DNA of 64,000 bases from Spirochaetia bacterium (GTDB lineage Bacteria > Spirochaetota > Spirochaetia > DSM-16054 > Sediminispirochaetaceae). Under the pieces are notes generated by a model, which ran no database searches, had not been told where the DNA came from, and saw nothing but the letters and a program-made list of their open reading frames with translations. Each line of letters opens with the position of its first letter. Position 1 is the stretch's first letter. Below are positions 1 to 64,000 of the stretch, in pieces. Location of the stretch: positions 96,001 to 160,000 of the forward strand of contig JAXHMY010000009.1 of the NCBI GenBank assembly GCA_034520965.1, given 5' to 3'. The position numbers were made by a program, and so were the translations under genes.

Positions 1-861
1 CAGAATTTGCACGGCAAAATCACGGGTAGCCACGACCCAGTCGCCCAGTTCGGTGCGGTTGAACCAGCGGATTAGCATGTAAATGAGTGCCGCCGCAAAA
101 AGTGCGGTGATTATATACTTGCTCTGGTAGATGAAGTCCCACACCGCCAGAGAACCGCCGGCGGGGGCCCAGTTGATAAATACCAAAATACCGATCATCG
201 AAAGCATATACAGGCCATTCTGTCCTAAAGAACGTCCGCCCTCTTCCTCATCGTCATAGGAGAACATTGCCCCGTTGGTTACCCGGGCTGCATCCTCCTT
301 GCGGAAAATCAGGTGCATACTCAAACCGATCAGAACCGAAAACAGTATCGCTCCGACCGCCCTGGCAATACCCAGCTGCAGGCCGAGCACTTTCGCGGTA
401 AGCACAATCGCCAGAATATTGATGGCCGGCCCGGAGTAGAGGAAGGCCACTGCCGGTCCGATGCCCGCGCCCTTACGGTAAATACCCTTGAACAAGGGCA
501 AAACCGTACAGGAGCAGACCGCCAGAATAGTGCCGGAGACTGAAGCCACACCGTAAGCCAGGGGCTTGGGGGCGTCCGGGCCCAGATAGCGCATAACCGC
601 CTGCTGGTTCAGAAATACCATCACCGCACCGGCAATAAAGAAGGCCGGCACCAGACAGAGCAGCACGTGCTCGCGGGCATATTCGCCCAGCATTAAAAAG
701 GATTCCTGCAAGGCCGCAGAAACCCGCTCATTCCCGAAAGGCATGAAGTAGGCGGCCAGGAATATACCGGTCAGCAGTGTCAGCACACGGTTCTTTTTTT
801 CTCCCCAGAACCGCTTAAGAACAGAAGGGGAAGTCTTTTGCTCTTTCACTGTAGTGCTCAT
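1..861 (-). CDS. ArsP/DUF318-type permease, partial (runs off window start)
   Basis: Manual translation from ATG 861: ...EHVLLCLVPAFFIAGA...LAVCSCTVLPLFKGIYRKGAGIGPAVAFLYSGPAINILA, with the CSC and P-AIN motifs of DUF318 permeases; absent from the ORF track because there is no stop in the window. Confidence 0.85.
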   Translation of the reverse strand, partial: MSTTVKEQKTSPSVLKRFWGEKKNRVLTLLTGIFLAAYFMPFGNERVSAALQESFLMLGEYAREHVLLCLVPAFFIAGAVMVFLNQQAVMRYLGPDAPKPLAYGVASVSGTILAVCSCTVLPLFKGIYRKGAGIGPAVAFLYSGPAINILAIVLTAKVLGLQLGIARAVGAILFSVLIGLSMHLIFRKEDAARVTNGAMFSYDDEEEGGRSLGQNGLYMLSMIGILVFINWAPAGGSLAVWDFIYQSKYIITALFAAALIYMLIRWFNRTELGDWVVATRDFAVQIL

Positions 862-862
862 T

Positions 863-1249
863 TTACACCGTCTCCTTTAAGCCGAGCAGTTTACTGGCCA
901 TCCGACGCTGTACATCTCTCACAAGCTCATCGTCTATCTTAGTTTTTCCCTTTTCAACTCCGAAATCGGTGGTTTTCAGGTGGGTGAAGGGAATTCCTTT
1001 GCTTTCGAAAATCCTCTTGCCGCAGGCAATCGGGCAACCGTCAATTACAATATTTTCATCTGCAGCCTTGGCCGATTCCACAAAGCCGGAATGGTCGGCG
1101 CCCATGGCCGCCAGACAGGTCATCTTTCCCACTCCAATTTGCATTAAACCGCGGGCAACCCGATCGGCCAAAAATCCGGTATTCGCAACCCCGGAACAGG
1201 CATATATCAGTTTTACAGGGGCATCACTCATACAATCACAACTCATCAT
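863..1249 (-). CDS. DGC domain putative zinc-binding protein
   Basis: YACSG, CLAAMG and IDGCPIAC motifs; stop is 1 nt from the permease start. Confidence 0.85.
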   Translation of the reverse strand: MMSCDCMSDAPVKLIYACSGVANTGFLADRVARGLMQIGVGKMTCLAAMGADHSGFVESAKAADENIVIDGCPIACGKRIFESKGIPFTHLKTTDFGVEKGKTKIDDELVRDVQRRMASKLLGLKETV

Positions 1250-1275
1250 TATCTCCTTGGTAAAGTTTATTTCTT

Positions 1276-1311
1276 ATTTGGTAATATAACCAAATGTACA
1301 AAACTCGTCAA
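1276..1311 (-). promoter_or_regulatory. sigma70 promoter TTGACG-N17-TATATT overlapped by palindrome ATTTGGT-N6-ACCAAAT (likely ArsR operator)
   Basis: Perfect 7-6-7 inverted repeat at 1276-1295 over the -10 box; a 16/20-identical copy lies at 3877-3896. Confidence 0.7.
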
Positions 1312-1353
1312 GAGCTATTGACTTATGAACCATAAATAAACACAATAGAACCG

Positions 1354-1671
1354 ATGACCGAACAAGAACGAGTACGCTGTGAAGCTCGAGCAGCTATCTT
1401 TAAGGCCCTGGGCCATCCGAGCCGGCTCTACATTTGCGAACGTCTGCGGGAAGCGCCGCACTGTGTCTGCGAGCTCACCGAGCTGGTGGGGGCGGACACC
1501 TCTACTATATCAAAGCACCTGACCATATTACGCAATGTCGGCCTGGTGAGCAGCGAAAAAAGCGGTACCACCGTATACTACAGCCTTGCCTGCAGTTGTC
1601 TGAAGCAGTTTCTCCAGGGGGCGGAAGCCCTCCTGAAAATGAAGGCCGAAAGCGACTCCGCCGCACTGTAA
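1354..1671 (+). CDS. arsR: ArsR/SmtB family metalloregulator
   Basis: FKALGHPSRL, HCVCEL metal-binding motif, STISKHL..L...GLV winged helix. Confidence 0.9.
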   Translation: MTEQERVRCEARAAIFKALGHPSRLYICERLREAPHCVCELTELVGADTSTISKHLTILRNVGLVSSEKSGTTVYYSLACSCLKQFLQGAEALLKMKAESDSAAL

Positions 1672-1758
1672 TAAGAAAACCACTTTTTCTTTTATCATCA
1701 AGCTGGACCATGGTGCACTAGGATGCCTTGTTGACACTCAACTGTAATATGGTTATAT
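1594..1758 (+). repeat. Left copy of the long target-site duplication flanking IS1634 (165 bp)
   Basis: Identical to 3725-3888 except for one G in a G-run. Confidence 0.95.
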
Positions 1759-3724
1759 CTCGACTTTTGCAGCTAAAAAGCAAAATATGAGTCGTAACTA
1801 ACTACTTTATAACAAATTGCATGGGGGCACTAAAAACACAAGACTGTTGTGTTTTAGCCCTTTTTTTTGGATCTGCCGAAGATTTTTTTAATTTCTCCGG
1901 CAGTTCGGTATTTTCGGCTAAAGTCGATGCTCATAGTCTCTCCGATATCCGAGAGCACCTGGTCATAATAATCAAACAGATACATATTCTCTTCCAATAG
2001 TGAGCATGAGCTGCGCCTTAGGCTTTGGAGTATCTTCTGTACAGGGTACTTGCACCCGAGTCTTTTCTCCAACAACCGTAATAGCACAAGAGCTACAAAA
2101 CAGCTGAGAAAATGTGCTTCGATGTGATCTTCTCGGGAGACGTACACCGGACGGGTCTCAAGATCACTTTTAGTGACCCTGAAAGAATCCTCTATCTTCC
2201 AAAGTCCCCGGTAGATCTCGACGATGTTCTCATCCTCCTTATCAAGCTCACTGGTTACAATAGCGTAATAGCCATCGTATTTTTCTTCTTCGGCAAGAGC
2301 ATCCTTATCGGCAATGAGGAAATGTTTAGCATCACCGACCAGTTCACCGGAGGATGGGGAGAAGGTGAGGTCTTTCACATATTTGGCAGCCCCATAGGAG
2401 TTTGCTTTGGCATAGGCGGCAGGAGATGAGATGAGTTTTTGCGCTTTCGACAACACCGCCTCTCGGTCCGCCTTTGCTTTCTTGGCATAGTCAGGACTGT
2501 AGAACACAATATGCTTCTCATTGACCGAGATCTTCTGTCTCTTGCCTTGCAGCGTAGAGACATAAATCTCTCTGGGGTAGATGCGCGACTTGATCTTGAA
2601 CCCTTCCCGGCCGATCTCCCGGTACTCACTCTGATCAAGCACATATTCCTTAAAGGCTGCATCAGCAGCCCGTATTGAATAACTGAGCACGTACCCACAA
2701 CGGTCAATGAGAATCCGGCGAATGTTATCCCCGGAGATCATTCCCCTATCGCCGACCACGATAAACCGCCCCAGTTCGTACTTTTTACGGATCTGATGAA
2801 TCATCGGAATGAGGGTTTGCTTGTCGAGCATATTTCCCGGATACAAGCCGTAGGTCAGCGGAATACCGTCGGTGTCCATGAACAGCCCCATCTGGACGAT
2901 CGGATCAGGCCTGTGTTCTTTAGAGACCCCTTTACGCCTGAGCTCATCCTGCTTAGATATCTCGAAGTAGTAGTTGGTCACATCGTAGTAGACCAGTGAA
3001 GTATCCCGGCCGTAGAGCTTTTTAATCCGCTTATGTATGGCCAGGAGCATCGGATCCTTGAATTGTGCAAAGAAGGAAAGAGAGCGGTATACGTCATCGA
3101 GGGAGAAATCCATTTTATCGAAGAGCATATTCCGCTTTTCAAATGCCCGTTTCTTTGAGCCGGGGGCAAGGAGGCGGGAATAAACGAGCATCTTGAAAAT
3201 TGCGTTGTGATTGTACTGAGCATCGGTGTAGCGCCTGCGGTTGTTGATGAAATAGTCCAGCTCCATTTCGTGGTAGAGATGAGAGAAGACCACATGGCCG
3301 AAGTTCTTTCTGTTGTCAGTGCCGAGAGGTAAAGTCGAGTGAGGAGAGATGGAAAGGTCGATGGTGTGGTTCTCCTCTTTTCGAGCTTGATCCATTTGCT
3401 CTGCAACCTGTTCAAAGTGAGCGATGGGCTCATCGTACTGTTTTTCCAACACATCAAGATATCCAAGGCTCATAATCGTTTTCTGCCTTGTTTTTCCCTG
3501 GCTGTCACGAAACCCGTGCACAATTGAAAGCTGCGTACGCCCTGTCTTTGACGAGGTGCTTTTTTTCAAATACATGCTGCCCCCTCCCCTATAAAAAGAG
3601 TATAGCACATAACGTAACACAACGCAACTATTATATGTTGTTAAATTTAAAAAAAATCTCCCCTATGTTGTTATGGGAAAGAAAAATATTTTGTCGGATT
3701 ATTTAAAGGGCTGCAGAACTAGGG
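1759..3724 (-). mobile_element. IS1634-family insertion sequence (~1.97 kb)
   Basis: Transposase ORF; imperfect 15-bp terminal IRs CTCGACTTTTGCAGC / CCCTAGTTCTGCAGC (11/15); long flanking direct repeats. Confidence 0.9.
1854..3575 (-). CDS. IS1634-family DDE transposase
   Basis: YYDVTNYYFE, GVSKEHRPDPIVQMGL, VGDRGM, YRGLWKIEDSFRVTKSDLETRPVY, HIEAH motifs; likely start MYLKKS at 3575 after a G-rich RBS. Confidence 0.95.
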   Translation of the reverse strand: MYLKKSTSSKTGRTQLSIVHGFRDSQGKTRQKTIMSLGYLDVLEKQYDEPIAHFEQVAEQMDQARKEENHTIDLSISPHSTLPLGTDNRKNFGHVVFSHLYHEMELDYFINNRRRYTDAQYNHNAIFKMLVYSRLLAPGSKKRAFEKRNMLFDKMDFSLDDVYRSLSFFAQFKDPMLLAIHKRIKKLYGRDTSLVYYDVTNYYFEISKQDELRRKGVSKEHRPDPIVQMGLFMDTDGIPLTYGLYPGNMLDKQTLIPMIHQIRKKYELGRFIVVGDRGMISGDNIRRILIDRCGYVLSYSIRAADAAFKEYVLDQSEYREIGREGFKIKSRIYPREIYVSTLQGKRQKISVNEKHIVFYSPDYAKKAKADREAVLSKAQKLISSPAAYAKANSYGAAKYVKDLTFSPSSGELVGDAKHFLIADKDALAEEEKYDGYYAIVTSELDKEDENIVEIYRGLWKIEDSFRVTKSDLETRPVYVSREDHIEAHFLSCFVALVLLRLLEKRLGCKYPVQKILQSLRRSSCSLLEENMYLFDYYDQVLSDIGETMSIDFSRKYRTAGEIKKIFGRSKKKG

Positions 3725-3888
3725 AGTTGTCTGAAGCAGTTTCTCCAGGGGCGGAAGCCCTCCTGAAAATGAAGGCCGAAAGCGACTCCGCCGCACTGTA
3801 ATAAGAAAACCACTTTTTCTTTTATCATCAAGCTGGACCATGGTGCACTAGGATGCCTTGTTGACACTCAACTGTAATATGGTTATAT
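3725..3888 (+). repeat. Right copy of the long target-site duplication (164 bp)
   Basis: Repeats the arsR 3' end and the downstream intergenic region. Confidence 0.95.
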
Positions 3889-3896
3889 TGCCAATA
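3861..3896 (+). promoter_or_regulatory. sigma70 promoter TTGACA-N17-TATATT with ArsR-type operator
   Basis: Consensus -35, 17-bp spacer; ATATGGTTATATTGCCAATA matches the operator at 1276-1295. Confidence 0.75.
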
Positions 3897-3919
3897 AGTC
3901 AATATTATAGGAGGAAACA

Positions 3920-4153
3920 ATGGTATTACAAATACTCGGTTCCGGCTGCCCAAAGTGTCAGAAACTGGCGCAGAATGCACAAGCTGCTATAGATGAGGTA
4001 GGAGTCGATGCCTCGGTTGAAAAGGTAACCGATGTGGATCAAATTATGGAGATGGGAGTAGCTATGACTCCTGCCCTGGCAATTGATGGAGAAGTTAAAT
4101 CGGCGGGAAAGATCCTTTCGGCAGATAAGATCGCCGACATGCTGCGCTCATAA
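3920..4153 (+). CDS. Small redox-active disulfide protein (thioredoxin family, MTH895-like)
   Basis: ILGSGCPKC and MTPALAIDGEVKSAG; AGGAGG RBS. Confidence 0.9.
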   Translation: MVLQILGSGCPKCQKLAQNAQAAIDEVGVDASVEKVTDVDQIMEMGVAMTPALAIDGEVKSAGKILSADKIADMLRS

Positions 4154-4159
4154 AACCAT

Positions 4160-4295
4160 TGCCGCAGCCTAATGGCATACGCCGACAGTAAACTGGAGAA
4201 CTGCCCGCTCTCTCGGATAAGCCGGTATGCTCCGAATGCTGGATTCACTGCTACCGCGCGGAGGAGAGAGCGGCCATCAAAGCGGTCATAGGCTT
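4160..4295 (+). pseudogene. Fragment of a YgbA (nitrous oxide-stimulated promoter family) protein
   Basis: CRSLMAYADSKLENCP / DKPVCSECWIHCY in two frames; no start codon. Confidence 0.6.
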
Positions 4296-4316
4296 ATGTT
4301 TGATCTGAAGTTCCGT

Positions 4317-4613
4317 TTAAGATGCTTTAATGATTGTAAGTCTCAACCCCAACGCATGAAGTATTGCATCAAGAGTTTTTATAGTTGGATTTCCGTCTTC
4401 AGAAAGTGACCTGTAGAGATGCTGACGATTGAGGTTTGTCTTTTCTGCAAGTTTTGTTATGCCTCCTTGAGCATCAACGACCGTCCTGATCGCTTTAAGA
4501 AAAGCTGGTAAATTGCCATCTACCTCATAATCTTCCAAGGCTGCTGTCAAGTACTCGGTTGCCTCCGATGAATCTCTTACCAGCTCTTTTACAAAATCTC
4601 TATATGCTTTCAT
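4317..4613 (-). CDS. Addiction module antidote protein (HI1420-like HTH)
   Basis: EYLTAAL..., GGITKLAEKTNLNRQHLYRSLSEDGNPTIKTL. Confidence 0.9.
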   Translation of the reverse strand: MKAYRDFVKELVRDSSEATEYLTAALEDYEVDGNLPAFLKAIRTVVDAQGGITKLAEKTNLNRQHLYRSLSEDGNPTIKTLDAILHALGLRLTIIKAS

Positions 4614-4770
4614 TCTTCTTCCTCTCTAAATAGTCTTTCCAGTAAACCTGCGCGCGTTTGATATCCTTTGTTTGGAAAGCCTTAGCACCACCATTTAATA
4701 GAATTACCAGTGTCTTCCCTTCAATACCGAAGTAGACCCGGTAACCAGCGCCAAATGAGAATCTGAAACG
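4600..4770 (-). pseudogene. Truncated HI1419-like RelE/ParE toxin (C-terminal half only)
   Basis: RFSFGAGYRVYFGIEGKTLVILLNGGAKAFQTKDIKRAQVYWKDY; in-frame stop immediately upstream. Confidence 0.8.
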
Positions 4771-4788
4771 GTTCGATAATCACAATGA

Positions 4789-4817
4789 ATTGTCGCATAT
4801 ATACGACAATCAGTCAA
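4789..4817 (-). promoter_or_regulatory. TA promoter TTGACT-N17-GACAAT with operator ATTGTCG-N8-CGACAAT
   Basis: Perfect 7-bp inverted repeat at 4789-4810 upstream of the toxin remnant. Confidence 0.6.
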
Positions 4818-5028
4818 TACTAATCAAGCAGATCCGGATCTTTCCATAATTTCTGGGCTTCGATGAAGTCAATATTGTGTCAAGCTCTATTTCGGGAGCT
4901 AAAAAAATTTAACCGTGATCGAGGTTTCTTCAGGAGCATTTCAGCCTGAAAACTACTACTGCCAGCGCGCCTATAACACCGGCGACGGGTTCAACCATGC
5001 CTTTAGTGCTCTGCAGGTGGGTGTTGAT

Positions 5029-5923
5029 TCAAATTTGATTTTGGGTGCAATCCTGTTCTTCCGGATCTTCTATTTGAATTGTAGTATGAATTATATTGAA
5101 CTTATTATGTAAATCTTCGCTTATTCTATTGAGAAGTTCGTTCCGGTTACAGTGTGCTTTAACTACCGCGTGAACAGTAAGAGCAGTTTCAGTTGTACTC
5201 ATTGCCCAGATATGCAGGTCGTGAAAATGTTCTACCTCCGACAGAGAGTTTAAATAATTTTTAACCCCCTCTCTGTCAATTCCTTTCGGAACAGCATCAA
5301 GGGCTAAGCTTGTGGAATCTTTCAACAGGCCCCAAGTGCCCCAAAATATAATTAAAGCTATTATTATACTCATCACCGGATCGAGCCAATAAAAACTTGT
5401 AAAAGTTAACACGAGTCCGACAACGACAACTCCGAGGGATATCCCGGCATCGGCAGCCATATGCAGGAATGCACCTTTTATGTTTAAGTCTTGCTTTCTT
5501 CCAGAGAAAGAGTAATGCGGTTACGGCGTTGATTACCACACCTATTCCGGCGACAACCATAATTGTCGTTCCTTCAACTTGCTGTGGTTCGGCAAATCTG
5601 CCTATCGCCTCCCACATTATAACTCCGATTGCAACAAGAAGAATCATGGCATTCAAAAATGCCGCCAGAACACTCGCTTTTTTGTATCCATAGGTGTATT
5701 TCCCATTAGCCGATTTTTTCACGAGATAACTCGCACCCCAGGCTATAAGCAATCCAAGCACATCGCTGAGGTTATGTCCGGCATCGGCAATCAAGGCCAA
5801 TGAGTTGACAATTAAGCCGAATGTTAATTCAACAATTATAAAACCAACGTTCAATGCAATTCCGATTGCGAAAGCTTTACCGAAATCTTTTACTTCGTGT
5901 GTATGCGAATGATTATCTTCCAC
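5029..5923 (-). pseudogene. czcD: CDF family Zn/Co/Cd efflux transporter, frameshifted near 5500
   Basis: SLALIADAGHNLSD and (LH)MAADAG...HDLHIWAM in two overlapping ORFs; may be a sequencing indel. Confidence 0.85.
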
Positions 5924-6046
5924 GTTTTACCTCCAACAGTTACGAGAGATCGACAACTACGTATGCAATGAGAGTTTTCTTCTTCCCCCATTCATGCTCT
6001 GATGTAAATGTGTTGTATTGATTGCAGCTTCGATCTCCCGGTGCTC

Positions 6047-6493
6047 CTATATTATATCTTGTAGTTTTTTTAGACGGGAAAAGAATGCATCTGCTTCCTT
6101 TTTCCCCAATTCATCGACTATTCCTTCAATGAGGTGGAAATGCATATGATGATGATTGCGGTACTCTTCTTTGCCTCTCTCGGACAAACCAATAAAGTAT
6201 GAACGCTTATCCTGAGCATCCTTCGAACGGAATATATATCCCTTCTCTTCCAATCGATGCACCATGACGGTGAGTGTGCCGGTAGTCACACCTAGTATTC
6301 CGGCGAGCTCCTTCATTCTCATCTCACCACGGTTGCCGATAACCTCAATCAGATGCATTTGTGCAAGCGACACACCGGTGTCCGATACTACGCTCTGTTC
6401 CCACGAGTTCATACGTTCGAAGAATTCGGTGAGCGTTCTCGAATACTCTTCGTAGAGCTCATCTATTTGTCTAGTGATCTTTTCCATTTTCAT
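6047..6493 (-). CDS. MarR family regulator (AdcR/ZitR-like, His-rich)
   Basis: ELAGILGVTTGTLTVMVHRLEEKGY, DKRS, HHHMH. Confidence 0.85.
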   Translation of the reverse strand: MKMEKITRQIDELYEEYSRTLTEFFERMNSWEQSVVSDTGVSLAQMHLIEVIGNRGEMRMKELAGILGVTTGTLTVMVHRLEEKGYIFRSKDAQDKRSYFIGLSERGKEEYRNHHHMHFHLIEGIVDELGKKEADAFFSRLKKLQDII

Positions 6494-6613
6494 TTACCTT
6501 GATTATCAAAGTAAATGAAAAAAGTTTGATTGTCAAGGTATTCAGCACACACATCTACAAGTTGTACAATGCCTTGATTGGCGAAAATTCTCAGGCTGTC
6601 GGAACTATGGTTT

Positions 6614-7261
6614 TTATTTTTTCGTTTCTTCACGAAAGAGTATGGCAGCTTCGGTTCGGTTTGATACTCCGAGCTTTCTAAACAGGCTGGTAGTAATGTT
6701 GCGGACGCTCTTTTCGGCAATTGAGAGTTCGTCGGCGATCTCCTTGTTTAGCTTGCCTTGAGCTATAGAAGCCATAACTTGCCGTTCCCGTAAGCCTAAA
6801 GTTGGTTTGAAAGCTGCTTTCTGAAGTGAACTTTTTTTTTCTGAATCATTAAGAAGGCACTGTACCTCCGGGTCGAAAACTTGCTTGCCCTGTGCAATCT
6901 CTCTCACCGACTCAATGATATATGCTCCGTCACTATCTTTCAGGATATACCCGTCGATTCCGAGTTGTCGAGCTTTTCGTAATGTAATCTTTTCAATAAA
7001 ACCGGAAAGAATGAGAATCTTGATTTCCGGTTTAACAAAACGGACTTGCGAGATGACCGAGCTTCCATCGCCATCGTTCAGGTGCAGGTCCATAAGAACA
7101 ACATCGGCACCCGTGATGCTCCGTAGAGCAGAGTTGGTCTCTTGGATGGAAGAGGCTTCACCGATCACGTGAATATCCTGGGTGCGTTCAAATAAGCTGC
7201 GTAGTCCTTGTCGTACAATTGCATGATCATCGATGATAAAAACATCAATAGAATTAATCAT
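6614..7261 (-). CDS. NarL/LuxR family response regulator
   Basis: IIDDHAIVRQGL, LMDL receiver; GKLNKEIADELSIAEKSVRN HTH. Confidence 0.95.
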   Translation of the reverse strand: MINSIDVFIIDDHAIVRQGLRSLFERTQDIHVIGEASSIQETNSALRSITGADVVLMDLHLNDGDGSSVISQVRFVKPEIKILILSGFIEKITLRKARQLGIDGYILKDSDGAYIIESVREIAQGKQVFDPEVQCLLNDSEKKSSLQKAAFKPTLGLRERQVMASIAQGKLNKEIADELSIAEKSVRNITTSLFRKLGVSNRTEAAILFREETKK

Positions 7262-8606
7262 TAGAGTTTTCTTTTAGTGAAATTGACAGTATAACCGAGT
7301 TTCTCTTCGACGATCCATCAATTGTAAGCCTACCGTTTAGTTTATCTGCGCGATCTCTCATTGACGGCAGCCCACGGCCTTCTACTATTGTAGATGGAAA
7401 TCCGATGCCGTCGTCGATTATTGATAGGACAAGTTGCTTTGCAATCAGGCTGATTCGAATTTGCATTGTTTTTGCGTGTCCGTGCTTCACTGCATTGGAA
7501 ACAGCTTCTGTAAGTATGGCCTGAAGATCTTCTGAAGAGTATAAAAATACTGAGCTGAGCAGATCGGATCGAATGTCTGTTATAACTGTTATCTCAGCGG
7601 GAAAAACTGACTGCAGGGCATTGCAATGCTCCGTAACCATTGAGATTAGCTCCGAGCCTCTAAGGGATTGGGTTTCAGAACGACTTATGAATACTCGAAT
7701 TTCTCTGATCAGTTTGTTTAGTGAATTGCGGACGGTATATATGTCTTCAGACTCCTTTGCAAGGCAATCTGTATTAGCAACCTGTTCTAAACGGAGTCCT
7801 GTGGCGAAGAGCACCTGGATCACTTTGTCGTGCAGTTCTCTCCCTACTCTCTCCCTTTCTTCTTGCAGAAGTTGTTTTGATTTCAGATTTTTAGACTTTT
7901 CTGTTGATATTCTGTCTATACCGCGGGTAACACTCATGAATACCATAAGAGCTATGATCGCAATTCCGGTGCGAAGTAGTTCAACAGGGAATCGATATAA
8001 CTGAAAAAAGTGAAGAGGATCAACTACGATCCCGGCAAGTGCTCCGTACAGTAGGAATGTTACCGATAAAAGATAAAGGCGTCGGGGTATTTGAGGACCA
8101 CAAAAGGTAGCGAGATGCCGGCCGCTGTCATGTAAGCCGACAGCAACAAGGAGCGCCGCAGGAAATGCAATTCCAATTCGAGCAACTGCCTCTAAATAAT
8201 TTATAGTTTGTACTACATCTCTTCCTCTTTTCAAAAGGAAAAATCCTATCAACAGGTAACATACAAAGACGCCTTTTGGAATAAACCTTATACGTTTATT
8301 AAAATTGTGATAACAGAGTTCTATTCTAAGACCAAAATTCATTAAGATTACAAAAGATAGACTTGTGAACAATGTAGTAGCAACAGCGAGGGGAATGTAT
8401 GAGTCAGGGCCGACAAAATAACGAAGAAATAGGGTCGACCACTCCACTACGGCATGGATAACTCCAAACCAGCCCAGAATAGAGAGATATCGGAGGAGTG
8501 GTACCGTTGTCTCACCACGTCCTGAGGAGAAAAAAGCCGTCAGACCGAGAGTGAAGAATGATAAACCGTATATCAGGTATATTAAAACCCCAAACCACTC
8601 GGGCAC
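7254..8606 (-). CDS. Membrane sensor histidine kinase (HisKA_3)
   Basis: Multi-TM N-terminus; ERERVGRELHDKVIQ, EAVSNAVKH, DDGIGF, GRGL..MRDRA. Confidence 0.9.
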   Translation of the reverse strand: MPEWFGVLIYLIYGLSFFTLGLTAFFSSGRGETTVPLLRYLSILGWFGVIHAVVEWSTLFLRYFVGPDSYIPLAVATTLFTSLSFVILMNFGLRIELCYHNFNKRIRFIPKGVFVCYLLIGFFLLKRGRDVVQTINYLEAVARIGIAFPAALLVAVGLHDSGRHLATFCGPQIPRRLYLLSVTFLLYGALAGIVVDPLHFFQLYRFPVELLRTGIAIIALMVFMSVTRGIDRISTEKSKNLKSKQLLQEERERVGRELHDKVIQVLFATGLRLEQVANTDCLAKESEDIYTVRNSLNKLIREIRVFISRSETQSLRGSELISMVTEHCNALQSVFPAEITVITDIRSDLLSSVFLYSSEDLQAILTEAVSNAVKHGHAKTMQIRISLIAKQLVLSIIDDGIGFPSTIVEGRGLPSMRDRADKLNGRLTIDGSSKRNSVILSISLKENSND

Positions 8607-8642
8607 CCTTGTCCCCTCCGATTCATTAAAGTAAAAGTACTA

Positions 8643-9698
8643 TTAAAACCGTCCGATAACTACCTCTTCTTCGGATAAAATTCCCGCTTGTACCAATGCG
8701 CGTTGATAAGAGGTCGACTCTCGCGACATGCGGACCGTAGCTCCGCTGATACCATCTACCGACCACTGAGCGGTCTTAGTTGCACCGCTAACTACGTCCA
8801 TTCCGAATTGTCGTTGATCGTTCACCCCTTTTGCAAACTTATCAACATTCCAATTCACCAATGAGGTTACTTTTGTTGCATTCTTTCCAACAAGGTTCTT
8901 GCTTATCGAGTCGTAGTTGCCTTTCCAACCCCCAAGTCCAAAATACCCATAAGAAGGATCCTGTTCCTGTGGGCGGTTGCCGTCAAAACTTACCCCCAAA
9001 GCACCAACAAAATCACGAACGGTAGAATTGTCGTTAATGTGTGCTAATTTTCCTTGATCATTCACTACGTGTGAATATTCATCGTGGATGTGTAGTATGC
9101 TTCTACCACTGATTTCGTCAAAACTCTCGGGTTTCATAAACCCGGAACCTGAAGTGCGAATTGTTGGAACCATAAGCCCGTTATCAACGGTAAGCTCCTT
9201 CATTTGGGTTTGATAATCGAAATCCGGGCTGAACTTCATTTCCATTTGGTATCTGGTAATTGGATCAACAATTGCCACGGCTACGGTGCCGTCTGCTGCA
9301 ACAGCTGTGGCATAGAAGGACATCATGTCTGCCGTATATATGCGGAACATCGTTCTTCCCGCTTCGTAATTGCTGCCTGGTACCGCTGTGGTCGGGGTAA
9401 CCGAGAAATCGACTTCAACATACGCATTACCACTTTGTCTGGTGACCCAGTATCCGTCTTTTTTTACCCAAAACCACATTGTCGCGTCGGTGATTATGCC
9501 GTCCTCATCGAGTTCAAGTATAGTCTCGATATATTTGCCTGCATCATCGAAGGAGGTACCCTTTGCCTCGCCTGCCCATGAGTATCCAACATAGCGCCCG
9601 GCATTTAACTCGGTGGTCTTGTCTCCATCAGAACCGCAGCCAATAAGCAGTGCCGATAAAGCTGCAGTCGTTAATAAAACTGCTATTAATCTTCGCAT
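8643..9698 (-). CDS. Lipoprotein with two covalent-flavinylation-type motifs
   Basis: Signal peptide with LLIG-C lipobox; DVVSGAT and DGISGAT near the C-terminus. Confidence 0.75.
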   Translation of the reverse strand: MRRLIAVLLTTAALSALLIGCGSDGDKTTELNAGRYVGYSWAGEAKGTSFDDAGKYIETILELDEDGIITDATMWFWVKKDGYWVTRQSGNAYVEVDFSVTPTTAVPGSNYEAGRTMFRIYTADMMSFYATAVAADGTVAVAIVDPITRYQMEMKFSPDFDYQTQMKELTVDNGLMVPTIRTSGSGFMKPESFDEISGRSILHIHDEYSHVVNDQGKLAHINDNSTVRDFVGALGVSFDGNRPQEQDPSYGYFGLGGWKGNYDSISKNLVGKNATKVTSLVNWNVDKFAKGVNDQRQFGMDVVSGATKTAQWSVDGISGATVRMSRESTSYQRALVQAGILSEEEVVIGRF

Positions 9699-9774
9699 TG
9701 TTTTGCTCCTAAAAAATAGTTTAGTAATTAGATAATGATACAAAGATACTTTCAGAAAGCAGTTGTTGCAATAA

Positions 9775-9786
9775 GGACATTTGTCC
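9775..9786. promoter_or_regulatory. Palindrome GGACA-TT-TGTCC, candidate NarL/DosR-type regulator site
   Basis: About 80 bp upstream of the lipoprotein start; resembles GGGAC-N4-GTCCC boxes. Confidence 0.4.
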
Positions 9787-9928
9787 CATGTTTATGCTTA
9801 TTAAATAAGATACAGTAGCCTTGAACTTCCATCACTTCCGTAACATTAGTTACATACTCAGCTTAATAAATAGGTTATGTTGAGCTAAAGACTCTTTTAG
9901 AATCTTTGAATTTTCGAGGGGGTAGAAG

Positions 9929-10508
9929 ATGAAATTGCAGGTGAGTAAAGATTTGCGAGACGAACACGAGGCCGTGCTGACGGGGCTTGAACTGCTGCAG
10001 GCGGTCGGACGCAGCCTGGAGAGACAGGGCGTGAGTGAAGAGGCGATCGAAGACGGCGAAAAGATGCTCGAGTTTTTTTCTGTTTTTGGGGATGGATGCC
10101 ATCATGCAAAGGAGGAGCGTTACTTCTTTCCCGAAGTCGAACGCCTCAAGCTGCCTTTCGATCAGGACAGAACAGATAAACTGGTGGAGGAACACGAGCA
10201 GGGGCGCGGTTACATAAAATCGATGCGGAAAGTTCTCGACTCACTTCGTACCAATGAGGTAAAAAATACATCGGATTTCGGCAGCCTGGCAGATGAGTAT
10301 ACTCGGATGCTCTCGGATCATATCGATGCTGGAAGATGAGCTGTTTCTCCACTACGATGCCGCGGTCTCTCCCGAGACAGACCGGCATCTGGCGGCGAAG
10401 TTCGACAAATTCGAAGATCAGGTGATGGGGGCAGGAGTGCACGAACGGTTCCACCGCCTGCTTGAAAGCTTGAGCGCCAAGTATCTTCAGGAGGGTAGGA
10501 CAGAATGA
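9929..10508 (+). pseudogene. Hemerythrin (HHE) domain protein, frameshifted near 10328
   Basis: LRDEH, CHHAKEERYFFP, EEHEQGR, DHI../EDELF split over two ORFs. Confidence 0.8.
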
Positions 10509-10614
10509 CTGTGGCTGTCTTAAAAGAAGCTTTGGCATCTGCGTACAAGGAGGATTAGGGTGCACCAGAGCTTGACATATACAAAAATAACTATTATGTT
10601 AGTTAACGATAACT

Positions 10615-11511
10615 ATGTTTAGAATTGATCAAGCAACTGCCGGAACCCGGCACTATTCACCAACCACACTCAAAACAGTTGCAAAAATAGAAGCACGCGA
10701 TCGAAAAATGCTGCTTGGTTTTGTCGTGGCCAGTACTGTGCTTATAGCCTTGGGGGAGTGGGCAGCATTTCACTATGGTATGGTAAATCGGTATGGTATC
10801 GTACCGGTTCTCCTGAGGGCGATTATTTATATTGCTGCTGCGAGCACCCTTTGGGCTCTGCTGCTTTCGGCCAACCGGCGCCATGTGGGGCGCCTCATGC
10901 AGCGTAATGAGCTGTATTTTCATAGCTTATTAGAGGCTTACGAAGGAGCATTAGAGCTAAAAGATTACTATACGGGCGGGCATGGACGGCGGGTTGCCGA
11001 GTATACCGCCGTACTGTGTAAAATCCTTGAATTGTCTGATGAAGAGTTCGAGCAGATAACTCATGCTGCTCTACTCCATGATATTGGTAAAATTGGCGTT
11101 CCCGACAGCATACTTACTAAACCGGCAGCTCTTACAGATGAGGAGTTTGCCTATATACGGCAGCATCCGGTAAGCGGTGCGAATCTGCTCGACAGGATAG
11201 ATGGATTGCAGGAATTATCACCGCTTGTACGGTACCATCATGAGCGCTACTCAGGAGGAGGGTATCCTAGTGGTTTGCAAGGTAAGGATATACCTTTCGG
11301 AGCCCGGATTATTGCGTTAGCCGATTCGTTTGACGCTCTCACGACGGTACGGCCTTACAAATCTGCGGTCTCATTCGAGCAGGCCTTCGAAGAGTTGTTA
11401 AGAGGCCGACAAACCCTCTATGACCCCGGTTTGGTTGATGCCTTCTCCTCCTCTTCTTCGTTCGATGCGCTTCGGGCTGTATTTGATAAGGTGAAAGACG
11501 GATTGCAATAA
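10615..11511 (+). CDS. Membrane-anchored HD-GYP phosphodiesterase
   Basis: YTGGH..RV, LLHDIGK, HHERYSGGGYP, ADSFDAL...RPY; two N-terminal TM helices. Confidence 0.95.
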   Translation: MFRIDQATAGTRHYSPTTLKTVAKIEARDRKMLLGFVVASTVLIALGEWAAFHYGMVNRYGIVPVLLRAIIYIAAASTLWALLLSANRRHVGRLMQRNELYFHSLLEAYEGALELKDYYTGGHGRRVAEYTAVLCKILELSDEEFEQITHAALLHDIGKIGVPDSILTKPAALTDEEFAYIRQHPVSGANLLDRIDGLQELSPLVRYHHERYSGGGYPSGLQGKDIPFGARIIALADSFDALTTVRPYKSAVSFEQAFEELLRGRQTLYDPGLVDAFSSSSSFDALRAVFDKVKDGLQ

Positions 11512-11780
11512 AAACTAATCGGACTTGAGCATGTGAACGAGAGCATCCGGTTTGAGAATGTGCAGTAGTTTCCCATCGGTTCGTATGAAAGGGCATCTAA
11601 AATCGAATGTCAACTGGGTCGGAAAGATTGATTGATTGCCACCAGTCACGGTGTTTCTGGCGGGAGAACCCCACTCAGATCGTGGAAAAATACCTCGAGT
11701 GGGCCGACAGTTATAAGAAAGCCTATGAGTACGGCGGCAATTTCGCTCGACAGGCGGCAGAAACACTCCTCTAGTAGGTC

Positions 11781-13077
11781 TTACTCCCAATCGAGAAGGC
11801 GATGCTCTCCGGAAAGTTTCTGGATTTCGGTAATGTCCTGTGAAACCTCGATCACTCCGCGGTAGGTTCCGTTCTTATCGAAGATGGGGTAGTAACGGAT
11901 ATGTATTACCCGGCCCTGAAAGTTGAGCCAGAACTCCGCCTTATCGCGCTCTTTGTTCTTGAAGGCCTGCACGATCTCCTTGACCACGTGAACACTCTTG
12001 GGGGGATGACACTTCTGCACGTCTCGTCCAATTATGGAAGGTGTACGGGGAAAGACTCTGTCGTCGGTTGCCGAGTAGTAGCGAACCTTATCGTGCTCAT
12101 CGACGTAGGTGATATCGAAAGGCAGATGCCGCAGCATGAGGTCCAACTGCTCCTGAGTTAAAAATCCCTCGTTCAAGGGTATTTGAATCGGTTTGTCTAA
12201 CATAATTCCTCCATCAGCTTTGTTCTGTATACCGGATTCGCCGCCGGGTAAGTAGTCGGCGATGTTCGGGCCGGCCTGTTCCTCAGGATGCTCCTGTCTA
12301 TAGCGCTTTATAGCCAGAGAAGGGTCCCACAGGCTGCCGGGCGTCGCCCAGCTGTAGCCTATCTCCTCCTCTTCACTGCGGATTGCCGCCCAGTCGATGG
12401 GGGTGAGTTTTTTCAGAGAAGTAGGATAGAGGATCTTCTCCTCCATAAATATCATCTTCTCCATCTTCTTCTTGAGGGCCTTGAAGAGACTCTTAATTTC
12501 GGAGGCGGGGCTGTCGCCCTCCAGCGCCCGTCTCAAGTACTTCATGGCATCGCGGATCTCGTCGTGTTTGCCCCACATAACCGTGGTTGGACCGGTAAAT
12601 CCCTTCGCCTCGAGTTTGGGAAAGAGCTGGTTCTCCTTGCGCTGGTAGTGCTTCTCGAAGGTAAAGAGCTCATCCACCTTCGAGCGTATCAGCTCTGTGG
12701 ATTCCGTATGCTCCTTTCCCTTCTTTTTCAGCTTTTTGACCAGTTCGTCCAGCTCGTCAATCCGCCTCTCCAGCTTTCGGTTTTCCTGCCGGTAGGTGTA
12801 AATCGGATGCCCGTCGACTTGGGCTTCGTCCTTAGTTTTTTTAAGCGAGTCTTCGAATACCTCGACATGCACCTCGCACAGGTCTTGTATCGAAGATGGT
12901 GGAAACCCCTCGTCTACCAACGACTGTTCCATCGCGGCGATTTCTTCCGCAGAGAGGTCCTCCAGCAGATCTGCGAATTCTTCTTTAAGATCGTGCACGG
13001 GTTGCCCCCGCATGCAATCGTTTGACAATCTGTTTCAGTTTCTCCTGCTTCTCTTCGTTCTGAAAAAACTCACTCAT
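11781..13077 (-). pseudogene. DUF438 / hemerythrin / PAS domain protein, frameshift near 12999
   Basis: MSEFFQNEEKQEKLKQIVKRLHAG from ATG 13077, then LCEVHV, GHPI, HYQRKENQLFP, VMWGKHDEIR, CHPPKS. Confidence 0.85.
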
Positions 13078-13530
13078 AGCCACCTCCATGGGGCATTATA
13101 TCATACAATCTCAACATGCTATTCGTGAATCCTATATCAAAAAAAGTTTCCTCTAATAAAAATTTTCTAATAGCCTTTACTATTTCATTTTCTAATCTTG
13201 GCTTATCCTGCTCATGTACTACATTCAGAACAGAGTTGCCAATAAAGTCTTTTGGAGAATAACCGAGAACATCCAGCATTGATGGGCTTACATATTCTGC
13301 ATGCAGTTATGAATCTATTTTCACAATAGCAATCTTTGGATGGTTTTCCAGTAGTTCAAAGATCGAATCGTTTTTATTCACCTTTCCCTTGGATGATCTA
13401 TGGGTTGTAGTATCAATAGCCTTTTCGCCGTATGGGCTTCAACGACCTCAAACCCATGTTTCTCTATCGTCTTTGCTTCATTCAGAGCAATTATGGCTTT
13501 GTCTTCCACCAGGAGGATTTCCTTCGACAT
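13070..13530 (-). pseudogene. Degraded receiver + PAS sensor remnant
   Basis: MSKEILLVEDKAIIAL receiver start; LGYSPKDFIGNSVLNVVHEQD PAS fragment; several disruptions. Confidence 0.6.
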
Positions 13531-13608
13531 CAGTATACCTATAATACAAAATGGAAATATTGGACAAAAATACGCCTATAGACTTTACTATTCAAGTAGG
13601 AATGGATA

Positions 13609-16519
13609 TCACTCTTCTTCAATTGGAAACCGAATAGTAAAGACCGGATTTGGCTTCTTTTGCAGATCTATAGTGCCGTCCAACTGAGCTACTAATGAGT
13701 TAATCAGTTGTAATCCAAGTGTGTCGGTGCTTTCAATTTCAATATCCTCGGGGAAAGGATTCCCGGTATTCGAAAGGGTGAGTTCATATTGAGTATTCTG
13801 TGTGTCCTTCTTCATTTCTATTGTAAAGACTGCCTCTTCTCTCTCGGAGAAACCGTGTTTAATCGCATTAGTAGCTATTTCATTTATTACCAACCCTAAT
13901 GAAATAGCTGTCTTTGTTGGAATGTATACATCTTCAACCTTATTGATTATTTGAACAGTTCTGCTTGAAGTAGAATAGAATATGGACTCTAAAATATCTT
14001 GAAAGTATTCTTTAACCTCAATTTGCCCTATATCATCCTGTTGGTGGAGTTTTTCGTGAACTAATTTGATTATCTCCATTCTCTGTCTTAAGTCGGATAA
14101 ATCATTCTCGATTTCCGATTCCTTTAAGCTTATCAGGGAAGAAATCATATTGAGGTTGTTTTTCGTTCTATGGTTTAACTCCTTCATATAATAGTCTTTT
14201 TGAGCTATTGTATTCACCAATTTTTCTTCAGTTTTTTTATGAGAAGTAATGTCTGTAATAAATCCTTCTATGTGATGAAGCTTATTCTCTGAAGTATATA
14301 TACCGATTCCCTGTTCCCACACCCATTTCAACTTACCGGTTTTGGTTGTAATTTGATATTGTAATTGAAAGTGCCGCATTTGTGTAAGAGCTGTTTGTAC
14401 AGCCTCCCATACATGCTCTTTGTCTTCTGGAATGATTAGTTCTCCATATGAGATTACTTGGTTTTCTTTTAGCTCCTCCGGCAAATACTCTGTGAGTGCA
14501 AAGGCTCCTTCACTTACAAACTCCATTGTCCAATTCCAATCGTTCTTCGATATATACGCAATCCCAGGGAGGTTACCCATTAAGGTTTCAAGCCGGCGAT
14601 TGATTTTCTTGACGTTATCTTCCGATCTCTTCTTGTCAGTAATGTCTCTTATAAGCCCTATGAATCCTGTGATGCGGTTCTCCACATCTTTTAAGAAAAA
14701 TACATTTGTCTCACCTAAAAATATAGTTTCATCCTTTTTTCTATAATGAACCGGAAATAAAAAGTCCTTCAGATCACCCTTGTGCTCTTTAATAGCCATC
14801 CCCATTTGATTGTATTCTTCTTCATTTTTGTAGATAGTCACTGTCTTCTTGCCTTGGAGATCTTCAAGGCTATACCCAAATAAATCTGTAAATGCCGGGT
14901 TACAGTCAATAATATTTCTATCGGTATCTGCAACGAGAATTGCATCTCGAATACTATTAAATAAGCCTCTGTACTTTCTCTCGTTTTCAGCGATTTGCCT
15001 ATCTTTCTCATATTGTTCGGTTACATCTCGAAAGACCAGTACAACCCCGGTGATGTTTCCTTCATCGTCCTTAATAGGTGCAGCACTGTCTGCTATCTGG
15101 TACTCATCGCCCTGCTTCGATATGAGCATGGTGTGGTTGGCAAGGCCTACTATTTCCCCATTTTCTAAAACTTTTTCCACCGGATTATTGACGAGTTCTC
15201 TGGTATCAGCATTTATGATGTGAAACGCCACACCAAGGTTTTCTCCTTTAGCCTCCTGAACAGACCATCCAGTAAGCATTTCTGCCACAGGGTTCATGTG
15301 TACGATTTTACCGTCGGTATCAGTGGATATAACTGCATCTCCTATGGAATTAAGAGTGGTACAAAGATTCTCTTCACTTTCTTGAAGTCGTTTCTCTCTT
15401 TGCTTTCTGTCTGTAACATCGCGTACTGATACAATAGCACCCTGCTTCCCTTTAAACTCTATTGGAATACCAATTGTCTCTACCCACACTGAAGTTCCGT
15501 CCATTCGTAGAAATTTTAAATCCGTTTTATCGGACACCGTCCTTCGTTCTACGTTGAGTTTTCTTATTCGTTCCAACGCAATGGATCTAAAAGCAGGATG
15601 AAGCCGATCGACGACCAGTGTACCGATTACATCAGATGCAGATGTGGCCCCAAATAGCTTGGCTGCTGCAGGGTTCAGATATGCAAACCGTGATTCTGTT
15701 TGAATAAACAGAGGTTCTGGGTTTTCCTCTACAATGGCACGAAATTGCTCTTCGCTTTTTCTTAAATTCTCCTCGGCTAAGTTCTTTTCGGTGACATCAT
15801 TGATGATCGAAAACAGAAGTTGCCTATTCTGTATTAGAATAGGGCTGGACCTTACTTCCACATCTCTTATTGAGCCATCAGCAATTTTATGCTTGAAATA
15901 GAATACATTCCGTTCTTCTTCCCGTGCTCTCTTCATCTCCTGTAATACTTCTTTCTCACTGAGCTGATTGATTTCTTGTATCTTCATGCTTGTGAGGACT
16001 TCAGGGGGCCATCGATAAAACTCCAAAGCTGCTCGGTTTACGTCTATTATATTCCCTGTCTCCGGCTCTATGAGCATCATTGGTGAATGGGAGTTATGAA
16101 ATACCGATTTATATCTTTTCTCTCTTTCTTTTACGTTTTGATGAGCTTCAAAGAGGTCAAACGCCATGTTTATGGTTTCTATAAGGACGAATTCTCCTGA
16201 GTTCTTCAGCACATAGCCATAACGGGTAATCTTTTTTACTTTATCCACATACTCTTTTTCGGAGTGGCTGGTATGAAAAATGATGGGAATTTCACGTGTT
16301 TTGAGTATCTGTCGGGGCAGCATCCGTCCCATCCATACCCTTACCCAGGTCGATATCCATTAGTATTAGTGAGATTGCTGGATCTTCCTGTACAATATAA
16401 ACGGCTTTTTCCCCCTGGTAAGCTGTGATTACTTCAAAATCATGCTTTTTAAGCATCTTAGCGGTGGTCATAGCTATAATGGCTTCATCTTCTACAAGGA
16501 GGATCTTTTTCTTCATCAA
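13609..16519 (-). pseudogene. Receiver + multi-PAS + HisKA_2 histidine kinase, frameshift near 16320
   Basis: ILLVEDE...LMDIDL receiver; about five PAS repeats; KELNHRTKNNL, NEIATNAIKHG, TLGLQLI. Confidence 0.85.
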
Positions 16520-16983
16520 AAATACCTTTATTTCATCGTAGTAATGGAGATTATAATCCTATTGATAGACATTCTCAAGGAAGGAATTATACCTTTGAAA
16601 ATTTATGACAGAGATTTTTATCAGGGAGGTTTTCATCAAGATTCCCGATTACCGTTCCTATTCCCGGGCGGCGCGGCGGGCCCTGCAGGAGTTTACCCTT
16701 CTCCTGGGACATCGATATAGAGGATGATGATTACTCCCTTTACGATCTCGGAGGAAGGATGATAGCGATTGCCGACCGGGAGCTTCCCCTGGTCACTTAA
16801 CCGGGGCCAAGCCTTAGAGTGCAAAGTCTCTTTGGAGCAAATTGGCGACCCGATTGGGGAGGACCGATTCCGGATAAGCGCGGCAAGTTTTATCCGGGAT
16901 TGCAGCTCTCCGGAGGATATAGAGAGGCGGATCGGCGGAATTCCACCGACTTATTGCGAAGGACCCCGCTGGACACTGGGGAA

Positions 16984-17196
16984 TCAATCCAGAAGCTCAT
17001 GGCCTGTGATGAACTTTTTTTCACTCTTCTTTGCATCATCAATATAGTTTTCTATAAACCGAATATCCTGAATATCTTCATATAACTCATACATCGATTT
17101 CTTGAGGAGTGTTGATTTATCCTCATGTAAGTATTCAGTGAGATATTCCAAAATTTTTTCCTCTTCGTCGTTCAATCTTACAGATACTACTGCCAT
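16984..17196 (-). CDS. DUF6290-like ribbon-helix-helix antitoxin
   Basis: MAVVSVRLNDEEEK..., EDIQD; overlaps the toxin stop. Confidence 0.75.
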   Translation of the reverse strand: MAVVSVRLNDEEEKILEYLTEYLHEDKSTLLKKSMYELYEDIQDIRFIENYIDDAKKSEKKFITGHELLD

Positions 17197-17459
17197 TTTT
17201 TATACACCTCCGACCTCTTTGCGATTGTCAGTACATACATATCCTCATCTTCAATTTTAAAGACGGCACGATATTTTCCTTTTCTTAGTCTATAGTAATT
17301 TACAGATGAATCAGAGACTAATTTCTTTATGTCAAATAGATTTAAGTCTTTTGTTGTGTCAATTGAAACAAAAGCATGAACAAAAAGCTGAGCAATCTCT
17401 TTTGGAAGTTTGCCCTTATCAATCTCTTTCTTGATATCTTCATCATAATAGACCATCAT
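17187..17459 (-). CDS. RelE/ParE family toxin
   Basis: DIKKL...YRLRKGKYRAVF...IAKRSEVYK. Confidence 0.85.
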   Translation of the reverse strand: MMVYYDEDIKKEIDKGKLPKEIAQLFVHAFVSIDTTKDLNLFDIKKLVSDSSVNYYRLRKGKYRAVFKIEDEDMYVLTIAKRSEVYKKWQ

Positions 17460-17657
17460 ATAAAATGTAGTGCAAAGTCATACACTGGTCAAGTTATTTT
17501 TATAGAAAATAAAACTTAAAATCTCAATCTGCGTTGTGCCGAGAACCATGGGGTGGTCAAGGTCTTGAGCACACAAATCTACAGGATACGAGAGTGAATT
17601 TCGCTTGCAATTACGGCATGTTGTTGTATATTATGATTATATACAGAAGGGGAGGCT

Positions 17658-18224
17658 TTGGTGGACTTTTCCAATATTGTAGGATTCGATTGGGATGAGA
17701 ATAAGTTCTATAAAAATATTGGAAAGCACAACGTTTTTGCTACTGAGGCTGAACAGCTTTTCTTCAATCATCCCTTAGTAGTTAAACGCGAGCTTAAGCA
17801 CTCCCGGATAGAAGAGCGATTTTATGCTTTGGGGCAAACAAATCATGATAGGTTACTTTTCATCGTGTTTATTATTCGTTCTGATAAAATCCGAGTTGTC
17901 TCGGTCAGAGAGATGAAAAAAGGGAGGCGAGAGTATATGAAGTCTAGAAAAAAAGAAATTCCTGAGTTTAATAATGAAAAAGAAGAACGTAAGTTCTGGG
18001 AAGATCATGATTCCGCTGACTTTTTGAAATGGGATGAGGCACAAATTGCCCGCTTTCCAGAACTAAAGCCGACGACAAAATCCATTTCCATCCGATTACC
18101 TCAAGACTTGATTGATGATCTAAAAATTTTGGCACACAGACGTGACATTCCTTACCAATCACTTCTCAAAGTCTTTTTAGCCGAGAAAATTGAGGATGAA
18201 TTTGGAAAGAAGCGGGGTGGCTGA
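17658..18224 (+). CDS. BrnT toxin + BrnA-like antitoxin read as one ORF
   Basis: FDWDENK..N..KH.V...EAEQLF, HS..EERF.ALG (BrnT); MKSRKKEIPEF...TKSISIRL...IPYQSLLK (antitoxin from 17937). One extra A in the A6 run near 17915 restores separate genes (MKKREARVYEV*). Confidence 0.8.
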   Translation: MVDFSNIVGFDWDENKFYKNIGKHNVFATEAEQLFFNHPLVVKRELKHSRIEERFYALGQTNHDRLLFIVFIIRSDKIRVVSVREMKKGRREYMKSRKKEIPEFNNEKEERKFWEDHDSADFLKWDEAQIARFPELKPTTKSISIRLPQDLIDDLKILAHRRDIPYQSLLKVFLAEKIEDEFGKKRGG

Positions 18225-18403
18225 CTCGCGCGTGATGCCTTTTAACGAACACCTATAGTGGTTATATGGCTGCACAGCTACGGTTGAGGCGAAAGATGAT
18301 ATTTTCCTTTTGTTCGCTAAACAGAACTCCCGAAAAAAAGACCTGGACATTGTTTCAAATATTATTATCTCCCTGGAAGATATCCGACAGCAGCTGTTGA
18401 GCA

Positions 18404-18545
18404 CAGGAATTCTAATTTTGTAAGTCTTTTGACTTCCAAAATTAGAATAACCTCAAACCCTTTAAGATAAATTACTTATCCTAAAGAAAATGTGAGCATT
18501 CTAAATTTGAAAATTTTAATAAAATTTTCAAATTTAGAATCGCTG
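18404..18545. mobile_element. 142-bp MITE-like element with 9-bp target duplication
   Basis: TIRs CAGGAATTCTAATTTTG / CAGCGATTCTAAATTTG; TGTTGAGCA at 18395-18403 and 18546-18554; internal palindromes. Confidence 0.8.
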
Positions 18546-18598
18546 TGTTGAGCATACAACTATTGTCTCTCTCTTTTAAGGGGTCTATACTTGCAGTA

Positions 18599-18859
18599 AT
18601 GGGAAAAGGTGTATGGATAGACGAGCTTTCAGACGTACTCTTCTGGGATGTAGAGCGCAAATCCCTGGATTCGCAAAAGCATATCCGCTGGATAATCGAA
18701 CGTGTTCTGGAAAAGGGAAATTATAGCGACTGGCTTGCATTAAAAACCAACGTGACAAAAGAGACGCTGGAAAAGGAGTTTAACCGGTTAAGGATTGATC
18801 CAAAATCACGGAATTTTTTGAGGCGATACCTGCATGGCACTGATCAGTTATCCCGATAG
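18599..18859 (+). CDS. DUF6922-like protein (partner of the AbiEii-type nucleotidyltransferase)
   Basis: LFWDV...LD..KH..WIIERVLEKG...DW. Confidence 0.8.
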   Translation: MGKGVWIDELSDVLFWDVERKSLDSQKHIRWIIERVLEKGNYSDWLALKTNVTKETLEKEFNRLRIDPKSRNFLRRYLHGTDQLSR

Positions 18860-19460
18860 TGTTGATCCGGTTTTACTGGATCTGCTGAGCTATGTGATTC
18901 AGGAAAAAGATCTGGAACCCTTTTTACTTGGAGGGGGGACCTCTCTGTCCCTCCGGTTTGGACATCGCTCTTCCGAAGATCTCGATTTTTTCTCCCGGGA
19001 GAAGTTCGATACAGACCGCCTGCAGAACTGTTTTGCAGACTCATTTCCGGATTCCAGATTTTAAACCGGACCGAAGGAAGCCTCTGCCTGATGGTACAGG
19101 GTATCAAGATTGATTTTCTCTTATCACCCTTATCCTCTTCTAAGAGAAGCGGATATCCGGGAGGGATCAAGGTTCCTCTCTCTACCGGATATATCGGCGA
19201 TGAAAATAAATGCAATTACAAGCCGGGGCTCAAAAAAAGATTTCTTTGACCTCTATCTTCTTCACCAGACTGGAATTTCCATCTCCACCAGCCTTGACCA
19301 TTTCTCCATGAAATATAACGGGAACAGGTTTCTTGCCCTCCGGAGCCTTCTGTGGTTCGAGGATGCGGATTCCGAACCGGATCCGATACTCCTTAACAAC
19401 TGGTCCTGGGAATATGTAAAAAAAGAGATTGCTGCACTTGTTGAAAAAATTATCAGCTGA
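18834..19460 (+). pseudogene. AbiEii/AbiGii nucleotidyltransferase toxin, frameshifted near 19060 and 19110
   Basis: FLLGGGTSLSLRFGHRSSEDLDFF; DISAMKINAITSRGSKKDFFDLY. Confidence 0.85.
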
Positions 19461-19885
19461 TACAGCATTTCGCGCCAGGGACCCGGAGGGCGCCGAAGGC
19501 GGTCCGGCGGAGGGGCGAAGGCCCGGAGCCGGACGGAAGGCGGGAGGGGCGCGCACGAAGTAGCGCCCCGACAAGCCGCCGAACCCCGGAGGAGGCCCGG
19601 CCCCCTGCCGGCAGGCAGGGGGAGGCACCCGGAAAAACCAGAGTTCTGGGAGGGTCATGATTCCGCTGACTTTTTGAAATGGGATGAGGCGCAGATTGCC
19701 CGCTTTCCAAAACTGAAGCCGACGACAAAATCCATTTCCATCCGATTACCTCAAGACTTGATTGATGATTTAAAAATTCTGGCACACAAACGTGACATCC
19801 CTTACCAATCACTTCTCAAAGTCTTTTTAACCGAGAAAATTGAAGATGAATTTGGAAAGAAGCGGGGTGGCTGACTCGCGCGTGA
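19232..19885 (+). repeat. 654-bp direct repeat, copy 1 (abiEii 3' end + GC-rich element + brnA 3' part)
   Basis: Colinear with 21793-22446 (offset 2561) with scattered substitutions; the brnA part also matches 17992-18235. Confidence 0.95.
19471..19635. other. GC-rich multi-hairpin non-coding element (second copy ~22032-22196)
   Basis: Stems CGCC-GAA-GGCG, GTCCGGC/GCCGGAC, GGGGCGC/GCGCCCC, CCCCCTGCC-GGCA-GGCAGGGGG. Confidence 0.7.
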
Positions 19886-19959
19886 TACCTTTTCCATCGC
19901 GAATATCGTTGCACGGTGATAAGTCGGCCTGGTTATAAAGCGGAAGGTCCGGCCGATTC

Positions 19960-20130
19960 TGCAAGTATGTGGAAAACTACTACGAGCAGTACGACAACGG
20001 GATCGTAATGTATAACGAGGGAAGAAGGGCGAGACATGGCCTTTCGATGATGGGGTCGGATTATACGCAGTGGCACGGCTTCTACGAGGTGGCGGAGTGC
20101 TTTTACATGGAACTCATACCGGAGGCGAGC
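19960..20130 (+). pseudogene. Fragments of an HAO-like multiheme cytochrome C-terminal region
   Basis: VENYYEQYDNGIVMYN joined to EGRRARHGLSMMGSDYTQWHGFYEVA..FY. Confidence 0.6.
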
Positions 20131-20134
20131 CTGC

Positions 20135-20459
20135 CGAAATGGAGCGTTTTGCCGAAGAGGTTGCAAAGGGGGATCTCTATATTGAACTGGAGGATGAGGG
20201 ACAAACCAGGGGCAAGGAGAGCACAGGGGTGTATAGGTCTCTCATCGGAATGCTCGATTCGCTGAAGATGAAGGCGGAAGTGTTGCAGAGCATCGCTGAT
20301 AAGGATCTTACGGTAGATGTGCAGAAGGCCTCCGATAGAGATGTCTTCGGGGAATATCTCATTACCATGAAGAACTCCTTGAATGAAATCCTTCTGCAGG
20401 TGTTTTCGGCGGTCGCTCAGTTCAAACTCGATCAGAGCTACAAAGGCATGGAAAACTGA
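20135..20459 (+). pseudogene. Methyl-accepting chemotaxis protein remnant (HAMP region + C-terminal tail)
   Basis: AEEVAKGDL, IADKDLTVDVQKASDRDVFG..L..MKNSLNEIL, VAQFKL; signalling domain missing. Confidence 0.65.
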
Positions 20460-20495
20460 ATAAAAAAACTTCTGGTCATGGAGTAAGAGTTCTCT

Positions 20496-20830
20496 TAATT
20501 ACCCCATACTCGATATGTTTCATTCCACGCCCTAACTAATGCCTTCGCTGCTTCTCTCACATCCTCTTCGCTAGTGTCCCGACCGAGAGATAGCCGAACC
20601 GCACCGAGGGCAACTTCCCTTTCTATTTTCATAGCCTGTAAAACCTCGGAGGGACTCTCCACATCCTCATGACAGGCGGAGCCGGTCGAAGCCGCAAGCT
20701 CGGGAGCTGTAGCCAGCAGGGTGTTGCCGCTTACTCCGGGAAATGAGACGTTCAGCGTATTGGGAAGACGTTCTTTCCGATGACCGTTTAATCGCAGCTG
20801 TGGTATTTTATCGAGGAGAGAGAACAGCTG
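20496..20830 (-). pseudogene. Cysteine desulfurase (NifS/IscS-like) 3' fragment
   Basis: Manual translation: LNGHRKERLPNTLNVSFPG...AASTGSACH...SEVLQAM...GAVRLSLGR. Confidence 0.8.
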
Positions 20831-20985
20831 CTCGAGTTCTTCTCCGGTAAGCTCGGCGGCACAGACCTCGGTTACTCTCCTGATGTAGCACTGTTGTTCG
20901 AGTTTGGCTAGACCTTTAGCTGCGGTAGCCTTGTCTATGTCGGTTTTACTGCTAATCTAGTTTTGAGTGATGCCAGGTGATCGGT
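20830..20985 (-). pseudogene. MarR regulator fragment
   Basis: PGITQN*ISSKTDIDKATAAKGLAKLEQQCYIRR, with an internal stop. Confidence 0.55.
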
Positions 20986-21104
20986 GAAGAAGAAAGAGGA
21001 AAAAATGCTGCCCGCTGCCGATAAGCTCAAACAGACAGTAGTTTGGGGCCGTGCCGGTCTGCAGCCCTTGAGCAAATGGGAGTTGCCCTCTCGATTAACA
21101 GACA

Positions 21105-21377
21105 TTAATACACCTCATCATGTGAACCTATGTCCACCGGTACGATGGCGTCTTTCTCTATCGTGAAGAAAAGCGTGATGCGGTAAGATATGTTGATGGA
21201 GACCGAATACAGCTCCGAGAGATTCCCTTTTAGCTTGTGTAGACGCAGGGACGGATGGCCAGGATCGACCTCAAGGAGCTCTAGACACTTGCGATACTGC
21301 TGTTTGAGCTCAGGATGGCGCCCGAGAAACTTGCGTGCCTTCTTATTATAATCCTCGGTATACAGGATCCTATACAT
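21105..21377 (-). CDS. RelE/ParE-superfamily mRNA interferase toxin
   Basis: HPSLRLHKLKGNLSELYSVSINISYRI...DIGSHDEVY. Confidence 0.9.
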   Translation of the reverse strand: MYRILYTEDYNKKARKFLGRHPELKQQYRKCLELLEVDPGHPSLRLHKLKGNLSELYSVSINISYRITLFFTIEKDAIVPVDIGSHDEVY

Positions 21378-21630
21378 TCTCGATGCGTTGGAGGTGATCC
21401 TTTACAGACTCTTCTATGTATGCACCCTCGGCAAGGGACTTTTTGGTATTGACGAGGGCTGCCTGCAGCTCACATTCCCGCAGATGATTGTATGTTTCCA
21501 CGGGCATTACCACATACCTGGTCTTTCCGTGCATGGTAATTACCGCCTCGTGATCACCCTCCGTTGATGCTTCTATAATCTTTACCCCATGCTTCTTTAG
21601 CTCGTTGGCTGGAATCGTATAGCTCATCAC
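21370..21630 (-). CDS. Phd/YefM family antitoxin
   Basis: IPANELKKHG...AVITMHGKTRYVVM; overlaps the toxin start. Confidence 0.85.
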   Translation of the reverse strand: MMSYTIPANELKKHGVKIIEASTEGDHEAVITMHGKTRYVVMPVETYNHLRECELQAALVNTKKSLAEGAYIEESVKDHLQRIENV

Positions 21631-21792
21631 ATCACCTCCATATGATGATACATAATACTAATGATAATACTAAAAAGCAATTTAAAATAGTACATATTTT
21701 AGTATTTTAAATAGTACCTTTTTGGGCTGTGCCCGGCAGGATAGATTGGCTCACACACCCTATATTTTTGAATTGAAAGGAGGAAGTAGACG

Positions 21793-22446
21793 AAAAAAAG
21801 ATTTCTTTGACCTCTATCTTCTTCACCAGACTGGAATTTCCATCTCCACCAGCCTTGACCATTTCTCCATGAAATATAACGGGGACAGGTTTCTTGCTCT
21901 CCGGAGCCTTCTATGGTTCGAGGATACGGATTCCGAACCGGATCCGATACTCCTTAACAACTGGTCCTGGGAATATGTAAAAAAAGAGATTGCTGAACTT
22001 GTTGAAAAAATTATCAGCTGATACAGCATTTCGCGCCAGGGACCTGGAGGGCGCCGAAGGCGGTCCGGCGGAGGGGCGAAGGCCCGGAGCCGGACGGAAG
22101 GCGGCAGGGGCGCGCACGAAGCAGCGCCCCGACAAGCCGCCGAACCCCGGAGGAGGCCCGGCCCCCTGCCGGCAGGCAGGGGGAGGCGCCCGGAAAAACC
22201 AGAGTTCTGGGAAGATCATGATTCCGCTGACTTTTTGAAATGGGATGAGGCACAAATTGCCCGCTTTCCAGAACTAAAGCCGACGACAAAATCCATTTCC
22301 ATCCGATTACCTCAAGACTTGATTGATGATCTAAAGATTCTGGCACACAGACGCGACATTCCTTACCAATCACTTCTCAAAGTCCTCTTAGCCGAGAAAT
22401 ATCAGGATGAATTTGGAAAGAAGCGGGGTGGCTGACTCGCGCGTGA
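21793..22446 (+). repeat. 654-bp direct repeat, copy 2
   Basis: Matches 19232-19885. Confidence 0.95.
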
Positions 22447-22693
22447 ACCTCCGTCTTACCCAGGGGGTAGAATTCCACTATGGCCATCTGCAGCTCCTTT
22501 CTTTCTTAGTTCCTGCCGTTGGTATCCAACGACTATGGTTAGAAGATACAGATGAAAGTCGGGCAACTCCATAAACGGGAAATGAAAAAAAATAACAGAT
22601 TGTTATACAACAAAGTAAAATAAAGTTTCTATTATTATACTTTTGAATTGTAAAGTAAAATATGATGTTATATGCTATACGCTAAGAGAAAAA

Positions 22694-23229
22694 ATGGATA
22701 TAAATGATTTTGTAGCCGGAACCTATAAAAGCGGCTATCGATATAAATATTTTTTACCGGAAAAAATCAACCATTCCTTTGTCTGCTCCAACCCGGAGAT
22801 CAACAATAGTCTGGAAAGAGGCGCATTGAAGATAGGTGAACTCAACTCCTTCTCTAAACTTGACCCTGATACCGAAATGTTTATTGTCATGCACATTTTT
22901 AAAGAAGCGGTAGTTTCAAGTAGAATAGAACTGAGACAGCCGAAAACGCGGTTGCCACGCTTCACGAAATCATCGATCTGAAAGCTGATATAGAAAAAAA
23001 CAGAATTATGGGAATGGGAAGACGGTCTCCAACAGCCATGCTGCTCTTGACACGCCTATTTAAAAAACCGGTCATAAACGTGAAGGATGTGCAGTTCCTT
23101 ACGAGTCTCTCCCCAAAAGCAGCCAACGATCTTGTACAGATTTTCCTCGAACACAACATACTCAAGGAGATTACCGGCAACCGGCGAAACAGGGTTTTTG
23201 CTTTTGAGGAATATATCAAGCTGTTTTAG
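22694..23229 (+). pseudogene. Fic family protein with the catalytic core deleted
   Basis: N-terminal ...KEAVVSSRIE joined near 22930 to C-terminal ...LKEITGNRRNRVFAFEEYIKLF; no HPFxxGNGR. Confidence 0.8.
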
Positions 23230-23544
23230 AAGGCGCAGGCTATTAATCCTCTCCCTGACCTCTTCCAATTTGATTTCGGCATGGCGCCGCATATCGTCGC
23301 AGGCATCCGCAGCTGTGTGGTCTACCCGTAGAGCCAGGAGCTCCCGGATCTCTTTGAGGGAAAAACCGAGGCGCTTGGCGTGGGTGATAAAATCTAGAAG
23401 CTGTAACGTTTCGGGAGGAAATTGCCGATAACCGGCATCACTCCGTTCGGGTTCGGGTACGAGTCCTTCCCGCTCGTAGTAGCGGATCGTCTCAATCCCG
23501 ACGTGAGCGCGTCGGGCTACTTCGCCAATTGTCATTACTGTCAT
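23230..23544 (-). pseudogene. MerR family metal-responsive regulator, C-terminally truncated
   Basis: TIGEVARRAHVGIETIRYYEREGL...AKRLGFSLKEIRELL...C; homology ends at the fic stop, distal Cys ligands absent. Confidence 0.8.
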
Positions 23545-23560
23545 GCTCGTACCTCCAGTA

Positions 23561-23672
23561 CTACAACATATAGGTAATATCAGAGGTAGCGGCAGGATGT
23601 ACGTAGATGCCCGTCTTCAGCTCGAGCATGGTAATCTCGTTCCGAATGGCTGTGGCGAACTGGTTAATCATG
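23561..23672 (-). pseudogene. 3' remnant of a second copy of the disulfide reductase
   Basis: Encodes MINQFATAIRNEITMLELKTGIYVHPAATSDITYML*, nearly identical to the C-terminus of 25138-26496. Confidence 0.85.
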
Positions 23673-23795
23673 TGGCTTCGCATGACATGTTACCTCAATT
23701 TTGGCTATTCTACTATATAAGCATATATGAAGAAAAGGACGTTAGCAGCGTAGAGTGTGACCAGTTGAATGCGGCTGCAAGCGCTAAACGCCCGC

Positions 23796-25016
23796 TTACC
23801 TGACCGAGCGTTCTTCAAGCATTGCTCGAAGCCTCCGGTGCTGAACCTCAAGTATTGGCCCAGCGTCGAGTTCGGTCATGGAGGTATAGTGTTCCCGGTA
23901 GAGGGACAATAGTTCAGTGTCGTCGGGGTCTATATTCCAAAAGGCCATATAGTCACTCAGGTTGCGGAGTTCTGGATACGTGAAAAAGTCAATACCCGGA
24001 GGGCCAACCATAAAGAAGAGCGGAATAAGTCCCCACCCCCACAAAGTCCGGCGTTCTCCCAGGTGCATTCGTGCGGTGTAGAGGGGGTCGTCATGCTCAA
24101 GGAGCTCAAGCGTGGGGTGTATTTCCACCGCGCCGTCGCGCGGCCCAGGTACCAGGTCACGACCCGAGGTGAGCGGAACCTTGTCGGTCAGGCCCAGAAT
24201 AAACTCCACCTGAGAGGGGTCACCCGCAGCCGGTGCCGACCGCTGCCGTCCATTTGGACTAATCAAATGCGGTTCGTTGGAAAACGCAGCAAAGCCAACC
24301 TGAACCCCATCATCTCCTGGCCACGACGGTATATCTTCAGGCCAGAACACACGTCCATTGTGATGCTGGCTCAGCATAACTGCAACCGGTTCATTGTTTT
24401 TCGCATCGAGTACCACGTAGATGGACCCGTGTATATCGAGCTGATGCCAGTCCACCGGGTCGCCAACAAGCCGGGCGGCTGTGCGCTTCCAGTCCGACAT
24501 GTGCGCCGGAAGGCCACTGCCCGGAAACACGAAACTGTACTTGAGAAACAGCAACTCTCGTTCACTACCCGGTACAATGTCCTTATAGATTCGCCCGTAC
24601 GCAGTCGGTGTCAGACTCATAGCTTCCGGAGCGGGAGGCAGCATCGCGGCTGCATCACCAAGAAAACGGAGATAGTAAGATTCGTTTTCCTGTATCCGGC
24701 GGAGTACCTCCCGCGTTACGTCGGTAGCAATGAGTTCTCCCGACTCGTTATAGGCGTGCGTGTTCGGCAGATATTCGGTGTAGAAATCCATGGGCCGGTA
24801 GCTATCCGGGGACAGAAAGACTCGAGGCAGGTGCTTTTCGAGCAACTTTCGGGTTGCCGGATCATCCTGCGGCAGATACTCCATCCGCGACGGATACCGA
24901 GCAAAGGCAGTCTGGAAGCTCTCGCCGCCGGATCGGGACAGCAGCACCAAGGCAACTGCGACTGTCACCACTACAACGATTCCTGCCCACTGTGCCACTT
25001 TCTTACTCACACTCAT
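23796..25016 (-). CDS. Hypothetical membrane-anchored exported protein (406 aa)
   Basis: Intact ORF, GGAGG RBS, N-terminal TM helix; no family recognised. Confidence 0.75.
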   Translation of the reverse strand: MSVSKKVAQWAGIVVVVTVAVALVLLSRSGGESFQTAFARYPSRMEYLPQDDPATRKLLEKHLPRVFLSPDSYRPMDFYTEYLPNTHAYNESGELIATDVTREVLRRIQENESYYLRFLGDAAAMLPPAPEAMSLTPTAYGRIYKDIVPGSERELLFLKYSFVFPGSGLPAHMSDWKRTAARLVGDPVDWHQLDIHGSIYVVLDAKNNEPVAVMLSQHHNGRVFWPEDIPSWPGDDGVQVGFAAFSNEPHLISPNGRQRSAPAAGDPSQVEFILGLTDKVPLTSGRDLVPGPRDGAVEIHPTLELLEHDDPLYTARMHLGERRTLWGWGLIPLFFMVGPPGIDFFTYPELRNLSDYMAFWNIDPDDTELLSLYREHYTSMTELDAGPILEVQHRRLRAMLEERSVR

Positions 25017-25137
25017 CCTCCCTGCTACATTACACTCTTCACACTGGTCCGTGGAGGCCCGGCTTTGGCAGTTGCCGACGTGAGCGCGTCGGGCTACTCT
25101 CCGTTCGTGAGGCTGCCCATGTCACCATCCCCAACTG

Positions 25138-26496
25138 CTAGAGCATGTATGCGATGTCCGAGGTCGCCGCCGGATGAACATAGATACCCGTCTTCAGCTC
25201 GAGCACGGTAATCTCGTTCCGAATGGCCGTGGCGAACATGTTGATCATCTCCCCGGCGTGACCGCCGAGCAGGTGTGCCCCAAGGATTCTTCCGCTCTTT
25301 TTATCGACGATTACCTTGTATGCACCGTGGGACTCGTTTGTTCGTCGGAGAGTATACCAGTCGCTCATGTCTCCGGCTTGAACTTTCAGGTCGTAACCGG
25401 CCGCCCGTGCTTCCTCTTCCAGCATTCCTGCCCGCGCCAAAGAGGGAACGGTAAAGGCTACGCTGGGGGTCCCCTGGTAGTTGGGCCGCTTGCGATTGCC
25501 CTTCAAAATATTGCCCACAGCGACCATCCCCTCATGCACGGCGACGGGAGTGAGCTTCGCCCCCGCAGTATCCGCTGCGTCGCCGGCGGCATAGACGGCA
25601 GGATTTGAAACGCTCTGCAGAAACTCGTTTACGGTGACCCCTCGTTTCGCATCGAATGACACATTGCCCGTGTCCAGGTCGAGATCGTCGAGCTCGGGCA
25701 CACGCCCGGCTCCATGAACTACCATATCGGCTTCGATTGTTCTTCGCTCAGAGGTGGATACCGTATACCGGCCATCGCCATGATCGTTTTCTGTGACCTC
25801 CGCAACCTCCGTGTGTAATCTGATATCGATTCCTATTTCCCGGGATATGTTCGTGAGCTGCCCCGCCAGGTCCGGATCGAATCCCCTGAGAATTTGGTCG
25901 CCCCGTTGGAGGACGGTCACCGTCGCTCCGGCCCGGGCAGCAATGTGGGCAAACTCCATGGAGACAAAGCCTCCTCCGACAAAGACAATCCGTTTGGGAA
26001 GCTCGGGTAACTCGAGAAAATCGGTACTGGTGACCAGATGCCCGGCCCCCGGGAAGCTGAGCGTGCGGGGTCGTTGCCCTACGGCTATAACGATGGATTC
26101 CGCACGTAACTCACGGTCACCTACGGCGAGCGTGGTGCCTCCGGTAAACCGGGCGCTGCCGTGTACCGTTTCTACTCCCAATTTCTCCAGTGACTGTGTG
26201 ATGGAACCGGGGGTGTCCCGGATGATCGCCTCTTTATGCTTCATAAGTGCCGGCCAGTCGATTGTGAGTTCTCCCTCCACACCCATACCGGACATTCGGC
26301 GACTCCAATCGATGAGTTCGGCCGCACCGACAAGCACCTTCTTGGGATCACAGCCCCGAAGCGCGCATGTACCACCGTACGGCCTGGAGTCTACCACGGC
26401 AACCTTTTTGCCCGCTCGAGCGGCTTTGTGTGCAGCCGACACGCCCGCCATGCCGACTCCGATAACAACAACGTCGTAGTTACTATTCAATTCCAT
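25138..26496 (-). CDS. Class I pyridine nucleotide-disulfide oxidoreductase (glutathione reductase-like)
   Basis: GVGMAG, GGTCALRGCDPKK, GGGFVSMEF, YAAGD, LTPVA; start MELNSNY after TAAGGAG. Confidence 0.9.
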   Translation of the reverse strand: MELNSNYDVVVIGVGMAGVSAAHKAARAGKKVAVVDSRPYGGTCALRGCDPKKVLVGAAELIDWSRRMSGMGVEGELTIDWPALMKHKEAIIRDTPGSITQSLEKLGVETVHGSARFTGGTTLAVGDRELRAESIVIAVGQRPRTLSFPGAGHLVTSTDFLELPELPKRIVFVGGGFVSMEFAHIAARAGATVTVLQRGDQILRGFDPDLAGQLTNISREIGIDIRLHTEVAEVTENDHGDGRYTVSTSERRTIEADMVVHGAGRVPELDDLDLDTGNVSFDAKRGVTVNEFLQSVSNPAVYAAGDAADTAGAKLTPVAVHEGMVAVGNILKGNRKRPNYQGTPSVAFTVPSLARAGMLEEEARAAGYDLKVQAGDMSDWYTLRRTNESHGAYKVIVDKKSGRILGAHLLGGHAGEMINMFATAIRNEITVLELKTGIYVHPAATSDIAYML

Positions 26497-26643
26497 ACCG
26501 AAACTCCTTATTCCGTAATTTTTTGATGACCTGGACTGGGAACTCACGTGGAGCGTTGCAAACCGGCATGCTTCAGCTTCGGCTGTCCGATTTCCGATCG
26601 GTTTCTGCTTTTGTCTCAGCTATCTGTCTTCGAGCATAGTAAT

Positions 26644-26675
26644 AATATAAACCTTGTACCCTACTACAAGGTCAA
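26644..26675 (-). promoter_or_regulatory. MerR-type promoter TTGACC-N20-TATATT with operator ACCTTGTA-N6-TACAAGGT
   Basis: Perfect 8-bp inverted repeat (26651-26672) in an elongated spacer, the hallmark of MerR-family promoters. Confidence 0.85.
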
Positions 26676-26776
26676 GTAAAAATTGAAGGTTTTTGAAACG
26701 CAGAGCAGTTTTTTTGTATTTTACTATTGACTCATAATCTATAGTGACTTATATTCATTAGTAGAAGGAGGCTCTG

Positions 26777-27187
26777 ATGAAAGGTAATAAAACCGAATCC
26801 GACTGCCACTCGGGCACTCGCGGCGAAGAGGCCCGAGTACACGGGCTTATCCAGGCCATGCTGCTGCTCAGTGTAGGAGAGAGCCCGAGCCACGGCTACG
26901 AGTTGTTCAAAAGACTTTCGGAGGAGCTTCCCGAGGGGCTTGTGCCCGACGTGGCGGTTCTCTACCGGATTTTACGAAAGTTTGAAAAAGAAGGCTTTGT
27001 GGCTTCGCGAATTACCCCCGGTGAGGGCGGGCCGGCGCGCAAGGTATACTCCCTCACCCCGAACGGTAAGGATTATCTGGCCCAGTGGTATGAAACCGTT
27101 CACACGCGGGTAAGGGCCCTTGAGCATTTTGTGCAGAAATACGAACAGCTCAGCGGACGGCTGCACACAGAGGAGGAGGAAAAATGA
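26777..27187 (+). CDS. PadR family regulator
   Basis: PSHGYEL, LYRILRKFEKEGFV, GPARKVYSLTPNG; promoter TTGACT-N17-TATATT at 26728. Confidence 0.9.
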   Translation: MKGNKTESDCHSGTRGEEARVHGLIQAMLLLSVGESPSHGYELFKRLSEELPEGLVPDVAVLYRILRKFEKEGFVASRITPGEGGPARKVYSLTPNGKDYLAQWYETVHTRVRALEHFVQKYEQLSGRLHTEEEEK

Positions 27188-27666
27188 ACGCTGCTACTAT
27201 CACGGTAAATGTAATTGCCCTGGCGGCACTGCTGTGGGCGCTTAGCAAGGATCGCAGCAAGACGAAACAGGCCCTTCGCGTGGCGGTCCGCTCTTTCCTA
27301 GGGATGTTGCCGATGGTCCTCACCATTATCATTCTCATCGGAGTACTGCTTGGTTTCGTTACGCCACAGATTATTCAGAATCTGCTTGGCGAGGAGAGCG
27401 GATTTTTCGGAATACTTACCGCGGCTCTCATCGGCGCGGTAATGCACATTCCCTCGCTTATCGCCTTTCCTCTGGCCGCGTCGCTGTTGGAAGGGGGAGC
27501 GGCGGTGGGAACGGTCGCCGGCTTCATTGCCAGCCTCACCATGATCGGGGTGCTTACCTTCCCGGTGGAGGTTCGTGAATTGGGAGTCAAAATGACGATT
27601 ATGCGCAACGGCTTCGGCTTTCTCTTCGCCATTGCCATAGCACTAGTCATGGGGGTTTTACTATGA
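27184..27666 (+). CDS. Small permease (half-size DUF318-like)
   Basis: Hydrophobic; IPSLIAFPLAASLL..GA. Confidence 0.75.
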   Translation: MNAATITVNVIALAALLWALSKDRSKTKQALRVAVRSFLGMLPMVLTIIILIGVLLGFVTPQIIQNLLGEESGFFGILTAALIGAVMHIPSLIAFPLAASLLEGGAAVGTVAGFIASLTMIGVLTFPVEVRELGVKMTIMRNGFGFLFAIAIALVMGVLL

Positions 27667-28219
27667 ACGAGAAGAATAGAAAAACGATTCGGAATGCAGA
27701 GCCAGTGCAGAAAAGTAGTACTGAAGGATTGGAGTAGGAACTGCAGTGATCGCCGGTATCCTCATCTATCTGTTTCCGGATAACAGGGCTCGGGCAGTAG
27801 ACACTTCGCTGCGCTTTTTCTACGAGATGATATCGATCCTCCCGGCAATAGTCGTTCTCATCGGTCTGTTCGCCGTCTTTGTTCCCAAGCAGATGGTGGC
27901 AAACTATCTGGGACACGCCTCCGGAGTCAAAGGATTTCTCCTGGCAATATTCCTGGGCGCCCTTCCCACGGGCCCACTTTACGTGGCCTTTCCCCTGGCT
28001 GCCGCTATGCTGAAGAAAGGGGCCCGGGTGGCCAACATGATAGTATTTCTCACCGCCTGGGCCTGCATAAAGCTGCCCCAGGAGATGGTGGAGCTGCAGT
28101 TCATGGGGCTTAAGTTTACCCTGCTCCGTTTCAGCCTCACGGCGGCTGCCGCCGTACTGATGGGACTGCTTACCGAGAGATTGATGAAGACTGCCGAAAA
28201 TACACAAGAATCGGCGTAA
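27663..28219 (+). CDS. Second small permease, N-terminus frameshifted
   Basis: PTGPLYVAFPLAAAMLKKGA, AWACIKLPQEMVELQFMG; the ATG at 27663 is out of frame with the body. Confidence 0.7.
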
Positions 28220-28635
28220 TGTCTAAAAAAGAGAGGTATGAAAAAATGAAAATTGTCGACCTACATTCCATTACCGCTTATCCATTGGAAGAAAAGGATA
28301 AGAACGTGTTTTTTGAAACCCGAGAGTTCAAGACGCGTATCACCGAGCTCGGGGAGGGTGGAAAAATTCCCCAATGTGATATGACTTCCCATGTGATCTT
28401 TGTCGTCATAAAAGGCGAAGCGGAGCTCACGGTCAATGAAGAGACGAAGACGATTCGAGAAGGAGAGGCAATGATTACCGAACCGGCTCGACTCTCGCTT
28501 TATTCGGAGAGGGGCGTACGGATCATGGGTATCCAGATTCACCTGCAAAACGAACGAGAAATCAGGCATGGATGTTGTAACGAATTGGTCACCGGTCTCT
28601 TGATATTCATCTCACACACTCATACAGGTCCCTGA
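28219..28635 (+). CDS. Cupin domain protein
   Basis: IPQCDMTSHVIFVVIKGEAELTV...IREGE. Confidence 0.7.
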   Translation: MSKKERYEKMKIVDLHSITAYPLEEKDKNVFFETREFKTRITELGEGGKIPQCDMTSHVIFVVIKGEAELTVNEETKTIREGEAMITEPARLSLYSERGVRIMGIQIHLQNEREIRHGCCNELVTGLLIFISHTHTGP

Positions 28636-29155
28636 AGCCTTTCCCGATGTTTTTGCTCTCATCGAGGAGGGGATTAAAGGGGCCTCCGTTGACGTAGGAA
28701 CTTATGGGACCGGATCCACCTCCCGAACCGCTCCCGTCGCCACCTCCGGCGGCTCGACCTCCGGACCCGGCAGCGGAACCTGAGTCGCTATTGTTTTGCC
28801 ACTCGATCGCTCGTTGGTCGATTTCCATCAGCTGGTCAGGGGTGAGCAGCTCTAATTCCAGGTACTGCAGAGTTTCATCCGCCCACGTCGCTTCTATCCG
28901 CCCCATGGACTCGATATCCTCCATCACTTCTCGCAGTTCCCGCTTCTGCCCTTCGCTGAGTCTCAATTCTTTATTCTCAGTAACCATTCCGTAGACATAG
29001 CCGAAGAAGCGTCCGAGATTATAGACCACGGCAGTCTCCTCCTTGGCCTTCTGAATTTCCGGGTCGGGGGTGCTCTGGGCGTGTGCCGGGAAGTTCACCG
29101 CCGTCGCTAAAAGGGCTGCGAAGATTGCCATTGGTATAAAAAGTTTCCTGTTCAT
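28607..29155 (-). CDS. Hypothetical exported protein at the end of the exporter operon
   Basis: Signal peptide (AHA/Q), LLTPDQ, Gly-rich linker, FNP motif. Confidence 0.7.
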   Translation of the reverse strand: MNRKLFIPMAIFAALLATAVNFPAHAQSTPDPEIQKAKEETAVVYNLGRFFGYVYGMVTENKELRLSEGQKRELREVMEDIESMGRIEATWADETLQYLELELLTPDQLMEIDQRAIEWQNNSDSGSAAGSGGRAAGGGDGSGSGGGSGPISSYVNGGPFNPLLDESKNIGKGFRDLYECVR

Positions 29156-29177
29156 GTTACTCCTCTCCTATGTATTT

Positions 29178-30404
29178 TTATTCGTAGCGGAGCGCATCGA
29201 TGGGGTCTAAGCGAGATGCTCGATAGGCCGGATACCCTCCGAAAAACAGGCCGATGAGAAATGCGAAACCGAAGGCTAAAAATATCGAGGCAAGCGACAA
29301 TTGGGATGCCATTCCCCCGAAGGTTGAAACTCCCCAGGAGGATGCAATTCCGAGGCCGATTCCCGCTATTCCACCGAGAAGGGATATAATGACCGCCTCG
29401 GAGATAAACTGCCGCATGATGTCGGCGGCGGTGGCACCGAGGGCCATCCGCACACCTATCTCCCGGGTCCTCTCGGTGACCGATACCAGCATGATGTTCA
29501 TAATGCCGATTCCTCCCACTATCAGGCTGATGGCGGCAATGCTCACCAGCAGAATGGTAAAGGTCTCCGTCACGTCTTGGCGGGTGGCGAGGATGTCGAG
29601 TTGATTGGCAATATAGAAGTCGGCCGAATCCATGTTGGGTAAGTTATGCAGTCTCAATATCTCCTGTTCCAGGATACGCTGCAATTCACGCATAATCTCC
29701 GTACTATTCGCCGTTATATTGATCAGTGCATACTCCCTCTCTCCCTCCACGTAGCGCTGGAAGGTCGATATGGGGATAAAGACGGAGGTATCCGAGCTGG
29801 AGCTGCCCTTCTCCTCCATGATTCCGGCGATGCGGTAATTGATTCCATTGATTCTGATCTGCCGGCCTAGGGGGTCATCACCCTCCGGAAAGAGGCTGCG
29901 GTAGATCTCGATACCGATAACGGCGACTCGCCTGCGGCCGTCGACATCGGCGGCGGTAAAAAAGTCTCCGTGTACGGGATGAAAGTTCCGTATTTCTGGA
30001 TACTCGGTAGTGGTTCCGACGAGGCTTGCCACGGCATTCACGTTCTCGTATTTTACCTGCCCCGTGGCGGACGCCTCGGGAGCTGCAGCAGTGACATATT
30101 CGGGGGAGAAGGAGCGGATGAGTTCGAGGTCCTCTTCGGTAAGGGAGGGCCGGATATTCGTCGTGTTTCTGCGTACGAGGCTTCCCCCGCGCCTTTCTCC
30201 GGAGTACACGAGCATGAGGTTGGAACCGAGGGACTCCAGGCTCTCTTCGACGGATTTTCTCGCTCCGTTTCCCAGTGCCACCAGGGCGATAACCGCGGCG
30301 ACTCCTATCATTACACCGAGGGCGGTAAGAAAGGAACGCACCTTGTTCGATGCGATGCTGCGGAGACTCATTTTGAGGCTTTCGTAGAAGGCAACTCTCT
30401 TCAT
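29178..30404 (-). CDS. MacB/FtsX-type ABC permease
   Basis: RSFLTALGVMIGV, ISLIVGGIGIMNIMLVSVTERTREIGVRMALGA, DPIDALRYE. Confidence 0.95.
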   Translation of the reverse strand: MKRVAFYESLKMSLRSIASNKVRSFLTALGVMIGVAAVIALVALGNGARKSVEESLESLGSNLMLVYSGERRGGSLVRRNTTNIRPSLTEEDLELIRSFSPEYVTAAAPEASATGQVKYENVNAVASLVGTTTEYPEIRNFHPVHGDFFTAADVDGRRRVAVIGIEIYRSLFPEGDDPLGRQIRINGINYRIAGIMEEKGSSSSDTSVFIPISTFQRYVEGEREYALINITANSTEIMRELQRILEQEILRLHNLPNMDSADFYIANQLDILATRQDVTETFTILLVSIAAISLIVGGIGIMNIMLVSVTERTREIGVRMALGATAADIMRQFISEAVIISLLGGIAGIGLGIASSWGVSTFGGMASQLSLASIFLAFGFAFLIGLFFGGYPAYRASRLDPIDALRYE

Positions 30405-31102
30405 CAGACATACTCCTCGGCAGGGATATCCGCGATTATCCGCCCGTCCATCAGCCGGACCTCCCGTTTTGCCTCACGGGCCAGCTCGGTATCGTGGGTT
30501 ACCATTAAGAGGGTTACCCCCTCATCATGGAGTTCGTGGAACAGCTGCATTATATCCGTACCGGTCTTCGAATCGAGGGCTCCGGTCGGCTCATCGGCCA
30601 GCAGATAATCTTCGGCTCGCTCGCCAAGGCCCTTGCAATGGCAACCCGCTGACGCTGGCCGCCGGAGAGTCGATTTGGTACACGCCCCTCCCTGTCGCTC
30701 AGGCCGACTCGTGCCATCATGCTGCGGGCCCGCTCCTTCCGCTCTTTCGGCTTGAGCCCGGCATATATGAGGGGGAGTTCGACATTCTCCAATGCCGTCT
30801 CGCGTCCAAGCAGATTGAAGGACTGAAATACAAAGCCGATATACTTGTTCCGCACATGGGCCAGCTCATTGCCTTTCATCTTGGATACATCGGTGCCCGA
30901 AAGACGGTAGCCTCCTTCGGTGGGATTGTCGAGACAGCCGATAATGTCCATCAGGGTGGACTTGCCCGATCCGCTCGGCCCGACTATGGCCACGAACTCA
31001 CCCTCGGCGACAGTAAGGCTCAGCTCGTCGTATCGCCTTTACGATAGTCGGTCCCATGACATAGTGGCGCCTCAAGTTTTCCATTTCGATTATCGCCGCC
31101 AT
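30404..31102 (-). pseudogene. MacB/LolD-type ABC ATPase, frameshifts near 31030 and 30600
   Basis: [47 protein letters not shown] across frames. Confidence 0.85.
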
Positions 31103-31103
31103 T

Positions 31104-32313
31104 TTATCGCCCCCCGCCGCTGCCCGGCGTATTCATAGGTAGAATCGATGATCCCGACGAGGAGCTCTCGCCAGCCCCAAGGGTGAATGCGGTCCCCTCC
31201 GGCACTACCACCTGAGCCCCTTCTTCGAGACCCTCGGTAATGACAATATTCCTGCCGTCGGAAGCCCCCGCAAGGACCCGCCTGGTTACCGTCTCTCCGT
31301 CTTCATAGACTTCGAGATAGTCATCTTCCGCGCACCGAAGAGACCGCGGAGGCGGGGACGATCAGCCCTGTATCGTTGCTTACGAGTACGGAAAGATCGG
31401 CGCTCATCCCGGGACGCAATCTCTCTCCGTTCCCTTTCGAATGGATGAGGGCCGAAACGGTAAAAATTGATATGTTGTTCACGATTTCCGCAGAGGGGCT
31501 CACCTTGTCTACTCGCGAGTCAATTGACTCGGCTCCGAGCATATCGGCGCTGATTCTCACCGGCATTCCCGCCTCGATCTTCGCGATATCGAACTCATCA
31601 ACTTCCGCGAGGACCCGCAGACGTGTGAGATCGGCAAAGGTAAGAAGTGGGGCACCGCTGTTTACCTGTTCTCCTTCAAAGGCCTGCGAATTCAGTACCA
31701 CACCTCTGAAGGAGGCCCGAATTACCGTCCCATCAATCTTCTCGTTCGCCCTCTCGAGAAGCAGGAGATTCTGATCGACCTTGATGCCGGCGGCTCTGCG
31801 GTCCAGTTCGGCATGGGCCGCCGCCTCGCGTGCTTTCTCGAGCTGAGCCCGGGTAATCGAACCGGCTGAGAAGAGTCCTTCCTGCTCCGCCACCTGCTCT
31901 TCTGCACTGTGTAAGACGAGTTCGCTTCTTCGGAAATCGAGCCGGGCCTGTTCGAGGTCGAGTTCTGCCTTTTGAATATCTTTTTTCAAATCTGCATCGT
32001 CGAAGCGCACAAGGACTTCCCCCTGCGCTAGGTGTTCTCCCTCTTCGGCAGCGTGCAGGATAGTCCCGGAGATCTTACTCCTGATTTCCCTGGATACATA
32101 CGGCTCCACAACCGCCGGACCATCCACTTGGACTGTTATAGTTCCGGGTTCTGCCTGAACGGTGCTTGTGCCCTTCTCTCCGGGAGGATTCTCTCCGTTT
32201 TCCGAAGCTGATTCGCCGCTTATGAGGGAAACATTTCCCCGGGACAATGCTATTCCAGTCCCGCCTATCAATACGATTGCAGTGAGCAGAAGGTAAATTT
32301 TTTTTCTTTTCAT
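31104..32313 (-). pseudogene. MacA-like periplasmic adaptor, frameshift near 31321
   Basis: Lipoyl/hairpin pattern, VDEFDIAKI..GM, LRPGMSA; homology continues past the TGA at 31321. Confidence 0.8.
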
Positions 32314-33713
32314 TGTATCTTCCTCATGTAGTCAGAGCTCTCCATGCCTGATACCAGATTCCGGAGAAGGTACGCGGCCTCGGCGGAACGCAGCAACGAT
32401 TCTTGTCTCCCGGCCTCCGCCGACATGAGCCTGAAACGGGCCCGTTCGAGCCCTGCCGCGGCCGAAAGTTCCTCAGCAGCTGTCGCCCTTTGTTCTTCTC
32501 GCAGAGACAGAACGGTTTCGAGTCTCTCCCTTGCTCTTTCTATCGATTTCTGTGCCTGCGTAAGCTCCTCGTTGCTCAATAGATACCGTTGATACAGGGA
32601 CCTGAGCTGTAGTTCGAGAGAAGATTTGCGCTCTTCGATCTCAAGCTTGTGGGCAGCTATGCTGTTCTCGAGTATGTGTTTTTCGTTTTGATCGGATTTT
32701 CCGATCTCCAGCGGCAGACGTACCGAAAGGCCGAGTTCCCAGGTTTCAGTACTATTCGAGGTCCTGCTTGTCTTCTCCAAGTCCGGCCCGTAGCTGTACA
32801 GCGGGAGACCGTAGGAAAGCCCCAGAGAAGCGCGCTCTACATCGTAGGCTAAAGAGGCACTCTGCTGCCGGCCGGAAAACGAGAGCTCAATGGTCGGATA
32901 GGAGAGGAGGCTACCCTGCGCCTCTATCTCACGGCGCTCCGCTGCAATAGCGTTCTGCAGGGCCGAGATTTCGGGGCTATGGGCCGCCGCAGAGGCGAGC
33001 AGTTCTTCAAGAGCCGGAAGTGCGAGAATGTCCATCTTCAGCGGCTCCAACTCTCTCTCCTCCACCGGCTGTAACCCTGATGCATGTGCGAGCTCTATCC
33101 ATGTAATTTTTTTCTTCAATTTCCCCTCTAAAAGAGCTGTTTCGGCCTCCTCCAGCTCATCTTCTGCGCTTTGCAGGCTTAAAAGAGAAACATCGCCGGC
33201 ATCGAAGAGCCGGGTCTGAGTTCCCAGTCGTTCTTCGGCGGCCCTCTTCTCGGCCTCGAGAACCGTCATCTCTTCCCCGGCGAGCCAGGCTTCTTTATAG
33301 AGGAAGAAGAGTTCGAGGAAGGCTGCATCGATGCGGTACATGAGATTATCCCGCTCGAGGTCGAAATTCTCTTGGAGTGATATTTTCTGCAGTTTTTGAC
33401 TCTTCAGGAGTCCGACGGGGATTTGGGCGGCGATGCGAGCCTCGAATTCTACCTGTTCGGCAAACGCTTCGGCAAATGCGCCGTTTTCTTCACTCCGTGC
33501 CGTTGCAGAAGGGACCAGGGAAAGAGAGGAATTACCGGGATAACGAGCACTTTCGAGCTGCAGTCCCGCCGCATGCAGGCTGAGTTCGGCCTTCCGCACC
33601 GCCGGAGAGTTGTCGAGGTTTTCGACGAGCTCTTCGAAGGATAAGCCGAACAGCGATTGAGTCGTAATAATGATCAGGATGCATACCATCCATGCCGATT
33701 TAAGGTACTTCAT
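32310..33713 (-). CDS. TolC family outer membrane protein
   Basis: Signal peptide, repeated helical OEP pattern; first gene of the macAB-like operon. Confidence 0.75.
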   Translation of the reverse strand: MKYLKSAWMVCILIIITTQSLFGLSFEELVENLDNSPAVRKAELSLHAAGLQLESARYPGNSSLSLVPSATARSEENGAFAEAFAEQVEFEARIAAQIPVGLLKSQKLQKISLQENFDLERDNLMYRIDAAFLELFFLYKEAWLAGEEMTVLEAEKRAAEERLGTQTRLFDAGDVSLLSLQSAEDELEEAETALLEGKLKKKITWIELAHASGLQPVEERELEPLKMDILALPALEELLASAAAHSPEISALQNAIAAERREIEAQGSLLSYPTIELSFSGRQQSASLAYDVERASLGLSYGLPLYSYGPDLEKTSRTSNSTETWELGLSVRLPLEIGKSDQNEKHILENSIAAHKLEIEERKSSLELQLRSLYQRYLLSNEELTQAQKSIERARERLETVLSLREEQRATAAEELSAAAGLERARFRLMSAEAGRQESLLRSAEAAYLLRNLVSGMESSDYMRKIQ

Positions 33714-33861
33714 TGCTCACCTCTTGTCTGCAAACTAGTGTAAAAATGTGAATAAAGTATGAAGGAAATATGTTGTTTTTAGATACCAGCCTTAATTGCG
33801 TTTTACTCTGATCTTTGGTAGCATATTCGCAGGTACTAAAATACTTTCAGAGCGAACCGGA

Positions 33862-34174
33862 ATGGCGAAAACAACACGAACGAAAGAACAGGCACGTATC
33901 CTCAAGGGGGGACCGATGTGCGTCAACGCCCTTGCCTGCCGGCTCGGGATCAGCCAGGGGGCGGTCTCGCAGCTTCTGCGGGGCCCTCTACGGGATGAAA
34001 AAGACCGATCGTAGGAAGCGGGCAGGTGAGCTGCTCGAGCGCTTCGGCCTTGCCGAGGCGGCGGACAGGAAGTTCTCCGGCTATTCGAAGGGGATGAAGC
34101 GCAAGCTCACCATCGCCGGCGGCCTGCTCGTCCACTATTTCATCATGTGTACGAGATATAGAAATTCTGCATAA
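33862..34174 (+). pseudogene. Fused remnants of an ArsR regulator and an ABC ATPase
   Basis: GPMCVNALACRLGISQGAVSQ, then ELLERFGLAEAADRKFSGYSKGMKRKLTIA. Confidence 0.65.
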
Positions 34175-34246
34175 ATGAGAATCGCTGTGCCCCTAAAGCG
34201 GTATTTGAAAAATCTAACATAATAGACTATACTGCCACTATAAAAT

Positions 34247-36330
34247 ATGAAAAATAAACACACTCACATTCATATTCCTTTAAGATCCTCGATTCCCTTG
34301 ATTGTGGGGTATGCAAAAGCCCGGATTGTAGAGCAGATACGTTCAGTTTCGTTTATTCTCTTGTATCTCATAGTATTTCAAAGGTTTGTGCTGGGAATAC
34401 CAATTACCGACGGGTTGTGGATTGCAATTGGTATTGGGATGGTCGTTTTAGGGCTCACTCTTTTCCTGGAGGGAATCAAACTGGGCATCATGCCGCTCGG
34501 CTGAGAAGGTTGGGGTTGCCCTTCCTGAAAAGTGTAAGAGCTTTCTCGTAATAATGCTGTTCGGCTTCCTCGTCGGTTTCGGAGCGACCATAGCCGAGCC
34601 CGCTGTTGCTGCCCTCCAGAAACTCGGCAGTTCCGTTCCTGCATGGAAATCGCCTCTCCTCTACCTCCTGCTCGAACAGCACACGGATATTCTCGTCCTT
34701 TCCATCGGTATAGGTGTAGGTGTGGCGGTGATATTTGGGCTTATACGATTCACCTTCGGTTTTTCAATAAAGCCGCTCATTTTTACGATTATACCCATAG
34801 TCCTGGGAACAACCATCTTGGCTCATACTCACGATAAGCTCCGCAGTATTATAGGCCTGGCATGGGATTCGGGGGCGGTTACTACGGGTGCGGTCACGGT
34901 GCCTCTGGTGCTTGCCATCGGTATTGGGGTTTCGAGAGCCTCGGGAAAAAACGAAGGGGCCCGGGGCAGCTTCGGTATTATCATGCTTGCCTCGGCTTTT
35001 CCCATTTTAAGCGTACTTATACTGGGATTCACTCATGAGTCCTGCCGCTCCGGCGCCGGTCTCGGAGGCGGATTTTTTTGCACTGGAAAGACGGACGGAG
35101 ACGTTGGATCTGTTCGAAAGCGAGGAACAGCTGCGGCAGTATGTATTCAGGCAGGCGGGCGAGGAAGGACGACGGGCATATTTCGAAGGCAGGGATGAAT
35201 ACCACGAAGCCCTTAGGGCGCTTGCAGCGGACCGGCAGTTTCGCAGAAACACCCTCGGGAGTATGACCCTTTCTACGTGGATAGATGAACATGCCTCGGA
35301 ATATGAGCGCAGATACGTTACCGAAAATTATCGCATAAAAAGGGTCGAGTCAGAGGAGAGCGTTGAGATCAAAGGGATTCTCTTAAGTGGAACCCGAAAT
35401 GCCGCTCAGGCCGTTGTCCCTCTGGTACTGCTGCTCGTAGTAGTGCTTGTGCTGTTTTTGCGTGAGTCTCCGCGCTACCGCGACGAGGTTATACTGGGGG
35501 TTCTCCTGGCAATTTTGGGAATGTCGCTGCTCGGTTCGGGGATATCCCTCGGGCTCACCCCTCTGGGCAGGGAGGTCGGGAAGGGCTTGCCCCGCTCTTT
35601 TCAAACGGAAGACGAAGTAACCAATCGCCTCGTAATAGAAAACTTCGACACGAGTTTGCTGTTTAAAAGTGTCGATGTTGATGGAAATATTAACCGCTAT
35701 TTTTACCTCGAAGAGGGAGACCGGCTTGAGAAAGTGAGCTTTGTTCCGGAACGCTACGATGAAGCACACAACATCTATGAGCATGTAATGACCCGCGGCC
35801 CTATGTTCGAGACGAATTTGACTATCCTGGGTATCGTCCTGGTATTTCTGTTTGCATTCGGTATGGGCTATGGATCATCTCTTGCCGAGCCGGCCCTCCA
35901 CGCTCTTGGGCGAACCGTCGAGGGTATGACCGTGGGAATGGTAAAGGAGAAACACCTAGTACGAATAATTGCCTTGGGAGTGGGGATCGGTATTATGGTC
36001 GGGATCATACGCATCATGTTCACCATTCCCTCGGTCTCGCCTCCTATACCTCCCTATCTCCTGCTGTTCCCGCTTTCGATCATGGGAGATGAGGATTTTG
36101 TGGGAATAGCCTGGGACAGCGGGGGAGTTACCACTGGACCGGTAACCGTACCCCTGGTCATGGCAATGGGACTGGGAATCGGCGGCGAGATAGGCGTGTA
36201 TGACAGTTTCGGCATATTGGCTCTGGGTTCGGTGTATCCTATTCTTACTGTGCTAGTGTACAGTTTTATAATTCGGATACGCCAACGGCGTTATATCCCT
36301 GCGCAGAAGACAGAGGGCCCCGATGAGTGA
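34247..36330 (+). pseudogene. DUF1538 membrane protein (two fused domains), frameshifts near 34500 and 35030
   Basis: Repeated GxxPLG, AEPA and AWDSGxVTTGxVTVP motifs. Confidence 0.85.
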
Positions 36331-37454
36331 GAAACCATTTACCCGGCGAAAAGTGAGCAGTATTACCTGTATTGTCCATCGCAGCCTGCGGAAGAAGATT
36401 GGCGAGCATATACAGAGAATTGGGATTCCCTCGGCATATGTAGAGCTGGGTAAGAACGTGCGGCAGCTTATCCGTTCCCGTCCCTTCGGTTTGCCGGGTG
36501 CTAGCACTCAACTTCACGAGTCGCCCTCTGAAATATTTCGTTTTACCGTGTCGCAGCAAGAGTCAAGGGATATCATCTATTCTCTTATAAACGCCGGAGA
36601 ACTGCATATACACGGTCGCGGGATGATCTTCTCTCAGGAAGTGGATGAGTATAGCCGTTATGAGGTCCCTGAGCTGCTGCCCGCGGAAAAAACGGAGACC
36701 CGGCATCCCCTTCTTCCCGATCTCTCGCTTATCACCTGTATTCTTTCCAGGCCCGGCAGTAGTGAAGAACTTTCTGGAATTGCCCTTGATCTCGGGACAT
36801 GTGTTCCTATTGTTCACAACGGGAGGGGGACCGGTATGCGGGACAACCTGGGGCTGGTGAGGATTGCGATTCCGCCCGAGAAGGAGATTGTACAACTGGT
36901 TGTGCCCGAGTACGATGACGACAGCATTATTCGGCTTCTTATCGAAGAAGGACGCCTCAACTATCCCGGGCGGGGATTCCTCTACAGTACCCCTATAAAG
37001 GCCGGTCTTGTGGACACCAAGCTGCGCATAGGACGCCAGAAGCATGCGGCGAGTATCGAGCAGATAATATCGGCAATAGACGAGCTGAAGGCGAGCACTT
37101 CGTGGCGTCAGCGTTTTACCGGTTTCGAGGGGAATCTTTCAGCCTCCGCACCCCGGCTCCGACAGGGATACAGAGAGATCGTAGTAATGTGCAGAGAGGG
37201 GAAGAGTGACGTACCTTGTCGATGCAGCGATGGATGTCGGAGCCCCCGGTGCCACCATATCCCGGGTGGCCCGTATGAATCTGCAGAAACAGGAGGGGCA
37301 TTCTGCGGCAAGCGAGCGGGCGGTACTCTGCGTGCCGAAGGATATTTCCGATCAGGTTATGGATGCACTGCTCAATCGGGCAATGAGCGGAAAAGATGAA
37401 GTAGATAGTATTCGCATACACGATACCTCCCACGTATTTACATATACAGCGTAA
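36323..37454 (+). pseudogene. Protein with three P-II-like domains, frameshift near 37205
   Basis: ITCIV...GRGMIF; ITCIL...GRGTG...PPEKEIV...GRGFLY; IVVMC...AMDVGAPGATI. Confidence 0.65.
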
Positions 37455-37521
37455 CAGAGAAACTACACGGAGAGCTTTTTCTCACCTTTGTTCACAGAAA
37501 ATCGATCGGCAGTCTGTTGAC

Positions 37522-38211
37522 TTAGAAGCCTTTTTTTTGTCCTTCCCAGGGGGGAGCGGTACTGTTCTTAAATTCTTCCACGCTGGGACCGCCCAGTTTT
37601 CCCAGCCGGATGATTCCATATGTATAGGTAATGATAAGCAAAGTGAGAATGCCCGGCCATCCGAGGAGAAAGTTAAAAAATACCAGCCGCCCCATATTCC
37701 CCTGCTGAAAATATATAATCTGTCCGGTGAGTCTGAGGGAGAAATACAGCACCCATAGCCAGGTAGTCTCCGTATACGCAGGCCTTACTTTCGGGTGCCT
37801 GTACCATTCCAGGGGCCATCCCCGTGATATAAAACTCATCCATGCTACCAGCGGCCGTTTGGCGGCTATACTCAGCAGGGCCAGTATGATCGTCACCGCT
37901 CCTGTCAGCATCGAGGGTAAGAAAATTCCCTCCTCTCTCTTTAACAGGAATACAAGTCCGAAGGCTATTAGGGTGACAAGCAGGCCCTCAAGAGACCTTT
38001 TTGCCGATTCTTTTCTGATCCATCGGTAGATAATAAAACCCGTTGTCATGAATATTGACACAAGCAGAGCGATATAAAAACCGGCGCTCAGATTCATTAA
38101 AAGAAAGACCAGGGGAGGCAGGACAAGATCCGTCATACCCGGGCGGCTGAACACAATCTTTTTTAACTCATCGTATATATCTTTCAACAATCTCATGGCA
38201 GAATTGAACAC
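37522..38211 (-). CDS. DUF3159-like membrane protein
   Basis: LPPLVF, SIAAKRPL, W.....R.AY...TWLW, LGWP. Confidence 0.7.
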   Translation of the reverse strand: MFNSAMRLLKDIYDELKKIVFSRPGMTDLVLPPLVFLLMNLSAGFYIALLVSIFMTTGFIIYRWIRKESAKRSLEGLLVTLIAFGLVFLLKREEGIFLPSMLTGAVTIILALLSIAAKRPLVAWMSFISRGWPLEWYRHPKVRPAYTETTWLWVLYFSLRLTGQIIYFQQGNMGRLVFFNFLLGWPGILTLLIITYTYGIIRLGKLGGPSVEEFKNSTAPPWEGQKKGF

Positions 38212-38213
38212 CC

Positions 38214-39002
38214 CTATCGACGCGGCGGAAGGGGAAACAGGATGCTGGTCGATTCCCTGTAGGAGCGATATTCCGGATTATCACCATATTTTTTGTAGGC
38301 GCTTTTTTCGAGAAGCGGTATTCCGCTGACAAAAAGAAGTAAGAGAGTGATAAAAAGGGGCCCGATAAGAGTCAACCAGTCAAACCCCCTGAGGGAGGGT
38401 ATGACAACAATGAATAGGCCCCACCACACAAGCATTTCTCCAAAATAATTCGGGTGTCGCGAGTATTTCCATAAGCCGGAATCCACCCAGTGAGCAGCGT
38501 TTTCAGGTTTGCTTTTATAGCGGAACTTTTGTATATCGCTTATGGATTCAATTAACAGGCCCAGTGAAAAAAGTACTATCCCGATTAATGTAAAAAAGAG
38601 GGACCCTTCATCAGATGGCGAAGTGATATACAGGGAGAAAGGAAGCATTACGAGCCATACCGTCGTTGCCTGGAGCACCCAGAATTTGAGAAAATTTATA
38701 AAATCACCTCTTTTATCATCAAAACGATCGTCCTTGCCGATTTTTATTATCCTGTAAAGCAGGTAGGATCCCAGCCGGGCACTCCACAACAGTATAGCCG
38801 CGGAGACAAGCAGCTTATGATAAGAGAACGCCCCCCCGGATGTAAGCAAGAGGAGCAGGGTCAGCAGAAAGAAACTGAGACTATAAGAGATATCGGTAAC
38901 TTTATCAGTCTTGAACGCAGCGGCAAACATAAAAAAGAAGGTATTGATGGCAAAGCTAATAATCAAAGAAAATAGTATCGGATGGGACTGGACAAACTCC
39001 AT
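38214..39002 (-). CDS. DUF1295 / steroid 5-alpha reductase-like membrane protein
   Basis: WSARLGSYL, DDRF, ESISDIQK, GLWKYSRHPNYFGE, SGIPLLE. Confidence 0.9.
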   Translation of the reverse strand: MEFVQSHPILFSLIISFAINTFFFMFAAAFKTDKVTDISYSLSFFLLTLLLLLTSGGAFSYHKLLVSAAILLWSARLGSYLLYRIIKIGKDDRFDDKRGDFINFLKFWVLQATTVWLVMLPFSLYITSPSDEGSLFFTLIGIVLFSLGLLIESISDIQKFRYKSKPENAAHWVDSGLWKYSRHPNYFGEMLVWWGLFIVVIPSLRGFDWLTLIGPLFITLLLLFVSGIPLLEKSAYKKYGDNPEYRSYRESTSILFPLPPRR

Positions 39003-39158
39003 TGTGAGCCTCCCTGATTGGCATAATGGGAGCCTATGATCACACCATAGCATATAGCAATAAACAAAACTCATGCGGCAAGTCTTCATTTATTTTTGCT
39101 ATATCCGGCAAATTTAACTATATTTATTCCATTGAGCGAATCAACAGGGAGTTGTAGA

Positions 39159-39704
39159 ATGAAAAAACACTTTTTGTTCACCTTATTGCTTTTATCTGTA
39201 TACGGACATGCTGAAGCCGGAGGGGAAGCGGAAGCCTTCCATGAAACTGTTTCTTATGTGGATCTTGAACGGTTTACTGGAGACTGGTATGTCATAGCTG
39301 TTATCCCGACTCCCTTTGAGAAGGATGCGGTAAACGGTGTTGAAAACTACAGCCTAAACAAAGACGGTACAATACAAGTAAGATATACCTTCAGAAAAGG
39401 CTCTCCCGAGGGTAAGAAAAAAGTGATGTACCAGAAGGGGTGGATATACAACTCCGAGACAAATGCAGACTGGCGGGTCCGGCCAATCTGGCCCCTCAAA
39501 CTCCCGTATTATATTTTGGAACTTGACGAAGACTACAGCTATACGGTGATAGGCACAAATAACTATAAGTACCTCTGGATAATGGCGCGAAAACCGGTAA
39601 TGGAAAAGACAGTATATGAGGAAATTGTAAAACGAATGGAACAGCGGGGATACGATACTGATAAAATACAGATAATGAAACAAGATTACGAGGGACTGAA
39701 ATGA
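39159..39704 (+). CDS. Lipocalin (Blc-like)
   Basis: VDLERFTGDWYVIA, YYILELDEDYSY, YLWIMAR.P. Confidence 0.9.
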   Translation: MKKHFLFTLLLLSVYGHAEAGGEAEAFHETVSYVDLERFTGDWYVIAVIPTPFEKDAVNGVENYSLNKDGTIQVRYTFRKGSPEGKKKVMYQKGWIYNSETNADWRVRPIWPLKLPYYILELDEDYSYTVIGTNNYKYLWIMARKPVMEKTVYEEIVKRMEQRGYDTDKIQIMKQDYEGLK

Positions 39705-41515
39705 CAGTAGATACTATTACAGGCTTCCACCTTTATCATGGCTTTCTTTCAGGATCTTTTAATATTGCCAAACACCGGGAACATCTGAACAAAATCAATG
39801 TGTTTCCGGTTCCCGACGGTGATACCGGAAACAACATGGTCCAAACCTTCAGATCAATAGTAAAGGGCCTTAAATCTAACCGGTCAGCGGGAAAAATCCT
39901 CGAAGATATTGCCGACAGTTCGCTTGAGCATGCGCGAGGCAATTCCGGTATTATTATTTCCGGCAATACCTTAACAGTCTCTACAAAAACGCCGGTCACA
40001 GAGATTCCTATTCGATTAAAGATTTCGGTACCGCGGTAAAAAAGTACTGCCCTTAGCAAGGCATACCAGGCGATGGAAAACCCTGTTGAGGGAACAATTC
40101 TTACAGTGATAAATGAATGGGCTGAGGTCGTCCACAGCGAGAGCCATAAAGGTAGTGCTTTCGAAAAAATACTATCCAGGGCTTTTGCGGCGGCAAAAAA
40201 GGCTCTTCTAAAAACCCCTGAACAACTGAAAGTACTCAAGGAGAACAATGTAGTCGATGCGGGGGCAAGGGGATTCGTGGATTTCCTTGAAGGCATTGAA
40301 CTTATGAATAAAAACGGCCCGGTTACATCTTCAATTCGAAAGGAATTTATAGTGCCGCCAACTGAAACAGAGGATTATGAAAAGGGAGATCTGCATTCCG
40401 GCCCCGCGATGCTTGATTTCAGATACTGTACCGAAGTACTCCTTGAAAACGTGACGGATTCCCCCGGCAATATACGGAACGACCTGAAGGCAGTAGGGAA
40501 TTCCCTGATTGTGAGTAAGGGAATACACAGAACTCGTATACATATCCATTCAAATAGTCCCGCGGAAGTGGTGAGAAGAGCCGGAGAGTATGGCCGTATC
40601 ACTCAGCAGAAGGCTGATGATATGCTTAGGCAGGAACAGGTCCTTAGTAATCGACTGGGAGATGTGGCAGTTCTCACTGATTCGATAGCGGATATACCCC
40701 AGGAAATTCTTGATACATATCAAATCCATGTTATAAACCTCCAACTGATCTGGGATAATCAGGAATTCCTGGACCGCTTAACTATCTCGCCGGAGGCATT
40801 CTACCGGGAACAGGCTGTCAGAACTTCATTTCCCAGCAGTTCTACTCCTACAAGAGCCAGGGTAGATGCTATGTATCAATATCTGTTAGAGCACTACTCG
40901 GGCATCATTGTCCTTCCGGTAGCGAAAGCCCTGAGCGGTACATGGCAGCAGATGGTGCTTGCCTCCGAATCCTACAACAAAGACGAGCAAAGAATTATAA
41001 CTGTTGATACTCGCCTCAATTCCGCGGCTCAGGGACTCCTGGTTATAGAGATCGCAAAGGCCGCAGCCGAGGGAATGAATCTGGAGGAATTATCTGCTCT
41101 GGCGGAAAACCTGAAAAAGCGCATAAAAATTTTTGTCAGCGTACAGACTTTCAAGTATATGGTGAAAGGGGGCCGTGTGAGTCCCCTCAAGGGGTTCATA
41201 GCCTCCGCTCTGAATATAAAACCGATAGTATCTCTCGATGCTGCGGGAAAGGGAATTGCCTTTGAAAAATCCTTTTCCCAAAAGGGGCTTCTAAAGAAAA
41301 TGGCGGGCATCATTGAAGATATTGAAAAGAGAAAAGGAATCCAGAAGTATTGTGTTGTTCATGCACTTGCAGAAGATAAGGCCAAAGTATTCGCCTCAAT
41401 AGTCGAAAATAGTACAGGCAAAACTCCTGCATATATAAGCTCCATTTCGCCAATCGTAGGCATGCATTCTGGAAAAGGGGCTGTCGCGATTGGACTTATA
41501 GAAAAAGAAGGGTAG
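39701..41515 (+). pseudogene. DAK2 + DegV fusion (fatty acid kinase FakA/FakB-like), frameshifted near 39965-40045
   Basis: LNKINVFPVPDGDTGNNM, ARGNSG, PVEGTILTV, VVDAGARG, YCTE, TDSIADIP, KGGRVS, VGMHSG. Confidence 0.85.
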
Positions 41516-41524
41516 CGAAATAAT

Positions 41525-41645
41525 CGCGGAGAAAAAAAATCCGCGGACATTCCCAAAACGGGGCGGCGGCTTGCCCGCCGCCCCGTTGTCCAAAAGTGCG
41601 GAGCAATTTTGGACAACACTGGATAAGCGTAATGCAGTATCCGGG
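41525..41645. repeat. Cluster of four hairpins (REP-like or terminator-like)
   Basis: 13-bp stem 41557-41587, 11-bp stem 41585-41617, two shorter stems. Confidence 0.6.
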
Positions 41646-41713
41646 CTTTACACCACGGCTATCAATATGTTTTGTCCTCGCATTTTCTCCAATTTAATTT
41701 TATAATGATAACT

Positions 41714-42481
41714 ATGGTTATATGGTCGTTTATTAATTTTCTTGCTTGTATTGGGGTTATTGTTGTCAACGGATTGGCAAATGCTCTTCCGCTTAATGGA
41801 ATAGGTACTGGGGAACTATCTGATCTCTATCCTAATCTTTTCGTACCGGCGGGGGTAACCTTTTCAATCTGGGGGATTATTTACATTCTGCTGATAGGGT
41901 TTTGTATCTATAGTATTAGAGCCTCCCTCAGTTCGAAAACAGACGCTTCTTTCCTCAAATACGTTGGACCTTGGTTTTTCCTCTCCTGTGTTGCGAATGT
42001 GTTGTGGATTTTTGCATGGCACTGGCAGAAAGTGGGACTCTCACTTGTGGTGATGCTCTTCCTCCTTTTTTCACTAATTATCATCTATCTGAACCTGAAT
42101 AAAAGGACTGAAGCTTCTCTTGCTGAATTGATCTTCACCCGGCTGCCTTTTAGTATCTACCTCGGCTGGATTACGGTGGCGCTTATTGCAAATGTTACAG
42201 CCCTGCTGGTCAAAACAGGTTGGGGAGGCTTTGGCTTATCTGAAACATTCTGGACAGTTACCGTTATTATTGTAGCGGTCATTATAACCTTACTGGTGAT
42301 CCATACACGGAAGGATGTCGGATACAGTCTGGTTGTAATATGGGCTCTGCTCGGAATAGTGCTAAAGCGAAGTGCCCTTGGAGACGCCCCCGCTGTAACA
42401 GCCGCAGCTGTCGGCGGAATTGTTGTTATTGCACTATTTCTGATACTGGTAAGCGTACGGAAATCGGTCAAGAGAATATAG
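41714..42481 (+). CDS. Tryptophan-rich sensory (TspO-like) membrane protein
   Basis: NGLANALPLNG..TGELSD.YPNLFVPAG.TFSIWG.IY, PFSIYLGWITVA. Confidence 0.75.
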   Translation: MVIWSFINFLACIGVIVVNGLANALPLNGIGTGELSDLYPNLFVPAGVTFSIWGIIYILLIGFCIYSIRASLSSKTDASFLKYVGPWFFLSCVANVLWIFAWHWQKVGLSLVVMLFLLFSLIIIYLNLNKRTEASLAELIFTRLPFSIYLGWITVALIANVTALLVKTGWGGFGLSETFWTVTVIIVAVIITLLVIHTRKDVGYSLVVIWALLGIVLKRSALGDAPAVTAAAVGGIVVIALFLILVSVRKSVKRI

Positions 42482-42559
42482 ACAGCTACACCCAATTGAA
42501 GTTCGAAATTGCGGCGGCACGCAAGGCATAGAACCTGATTTTTGTGGTATAATCCCCAC

Positions 42560-42808
42560 ATGCTGTCGGTTAAGCAACTGAAAACACCCAGGTCTGATCC
42601 CTTCCACCAAGCCGCACTAATCCAGTGGCGGCTTTTACCCCAGGAAACCGGCTCTGCTGAAGCCTTCGCCGCTGCAGTCTCTATGCATGCCGATCAGGCG
42701 TGTGGCAACGAGCAGGTGAAACTACTAGTGTTTCCCGAACTTTCAGGGCTGGGGCTGCTTTTGGAAAAGCTTAATCCCGGCATCTGCACAGCCATATTCC
42801 GAGTTTAG
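42560..42808 (+). pseudogene. Carbon-nitrogen hydrolase N-terminal fragment
   Basis: AALIQ...LLVFPELSG, then homology ends. Confidence 0.45.
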
Positions 42809-43041
42809 CCGCCGACGAAGCTCGATGTAAGGAAAAATGGATTGATCTCGGGCCGTATTGGCACAGCTTGGACCAAAACCAAGATCAAATCCGGGAACGG
42901 GGTTAATGATCTAAAGCGGGTACTACACATAGTATGCGAGGGTTACCCGGTTTCTCCCTAAGGATTCTGCACATTACACTCCTATGGTTATTTCGAGCGC
43001 ATCTTGTATCGCTCCAGAGAAAGTTATAGACTCGCTAGGCC

Positions 43042-44488
43042 ATGAAAAAGATACAGTCCTCCGCTACCCTCAAAAGACTCCTGGTTATTGCCTTTCCTAT
43101 GGTTATCTCGCAGACCTCCGACACGATTATGCTCTTTGTGGACCGGTTTTTCCTCTCTCGGGTGGGGGAGGAATACCTGGCGGCCTCCATGAGCGGCGGT
43201 CTCTCCCAATTTATGCTGGGCTCTTTTTTTATAGGTACTATCGGCTATGTAACGGCGGTAGTGGCCCAGTACTATGGAGCCGGAAGGCATGAAAAATGTG
43301 CCGAAGCGACCTTTCAGGCCATTGTTCTCTCTTTTCTTAGTTATCCCCTTCTTCTGGCGCTTTCTCCGCTCATGCGGATTTTTTTCGCTTCCCTCGGGCA
43401 GACGGATTTACAGGTTGAGCTTGCGTATACCTATTTTCAAACACTTATTTTCGGCGTAATTTTTCTTATACTTCGCCATGCCCTGGCCGGTTTTTTTATC
43501 GGCATAGGAAGAACCACCGTGGTGATGATTGCCAACGCCGTAGGGATGTTTGTGAATATTCCCCTTAACTATGTATTGATCTACGGTAAGCTCGGTTTTC
43601 CCGCCCTCGGCCTTAGGGGTGCAGCTATTGGTACAGTTCTGGGAAATATGACTATCTTTATTATCCTGGCGGCCTTTTACCTTCGGGGCAGAAACCGGAC
43701 TGATTTTTCTACCCACACCGCTCTGTCTTTTCGTCCCAAAATACTCAAGACTCTATTAAAGTTCGGGGTTCCCGCAGGGCTTGGCGATGTTTCTCAACAT
43801 TGCAGCGTTTAACCTCTTTGTACAATCTATGCACTCCTACGGGACCAAGGTTGCGGCGGCGGTCACTATTGCCTTTAACTGGGATGTGGTGGCTTTTTTG
43901 CCGATGCTCGGGATGGGGCACGCCGTTACCGCTCTGGTGGGTCAAAATGTAGGTGCCGGGGATTACCTAGAGGCACGAAAGTCCGCCTTTATCGGCCTTA
44001 AGACCGCCTGGGTCTATTCTTTTTCCATAATGATACTCTTTATTGTAGCTGCCCGCCCCTTGGTGAGCGTGTTTATACCCGGCCTCGGGGGCGGAAGTAC
44101 CGAGGTAAGCAGCATGGCGGTTATCATGCTTCGCCTTGCCTCATTTTACGTGTTGGCGGACTCTGCGCAGATCGTCTTTACCGGTGCCCTGCGTGGTGCC
44201 GGAGATACCCGCTGGGTTATGTTCGTCTCGGTAGCCCTTCACTGGATGTTTGCCTGCGTGGCGCTCGTGCTTATAAGGATTCTCAAGGTAGACCCGGTTA
44301 TTGCATGGCTCGCTTTTATAGGTTTTATCATAGTGATAGGGACCAGCATGTTTCTCCGGTTCCTCGGAGGCAAGTGGAAGGATATTCAAATGATCGACGC
44401 GGAAGCCCCGGAATATCCCTACAGTTTAGGAACGTTTCCAGAAATTATCGCGGAAGAACCGGTAGAGCCTACATTGTCCGAGGACTAA
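43042..44488 (+). pseudogene. MATE family efflux transporter, frameshift near 43780
   Basis: AFPMVI...FVDRFFL, VAQYYGA, NIPLNYVLIYG.LGFPALGLRGAAIGT, GQNVGA, GALRGAGDT. Confidence 0.9.
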
Positions 44489-44638
44489 CCTGGTTGTATA
44501 TATTGCGATAGAAGTTCTTCGCTGATCTCCCAAAACCATCGCCACCTTTGACTGGGAGTACGCCCGGGAGGGGTTGTAGCTTCGGCTCTATTGTAGGTCC
44601 TCAAAATCAATACTGCCGCTTTCATGCACCATAGCTGT

Positions 44639-45160
44639 TTATTTAACCGGTTTGATTCTTACTGTATGTTTTTGCGGATCGTAGGCGGTAGGTACCAGCT
44701 GTATTTCAGCTCCCTCGTTTTCAGCACCAGTGCAGATCTGCTTTAGTGCCTCAAGCTCACGAAGTGCTGTTTCATGACTGTCTTCACCTAAACGGTACGG
44801 CAGATAATGTGAAAAGTCTTGAGTCAAATTTTCATATAAACCCTGCGCAGCGCTTCGTACTTTTTCTGCGCTGCTTAATCTACCGCTCATAAAAACACTC
44901 ATATCTTTCTCGGCATGTTTCCATATACAGTCATCATCAGCATCTTGAAGGGTTCCATTTTGAAGTCGCGTGGGCCGACCATCTCAAGTGCCTGCGGGTA
45001 CATTGCAAGTACTAAAGGGCCGTCCAGATTAGAAAGATGATTCGGCAAAACCAATAGAGGCCCTTTTTCAGGGATATTTTCAATTCCTTCCACAGTTGTG
45101 CTGGTAAGCAGAGAATAGAATGTGTTCAGAAATACTCGACTAAAGTTTCTTCGTTTCTTG
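44639..45160 (-). pseudogene. PlsC-like acyltransferase remnant
   Basis: EGIENIPEKGPLLVLPNHLSNLD (HxxxxD), then internal deletion. Confidence 0.6.
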
Positions 45161-45396
45161 AGAAAAGTAACACTACTTTATTAAAATATTGTAAGTATTT
45201 CACTAAAATACTGTTTGAAGTAATGAATGTAATCATTCAAATGTGTGCGATGTTTTGCTTTCAGAGGGACTTTATGTTATTAGCCCATTATATTGCCTTC
45301 CGGTCTACGGTAACTTTACACACCGCTGATAAGAACCGCGGAATCAGTGTTAGGAAATGTATACATGATTTGATTTCCTGTTCATTTGGTATATTA

Positions 45397-45738
45397 TCAT
45401 TCTGCGTGAATCCTGTGAATCATGAATTCCTTCCCGGTGATGATGCGGAAGTTTGCACTTCCGCATCTGGGGCAGAGATTGTCGTTCTCGACGAGGTTAT
45501 AGTTGAAGTTGCACCCTTCGCACTGTCCAATACCCGGTGTGATCTCCAGTTCGAGATTAGTGTCTTCGAGACGGGATTTTTCAACTGCGATGGGATACAC
45601 ATCTTCCAGGTATTTCGGAACTACGCCCGAGAGCTCCCCGACCTGGAGGACAAGTGTATCGATTCTGCGGATGTTGTTTTCATCCATAAAATCCTCCATC
45701 TGTTTGACGATCTGGATGACGATGCCGAGCTCATGCAT
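45397..45738 (-). CDS. hypA: Nickel metallochaperone HypA
   Basis: N-terminal MHE, VGELSGVVP, CEGC and CPRC, GKEF. Confidence 0.92.
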   Translation of the reverse strand: MHELGIVIQIVKQMEDFMDENNIRRIDTLVLQVGELSGVVPKYLEDVYPIAVEKSRLEDTNLELEITPGIGQCEGCNFNYNLVENDNLCPRCGSANFRIITGKEFMIHRIHAE

Positions 45739-48430
45739 ATTTATTCCCGCTTTTGAAAGTGCCGGTGAGCTTGCGGGCGGTAATGCGCACTTTACGTTTG
45801 AGCGCATGCTTGATAACTTCCTTCTTGAGGTCGGGGAAGTCGACCCCGGTCTCGTTACGGGTTTTTACAAGGCTAATCGCATCGAACTCGCAGCGTGTGG
45901 TACAGGCACCGCAGCCGACACACATGAATTCATCGACGATCGAGACGCCGCAATTCAAACAGCGCTCCGATTCATGTCTGAGCTGTTCCTCAGTGAGTGT
46001 TCCTGCGATCTCATCAAAATCGTTCTTGAAATTTTCCACGGGTCGGGTGTAGACGCGCTCCCTTGAAACGTTGTCGTAGCTTGTAAAATCGACAAGAGTC
46101 TTGTCGAGGGCTTTGTAGTTATTACGTTTGCGTCCGTACACAAGGGACTGACCGCGTTGAACATAGCGATGCAGTGAGATTGCGGCTTCTTTGCCGAGGG
46201 CAATTGCGTCAATGGCGAACTTCGGACCGGTAACCGCATCGCCGCCGGCGAAGATGTCGGGGTCGGTGGACTGAAGCGTAATTTCATCGACCTTGAGGGT
46301 TTTGTTGCGGTTGAGTTCGGCGCTGCTTCCTTTGAGCAGATGGTCCCATTGGATGACCTGGCCGATGGCAACGAGCACCTGGTCGGCGGGAAGGGTGATT
46401 CTGTCGTTCTCATCAAAAGCCGGGGAAAATGCGCCGTCCGCATTGAACACTTGCGTGCAGCGTTTGAATTCAACGGCGGTCACTTTGCCGTCTTGGACGA
46501 TGAAGCGGGCGGGTCCGTACCCGTTCTTAATCTCGACCTTCTCTGCTAACGCTTCGTGGACCTCATCGGCGAGGGCCGGCATTCCCTCTCTGGTTTCAAG
46601 GGTAACCATTGTGGTTTTCTGTGCGCCCTTGCGCACGGCGGTTCTCGCAACGTCAATGGCAACGTTTCCGCCGCCGATAACTATGGTTTCGCCGTTATGG
46701 TCTGCTTCCTTGCCGAGGGCGACATTTTTGAGGTAATCGACACCGGTCTCGACGTTTTTTGCATCTTCTCCTTCGAGTCCGAGTGCCCGGCCGCCCTGGG
46801 CCCCAATGGCAATAAAAACTGCGTTGTAGCCGTCTGCTTTCATTTCCGGGATGGTTATATCCCTGCCAACTTCAACTCCGGTTTTGAATTTCACACCGAG
46901 TTCCTTGAGCACATCGATCTCGGCATTGATGACATCCTTGTTCAATCGGAAGGCCGGAATGCCCAGGTTGAGCATGCCGCCGAGGGTTTTCTCTTTTTCA
47001 AAAACCGTGACGCTGTAGCCCTCTATGGCCAGATAATAGGCACAGGAGAGGCCTGCCGGGCCGGCACCGATAACAGCAATATGCTTGTCGGTGTAGTTAT
47101 GCTTGATCTCTGGTATGTAGCGCTCGTCTTCATTCAAATCTTTCTCGGCCACGAACTTCTTGATATCGTCGATGGCCACGGCTTCATCAAAATCCCCGCG
47201 CGTACATCCGGCCTCACAGAGTGCGGGACAGATACGTCCGCAAACCGCGGGGAAGGGGTTGTCTTTTTTGATGATTTTGAGCGCTTCTTTGTATTTGCCT
47301 TCGCCCGCGAGTTTGATATAGGCGGGTATGGAAATGTGAGACGGACACTCTGTTTTACACGGAGCAGTTCCTGTATCGAGCCCTTCGCTTCTGTTTATCC
47401 GGTAATCGAAATTCCACTTTTCCGTGCCCCATTCCGAGTTGAAGGGGACATCCTTGCGGAATTTGATCTGCGACTCGATGGAACGGCAGAGCCTTTCCCC
47501 GAGCTGAAGAGCTCCGGTGGCGCAGACATCGACACATTCGCCGCAGCCGACACATTTGTCCTTGTCTACCTGGGCTGTATAGTTAGAGCGCACCATATCA
47601 GGGTTGTTGTACATAGTCGCTGAACGAAGTGCATAGCATGAGCAGTAGCAGCAGTTGCAGATAGCGTGAGTGTGTCCCTCGCCCTCGACATTCGGAATCT
47701 GATGCATGAGCCCGTCCTTCTCAGCCCGGGCGATAATTTCGGAGGCCTCTTCCTTTGAGATCTCCCGGCCGCGCCCGGTGCGGATGTAGTATTCCGCCGC
47801 ATCATCGAGCTGGATGCACATATCTTCTTTCAAGTGCCCGCAGCCTTCGCCCATTTCTTCGCGGGAGGTTCGGCATGAACAGTCGGAGACAGAGATAACC
47901 CGGGCCTTGTTCAGGTATCTTGAGATCTCTTCTGACTCGGCAACCCGTGATGTCCCATCGAGGGAGGATTCAATCGGGATGACGCGCATAAGGCCCTTCC
48001 CTACGGGGATGTTTCCAGCGGCAACGGGGTTTCTGAGCCGACCGTAATCATCGAACGCCTTGGCTATCTGGGGATATTTTTTTACATTTTCTCGGTTGTT
48101 GACAACCATCTCGAAAATGCCCGGCACCCAGGTTTCGTGCCAGAACATGTCTACGCCCTCTTTATTGTTCACGGTCGCAACCCCGGCTTCTGCGAGGTCC
48201 CAGAGGATCTTGTGTGTCTTTTCTACGGGTTTATCGGCGCGCTTTGCAACTTCTTCGACGGTCATACGGACGCGGAACTCCAGGGCGAGGGCGACTTCGG
48301 CCATCTCTTCAGTGACCACCTTCTCGAGCAGGAGATAGCGCGGGTCATCGTAGGAGAAACCCTTCTTTGAACCGAATTTTACATTCGATATTTTGTGACA
48401 AAACTTCAATAGCTTTTCGTTTTCAATCAT
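45731..48430 (-). CDS. 899-aa Fe-S flavoprotein: Cys-rich N-terminal domain + ferredoxin + GltD-like FAD/NAD(P) core + ferredoxin
   Basis: CSCR, CGH...MC, HTHAICNCCYCSC, CVGCGECVDVC, APCKTECP, CGRICPALCEAGC, GAGPAG, GGGNVA, RCLNC, CVGCGACTTRC. Confidence 0.9.
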   Translation of the reverse strand: MIENEKLLKFCHKISNVKFGSKKGFSYDDPRYLLLEKVVTEEMAEVALALEFRVRMTVEEVAKRADKPVEKTHKILWDLAEAGVATVNNKEGVDMFWHETWVPGIFEMVVNNRENVKKYPQIAKAFDDYGRLRNPVAAGNIPVGKGLMRVIPIESSLDGTSRVAESEEISRYLNKARVISVSDCSCRTSREEMGEGCGHLKEDMCIQLDDAAEYYIRTGRGREISKEEASEIIARAEKDGLMHQIPNVEGEGHTHAICNCCYCSCYALRSATMYNNPDMVRSNYTAQVDKDKCVGCGECVDVCATGALQLGERLCRSIESQIKFRKDVPFNSEWGTEKWNFDYRINRSEGLDTGTAPCKTECPSHISIPAYIKLAGEGKYKEALKIIKKDNPFPAVCGRICPALCEAGCTRGDFDEAVAIDDIKKFVAEKDLNEDERYIPEIKHNYTDKHIAVIGAGPAGLSCAYYLAIEGYSVTVFEKEKTLGGMLNLGIPAFRLNKDVINAEIDVLKELGVKFKTGVEVGRDITIPEMKADGYNAVFIAIGAQGGRALGLEGEDAKNVETGVDYLKNVALGKEADHNGETIVIGGGNVAIDVARTAVRKGAQKTTMVTLETREGMPALADEVHEALAEKVEIKNGYGPARFIVQDGKVTAVEFKRCTQVFNADGAFSPAFDENDRITLPADQVLVAIGQVIQWDHLLKGSSAELNRNKTLKVDEITLQSTDPDIFAGGDAVTGPKFAIDAIALGKEAAISLHRYVQRGQSLVYGRKRNNYKALDKTLVDFTSYDNVSRERVYTRPVENFKNDFDEIAGTLTEEQLRHESERCLNCGVSIVDEFMCVGCGACTTRCEFDAISLVKTRNETGVDFPDLKKEVIKHALKRKVRITARKLTGTFKSGNKYA

Positions 48431-49101
48431 TACTGTGTACTCCGTTCCTGTATTTTTTTAAGCAGATAGTCGCACCATGCGTCCATACCGTCTCCGGTTT
48501 TTGCAGAGATGGGGAAAATCTTGATGTCGGGGTTTAGTTTTTTAACGCTTTCTTCCAAAGCCTCAAAATCGAAATCGAAGATGGATAGGGCGTCGGTCTT
48601 GCTGATGATAAGTACGTCGACTGCTGTGAACATCTTCGGGTATTTGAGCGGTTTGTCCGAGCCTTCGGGGACAGAGAGGATCATGCAGTTCAAATTCTGC
48701 CCGAGGTCATAGCTTGCAGGGCAGATAAGGTTACCGATGTTCTCGACAACCACGAAGTCCAGCGCCTGGGATTTTATATCGTCAAGGCCTTGTCGCACCA
48801 TCGCCGCATCGAGATGACACATGCCGCCGTTGTGAATCTGGATGACGTCGACACCGGTCTTCTGGATGGTCTTTGCATCGACATCGCTGTCGATGTCGGC
48901 TTCGATGATGCCGATATCAACGTGCTCCTTGATTCTGCTGAGCGTCGAGACCAGCATAGTTGTTTTTCCGGAACCGGGACTGCTCATAAGGTTCATCATA
49001 AAAGTGTCCGTTTGCTTGAGCAGGTCTCTGTTCTCTCCCGCTTCCTTGTCATTGTTCGCATATACGCTTTTTTTTACTTCTATTATTCTTAGTTCATCCA
49101 T
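48430..49101 (-). CDS. hypB: Nickel-insertion GTPase HypB
   Basis: SSPGSGKT, CHLDA, ENIGNLICPA, EGSDKPLKYP, ISAKTG.G. Confidence 0.95.
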   Translation of the reverse strand: MDELRIIEVKKSVYANNDKEAGENRDLLKQTDTFMMNLMSSPGSGKTTMLVSTLSRIKEHVDIGIIEADIDSDVDAKTIQKTGVDVIQIHNGGMCHLDAAMVRQGLDDIKSQALDFVVVENIGNLICPASYDLGQNLNCMILSVPEGSDKPLKYPKMFTAVDVLIISKTDALSIFDFDFEALEESVKKLNPDIKIFPISAKTGDGMDAWCDYLLKKIQERSTQ

Positions 49102-49115
49102 AATACATTCTCCTT

Positions 49116-49943
49116 TTAGTTTCCGTATGCCCTCGCAGAGTATTTCATTACATAGTCCTTGTTTCTATACTTCATAAACCAATAGCCTACATAAAAGATG
49201 TGGAGCCCCAGATTCAGCATGCCCCATGCCGTATGTACCTGGGGGTTGAACCAGGCGCTCGAATCCATAACCGGTGTAAAGATGTCATAGGATGAGCGGA
49301 TGAGGATGTGGATTCCCAGTGTGTAGATACGCCCCATCAGCCAAAGGTCTGAACGCTTCTTAATAAGCATCCAAAGCAACGGCACGGTGAGAATACATAT
49401 GCTCGAGGCAAAGTATGAAGGGTTCTCGCCATACACAAACGCCGCATTCCAGACAGTGTAGAGCAGGCACCAGGCGATCGGCAGGTCAGCGATTAGTTCT
49501 CCGAAATGCCTATGGCCGTCATACTTGGCGATTCGCCAATGCGTGCTGGGAAGCGGAATCGTAATGATTAGGATCACTCCGCAGAGGGCGTTGAATGGAT
49601 TGCCCATCTGGAAATCGGTAATGGTAGCTTCCAGAATATTGAGGGCTAACACTCCAAACAGTATCCATAGCGGCCATTGTTTCTTCAATGCCGGATATCG
49701 ATTCTGGTGTCTGCCGTTATTGGCCATCCGGATGTAGGACACAAAACAAAGCGGAATCAAAACGCTCAGGGTCTTCGACCAGCGGAAAAAACCCTCGAGG
49801 TTCAAAAACCATAGTGGAAATGTGAGCAAAGCGAGGATGAAGAACCATTTATAGAAGGATTCCTTCTCACGGGTGTATTCCAGAAATAGAAACAGGAAAA
49901 GCGTATACGTTCCCATCGAAACGATAAAGCTGAGTGCTTCCAC
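49116..49943 (-). CDS. DUF5692-like multi-pass membrane protein
   Basis: F.W.K..SV, L.LNILEA...D, NAL.G, Y..WN..F.Y, W...R.YTL pattern; AGGAGG RBS. Family name recalled, not searched. Confidence 0.65.
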   Translation of the reverse strand: MEALSFIVSMGTYTLFLFLFLEYTREKESFYKWFFILALLTFPLWFLNLEGFFRWSKTLSVLIPLCFVSYIRMANNGRHQNRYPALKKQWPLWILFGVLALNILEATITDFQMGNPFNALCGVILIITIPLPSTHWRIAKYDGHRHFGELIADLPIAWCLLYTVWNAAFVYGENPSYFASSICILTVPLLWMLIKKRSDLWLMGRIYTLGIHILIRSSYDIFTPVMDSSAWFNPQVHTAWGMLNLGLHIFYVGYWFMKYRNKDYVMKYSARAYGN

Positions 49944-50077
49944 GGTACAACCTCCTAAAGTCGCTAATTTAAAAGTAAAATTAGCTCAAATAGATTTATT
50001 AGATTTATATTTAGCATTATACTCAAAAATAGCCGGAAGGGGTATTGAATTTCGAAGATCTTCACAGCAAGAAAAAC

Positions 50078-50121
50078 AAAAAATAGTCTGTATGTAGACT
50101 TATATAGCAATAAAAGCCTAA
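50078..50121. promoter_or_regulatory. Upstream motif TATAGCAATAAAAGCcTAA, copy 1
   Basis: 18/19 identity with 54228-54246; shared AAAAAATAG and TGTAT to the left. Confidence 0.6.
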
Positions 50122-50159
50122 TTTTATGGAGTTTTGTGTAAGCCTGTGATACACTAGGT

Positions 50160-51134
50160 GTGGTGATGCTTATGAAAACAGAATGCCAGGACATATTCCA
50201 ATCATATAACCTGCCCTTTAAGACCTTTTTCGTCGAGTGCGTCAATCATGAAAAAACCGTGCATCCAGATATCGAACTCATATGGGTGCTCAAGGGAACC
50301 GCCGTGATCGAAACGGAAAAACAGACCTTCAAGCTCCTGCCCGAGACAGTATTCATGGTTTACATGAATGAACCCCATGCCATCTGTGCGGAGAAGGACA
50401 CATTGATTGTCTCATATCGCCTGGATAATGCTTATCTTCATGACCGGGGACTTTTTTTTGAGAAAATACCCTTTAGGCAACGGGTGTTCTCCTTTGAATA
50501 TCTTGCCAAAAAATATAGGCAGGTGCCGCTCCTGCTGTTGCAGCTGCTTAAGTTATTGCTGTCGGAAGAACCGCGTGAGATTATCTATCACAAGATCAAG
50601 GCCTATTACAATTTCTATATCTTCGAGCTCTACGCTATCCTTTCTAAAGAGCGGTTCCTCGATGTAAAGACCATCAATTACGATGTGTATCTCCACCGTA
50701 CGAACATGATCGTCGAATACATTCATGACCATTGCACAGAAAAGGTGACGTTAGAGGATCTCGCCCGCCTCACGGACCTGTCGACATTCCGGGTGTCCCA
50801 TTTTATTAAGGAAGCTCTCGGCGTCTCATTCAAGAATTTTCTGAACAACGTCCGTTTTGAAAGGGCTCTCGAGCTTCTAAACGATTCCTCCGATAGTATC
50901 GTCGAAATCGCAAAAGAGGCCGGCTTCAGCGACTATAAACATTTCAACAGGATTATGAAGGAGCGCTTTGGAAAAACGCCCCTTAAGTTCAAAAAAGAAA
51001 ACACACCTCATGCGAGCAGGAAAGTTCTTCCTATCGAAAATTACAGCTTTATCCTCGAAATCAAGCAATGTCTCAAGAACCTTGAACAGGATTCGAGATT
51101 CCAAGAGCTTTTCAAGTTTGGAAATTTTAACTGA
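50160..51134 (+). CDS. AraC family regulator
   Basis: H.DIELIWVLKG cupin; YIHDH...VTLEDLA, IVEIAKEAGFSD..HFNR..K...G.TP. Confidence 0.92.
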   Translation: MVMLMKTECQDIFQSYNLPFKTFFVECVNHEKTVHPDIELIWVLKGTAVIETEKQTFKLLPETVFMVYMNEPHAICAEKDTLIVSYRLDNAYLHDRGLFFEKIPFRQRVFSFEYLAKKYRQVPLLLLQLLKLLLSEEPREIIYHKIKAYYNFYIFELYAILSKERFLDVKTINYDVYLHRTNMIVEYIHDHCTEKVTLEDLARLTDLSTFRVSHFIKEALGVSFKNFLNNVRFERALELLNDSSDSIVEIAKEAGFSDYKHFNRIMKERFGKTPLKFKKENTPHASRKVLPIENYSFILEIKQCLKNLEQDSRFQELFKFGNFN

Positions 51135-51166
51135 CTTTTTTTATACCTTCCATAAGTTTCAAGGGA

Positions 51167-52262
51167 CTACAAATCGAGCTCTAATGATTGGTACCCGCCA
51201 TAGTAGGCTTCGGCTAACGATTCGTATACATCGAAATTAAGAAAGAACCGGCTAATCTCATTAGTTTTCTCAGCCGGTTTGATATCCGTAAACGCTTCGG
51301 GATACAGCATAGTCCCGAGATAATAGGCGTTCGCAAGGGCGATCTCGATGTTCGTGGAATAATAATTGTAAGGCATCTGCATGAATACATCGCCCTTATT
51401 GAAGGCTTGCAGACTGTCATAGTATTCCGGCATTGCCTGTATATCCCGCATCAAAAGCTCATAGCCGTTTGCATCGATTACAATGATTTCAGGATCCCAC
51501 ATGAGCAGTTGTTCCTTATTGATGAAGACATACTTTCTTGATTCCTGCGAGGGAGACGACATTTTCCGCATTGATATAGTTGAGAAGGTCATAGTCGCCC
51601 GAAGTGCTTCGGATGCCCTGCACCCCGCTTCTTGGCAGACAACCCAGATAGACGGCTTTGGGGTTTTCAATGCTGGAAGTACGTTCGATAAGGTCAGCTT
51701 TTGTATTTTCAATATAGGTAATGACGGCCGCGGCCCTGGCTTTGTTGCCGGTAACTGCTCCGATTATTCTGAGGGACGCATACATTCTTTCATTGAATAC
51801 ACTGCCGTGGGCGGTGTCGCGGGTAATGGTTACCACCGGAATCCCCGTATTGGCCTGAAGGCGTTCGATTGCCCTGCGTTCATAATGATCGCTCACGATG
51901 ATTACATCCGGATCAGCATTCAGGACCCCTTCGGCGTCGAAGGATGCCTGTGGTCCGCCAGGTCCTACATCGGGAAGTCTGTCGAACCTTTCTTCATAAA
52001 GCTGAGCATAGGGCCGTCCGGCGGTGTTTTTGTTTTTTTCAAAAGTCTCGATTCCAACGATTTTATCGGGTTCTCCTATATAGGTATAAAGCCTGAGGGC
52101 GCCCGGCCCTATCGCTATGAAACGGTTGGATTTGGAAGGGACCGAGACTTCACGTTCGTACACATCCAGTACTGTGATGGAAGCTGCGTCTGCGATGGCC
52201 GCACCGCAGCTCCACAGTAAAAAAACGAAGGCGTATGTTGAAAGTAAAAAAAAGTTCTTCAT
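51167..52262 (-). pseudogene. Metal-chelate (FecB/BtuF-type) ABC substrate-binding lipoprotein, frameshift near 51530
   Basis: LLWSC lipobox, GPGALRL, RPY, EQLL.WDPEIIVID, PYNYYSTN, G..LYPE.F.D. Confidence 0.85.
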
Positions 52263-52278
52263 AGTGTGATCTCCTGTT

Positions 52279-53025
52279 CTAGTAAATAACATTTTTCATG
52301 CCCTTGTGGTGCAGGATTTCAGCGTGAACACCATACACGGTCTCTATCATATCGCTTGTTATGATATGCTCTTCTCCAAAGCCATACACCCGACTATCTT
52401 TCATGAAGAGATACTTGTTGGAGAAGCGCATGGCGAGATTGACGTCATGCATGCAGACGATAAGGGTTCGATTTTCAGTTTCGGAGAGGTCCTTGATGCA
52501 GTGTGCTATTTCTAGCTGATTTTTCATGTCCAGATTGCTGGTGGGTTCATCCATCAGGATGATCGGGGTCTCCTGGGTGAGCGCCCGGGTAATGAACACT
52601 TTTTGCCTTTCGCCTCCGCTGAGACGGCTAATGGGTGTCAGCGCTTTGTCTGAAAGGCCGAATTTTTCTATGTAGGCTTCAGTTATTCTGAGGTCTTCCT
52701 TTGTGACGTCGTAACGGATGTGGGGTCTTCTTCCAAGAAGAACAGTATCGAATACGGTGGCGTCCGTGAAAGACCCCTCCTGCGAGACATAACTCACCTG
52801 CCTTGCAAGTTCGTCGCTTGAATACTCATGCAGCGGTTTTCCATTCAAGTGAATTGCCGAATTTGTCTTAAGAATTCCGAGCAGACATTTGAGTAAGGTC
52901 GATTTGCCCACCCCGTTCTCTCCGAGTAGTGTGACACAATCGCCCTTTTCCACTTTGAAGGAGATGGCATCGAGCACTGTATTTGAGCCGTATTTGAAAG
53001 TCAGATTATTTACTTCAATGGGCAT
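52279..53025 (-). CDS. Metal-chelate ABC ATPase
   Basis: GENGVGKST, LSGGERQKV, DEPTSNLD, HDVNLA. Confidence 0.92.
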   Translation of the reverse strand: MPIEVNNLTFKYGSNTVLDAISFKVEKGDCVTLLGENGVGKSTLLKCLLGILKTNSAIHLNGKPLHEYSSDELARQVSYVSQEGSFTDATVFDTVLLGRRPHIRYDVTKEDLRITEAYIEKFGLSDKALTPISRLSGGERQKVFITRALTQETPIILMDEPTSNLDMKNQLEIAHCIKDLSETENRTLIVCMHDVNLAMRFSNKYLFMKDSRVYGFGEEHIITSDMIETVYGVHAEILHHKGMKNVIY

Positions 53026-54085
53026 ATCGCATCCGACCTTTGAACAGGATGTAGAGGAAAAGGGGGGCACCGAGCATTGAGGTGATTGCCCCAACAGGCA
53101 GGACAATCGGGCTCAGTAAAGACCGGCTGAGCATGTCCGCGAGCAGGAGTATCAGGCTCCCCAGCAGCATCGACCCCGGTATTAAAAAGCGATGATCGTG
53201 ACCAATTATTCGGCGCATGATATGCGGGCCAAGCAGGCCGACAAAACTGATCATGCCGAGAAACGCCACAGAGACTGCGGTAATCAGCGCAGCGAGGAAA
53301 AGCGAAACAAACCGGACTCTGCTCACATCCACGCCAAGACTTCTCGCAGTGTCATTCCCGTTGGCGAGGGCGTTGTAATCCCAGCGCTTCCGGTAGAAGT
53401 AGAGTGAAGCCAGCCCCACTACGATGCTAAGGATCGCAAGTGCATGCCATCCGATTCTGCTGAGGTCGCCAAAAGTCCAGAAGATCGCTTTTGAGAGTTC
53501 CGTTTCGTCCGCGAAATACTGGACCAGCGTTGTCATTGCATTGAACAGTGCGCTGATTGCAACTCCCGCCAGAATGATCGCCTGCGGAGTGAATCCTTTC
53601 ATTTTGGAAAGCATCAGGATCGCGAGGGTCGATCCCATCGCGAACAAGAAGGCAAAAAGGGTGGTGAGGTAAGGCATCTCCGCAATGCCTGAATGGACAC
53701 CTGAGATCGTTGTTGCCAGAATAATTGCCAGGTTGGCTCCGAAAATCGCCGCTGAAGAGATTCCGAGGGTGGAAGGGGATGCGAGGGGATTCTTGAGCCC
53801 GATCTGCATCACGCATCCCGCGACCGAGAGTCCTGCCCCTGCCACGACAGCTGCAATTATTCTCGGGAGGCGAAGCTTGAAAACCACCATATGGTGGCGC
53901 GCCGCGCTTCCAATTCCGAACAACGTCCTGATGACTTCAAGGAATCCGAGTTCATACGATCCGATCATGATCGCTACGATGCCCGCGACCGCAATAGTAA
54001 GGGTAATCAGAATAAGAAAAAGCTTTTTCTTTCTGATATGGTTTTCGTAACGTTCAAGATGGCTGTACATAATATTATTCCGCAT
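53015..54085 (-). CDS. FecCD/BtuC family ABC permease
   Basis: LRLPRI, NPLASPSTLGIS, ARSLGV, ISFVGLLGPHIMR, LPVGAITS.LGAP.F. Confidence 0.95.
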   Translation of the reverse strand: MRNNIMYSHLERYENHIRKKKLFLILITLTIAVAGIVAIMIGSYELGFLEVIRTLFGIGSAARHHMVVFKLRLPRIIAAVVAGAGLSVAGCVMQIGLKNPLASPSTLGISSAAIFGANLAIILATTISGVHSGIAEMPYLTTLFAFLFAMGSTLAILMLSKMKGFTPQAIILAGVAISALFNAMTTLVQYFADETELSKAIFWTFGDLSRIGWHALAILSIVVGLASLYFYRKRWDYNALANGNDTARSLGVDVSRVRFVSLFLAALITAVSVAFLGMISFVGLLGPHIMRRIIGHDHRFLIPGSMLLGSLILLLADMLSRSLLSPIVLPVGAITSMLGAPLFLYILFKGRMRYAH

Positions 54086-54200
54086 TGTAAGACCCGGTCA
54101 GACCTACCGATGGAGCCCGGTGCATTGTTGCTCTGCGTTTTTTCATAGAATTATCTTCGGTGTGCTTATAAGCAGGGCCATTATATAGATACGCTGTCAA

Positions 54201-54246
54201 AAAAAATAGAAGTTGTATTACAATTTCTATAGCAATAAAAGCATAA
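54201..54246. promoter_or_regulatory. Upstream motif TATAGCAATAAAAGCaTAA, copy 2
   Basis: Homologous to 50078-50121. Confidence 0.6.
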
Positions 54247-54462
54247 ATCGATGTATGACCGCAGACAGCTCCTGTGTTCGGTACGCTATCGGAGTGCGTG
54301 TTTAAGGGCCTAAAATTTATATAATAGAAGCTGTTTTTTCACCTCTCCCATAATTCCAGGTATAAATGCTGCAGCGGGTTCAGAATCGCTGAGCCGGCAA
54401 GATAGTACCAGAACTTCGCATCCCTTGCATCGAAGAGGTCTGCACTTTATACTTTCATACAT

Positions 54463-55977
54463 ATGGACAAAGAAGAACAAAATTACCCTTATATAAACCG
54501 GGCAGCCCGGATGATCCGGCGTTGGACCGGAATAAAACAAATATCGCAGCGCAATACAGCTCCGCCGGAACTTCATCAAACCCGTAACCGGCCGGGTACC
54601 TTTGCCACGGTTCAGAACAACGGACACACTGTGGCGGAAACTGCCCGCAGAATCCCCGTACTTGACAGCTGCGAGGTACTGGTGGTAGGGGGCGGCCCCG
54701 CCGGCATCTCCGCAGCATTGGCAGCCCGGCGGACGGGGGCTGATACCCTTTTAATGGAACGCTTCGGTTGTTTCGGCGGGGTAATCACTACCGTTGGAAT
54801 GGAAACTCTGGGCTGGTACCGCTACGAAGGAACAGTGGAATCGGAGGGCATCGGCATTGAAATGGAACGGCTTGCGGCCCGCATGGGCGGAACCACCAAA
54901 TGGCCCCACAATGACAGCGAGTGCCTCGATGCAGATGTCTTCAAGGTGCTTGCCGATGACCTCCTGGACGAGGCCGGTGTACGGCCCCTCCTTCACACTA
55001 TGGCCGTGGAAGCGATAGTGGAAGAGGGACAGATTAAAGGAGTAATTACCGAAAGCAAGTCCGGCCGGCAGGCAATTCTGGCACAGAGAGTAATCGACTG
55101 CACCGGAGATGCCGACATAGCTCATCTGGCCGGCTGCAGTTATCATAAGCTCCCGAAGGAGGAGATGCTGGGTGTGAGTACGGTATTTAGCTGCGCCGGA
55201 GTCGATACCCGGCGGTTTCTTGAATATGCCCAGGCGAATCCAAGGCAATATTCCGATTGGGCCACCGAATGGACCCCCGCCACTACCGGAAAAGAGGACG
55301 ATCTTCTCACCCCCTACTTGGGCCAAGAATTCGAACAGGCGAAGGAGATGGGAGTCATCTCGAAGGAGATAGAACTGGGAGGTACCTGGTCGGCCCTCTC
55401 GGATGCAGGCGAGGCGACCAACCTCAATTTAGTGTACATGAAGAGCTACGATGCAACCGATGTCCGTGATTTGACTGAAGCCTCCCAGCGGGGCCGCAAG
55501 GAGGCACTGGAAGCGCTGAAAGCGCTCAAGGCGGTTGTTCCGGGCTTTGAAAACGCAAAACTGCGGAACTTTTCGATGACCCTGGGGGTAAGGGACAGCC
55601 GTAAAATTAATGGCCGCTACCGCTTAACCGAGAAGGATGTAACCAGCCAGGCGGTTTTTGAGGATTCAATCGGTATTTTTCCCGAATTTTTAGACGGCTA
55701 CAACATCCTGGTGTTGCCGAGTTCCGGGCGCTTCTTTCAGGTGCCCTACGGCTGTATGGTTCCCGATTCAGTTGATAATCTGCTGGTTGCCGGCAGAGCT
55801 GTCGCCGGCGACCGAGTCTCGCATACGGCCATGCGGAACATGATGGGCTGCACCGTCACCGGCCAGGGAGCTGGTACCGCGGCGGCGGTTTCTCTTCGGG
55901 AGCATCAGTCTACCGCCGACGTCAACATAGCTGCGGTGCAGAGTGAGCTGAAACAGCAAGGGGTGCGTCTGGAGTAG
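54463..55977 (+). CDS. FAD-dependent oxidoreductase (FAD_oxidored-type)
   Basis: VVGGGPAG.SAA, IDCTGDAD, GVRDSR.I.G.Y, VPYGCMVP...NLLVAGR, TGQGAG.AA; true start uncertain. Confidence 0.88.
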   Translation: MDKEEQNYPYINRAARMIRRWTGIKQISQRNTAPPELHQTRNRPGTFATVQNNGHTVAETARRIPVLDSCEVLVVGGGPAGISAALAARRTGADTLLMERFGCFGGVITTVGMETLGWYRYEGTVESEGIGIEMERLAARMGGTTKWPHNDSECLDADVFKVLADDLLDEAGVRPLLHTMAVEAIVEEGQIKGVITESKSGRQAILAQRVIDCTGDADIAHLAGCSYHKLPKEEMLGVSTVFSCAGVDTRRFLEYAQANPRQYSDWATEWTPATTGKEDDLLTPYLGQEFEQAKEMGVISKEIELGGTWSALSDAGEATNLNLVYMKSYDATDVRDLTEASQRGRKEALEALKALKAVVPGFENAKLRNFSMTLGVRDSRKINGRYRLTEKDVTSQAVFEDSIGIFPEFLDGYNILVLPSSGRFFQVPYGCMVPDSVDNLLVAGRAVAGDRVSHTAMRNMMGCTVTGQGAGTAAAVSLREHQSTADVNIAAVQSELKQQGVRLE

Positions 55978-56009
55978 ATCCGGCCGCGTTGCGTACGCCG
56001 CCGCCGGCG

Positions 56010-56516
56010 GTTCATCTCCGAATATAATATCCGGGTCGTTGATGAGGGCGCGGCAGATTCCCACTCTCTGAAGTTGGCCGCCGGAAGCCTGGGTGATATC
56101 ATTATCTGAAATATCGGCAATTCCCAGTTTTTGATCAGCTCGGAGGCCTTTTTGTTGATCACTTTGCGGCTCAGGTTTTTTGCCAGGTACGCGGACATAA
56201 TGACATTGTCAAAAACCGAGAGGTTTCGCAGAAGGTGAATATGCTGAAAAATGAAGCCCATGCTGGTAAGCCTCAAGCTCGACAGCTCTTTTTCCGAGAA
56301 ACTTGTGAGATCCTGGTCTTTGAAGACTACGTTGCCGGAGCTGATTTTGTCCATGCCGCTGATATTGTACAGCAGGGTGGATTTTCCCGAGCCCGAAGGA
56401 CCCATGAGCGATATGAAATCGCCCTTTTCGATCTTCAGGTTCACCTTTTTCAGGACGTAGTGTTCATTCCCCTTTCCGGGAAAGTACTGTTTATTCAATG
56501 CTTTGGATTCAAGTAA
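56010..56516 (-). pseudogene. LolD-like ABC ATPase remnant
   Basis: [32 protein letters not shown] in a shifted frame; truncated at both ends. Confidence 0.75.
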
Positions 56517-56799
56517 AAGGAGCAGGGAAGAGAATGCCGGACGGCTTGTAAAGGAAGGACTGTATCGCTATATCCGGCATCCCTAGTACGCCGGTTTTCT
56601 GCTTATCTCGATTGGAGTGCTGTTTGAGTGGATGAGCATACTGCTTATGGTAATGTGGCCGGTTTTGGCAGTCCAGTACCACAGACTTGCCCGTATGGAA
56701 GAGGCGGACCTGGAAGAACAGTTCGGTTCACTTTGGTATGAGTACCGGGTAAAGACGGGTATGTACCTGCCGCGTATGAGGAAGAGACGCCGGAATTAG
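56517..56799 (+). pseudogene. ICMT/PEMT-type methyltransferase 3' fragment
   Basis: LVKEGLYRYIRHP*YAG...EEADLEEQFG..W.EY; internal TAG. Confidence 0.7.
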
Positions 56800-57399
56800 T
56801 ATCTCAGTTTGTTGAGCAGCTCCACCCGGCTGCGCGAGTCCGCTTTCCGGTAGAGATTGTAAATATGGGTGCGAACGGTGGCGGGGGATATGTAGAGCTC
56901 CGAGGCAATCTCCTTGTTTGATAAGCCGTGGGCGATCATTACCGCTATCTCAGTTTCCCGGGCGGAAAGGCCGAGGGATTTCACCCTTTCGGCAGGAACA
57001 GACTCGAGGGTAGGTGCTCCGGAATCTCCCATCCCAGATAAGCCGGACCGCAGCACTCATAGAGACGATGTTCCAGCCAAGGTAAAAGAGGTAATCAATC
57101 GAAAATTCCGAGAAACCCAGAATACCCGAAGAGGCTATGGCATACTCTATCAGGCCCAGAGGGGCAAAAATCAAAGCGCATAGACCATAGGCTTTCATAA
57201 GCGGCCTGAGTACCGGTGGTTCATACGGCTGAAGGGGCGTCCGGAGCATTATTCCCAGGGCTGCAACGGCGGCAGGAGTCTGCTGCGGACCCTCATATTC
57301 AGAAGCAACAGGGCTGCTCTTCCCATAAACCCCGTGGCAAAAAACAGTACATAGAAAACCATCAGAAAATGCTGCATCGCGTGTCCGCCTGTTATTCAA
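56796..57399 (-). pseudogene. Membrane-bound LuxR-type regulator, disrupted
   Basis: LSARETEIA..IAHGLSNKEIASELYISPATVRTHIYNLYRK; upstream TM part in other frames. Confidence 0.7.
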
Positions 57400-57589
57400 T
57401 GAGCTTATTCACTTTAATCATTTTAACCCGGTACTACAATAGCATTGAATCCTTGACAAACTATAAAAAGGGATCCACTATAAATTATCATAAAAACTGA
57501 AGTCGGGCGGATCGGCGTTAGACATCTTTCGCTCGTTCGTACCCTTCCTCCCGAGTCTCTTAAGCTTTGAGATAAAAGGGAGGATTGTG

Positions 57590-58363
57590 ATGCGTGTAAA
57601 GCCTACTGTTTTCATTACCTGTGTTTGTCTGCTCTTTGGCTGAGTGCTGCGGGCTACGCCCAGCAGCAGAGTTTATGGGCCCCGGTGTACCCCGGTGCAG
57701 TTCAGTGTGAGTATTCCTCCGGAGACAACGTATCCGTGTTTTTCAGCCACGACACCTACGACAGGCTCGAGGCGTTCTATTCCGCCGATAAGGATATCAA
57801 ACCCCGCAAAAGTGAGAAAGACGATGCCCGGTCGGCTTTTTTTATCTACAGTAAGTCGGTGTACGGGGATGCAGGTTCAATCGACGGGGTATCTATCAAT
57901 TACGACCATGCCTACAGCCCTGCAGTCGGAACCGTGTTTAAAAGGCTTGAGCAGCTCATACTCGACGGTGCCCTCGATAGGCAGGAGTTCGCCGAGATTC
58001 GCCGGCGCTATGAGCGTATGGGCCGCTATTTTGAACTGAGTGATCAGCGTGACAAGCGGGGTTATCATGTACCGATGGATAAAGATAATTTTGCTGCAGT
58101 ACGAACAGCAGATAGAAGATTATATCCAGGAGGGAGAGAGCTGGGAGGAGAACGAAGAAGATTTAATGACCCGCTACCACTCTTTAATAGCCCAGGGAAA
58201 GTTTCAGGAGGCTGCGGAGTTGATGCAAAAGGGCTCTGCCCAGAGCTTAGAGGCGGCCCGGCGACCGACCGACAGAAAAGTGGTCGAATTGTGGAAGGAG
58301 TGTCTGTCGGAGATGGCGTCGGCGGCCTATCCCGTTCGGCTTGAAATTGGACGAAGAAGGTAG
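57590..58363 (+). pseudogene. Hypothetical exported protein, frameshifted
   Basis: GGGAGG RBS with ATG 57590; PVYPGA motif; coding continues in 58040-58363. Confidence 0.5.
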
Positions 58364-58689
58364 TTTTCCAGGACTTTCTATTTATCCCGTAATGTAGATA
58401 AAATCGAGGAGGAGCGCGATAAAAAGATCGTCCAAACTGTGGATTGTGGCGTGAGCCCTGCTTGTTATTGTCCTGTCGGGGACGGTTGCTCCAGAACCGG
58501 CGTCTGGCGAAAGTGTGGTAGATGTGCCTGCGGTTGGTGTGGTCTCTCCCGGGTGGCTGCCGTGGAGCATAAAGTACTGGTCTTACCGAATCCTCACCGG
58601 GATCGTTCAGGTAGAGCTCGTAGCAGGGGACGTCGACGCACTGTGCCGCAGCGAGGGGGGGGAAACCTTCCCATTTAATAGAAGCTACA

Positions 58690-59979
58690 CTAGAGTGTAT
58701 CACCGAGAGCCCATTTCCAGGCGGGAGTAACCTCGACAACGCCCTCTTCCAGATGAATCGACTCCTCTTGTGAATGGCTTATAATGGAGCCTCTGCCGAG
58801 AGCGAATCTTTGCATAGCCTTTTGCAGCCCCCGTAATTCTCTCTGCCGGTTTTCGTCGTTTAACTCGTAACACGCCTGTACGGCCCCGACAATGCGAACG
58901 CCATCATACACGAGAAAATCGGTTTCGAATCCGTTAGAATGAAAAAAAACGGTATATCCTGCTTTTATCAGCTCCAGCAAGACGAAAGTTTCAAGGTACC
59001 ATCCCATATCAGGAGTATTTGAAAACCGGTATGCGGTTAACACGCCAGGGTCGTTTACGTAGACCTTCTTAAAGGACTGTTCCTGTTTTACAGGAGAGTC
59101 GTGATATTTGGGTATAGATAGTACGGCAAATGCATCCTCAAAGTGTCCGACCAACTCGTAAAGGCTGTTCTTGCCTACGCTGATACCTCTCGATTTGAGA
59201 TCGTTGTAGTATTTATGTACCGAGAAACTCCTCGCATTTCCCGATATAAGCCGCTTCAACATGTCCTTTACCAGGTGTACTTTCCCTATTTCATGGCGTT
59301 CGATAATATCGCGGTACAGCATTACATCTACGTAGGATTGCATCGTTTTTATCCGCATCTGCTCTTCCAAGCCGAATATTTCCGGAAATCCGCCCCACCA
59401 GAGAAATGCATCGAAGTGGTTGATAATCCGGTTTTTTTCACGTGTAGCGTATTTCGCTTCCGGGCTCACACCGTGATATCGAAGGTATTCACGAAACGAA
59501 AAGGGAAACAGCGTAAAGGAGAGTGCTCGTCCGCGCAGTGAGGATGCAATTTCTCTGCCCATCAATCGTGAAGAAGATCCGGTAATCCATAATTTTGTGC
59601 TTACCGTATCTTGTACTCTCCGGATAAACTTTTCCCAGCCTTCCACCTCCTGTATCTCGTCGAAAAAGAAGTAGACGTCTGATAAGTCGGTTGAGGGATA
59701 GAGTTGCTGGTAGGCATCGATAATCTTATGCAAATCTCCCCTTCCGATGTCCACACGCTCGTCTTCGAAATTGATGTATACGATGTTGACGGGATCCACT
59801 GTTTTTCGCAGTTTATCGATGAGGGAGTACAAAAACCACGTTTTTCCGGTTCTCCGGGGACCGATTATCGAAATAATCTTCCCGCTGTCGAGGGGGACAG
59901 TGAGCTCTCGGGGAATTATAGGCCCCGGCAGCTTCCTCTGATGAAAATCGGCAATTATCGTCTTGAAAAGCTCTAACAT
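58690..59979 (-). CDS. AAA_14 ATPase with DUF4143 domain
   Basis: GPRRTGKT, INFEDER, FFDEIQ, ITGSSS, GGFPE, K.Y..D.G, ETDF. Confidence 0.9.
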   Translation of the reverse strand: MLELFKTIIADFHQRKLPGPIIPRELTVPLDSGKIISIIGPRRTGKTWFLYSLIDKLRKTVDPVNIVYINFEDERVDIGRGDLHKIIDAYQQLYPSTDLSDVYFFFDEIQEVEGWEKFIRRVQDTVSTKLWITGSSSRLMGREIASSLRGRALSFTLFPFSFREYLRYHGVSPEAKYATREKNRIINHFDAFLWWGGFPEIFGLEEQMRIKTMQSYVDVMLYRDIIERHEIGKVHLVKDMLKRLISGNARSFSVHKYYNDLKSRGISVGKNSLYELVGHFEDAFAVLSIPKYHDSPVKQEQSFKKVYVNDPGVLTAYRFSNTPDMGWYLETFVLLELIKAGYTVFFHSNGFETDFLVYDGVRIVGAVQACYELNDENRQRELRGLQKAMQRFALGRGSIISHSQEESIHLEEGVVEVTPAWKWALGDTL

Positions 59980-60274
59980 AGTATGATTATACCATAATAT
60001 TTCTTTTTCAGAAAGAAACTTTTTAATATTATTTCTTCTAAAAAAGGAAACTTTTTGATTTGATCTATCGGCACATCGATTCAACTGGCCTGTCGACAAG
60101 GTTGTGTCTAAGTTGGCGGGGGTCAGACGAACCAAGAGGTAGTCTTCAATTGCAAGTTCAAGGAGAAAAAACCGTTCATTTACCTGGTGGGCAGAATAGC
60201 TGATTTTTGAGTATATAGTTTGACCTTAGGGCAGAGTCAAGAAGAGAATAAAAAAATGTGTTATAATAAACAGC

Positions 60275-60979
60275 ATGAAATCAAAGCTCGTCTCCCGCTG
60301 TTCTATTATGCCTCTGCCAAAGATACTCACAAGAGGTACAGTTCTATTTGTAGTGCTGCTCTTCTCTTCTCCCCTGCTGTTTTCAATTGATTTCCAAGGT
60401 ACTGAAGCGGATTATTCGCTCCGGATAATCGAATCGGAACAGTCCGACTTGGATGATGGTTCAACCGGTATGGTATTGACCAATGTGTTTAGCCTTCGCC
60501 TTCCGGTTCAACTGCCCCATCCAAGGCTATCCTTTGTGCCGGGTATCTCATTTACCAGCATGTATTATCGGTACGATGATATTCTGAAAAGGGCAGTACC
60601 GACGGATGTTGAGTGGCGCGAGCTGACTGCCTTAGTCCCTATGCTTGATTTTAATATGCGCTGGGATTTTATTAAGAGCAGATGGGGGCGTTATTCGGCG
60701 GAAGCCGGGTTGGGGTTTAAGCTGCCCCTTCCGGTAAAAACTTGGGAGAGCGGTACGGTGAACAACTCCGGTAAGATTCTGCCGGCCCTGTATTCGGATG
60801 CTCAGTTTGTGCTGCCGGAGTTTGCACTTCAAGCCGCCTGGCCATTGACGGAGAAGTTTGACCTGTTTGTGCGCTTTTCAGGCTATGTGCCGGTGTATCA
60901 CGCCTGGGACGGGAAGGGTTTACCCTTTACGGACGGGCTGACGGGCAGTATCCACCTGGGAGCCTATTTTCCCTTCTAA
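60275..60979 (+). CDS. Hypothetical exported / outer-membrane protein
   Basis: Signal-like N-terminus, beta-strand pattern, C-terminal YFPF. Confidence 0.65.
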   Translation: MKSKLVSRCSIMPLPKILTRGTVLFVVLLFSSPLLFSIDFQGTEADYSLRIIESEQSDLDDGSTGMVLTNVFSLRLPVQLPHPRLSFVPGISFTSMYYRYDDILKRAVPTDVEWRELTALVPMLDFNMRWDFIKSRWGRYSAEAGLGFKLPLPVKTWESGTVNNSGKILPALYSDAQFVLPEFALQAAWPLTEKFDLFVRFSGYVPVYHAWDGKGLPFTDGLTGSIHLGAYFPF

Positions 60980-61041
60980 TTACACCCTTCTAATTATGCG
61001 AAATGGTAGCTTGTGCGCAAGGGTGACTTGCGTGCAGGGGG

Positions 61042-62274
61042 CTAAATAAACTGGCTGGGGAAGATTTCTTTTTGGCCTTCTTCAGAATGCGCCACCACCA
61101 GTGAGCCCAAAGCTACTGTTACCATATCGATAAATACTGCAAAGCTGCTCAACAGTGGAAGTATCGGATAGATAATCAGAAAGCCGTTTTCTATTCCGCG
61201 GCCGTACAGTGTACACAGCGCGGTGAGCGCTGCCGCCACTCCGAAGCCCGGAACAGTGCTGGAGAGCAGGGATGCTGCAATACTAATGCCGATGATCCAC
61301 GCAATCTCGACAAACTCAATGCCCAAACTGGAATAGGATTTAAGAATGACGATAAAAGTGATGCTGCTGACCATAGCTGTTCCCGCTTTTGCAAACAGGG
61401 CAAACAGGGGAATCGTAACCGAACCAATTCTACGAGGCACTCCCAGGTTTTCTTTAATATGGGGAATCATAGGAACCAGGCTAAAATAGCTGTTTCCCGA
61501 AAAAAAAGCCGCGATTGAGGGTGCCAAAATTCCATACAGGTATTTATAGGGGTTCTGCCGGTCTGTAAGAAAATACACCAGAATCGGATAGATGCAGAAA
61601 ATTATGAACACCCCTAGAATACCAATCAACAACAGTAATTCGGAGTACAGTTCAATCTCATCGGTTCTGCGTAGATGAACAACAAAAGAAGCAGATAGGA
61701 CGATCAGTCCAAAGCCCAGAATTTCGTTCACAAACTTGGCAATATGGTAGAAGATACGGGTGAATGAATCGAAAACTTGGACTACCGGACGGCTCAGTAC
61801 TTTGTCAAATGAAAAGTTGAGTCCCAGGAACAGTGCAAAGAAAACGATTGGGAACAGGATATTACCGTTGCCGGTAAAGATATTAAACAGGTTGTTGGGA
61901 AATATCTGAAAGATAAGTTCCTGAAAACTTGGAAAAGAGTGTACTGCTTCGGTTTCAACAATAATAGGTATTCGTTCGGGAGCAACTAACAATACTGCCC
62001 CCGTTCCGATTCCTACCAGCAGAGCTGCGGTTGCCGCGATAATGAGGAAACTTTTGCCGATAACCGCCAATACCCGGCGGTCCATACGCAGACGGTATGT
62101 GCCGTAGGCAAGGGAGAAAAAGATTAAGGGAAACAGGGCGTAACGGCCGATGTGGAGAACAATTTGGGCTGCAAATTGAAGGTTTTGGTAGTAGGCCTCC
62201 CCGGTTGGAAAGACGTATATTCCGAGTAGAACCCCGATAGTTGCTGCAAGCAGGTACTTAATCCATAGTTTCAT
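61042..62274 (-). CDS. Dicarboxylate/amino acid:cation symporter (DAACS)
   Basis: PLIFFSL, IFPNNLF, FALFLG, ENLGVP.RI....IPL. Confidence 0.85.
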   Translation of the reverse strand: MKLWIKYLLAATIGVLLGIYVFPTGEAYYQNLQFAAQIVLHIGRYALFPLIFFSLAYGTYRLRMDRRVLAVIGKSFLIIAATAALLVGIGTGAVLLVAPERIPIIVETEAVHSFPSFQELIFQIFPNNLFNIFTGNGNILFPIVFFALFLGLNFSFDKVLSRPVVQVFDSFTRIFYHIAKFVNEILGFGLIVLSASFVVHLRRTDEIELYSELLLLIGILGVFIIFCIYPILVYFLTDRQNPYKYLYGILAPSIAAFFSGNSYFSLVPMIPHIKENLGVPRRIGSVTIPLFALFAKAGTAMVSSITFIVILKSYSSLGIEFVEIAWIIGISIAASLLSSTVPGFGVAAALTALCTLYGRGIENGFLIIYPILPLLSSFAVFIDMVTVALGSLVVAHSEEGQKEIFPSQFI

Positions 62275-62330
62275 AGTACGGATACCATAGCCCTTTTCCA
62301 GGGGCTGCGTCAATCTGAATTGTAAGCTGC

Positions 62331-63002
62331 TTATCTACCCTTTTGGGTGAAACTAAGCGCATTCCATACGGAACGATCGCCGTGGCGGTACCATTTGCCG
62401 TGGCTGCCGCGTGCCTTTTCCGTTAAGGTTCGATGTACAAAGAGGGCGTAGTCGTCGGGAGTGCTCGCGTCGGAGGTGAAGCCGTTGATCATAATCGGCT
62501 CATTCTGATACAGAGTGAACATGCTGTCGGCAAAAGTTTTTATGCCGCCGATACCGACCGCGTCAATTGGCGGTAGTACTTCTAGGCCGGAGGTATGTAT
62601 TACGATTGAAAGCTGCCCCTGTTTTCGTTTTTGAAAATATCCCAAGACTTCCCGTAAAAAGTAGAGTCCTCCTTTTACATAGTTATCGATGTAACTGTCG
62701 ATTGATGCCAGACCCAGTTCATGAAGAGGCTTGTTTTCCATAAGAGCACTGAATACAAACACTACTTCATCAATTGTATCCCGCTTGTTCTCTGCTTCTA
62801 CCAACAGGTTATGGATCGAGACAGAGGAGTGGCGCGTCCAGGGGATGATAGTCAAATGATCTTCCACCTCTTCCCCAGCGGAATTGCGGCCCGGGTTCCC
62901 TTCATCGGCTCGAATCACATGGGCTCCGTCATCAATAAATAGCTCTGAGAGGCGCTGGGCCAGGGGAGAGGTATTTCCATTTAACAATATTGTTTGGTCC
63001 AT
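62331..63002 (-). CDS. Degenerate SDR-like Rossmann-fold protein
   Basis: TILLNG..S.L...L...F...G..V, N.VKG..YFLRE; no YxxxK. Confidence 0.6.
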   Translation of the reverse strand: MDQTILLNGNTSPLAQRLSELFIDDGAHVIRADEGNPGRNSAGEEVEDHLTIIPWTRHSSVSIHNLLVEAENKRDTIDEVVFVFSALMENKPLHELGLASIDSYIDNYVKGGLYFLREVLGYFQKRKQGQLSIVIHTSGLEVLPPIDAVGIGGIKTFADSMFTLYQNEPIMINGFTSDASTPDDYALFVHRTLTEKARGSHGKWYRHGDRSVWNALSFTQKGR

Positions 63003-63084
63003 AGGCTTCCTATAGTAAATGAAAAAGAGTTTGAAATTCAAGAAACATATAATGTATGATACATAAAAAGGGGTGGGTTTTACC

Positions 63085-64000
63085 ATGAAAATAGCTATCG
63101 GGCAAATAAATACAAAGATCGGTGATTTTGAAGGCAATGTAAACAAAATCATCCATACCGCGGAGCGAGCGGCGGAAGATTTAGCGGAGCTGCTGGTGAT
63201 GCCCGAGATGTGCGTGTGCGGCTACCCTCCGATGGATTTATTGGATTACGACCTGTTTGTGCGTGAGAATCAAAAAGCCCTGCGACGACTGCAGCGGGAG
63301 CTTCCTGCGCAGGTTGCGGTGACGGTTGGGTATGTGGACCGGACCCGGGGCACTTCAGGCAAGCCCTTGCAAAATGTGGTCTCAGTGCTGTATGAGGGTA
63401 AAATTCTGCATACCCAGGCGAAAACCCTGTTGCCGACTTATGATGTGTTTGATGAAGCCCGCTACTTTGAACCTGCCACTGAGAGGCGGGTGTGTGAGCT
63501 GAAGGGAAAGCGCATTGGTATAGCTATTTGTGAAGATATTTGGTGGGAGCAGGAACCGGTGCCGGGCACTCGTTATACCGTTGATCCGGTTAAAGAGTTG
63601 ATGGATGCCGGGGCGGAGATCCTGCTGAGCCCCTCGGCCTCCCCGTTTTTTAAAGGAAAACAGGAGGTCCGGCGGAAATTGCTGGAAAGAATCGGCCATT
63701 CCTCGGGAGTGCCGGCCGTGTATGTGAATATGGTCGGGGGAAACGACAATCTAATTTTCGACGGCTGTTCAATGATTACAGATGCCGATGGACGAATGGT
63801 GAAGTGTGCTAATGAGTTTGCTGAAGACTACTTGGTGTGTGATACCGAGGCTCAGCATCAGAGGACGACGTTGCCGCAGGTGAATGAGAGTGAGAAGCTG
63901 CGGAAAGCACTGGTGATGGGGGTACGAGACTATGTGCATAAGTGTGGTTTCAAGCGGGTCCATCTTGGCTTATCCGGAGGCATTGATTCAGCCTTAGTGG
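63085..64000 (+). CDS. nadE: Glutamine-dependent NAD+ synthetase, partial (runs off window end)
   Basis: MKIAIGQIN..IGDFEGN, PEM..CGYPP.DL, K.LLPTYDVFDEARYF, ICEDIW, SASPF, LGLSGGIDSA. Confidence 0.97.
   Translation, partial: MKIAIGQINTKIGDFEGNVNKIIHTAERAAEDLAELLVMPEMCVCGYPPMDLLDYDLFVRENQKALRRLQRELPAQVAVTVGYVDRTRGTSGKPLQNVVSVLYEGKILHTQAKTLLPTYDVFDEARYFEPATERRVCELKGKRIGIAICEDIWWEQEPVPGTRYTVDPVKELMDAGAEILLSPSASPFFKGKQEVRRKLLERIGHSSGVPAVYVNMVGGNDNLIFDGCSMITDADGRMVKCANEFAEDYLVCDTEAQHQRTTLPQVNESEKLRKALVMGVRDYVHKCGFKRVHLGLSGGIDSALV

Follow-up and report, generated by a model that had tools for sequence, protein, structure and literature searches.

Previously described systems

The closest described relative of the locus analyzed here is IsrA (VUZ27132.1, 901 aa), the putative isoprene reductase of Acetobacterium wieringae (ISORED-2 / strain Y). 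According to Kronen et al. (2023, PMC10134865), isoprene induces IsrA, HypA and HypB in A. wieringae, IsrA being the only isoprene-induced redox protein of the culture, and butadiene is likewise reduced by strain Y. The same study recorded hypA (0.73), hypB (0.56) and DUF5692 (0.4) as neighbors among 988 IsrA homologues, and proposed nickel in the Cys6 site of IsrA, for which it also noted a likeness to P-cluster and double-cubane sites. The isr operon in the strict sense also has a second hypA, a domain-plus-ferredoxin gene and a 26-residue insertion at IsrA 756-782 (PMC10134865). Acetobacterium strains with 47-49% identical homologues showed no isoprene reduction, and an oleate hydratase gene adjoins the IsrA homologue of A. 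woodii (PMC10134865). In a Pelotomaculum culture given isoprene, hypA rose about 373-fold and hypB about 585-fold (10.64898/2026.02.25.708027).

Two other groups of proteins share parts of this architecture. The FAD-NAD(P)-2[4Fe-4S] module is common to our enzyme and to GltD, NfnB, DsrL and dihydropyrimidine-dehydrogenase types (PDB 9bov, 9n5u, 8oh5, 4ylf), but these lack both the N-terminal Cys domain and hypAB, and the enzyme has their basic NADPH motif replaced. The HypA and HypB proteins of [NiFe]-hydrogenase and Helicobacter pylori urease maturation belong to the same families as the pair described here and have the same metal-binding residues.

We analyzed a stretch of 64,000 nucleotides, hereafter the window, from a Spirochaetia bacterium (GCA_034520965.1, contig JAXHMY010000009.1). 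A first-pass annotation had proposed that its hypB-hypA genes bracket a candidate new nickel-dependent system. The novelty claim did not survive, as the family, its linkage to hypAB and DUF5692, and the nickel hypothesis are all in print (PMC10134865). Our literature search found no biochemical demonstration of nickel for any IsrA-family member. Since the nickel idea has been public since 2023, what the window adds is a further member and sharper handles, namely a minimal ligand set, a 388-aa stand-alone form that would be easier to test, a likely operator and a hint at fatty acids.

Organization of the unit

The unit is read from the minus strand in the order DUF5692, hypB, 899-aa Fe-S flavoprotein and hypA, with a divergent araC (Table 1). 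All five frames are open, and the tight packing noted in the first-pass annotation is present in the sequence, with a TAATG overlap between hypB and the enzyme gene at 48430 and an 8-nt overlap between the enzyme gene and hypA (45731-45738). The five genes were rightly called intact. Their neighbors had been called disrupted, which holds for the immediate ones, a binding-protein gene frameshifted at about 51537 and a deletion-riddled remnant at 44.5-45.2 kb (compared with genome G067), but not for the ABC ATPase and permease genes beyond, which are whole. An assembly error behind the frameshift at 51537 is not supported, the sequencing run that best contains the locus agreeing with the window at a depth of 3.6 (this run may be the source sample).

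Table 1. Features of the unit and its surroundings (positions in the window).
Feature	Position	Strand	Basis and remarks
hypA	45397-45738	-	113 aa; PF01155, E 6.5e-28; MHE nickel site at the N terminus, two CxxC zinc motifs
Fe-S flavoprotein, IsrA family (clade 9)	45731-48430	-	899 aa; Pfam and 59-67% identity to six homologues
Cys6/His core of the enzyme N-terminal domain, candidate metal site	47636-47881	-	deep conservation
Possible winged-helix subdomain, enzyme residues ~20-100	48130-48370	-	weak profile matches
hypB GTPase	48430-49101	-	223 aa; TIGR00073, 249 bits against a cut-off of 121.2
DUF5692 membrane protein	49116-49943	-	275 aa; PF18948, E 2.5e-9
Two 16-nt direct repeats	50120-50105 and 50080-50065	-	likely half-sites of an AraC-family protein, spaced by 40 nt
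AraC-family regulator	50160/50172-51134	+	PF12833 and PF02311; likely start ATG 50172
FecCD-type ABC transporter (permease, ATPase, frameshifted binding protein)	51173-54085	-	Pfam

The enzyme and its N-terminal domain

By Pfam, the enzyme comprises an N-terminal Cys domain, a split ferredoxin (C293-C303 and C824-C847), a DPD-II two-cluster domain (354-433) and an FAD/NAD(P) domain (450-744). The cysteines at 293-303, 358-409 and 824-847 are invariant in 75/75 aligned proteins. Residues ~340-835 align to FAD-NAD(P)-2[4Fe-4S] module proteins in the PDB with E values down to 6e-101. At the end of the second Rossmann fold, TLETRE replaces the YRRT of NADPH-using GltD-like proteins, which presumably reflects a preference for NADH. 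No NCBIfam model reached its cut-off for the enzyme among the best 25 listed. The family is large: the GTDB species collection yielded 513 or more matching stretches, and the protein collection more than 6,000 clusters of the long form.

The enzyme carries PF07992, PF14691 and two 4Fe-4S ferredoxin motifs, the combination required of IsrA clade 9, where the motifs lie near 290-300 and 840-880. It shares 59-67% identity across 876-895 aa with six homologues (five proteins returned by the search and one 90% cluster mate). All six accessions occur alongside VUZ27132.1 in the supplementary IsrA-homologue tree of PMC10134865, a file without caption that we took as Fig. S4, so that placement in clade 9 is indirect, through these homologues. 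On these comparisons, the enzyme almost certainly belongs to the IsrA family. IsrA likewise has about 900 aa, an unclassified N-terminal region of ~270 aa that holds two CxC motifs at a 74-residue spacing, a split ferredoxin, PF14691 and PF07992, and its locus resembles the window unit in having hypA, hypB and DUF5692 neighbors in a genome where no hydrogenase is found. Unlike the isr operon, the window unit has one hypA rather than two and no ferredoxin gene, DUF5692 leads it and its AraC gene is divergent.

For the N-terminal domain, Pfam gave no match, PDB searches with either a single sequence or a profile of 49 sequences turned up nothing convincing, and the Atlas clusters that matched were all unnamed or Fer4. 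Residues ~20-100 gave weak profile matches to ArsR-type regulators (best E 0.0085), a lead to a possible winged-helix subdomain at the start of the enzyme. Downstream of it, C184, C186, R187, C205, H243, C258, N259, C260 and C265 are invariant in 16/16 long distant representatives, and exactly six cysteines of the domain (C184, C186, C205, C258, C260, C265) are invariant in this set. These six and H243 are each kept in 52-61 of 61 short representatives. The first-pass annotation had singled out broader Cys/His clusters, from which the nine invariant residues stand while others fall away: C197, H199, H255, C261 and C263 vary among the 16 long representatives, and H253 varies even in close homologues. 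The CxC pairs C184/186 and C258/260 keep the 74-residue spacing of C180/C182 and C254/C256 in IsrA.

The same domain also occurs alone. On contig C7 of the genome, a second hypA-hypB pair faces a 388-aa stand-alone copy consisting of the N-terminal domain and a ferredoxin, so the pair of the window is not the only one of its genome. Both forms thus have separate chaperones in one genome, and because the second pair faces the bare domain, it is the domain that is pointed to as client. This differs from the domain-plus-ferredoxin protein of PMC10134865, for which no such link was found. In 8/8 relatives fetched, one of them from another family at 35% identity, the stand-alone copy faces a hypA-hypB pair. 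In metagenomes, hypB adjoins 6/80 stand-alone copies. Most stand-alone copies lack adjacent hypAB, which was present at only 3/21 loci with flanks of 1.5 kb or more in each direction, and a third paralogue of the genome (429 aa) has no hypAB beside it.

Linkage of hypA and hypB to the enzyme

The linked HypA has an intact metal site, with M1, H2, E3, C73, C76, C89 and C92 invariant in 39/39 aligned enzyme-linked HypAs; TIGR00100 gave 67 bits, under its cut-off of 88, with a query that lacked Met1. In HypB, the G-domain metal motif C95-H96...C127 is intact and the N-terminal metal-binding extension is absent. Across 80 related loci, hypB and hypA both flank the enzyme in 57, one of them does so in 12 and neither in 11; the complete five-gene layout is found in 7/80. 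The linkage of hypA and hypB to the enzyme, on whose conservation the original proposal depended, is kept in most loci and is not due to chance. Enzyme homologues with both chaperones span Bacillota, Mycoplasmatota, Chloroflexota, Spirochaetota and other phyla. Where the closest enzyme copy has neither chaperone, the best hypA lies directly behind another enzyme homologue in 10/10 tested genomes. A CbiM/NikM-type transporter gene lies directly 3' of hypA in two loci (77 neighbors scanned), which would fit a supply of nickel.

The phylogeny suggested in the first-pass annotation was run for HypB and separated enzyme-linked from hydrogenase-linked proteins. The 32 enzyme-linked HypBs fall on one side of a branch with an SH-aLRT of 94, their rows having been chosen by enzyme similarity, which favors such clustering. 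The 11 hydrogenase-linked HypBs stand apart, several of them sharing genomes with enzyme-linked ones. HypBs beside stand-alone copies form no single group (3 changes).

Other candidate nickel clients

The absence of hydrogenase, urease, CODH, hypC and hypD had originally been noted for the window. We searched the whole genome (86% complete) for PF00374 (NiFe large subunit), PF00346 (group-4 type), HypC, HypD, urease and LarC, and none was matched, hence none in the window. In this the locus differs from those of [NiFe]-hydrogenase and urease maturation, as it does in the separate grouping of the linked HypBs. The sole Prismane/CODH-family match lies on another contig, in a frameshifted gene that we take from its N-terminal motif to encode a hybrid-cluster protein, and CODH was set aside as a client. 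A LarA-like gene is present, but LarA is an unlikely client: it has its own cofactor route and LarC was not found in the genome.

We also scored the neighborhood against hydrogenase genes, as proposed at the outset. HypD is absent from 24 of the 49 carrier genomes in which both chaperones are linked to the enzyme (completeness of the 49 not given), and none of these 24 has PF00374 over the cut-off. A full-length urease match occurs in 1/49 carriers, outside the 24. A separate hypB lies within 5 kb of hypD in 11 of the 25 HypD-positive carriers, and in 9 of the 25, one of them the complete genome G050, no hypB was found besides the enzyme-linked one, which could thus also serve hydrogenase there.

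Membrane protein, regulator and neighboring genes

All Atlas matches of the membrane protein are DUF5692. It has at least five hydrophobic segments, and E22, K57, N102, E105, D110, N118, W165, N166 and R205 are conserved polar residues (54 homologues, 48 of 80 loci). The AraC start at 50172 is where the orthologue in the closest relative (L001, 78% identical) begins to align. An alignment of 11 intergenic regions revealed the direct repeats, of which 17/17 araC-linked regions have at least one copy and 8/17 a pair 40-43 nt apart, compared with 0/14 control regions without araC at up to 3 mismatches; the consensus was drawn from the same loci on which it was scored. The conserved repeat at 50065-50120 is likely the site of AraC. 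Regulators vary among loci (GntR, TetR, AraC). Scans for sigma-70 promoters (10 vs 7.7 +/- 2.4) and terminators (9 vs 6.0 +/- 2.7) were at chance level. No run of RNA on record carries the unit. Two runs labeled metatranscriptomic, from one study and a related strain and with guessed RNA status, gave short contigs on all five genes and also on the ABC genes, and we do not count them as evidence of expression.

The FecCD-type ABC genes, possibly coding for a metal-chelate importer, travel with the unit in L001 with order kept and 47-64% identity, and the permease cluster occurs in 5/80 loci. None of the nearby DegV/Dak2, lipocalin and DUF1295 genes recurs next to such units. With regard to substrate, no fatty-acid or substrate gene recurs among 77 neighbors. 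A full-length homologue of the Propionibacterium acnes fatty-acid isomerase (PDB 2B9W, E 2e-75) adjoins related units in L132 and L019, a carotenoid-isomerase-like gene neighbors the unit in L064, and an acyl-CoA ligase gene in L020. A search for the isomerase homologue, run without positive control, came up empty in 49/49 other carrier genomes, and the genome of the window yielded neither this homologue nor oleate hydratase.

Discussion

We consider it likely that the enzyme is the client of the linked HypAB, as first proposed for the protein sandwiched between them, on the strength of the linkage (57/80), the HypD-less carriers, the HypB tree and the second pair at the same domain. The metal delivered is, with reasonable confidence, nickel. 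Hydrogenation of a C=C bond is an evenly balanced assignment for the reaction, and a fatty acid or isoprenoid a tentative one for the substrate. In the model combining these elements, to which we give an even chance, HypB and HypA insert nickel into the N-terminal Cys domain of an IsrA-family unit whose enzyme reduces a conjugated C=C bond of a hydrophobic substrate via NADH. NADH would reduce the FAD of the enzyme, and four [4Fe-4S] clusters would carry electrons to the N-terminal site. HypB, with GTP, would hand nickel to HypA, which would load the site to form a Ni/Fe-S center able to hydrogenate a conjugated diene. Our lead guess for the subgroup of the window is a conjugated fatty acid or isoprenoid and not isoprene itself. 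DUF5692 may present or pass this hydrophobic substrate, and AraC may act at the direct repeats to switch the unit on.

The leading rival concerns the reaction. The enzyme could be a HypAB nickel client acting on, for example, a sulfur, nitrogen or small-molecule acceptor, the isoprene link being a side activity or special to one subclade, and we give this a minor but real chance. The isoprene evidence consists of induction only and comes from one distant subclade, Acetobacterium strains with other homologues show no isoprene reduction, and the diversity of regulators and lack of a recurrent substrate gene fit such a reading; against it speak the unique induction of IsrA among redox proteins by isoprene (PMC10134865) and the few catabolic neighbors seen, which act on unsaturated lipids (L019, L132, L064, L020). 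It is rather unlikely that HypAB serve the enzyme by delivering or buffering Zn, Fe or Co, or by assisting the assembly of an all-iron cluster at the Cys6 site. The likeness to P-cluster and double-cubane sites (PMC10134865), the lack of adjacent hypAB at most stand-alone copies and the CbiM-type neighbors, which cannot separate Ni from Co, would suit a different metal, but the MHE motif is invariant in the linked HypAs, CH...C is intact in HypB, and characterized HypA/HypB pairs deliver nickel.

That the chaperones act in the maturation of a [NiFe]-hydrogenase, or of some other known nickel enzyme encoded elsewhere, and are only co-regulated with the flavoprotein, appears quite improbable. 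The nine HypD-positive carriers with no other hypB, the 86% completeness of our assembly and its LarA-like gene leave some room for it, but the 24 HypD-less carriers include none with an above-cut-off large subunit or a full urease match, and both hypAB pairs of the genome lie at copies of one domain. Moreover, several Clostridium acetogens have hypCDEF and wholly lack hypAB (PMC9431212).

Returning to HypAB as nickel chaperones of the enzyme, we would tentatively go further and suggest that the Cys6/His domain (~270 residues) may be the catalytic module of an uncharacterized nickel-enzyme class, either fused to an NADH/flavin wire or stand-alone and ferredoxin-fed, each form able to carry its own HypAB, that hydrogenates conjugated fatty-acid or isoprenoid double bonds in anaerobes. 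To our knowledge, few nickel-enzyme classes are known. If HypAB do load nickel into this domain, a family of 'FAD-dependent oxidoreductases' widespread in anaerobes would be a further one, hydrogenating unactivated dienes, and counts of hypA and hypB would be unsafe as markers of hydrogenase.

Conservation and Origin of the Unit

The unit composed of DUF5692, hypB, an 899-aa Fe-S flavoenzyme and hypA, with its divergent araC, is real and conserved. Its five genes are intact, as first annotated, with all five frames open, a TAATG junction and an 8-nt overlap. A scan of GTDB species genomes gave at least 513 confirmed stretches, the best 80 of which were retained for locus counts. Within these 80, both chaperone genes flank the enzyme in 57 loci, so that the arrangement proposed by the first-pass annotation is indeed conserved; a single chaperone gene flanks it in 12 (the contig ends there in several) and neither is beside it in 11. 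In all ten genomes searched from these 11 chaperone-less loci, the best genomic hypA lay directly behind another enzyme homologue. DUF5692 homologues were present at 48 of the best 80 loci and the complete five-gene layout at seven. In L069 and L077 a single hypA stands between two tandem copies of the 900-aa enzyme.

Coordinates of the unit and of related features (L, homologue loci; G000, host genome with contigs C1, C3 and C7)
Feature	Location	Strand	Remarks
DUF5692	window 49116-49943	-	open frame; PF18948
hypB	window 48430-49101	-	open frame; TIGR00073 over cut-off
899-aa oxidoreductase	window 45731-48430	-	open frame; PF07992, PF14691, Fer4
hypA	window 45397-45738	-	open frame; PF01155
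araC	window 50160/50172-51134	+	open frame; AraC family
FecCD-type ABC transporter	window 51173-54085		syntenic with unit in L001
MATE transporter split at ~43783, then multi-gene remnants	window 43042-45211		internal deletions relative to genome G067
DUF1295, lipocalin, split Dak2/DegV genes	window 38214-41515		4 kb downstream of unit
Second hypA-hypB pair	C7, 109684-110703		
Second pair with 388-aa gene	L081:9685-11880 (C7, 109684-111879)		
830-aa protein	L081:15156-17648 (G000)		
429-aa paralogue	L127:7708-8997 (C1)		third copy of domain in genome
Hybrid-cluster-protein-like gene	L136:1730-3362 (C3)		frameshifted
Isomerase homologue	L019:498-1751		upstream, same strand as long-form unit
Isomerase homologue	L132:9121-10389		beside short-form unit
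FmdE-family gene	L001:1650-2177		
FmdE-family gene	L019:3303-3866		directly precedes hypB
DsbD_2-like membrane protein	L025:11024-11722		directly behind hypA

Searches of 16 family relatives found no copy of the enzyme (E ≤ 1e-30), and two same-genus assemblies carry DUF5692-araC-ABC fragments (94-95% identical) on short contigs. Among the best 80 of at least 513 stretches, the closest whole unit, including the ABC transporter, belongs to an Izemoplasmatales MAG (L001; DNA 76% identical over 5.7 kb), whose contig is possibly misbinned. The unit is likely a mobile accessory block. The ABC binding-protein gene is frameshifted at ~51537 in the window; L001 has it intact, and so, on the evidence of one contig, does a related strain. 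The sequencing run best matching the window DNA was a salt-pan metagenome. Housekeeping proteins of the host share clusters with proteins labelled Spirochaetia/Spirochaetaceae.

All 17 araC-linked regions have a 16-nt motif in the araC-DUF5692 intergenic space, ~100 nt before the start, and in eight of them two copies stand 40-43 nt apart, counts that are flattered because the consensus was derived from the same loci. The window is among these eight, with degenerate copies 137 nt before the start. Shuffled regions gave 0.04-0.5 matches each, and araC-free controls a four-mismatch match in 3/14 and nothing better. Direct repeats fit AraC-family binding, and the paired motif is a likely operator. 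DUF5692 itself crosses the membrane several times and has conserved polar residues; in the literature searched, one paper names it and none gives a function.

Candidate Clients of HypA and HypB

Searches of the host genome (86% complete) for PF00374, PF00346, HypC, HypD, urease and LarC found none, extending genome-wide the absence of hydrogenase, urease, hypC and hypD first noted in the window. A LarA-like gene is present, and a Prismane-family match is a frameshifted gene, which by its motif we take to be a hybrid-cluster protein. A quick IQ-TREE phylogeny of 58 HypBs included every second enzyme-linked row (32 of 63). In it, a branch with SH-aLRT 94 separates these 32, which make up one side, from 11 hydrogenase-linked HypBs, a clustering partly built in because these rows were picked by enzyme similarity. 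The window HypB was nested among Izemoplasmatales rows.

Of the 57 two-chaperone loci, the first 50 went into the HypD search, which scored 49 carrier genomes. HypD had no match in 24 of them, none of which had PF00374 over cut-off; a full-length urease match occurred in one of the 49, with only short partial matches in 14 other genomes. At least two hypB genes were found in 16 of the 25 HypD-positive carriers, 11 of these with one hypB within 5 kb of hypD. Counting against dedicated chaperones, the enzyme-linked hypB may also serve a hydrogenase in some carriers, since it was the only hypB found in the other nine (G009, G012, G027, G028, G029, G031, G032, G041 and G050), one a complete genome. 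In these, hypAB may be misannotated as hydrogenase factors or may serve both. Some Clostridium acetogens are described as having hypCDEF while wholly lacking hypAB (PMC9431212, available text), so such hydrogenases may not need the pair.

The window hypAB is not the host's only pair, a second being located on contig C7. Convergent with the second pair, 10 nt apart, is a 388-aa gene encoding the enzyme's N-terminal domain plus ferredoxin, with a Dps-like ferritin and a Fur-family gene just upstream on the same strand. This neighbourhood was kept in 8/8 relatives fetched, most of them kin and one from another family (35% identity). The same locus encodes an 830-aa protein that resembles two tandem KamA-type radical-SAM halves. 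Among metagenome copies of this short form (30-68% identity), hypB adjoins 6/80, and only 3/21 of those flanked by 1.5 kb or more at each end; the 429-aa paralogue, with homologues in several relatives, has no hypAB nearby. The link of the short form to hypAB is therefore recurrent yet a minority state, and HypAB recurs with the N-terminal Cys domain rather than with the flavin module. In the available text of Kronen et al. (2023; PMC10134865), the isr-operon ferredoxin shares its first ~270 residues with IsrA, the putative isoprene reductase VUZ27132.1 of Acetobacterium wieringae, and was not found associated with hypA/B.

Substrate Clues

In the same source, IsrA was the sole isoprene-induced redox protein in its culture, strain Y also reduced butadiene, and homologues from other Acetobacterium species, 47-49% identical, conferred no isoprene reduction (PMC10134865). 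From the 120 nearest non-core genes picked, 77 were Pfam-scanned (mostly regulator repeats were left out), with no recurrent catabolic family among them. The P. acnes polyunsaturated fatty acid isomerase (PDB 2B9W) has full-length homologues at 2/260 loci; these give a hint of the chemistry and no pathway, because none was found in the 49 other carriers or the host genome. Behind hypA lies a carotenoid-isomerase-like gene in L064 and, in L020, an acyl-CoA ligase gene. These sparse clues point to unsaturated lipids. The DUF1295-lipocalin stretch of the window forms a small lipid-handling cluster, and a DUF1295 gene is also near the L132 locus.

L057 and L072 carry a CbiM/NikM-type transporter behind hypA. 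Five Erysipelotrichales-type loci (L021, L025, L026, L028, L034) encode a His-containing membrane protein with a weak DsbD_2 match, possibly, from its resemblance, a UreH/NicO-like nickel permease. FmdE-family genes lie near the unit in L001, L019 and L047.

Candidate Metal Site and Relation to Clade 9

Enzyme residues 1-285 gave no Pfam family match and no convincing solved-structure match, and the first 300 were matched by 6,151 of 8,000 scored protein clusters (E ≤ 1e-20). Nine Cys and three His (H199, H243, H255) do not vary across 75 close homologues, some of these residues being contained in the scan patterns. Against a distant set of 105 sequences, 16 of them long representatives, the Cys/His clusters first noted in this domain stood in part: C184, C186, C205, H243, C258, C260 and C265 are invariant in those 16, as are R187 and N259, whereas C197 is kept in 12, C261, C263 and H199 in eight each, and H255 is variable. 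Exactly six invariant Cys are left, in agreement with the Cys6 site and its CxC spacing in the model of Kronen et al. (PMC10134865, available text), where that site terminates a four-cluster wire and a substrate tunnel.

Kronen et al. (2023) also defined clade 9, the IsrA homologue group, reported that 73% of 988 homologues have hypA nearby and 56% hypB, and proposed nickel insertion into the Cys6 site (PMC10134865, available text). Hence hypAB plus enzyme is not the new system first suggested. All six homologue accessions looked up (59-67% identical) are in their tree file beside VUZ27132.1, and by sequence comparison with that study our unit is assigned to clade 9 and not to a strict isr operon. 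Two 2026 preprints (one being 10.64898/2026.02.25.708027) add Pelotomaculum induction data and, in their available text, no biochemistry. No purification or metal analysis of a family member appeared in the literature searched, whose coverage excluded most subscription journals. The first-pass interpretation, that HypA and HypB serve the enzyme encoded between them, is very probably right in outline. The host genome sharpens the questions of nickel and substrate with candidate ligands narrowed to a minimal set, a likely operator and a stand-alone form that has chaperones of its own.
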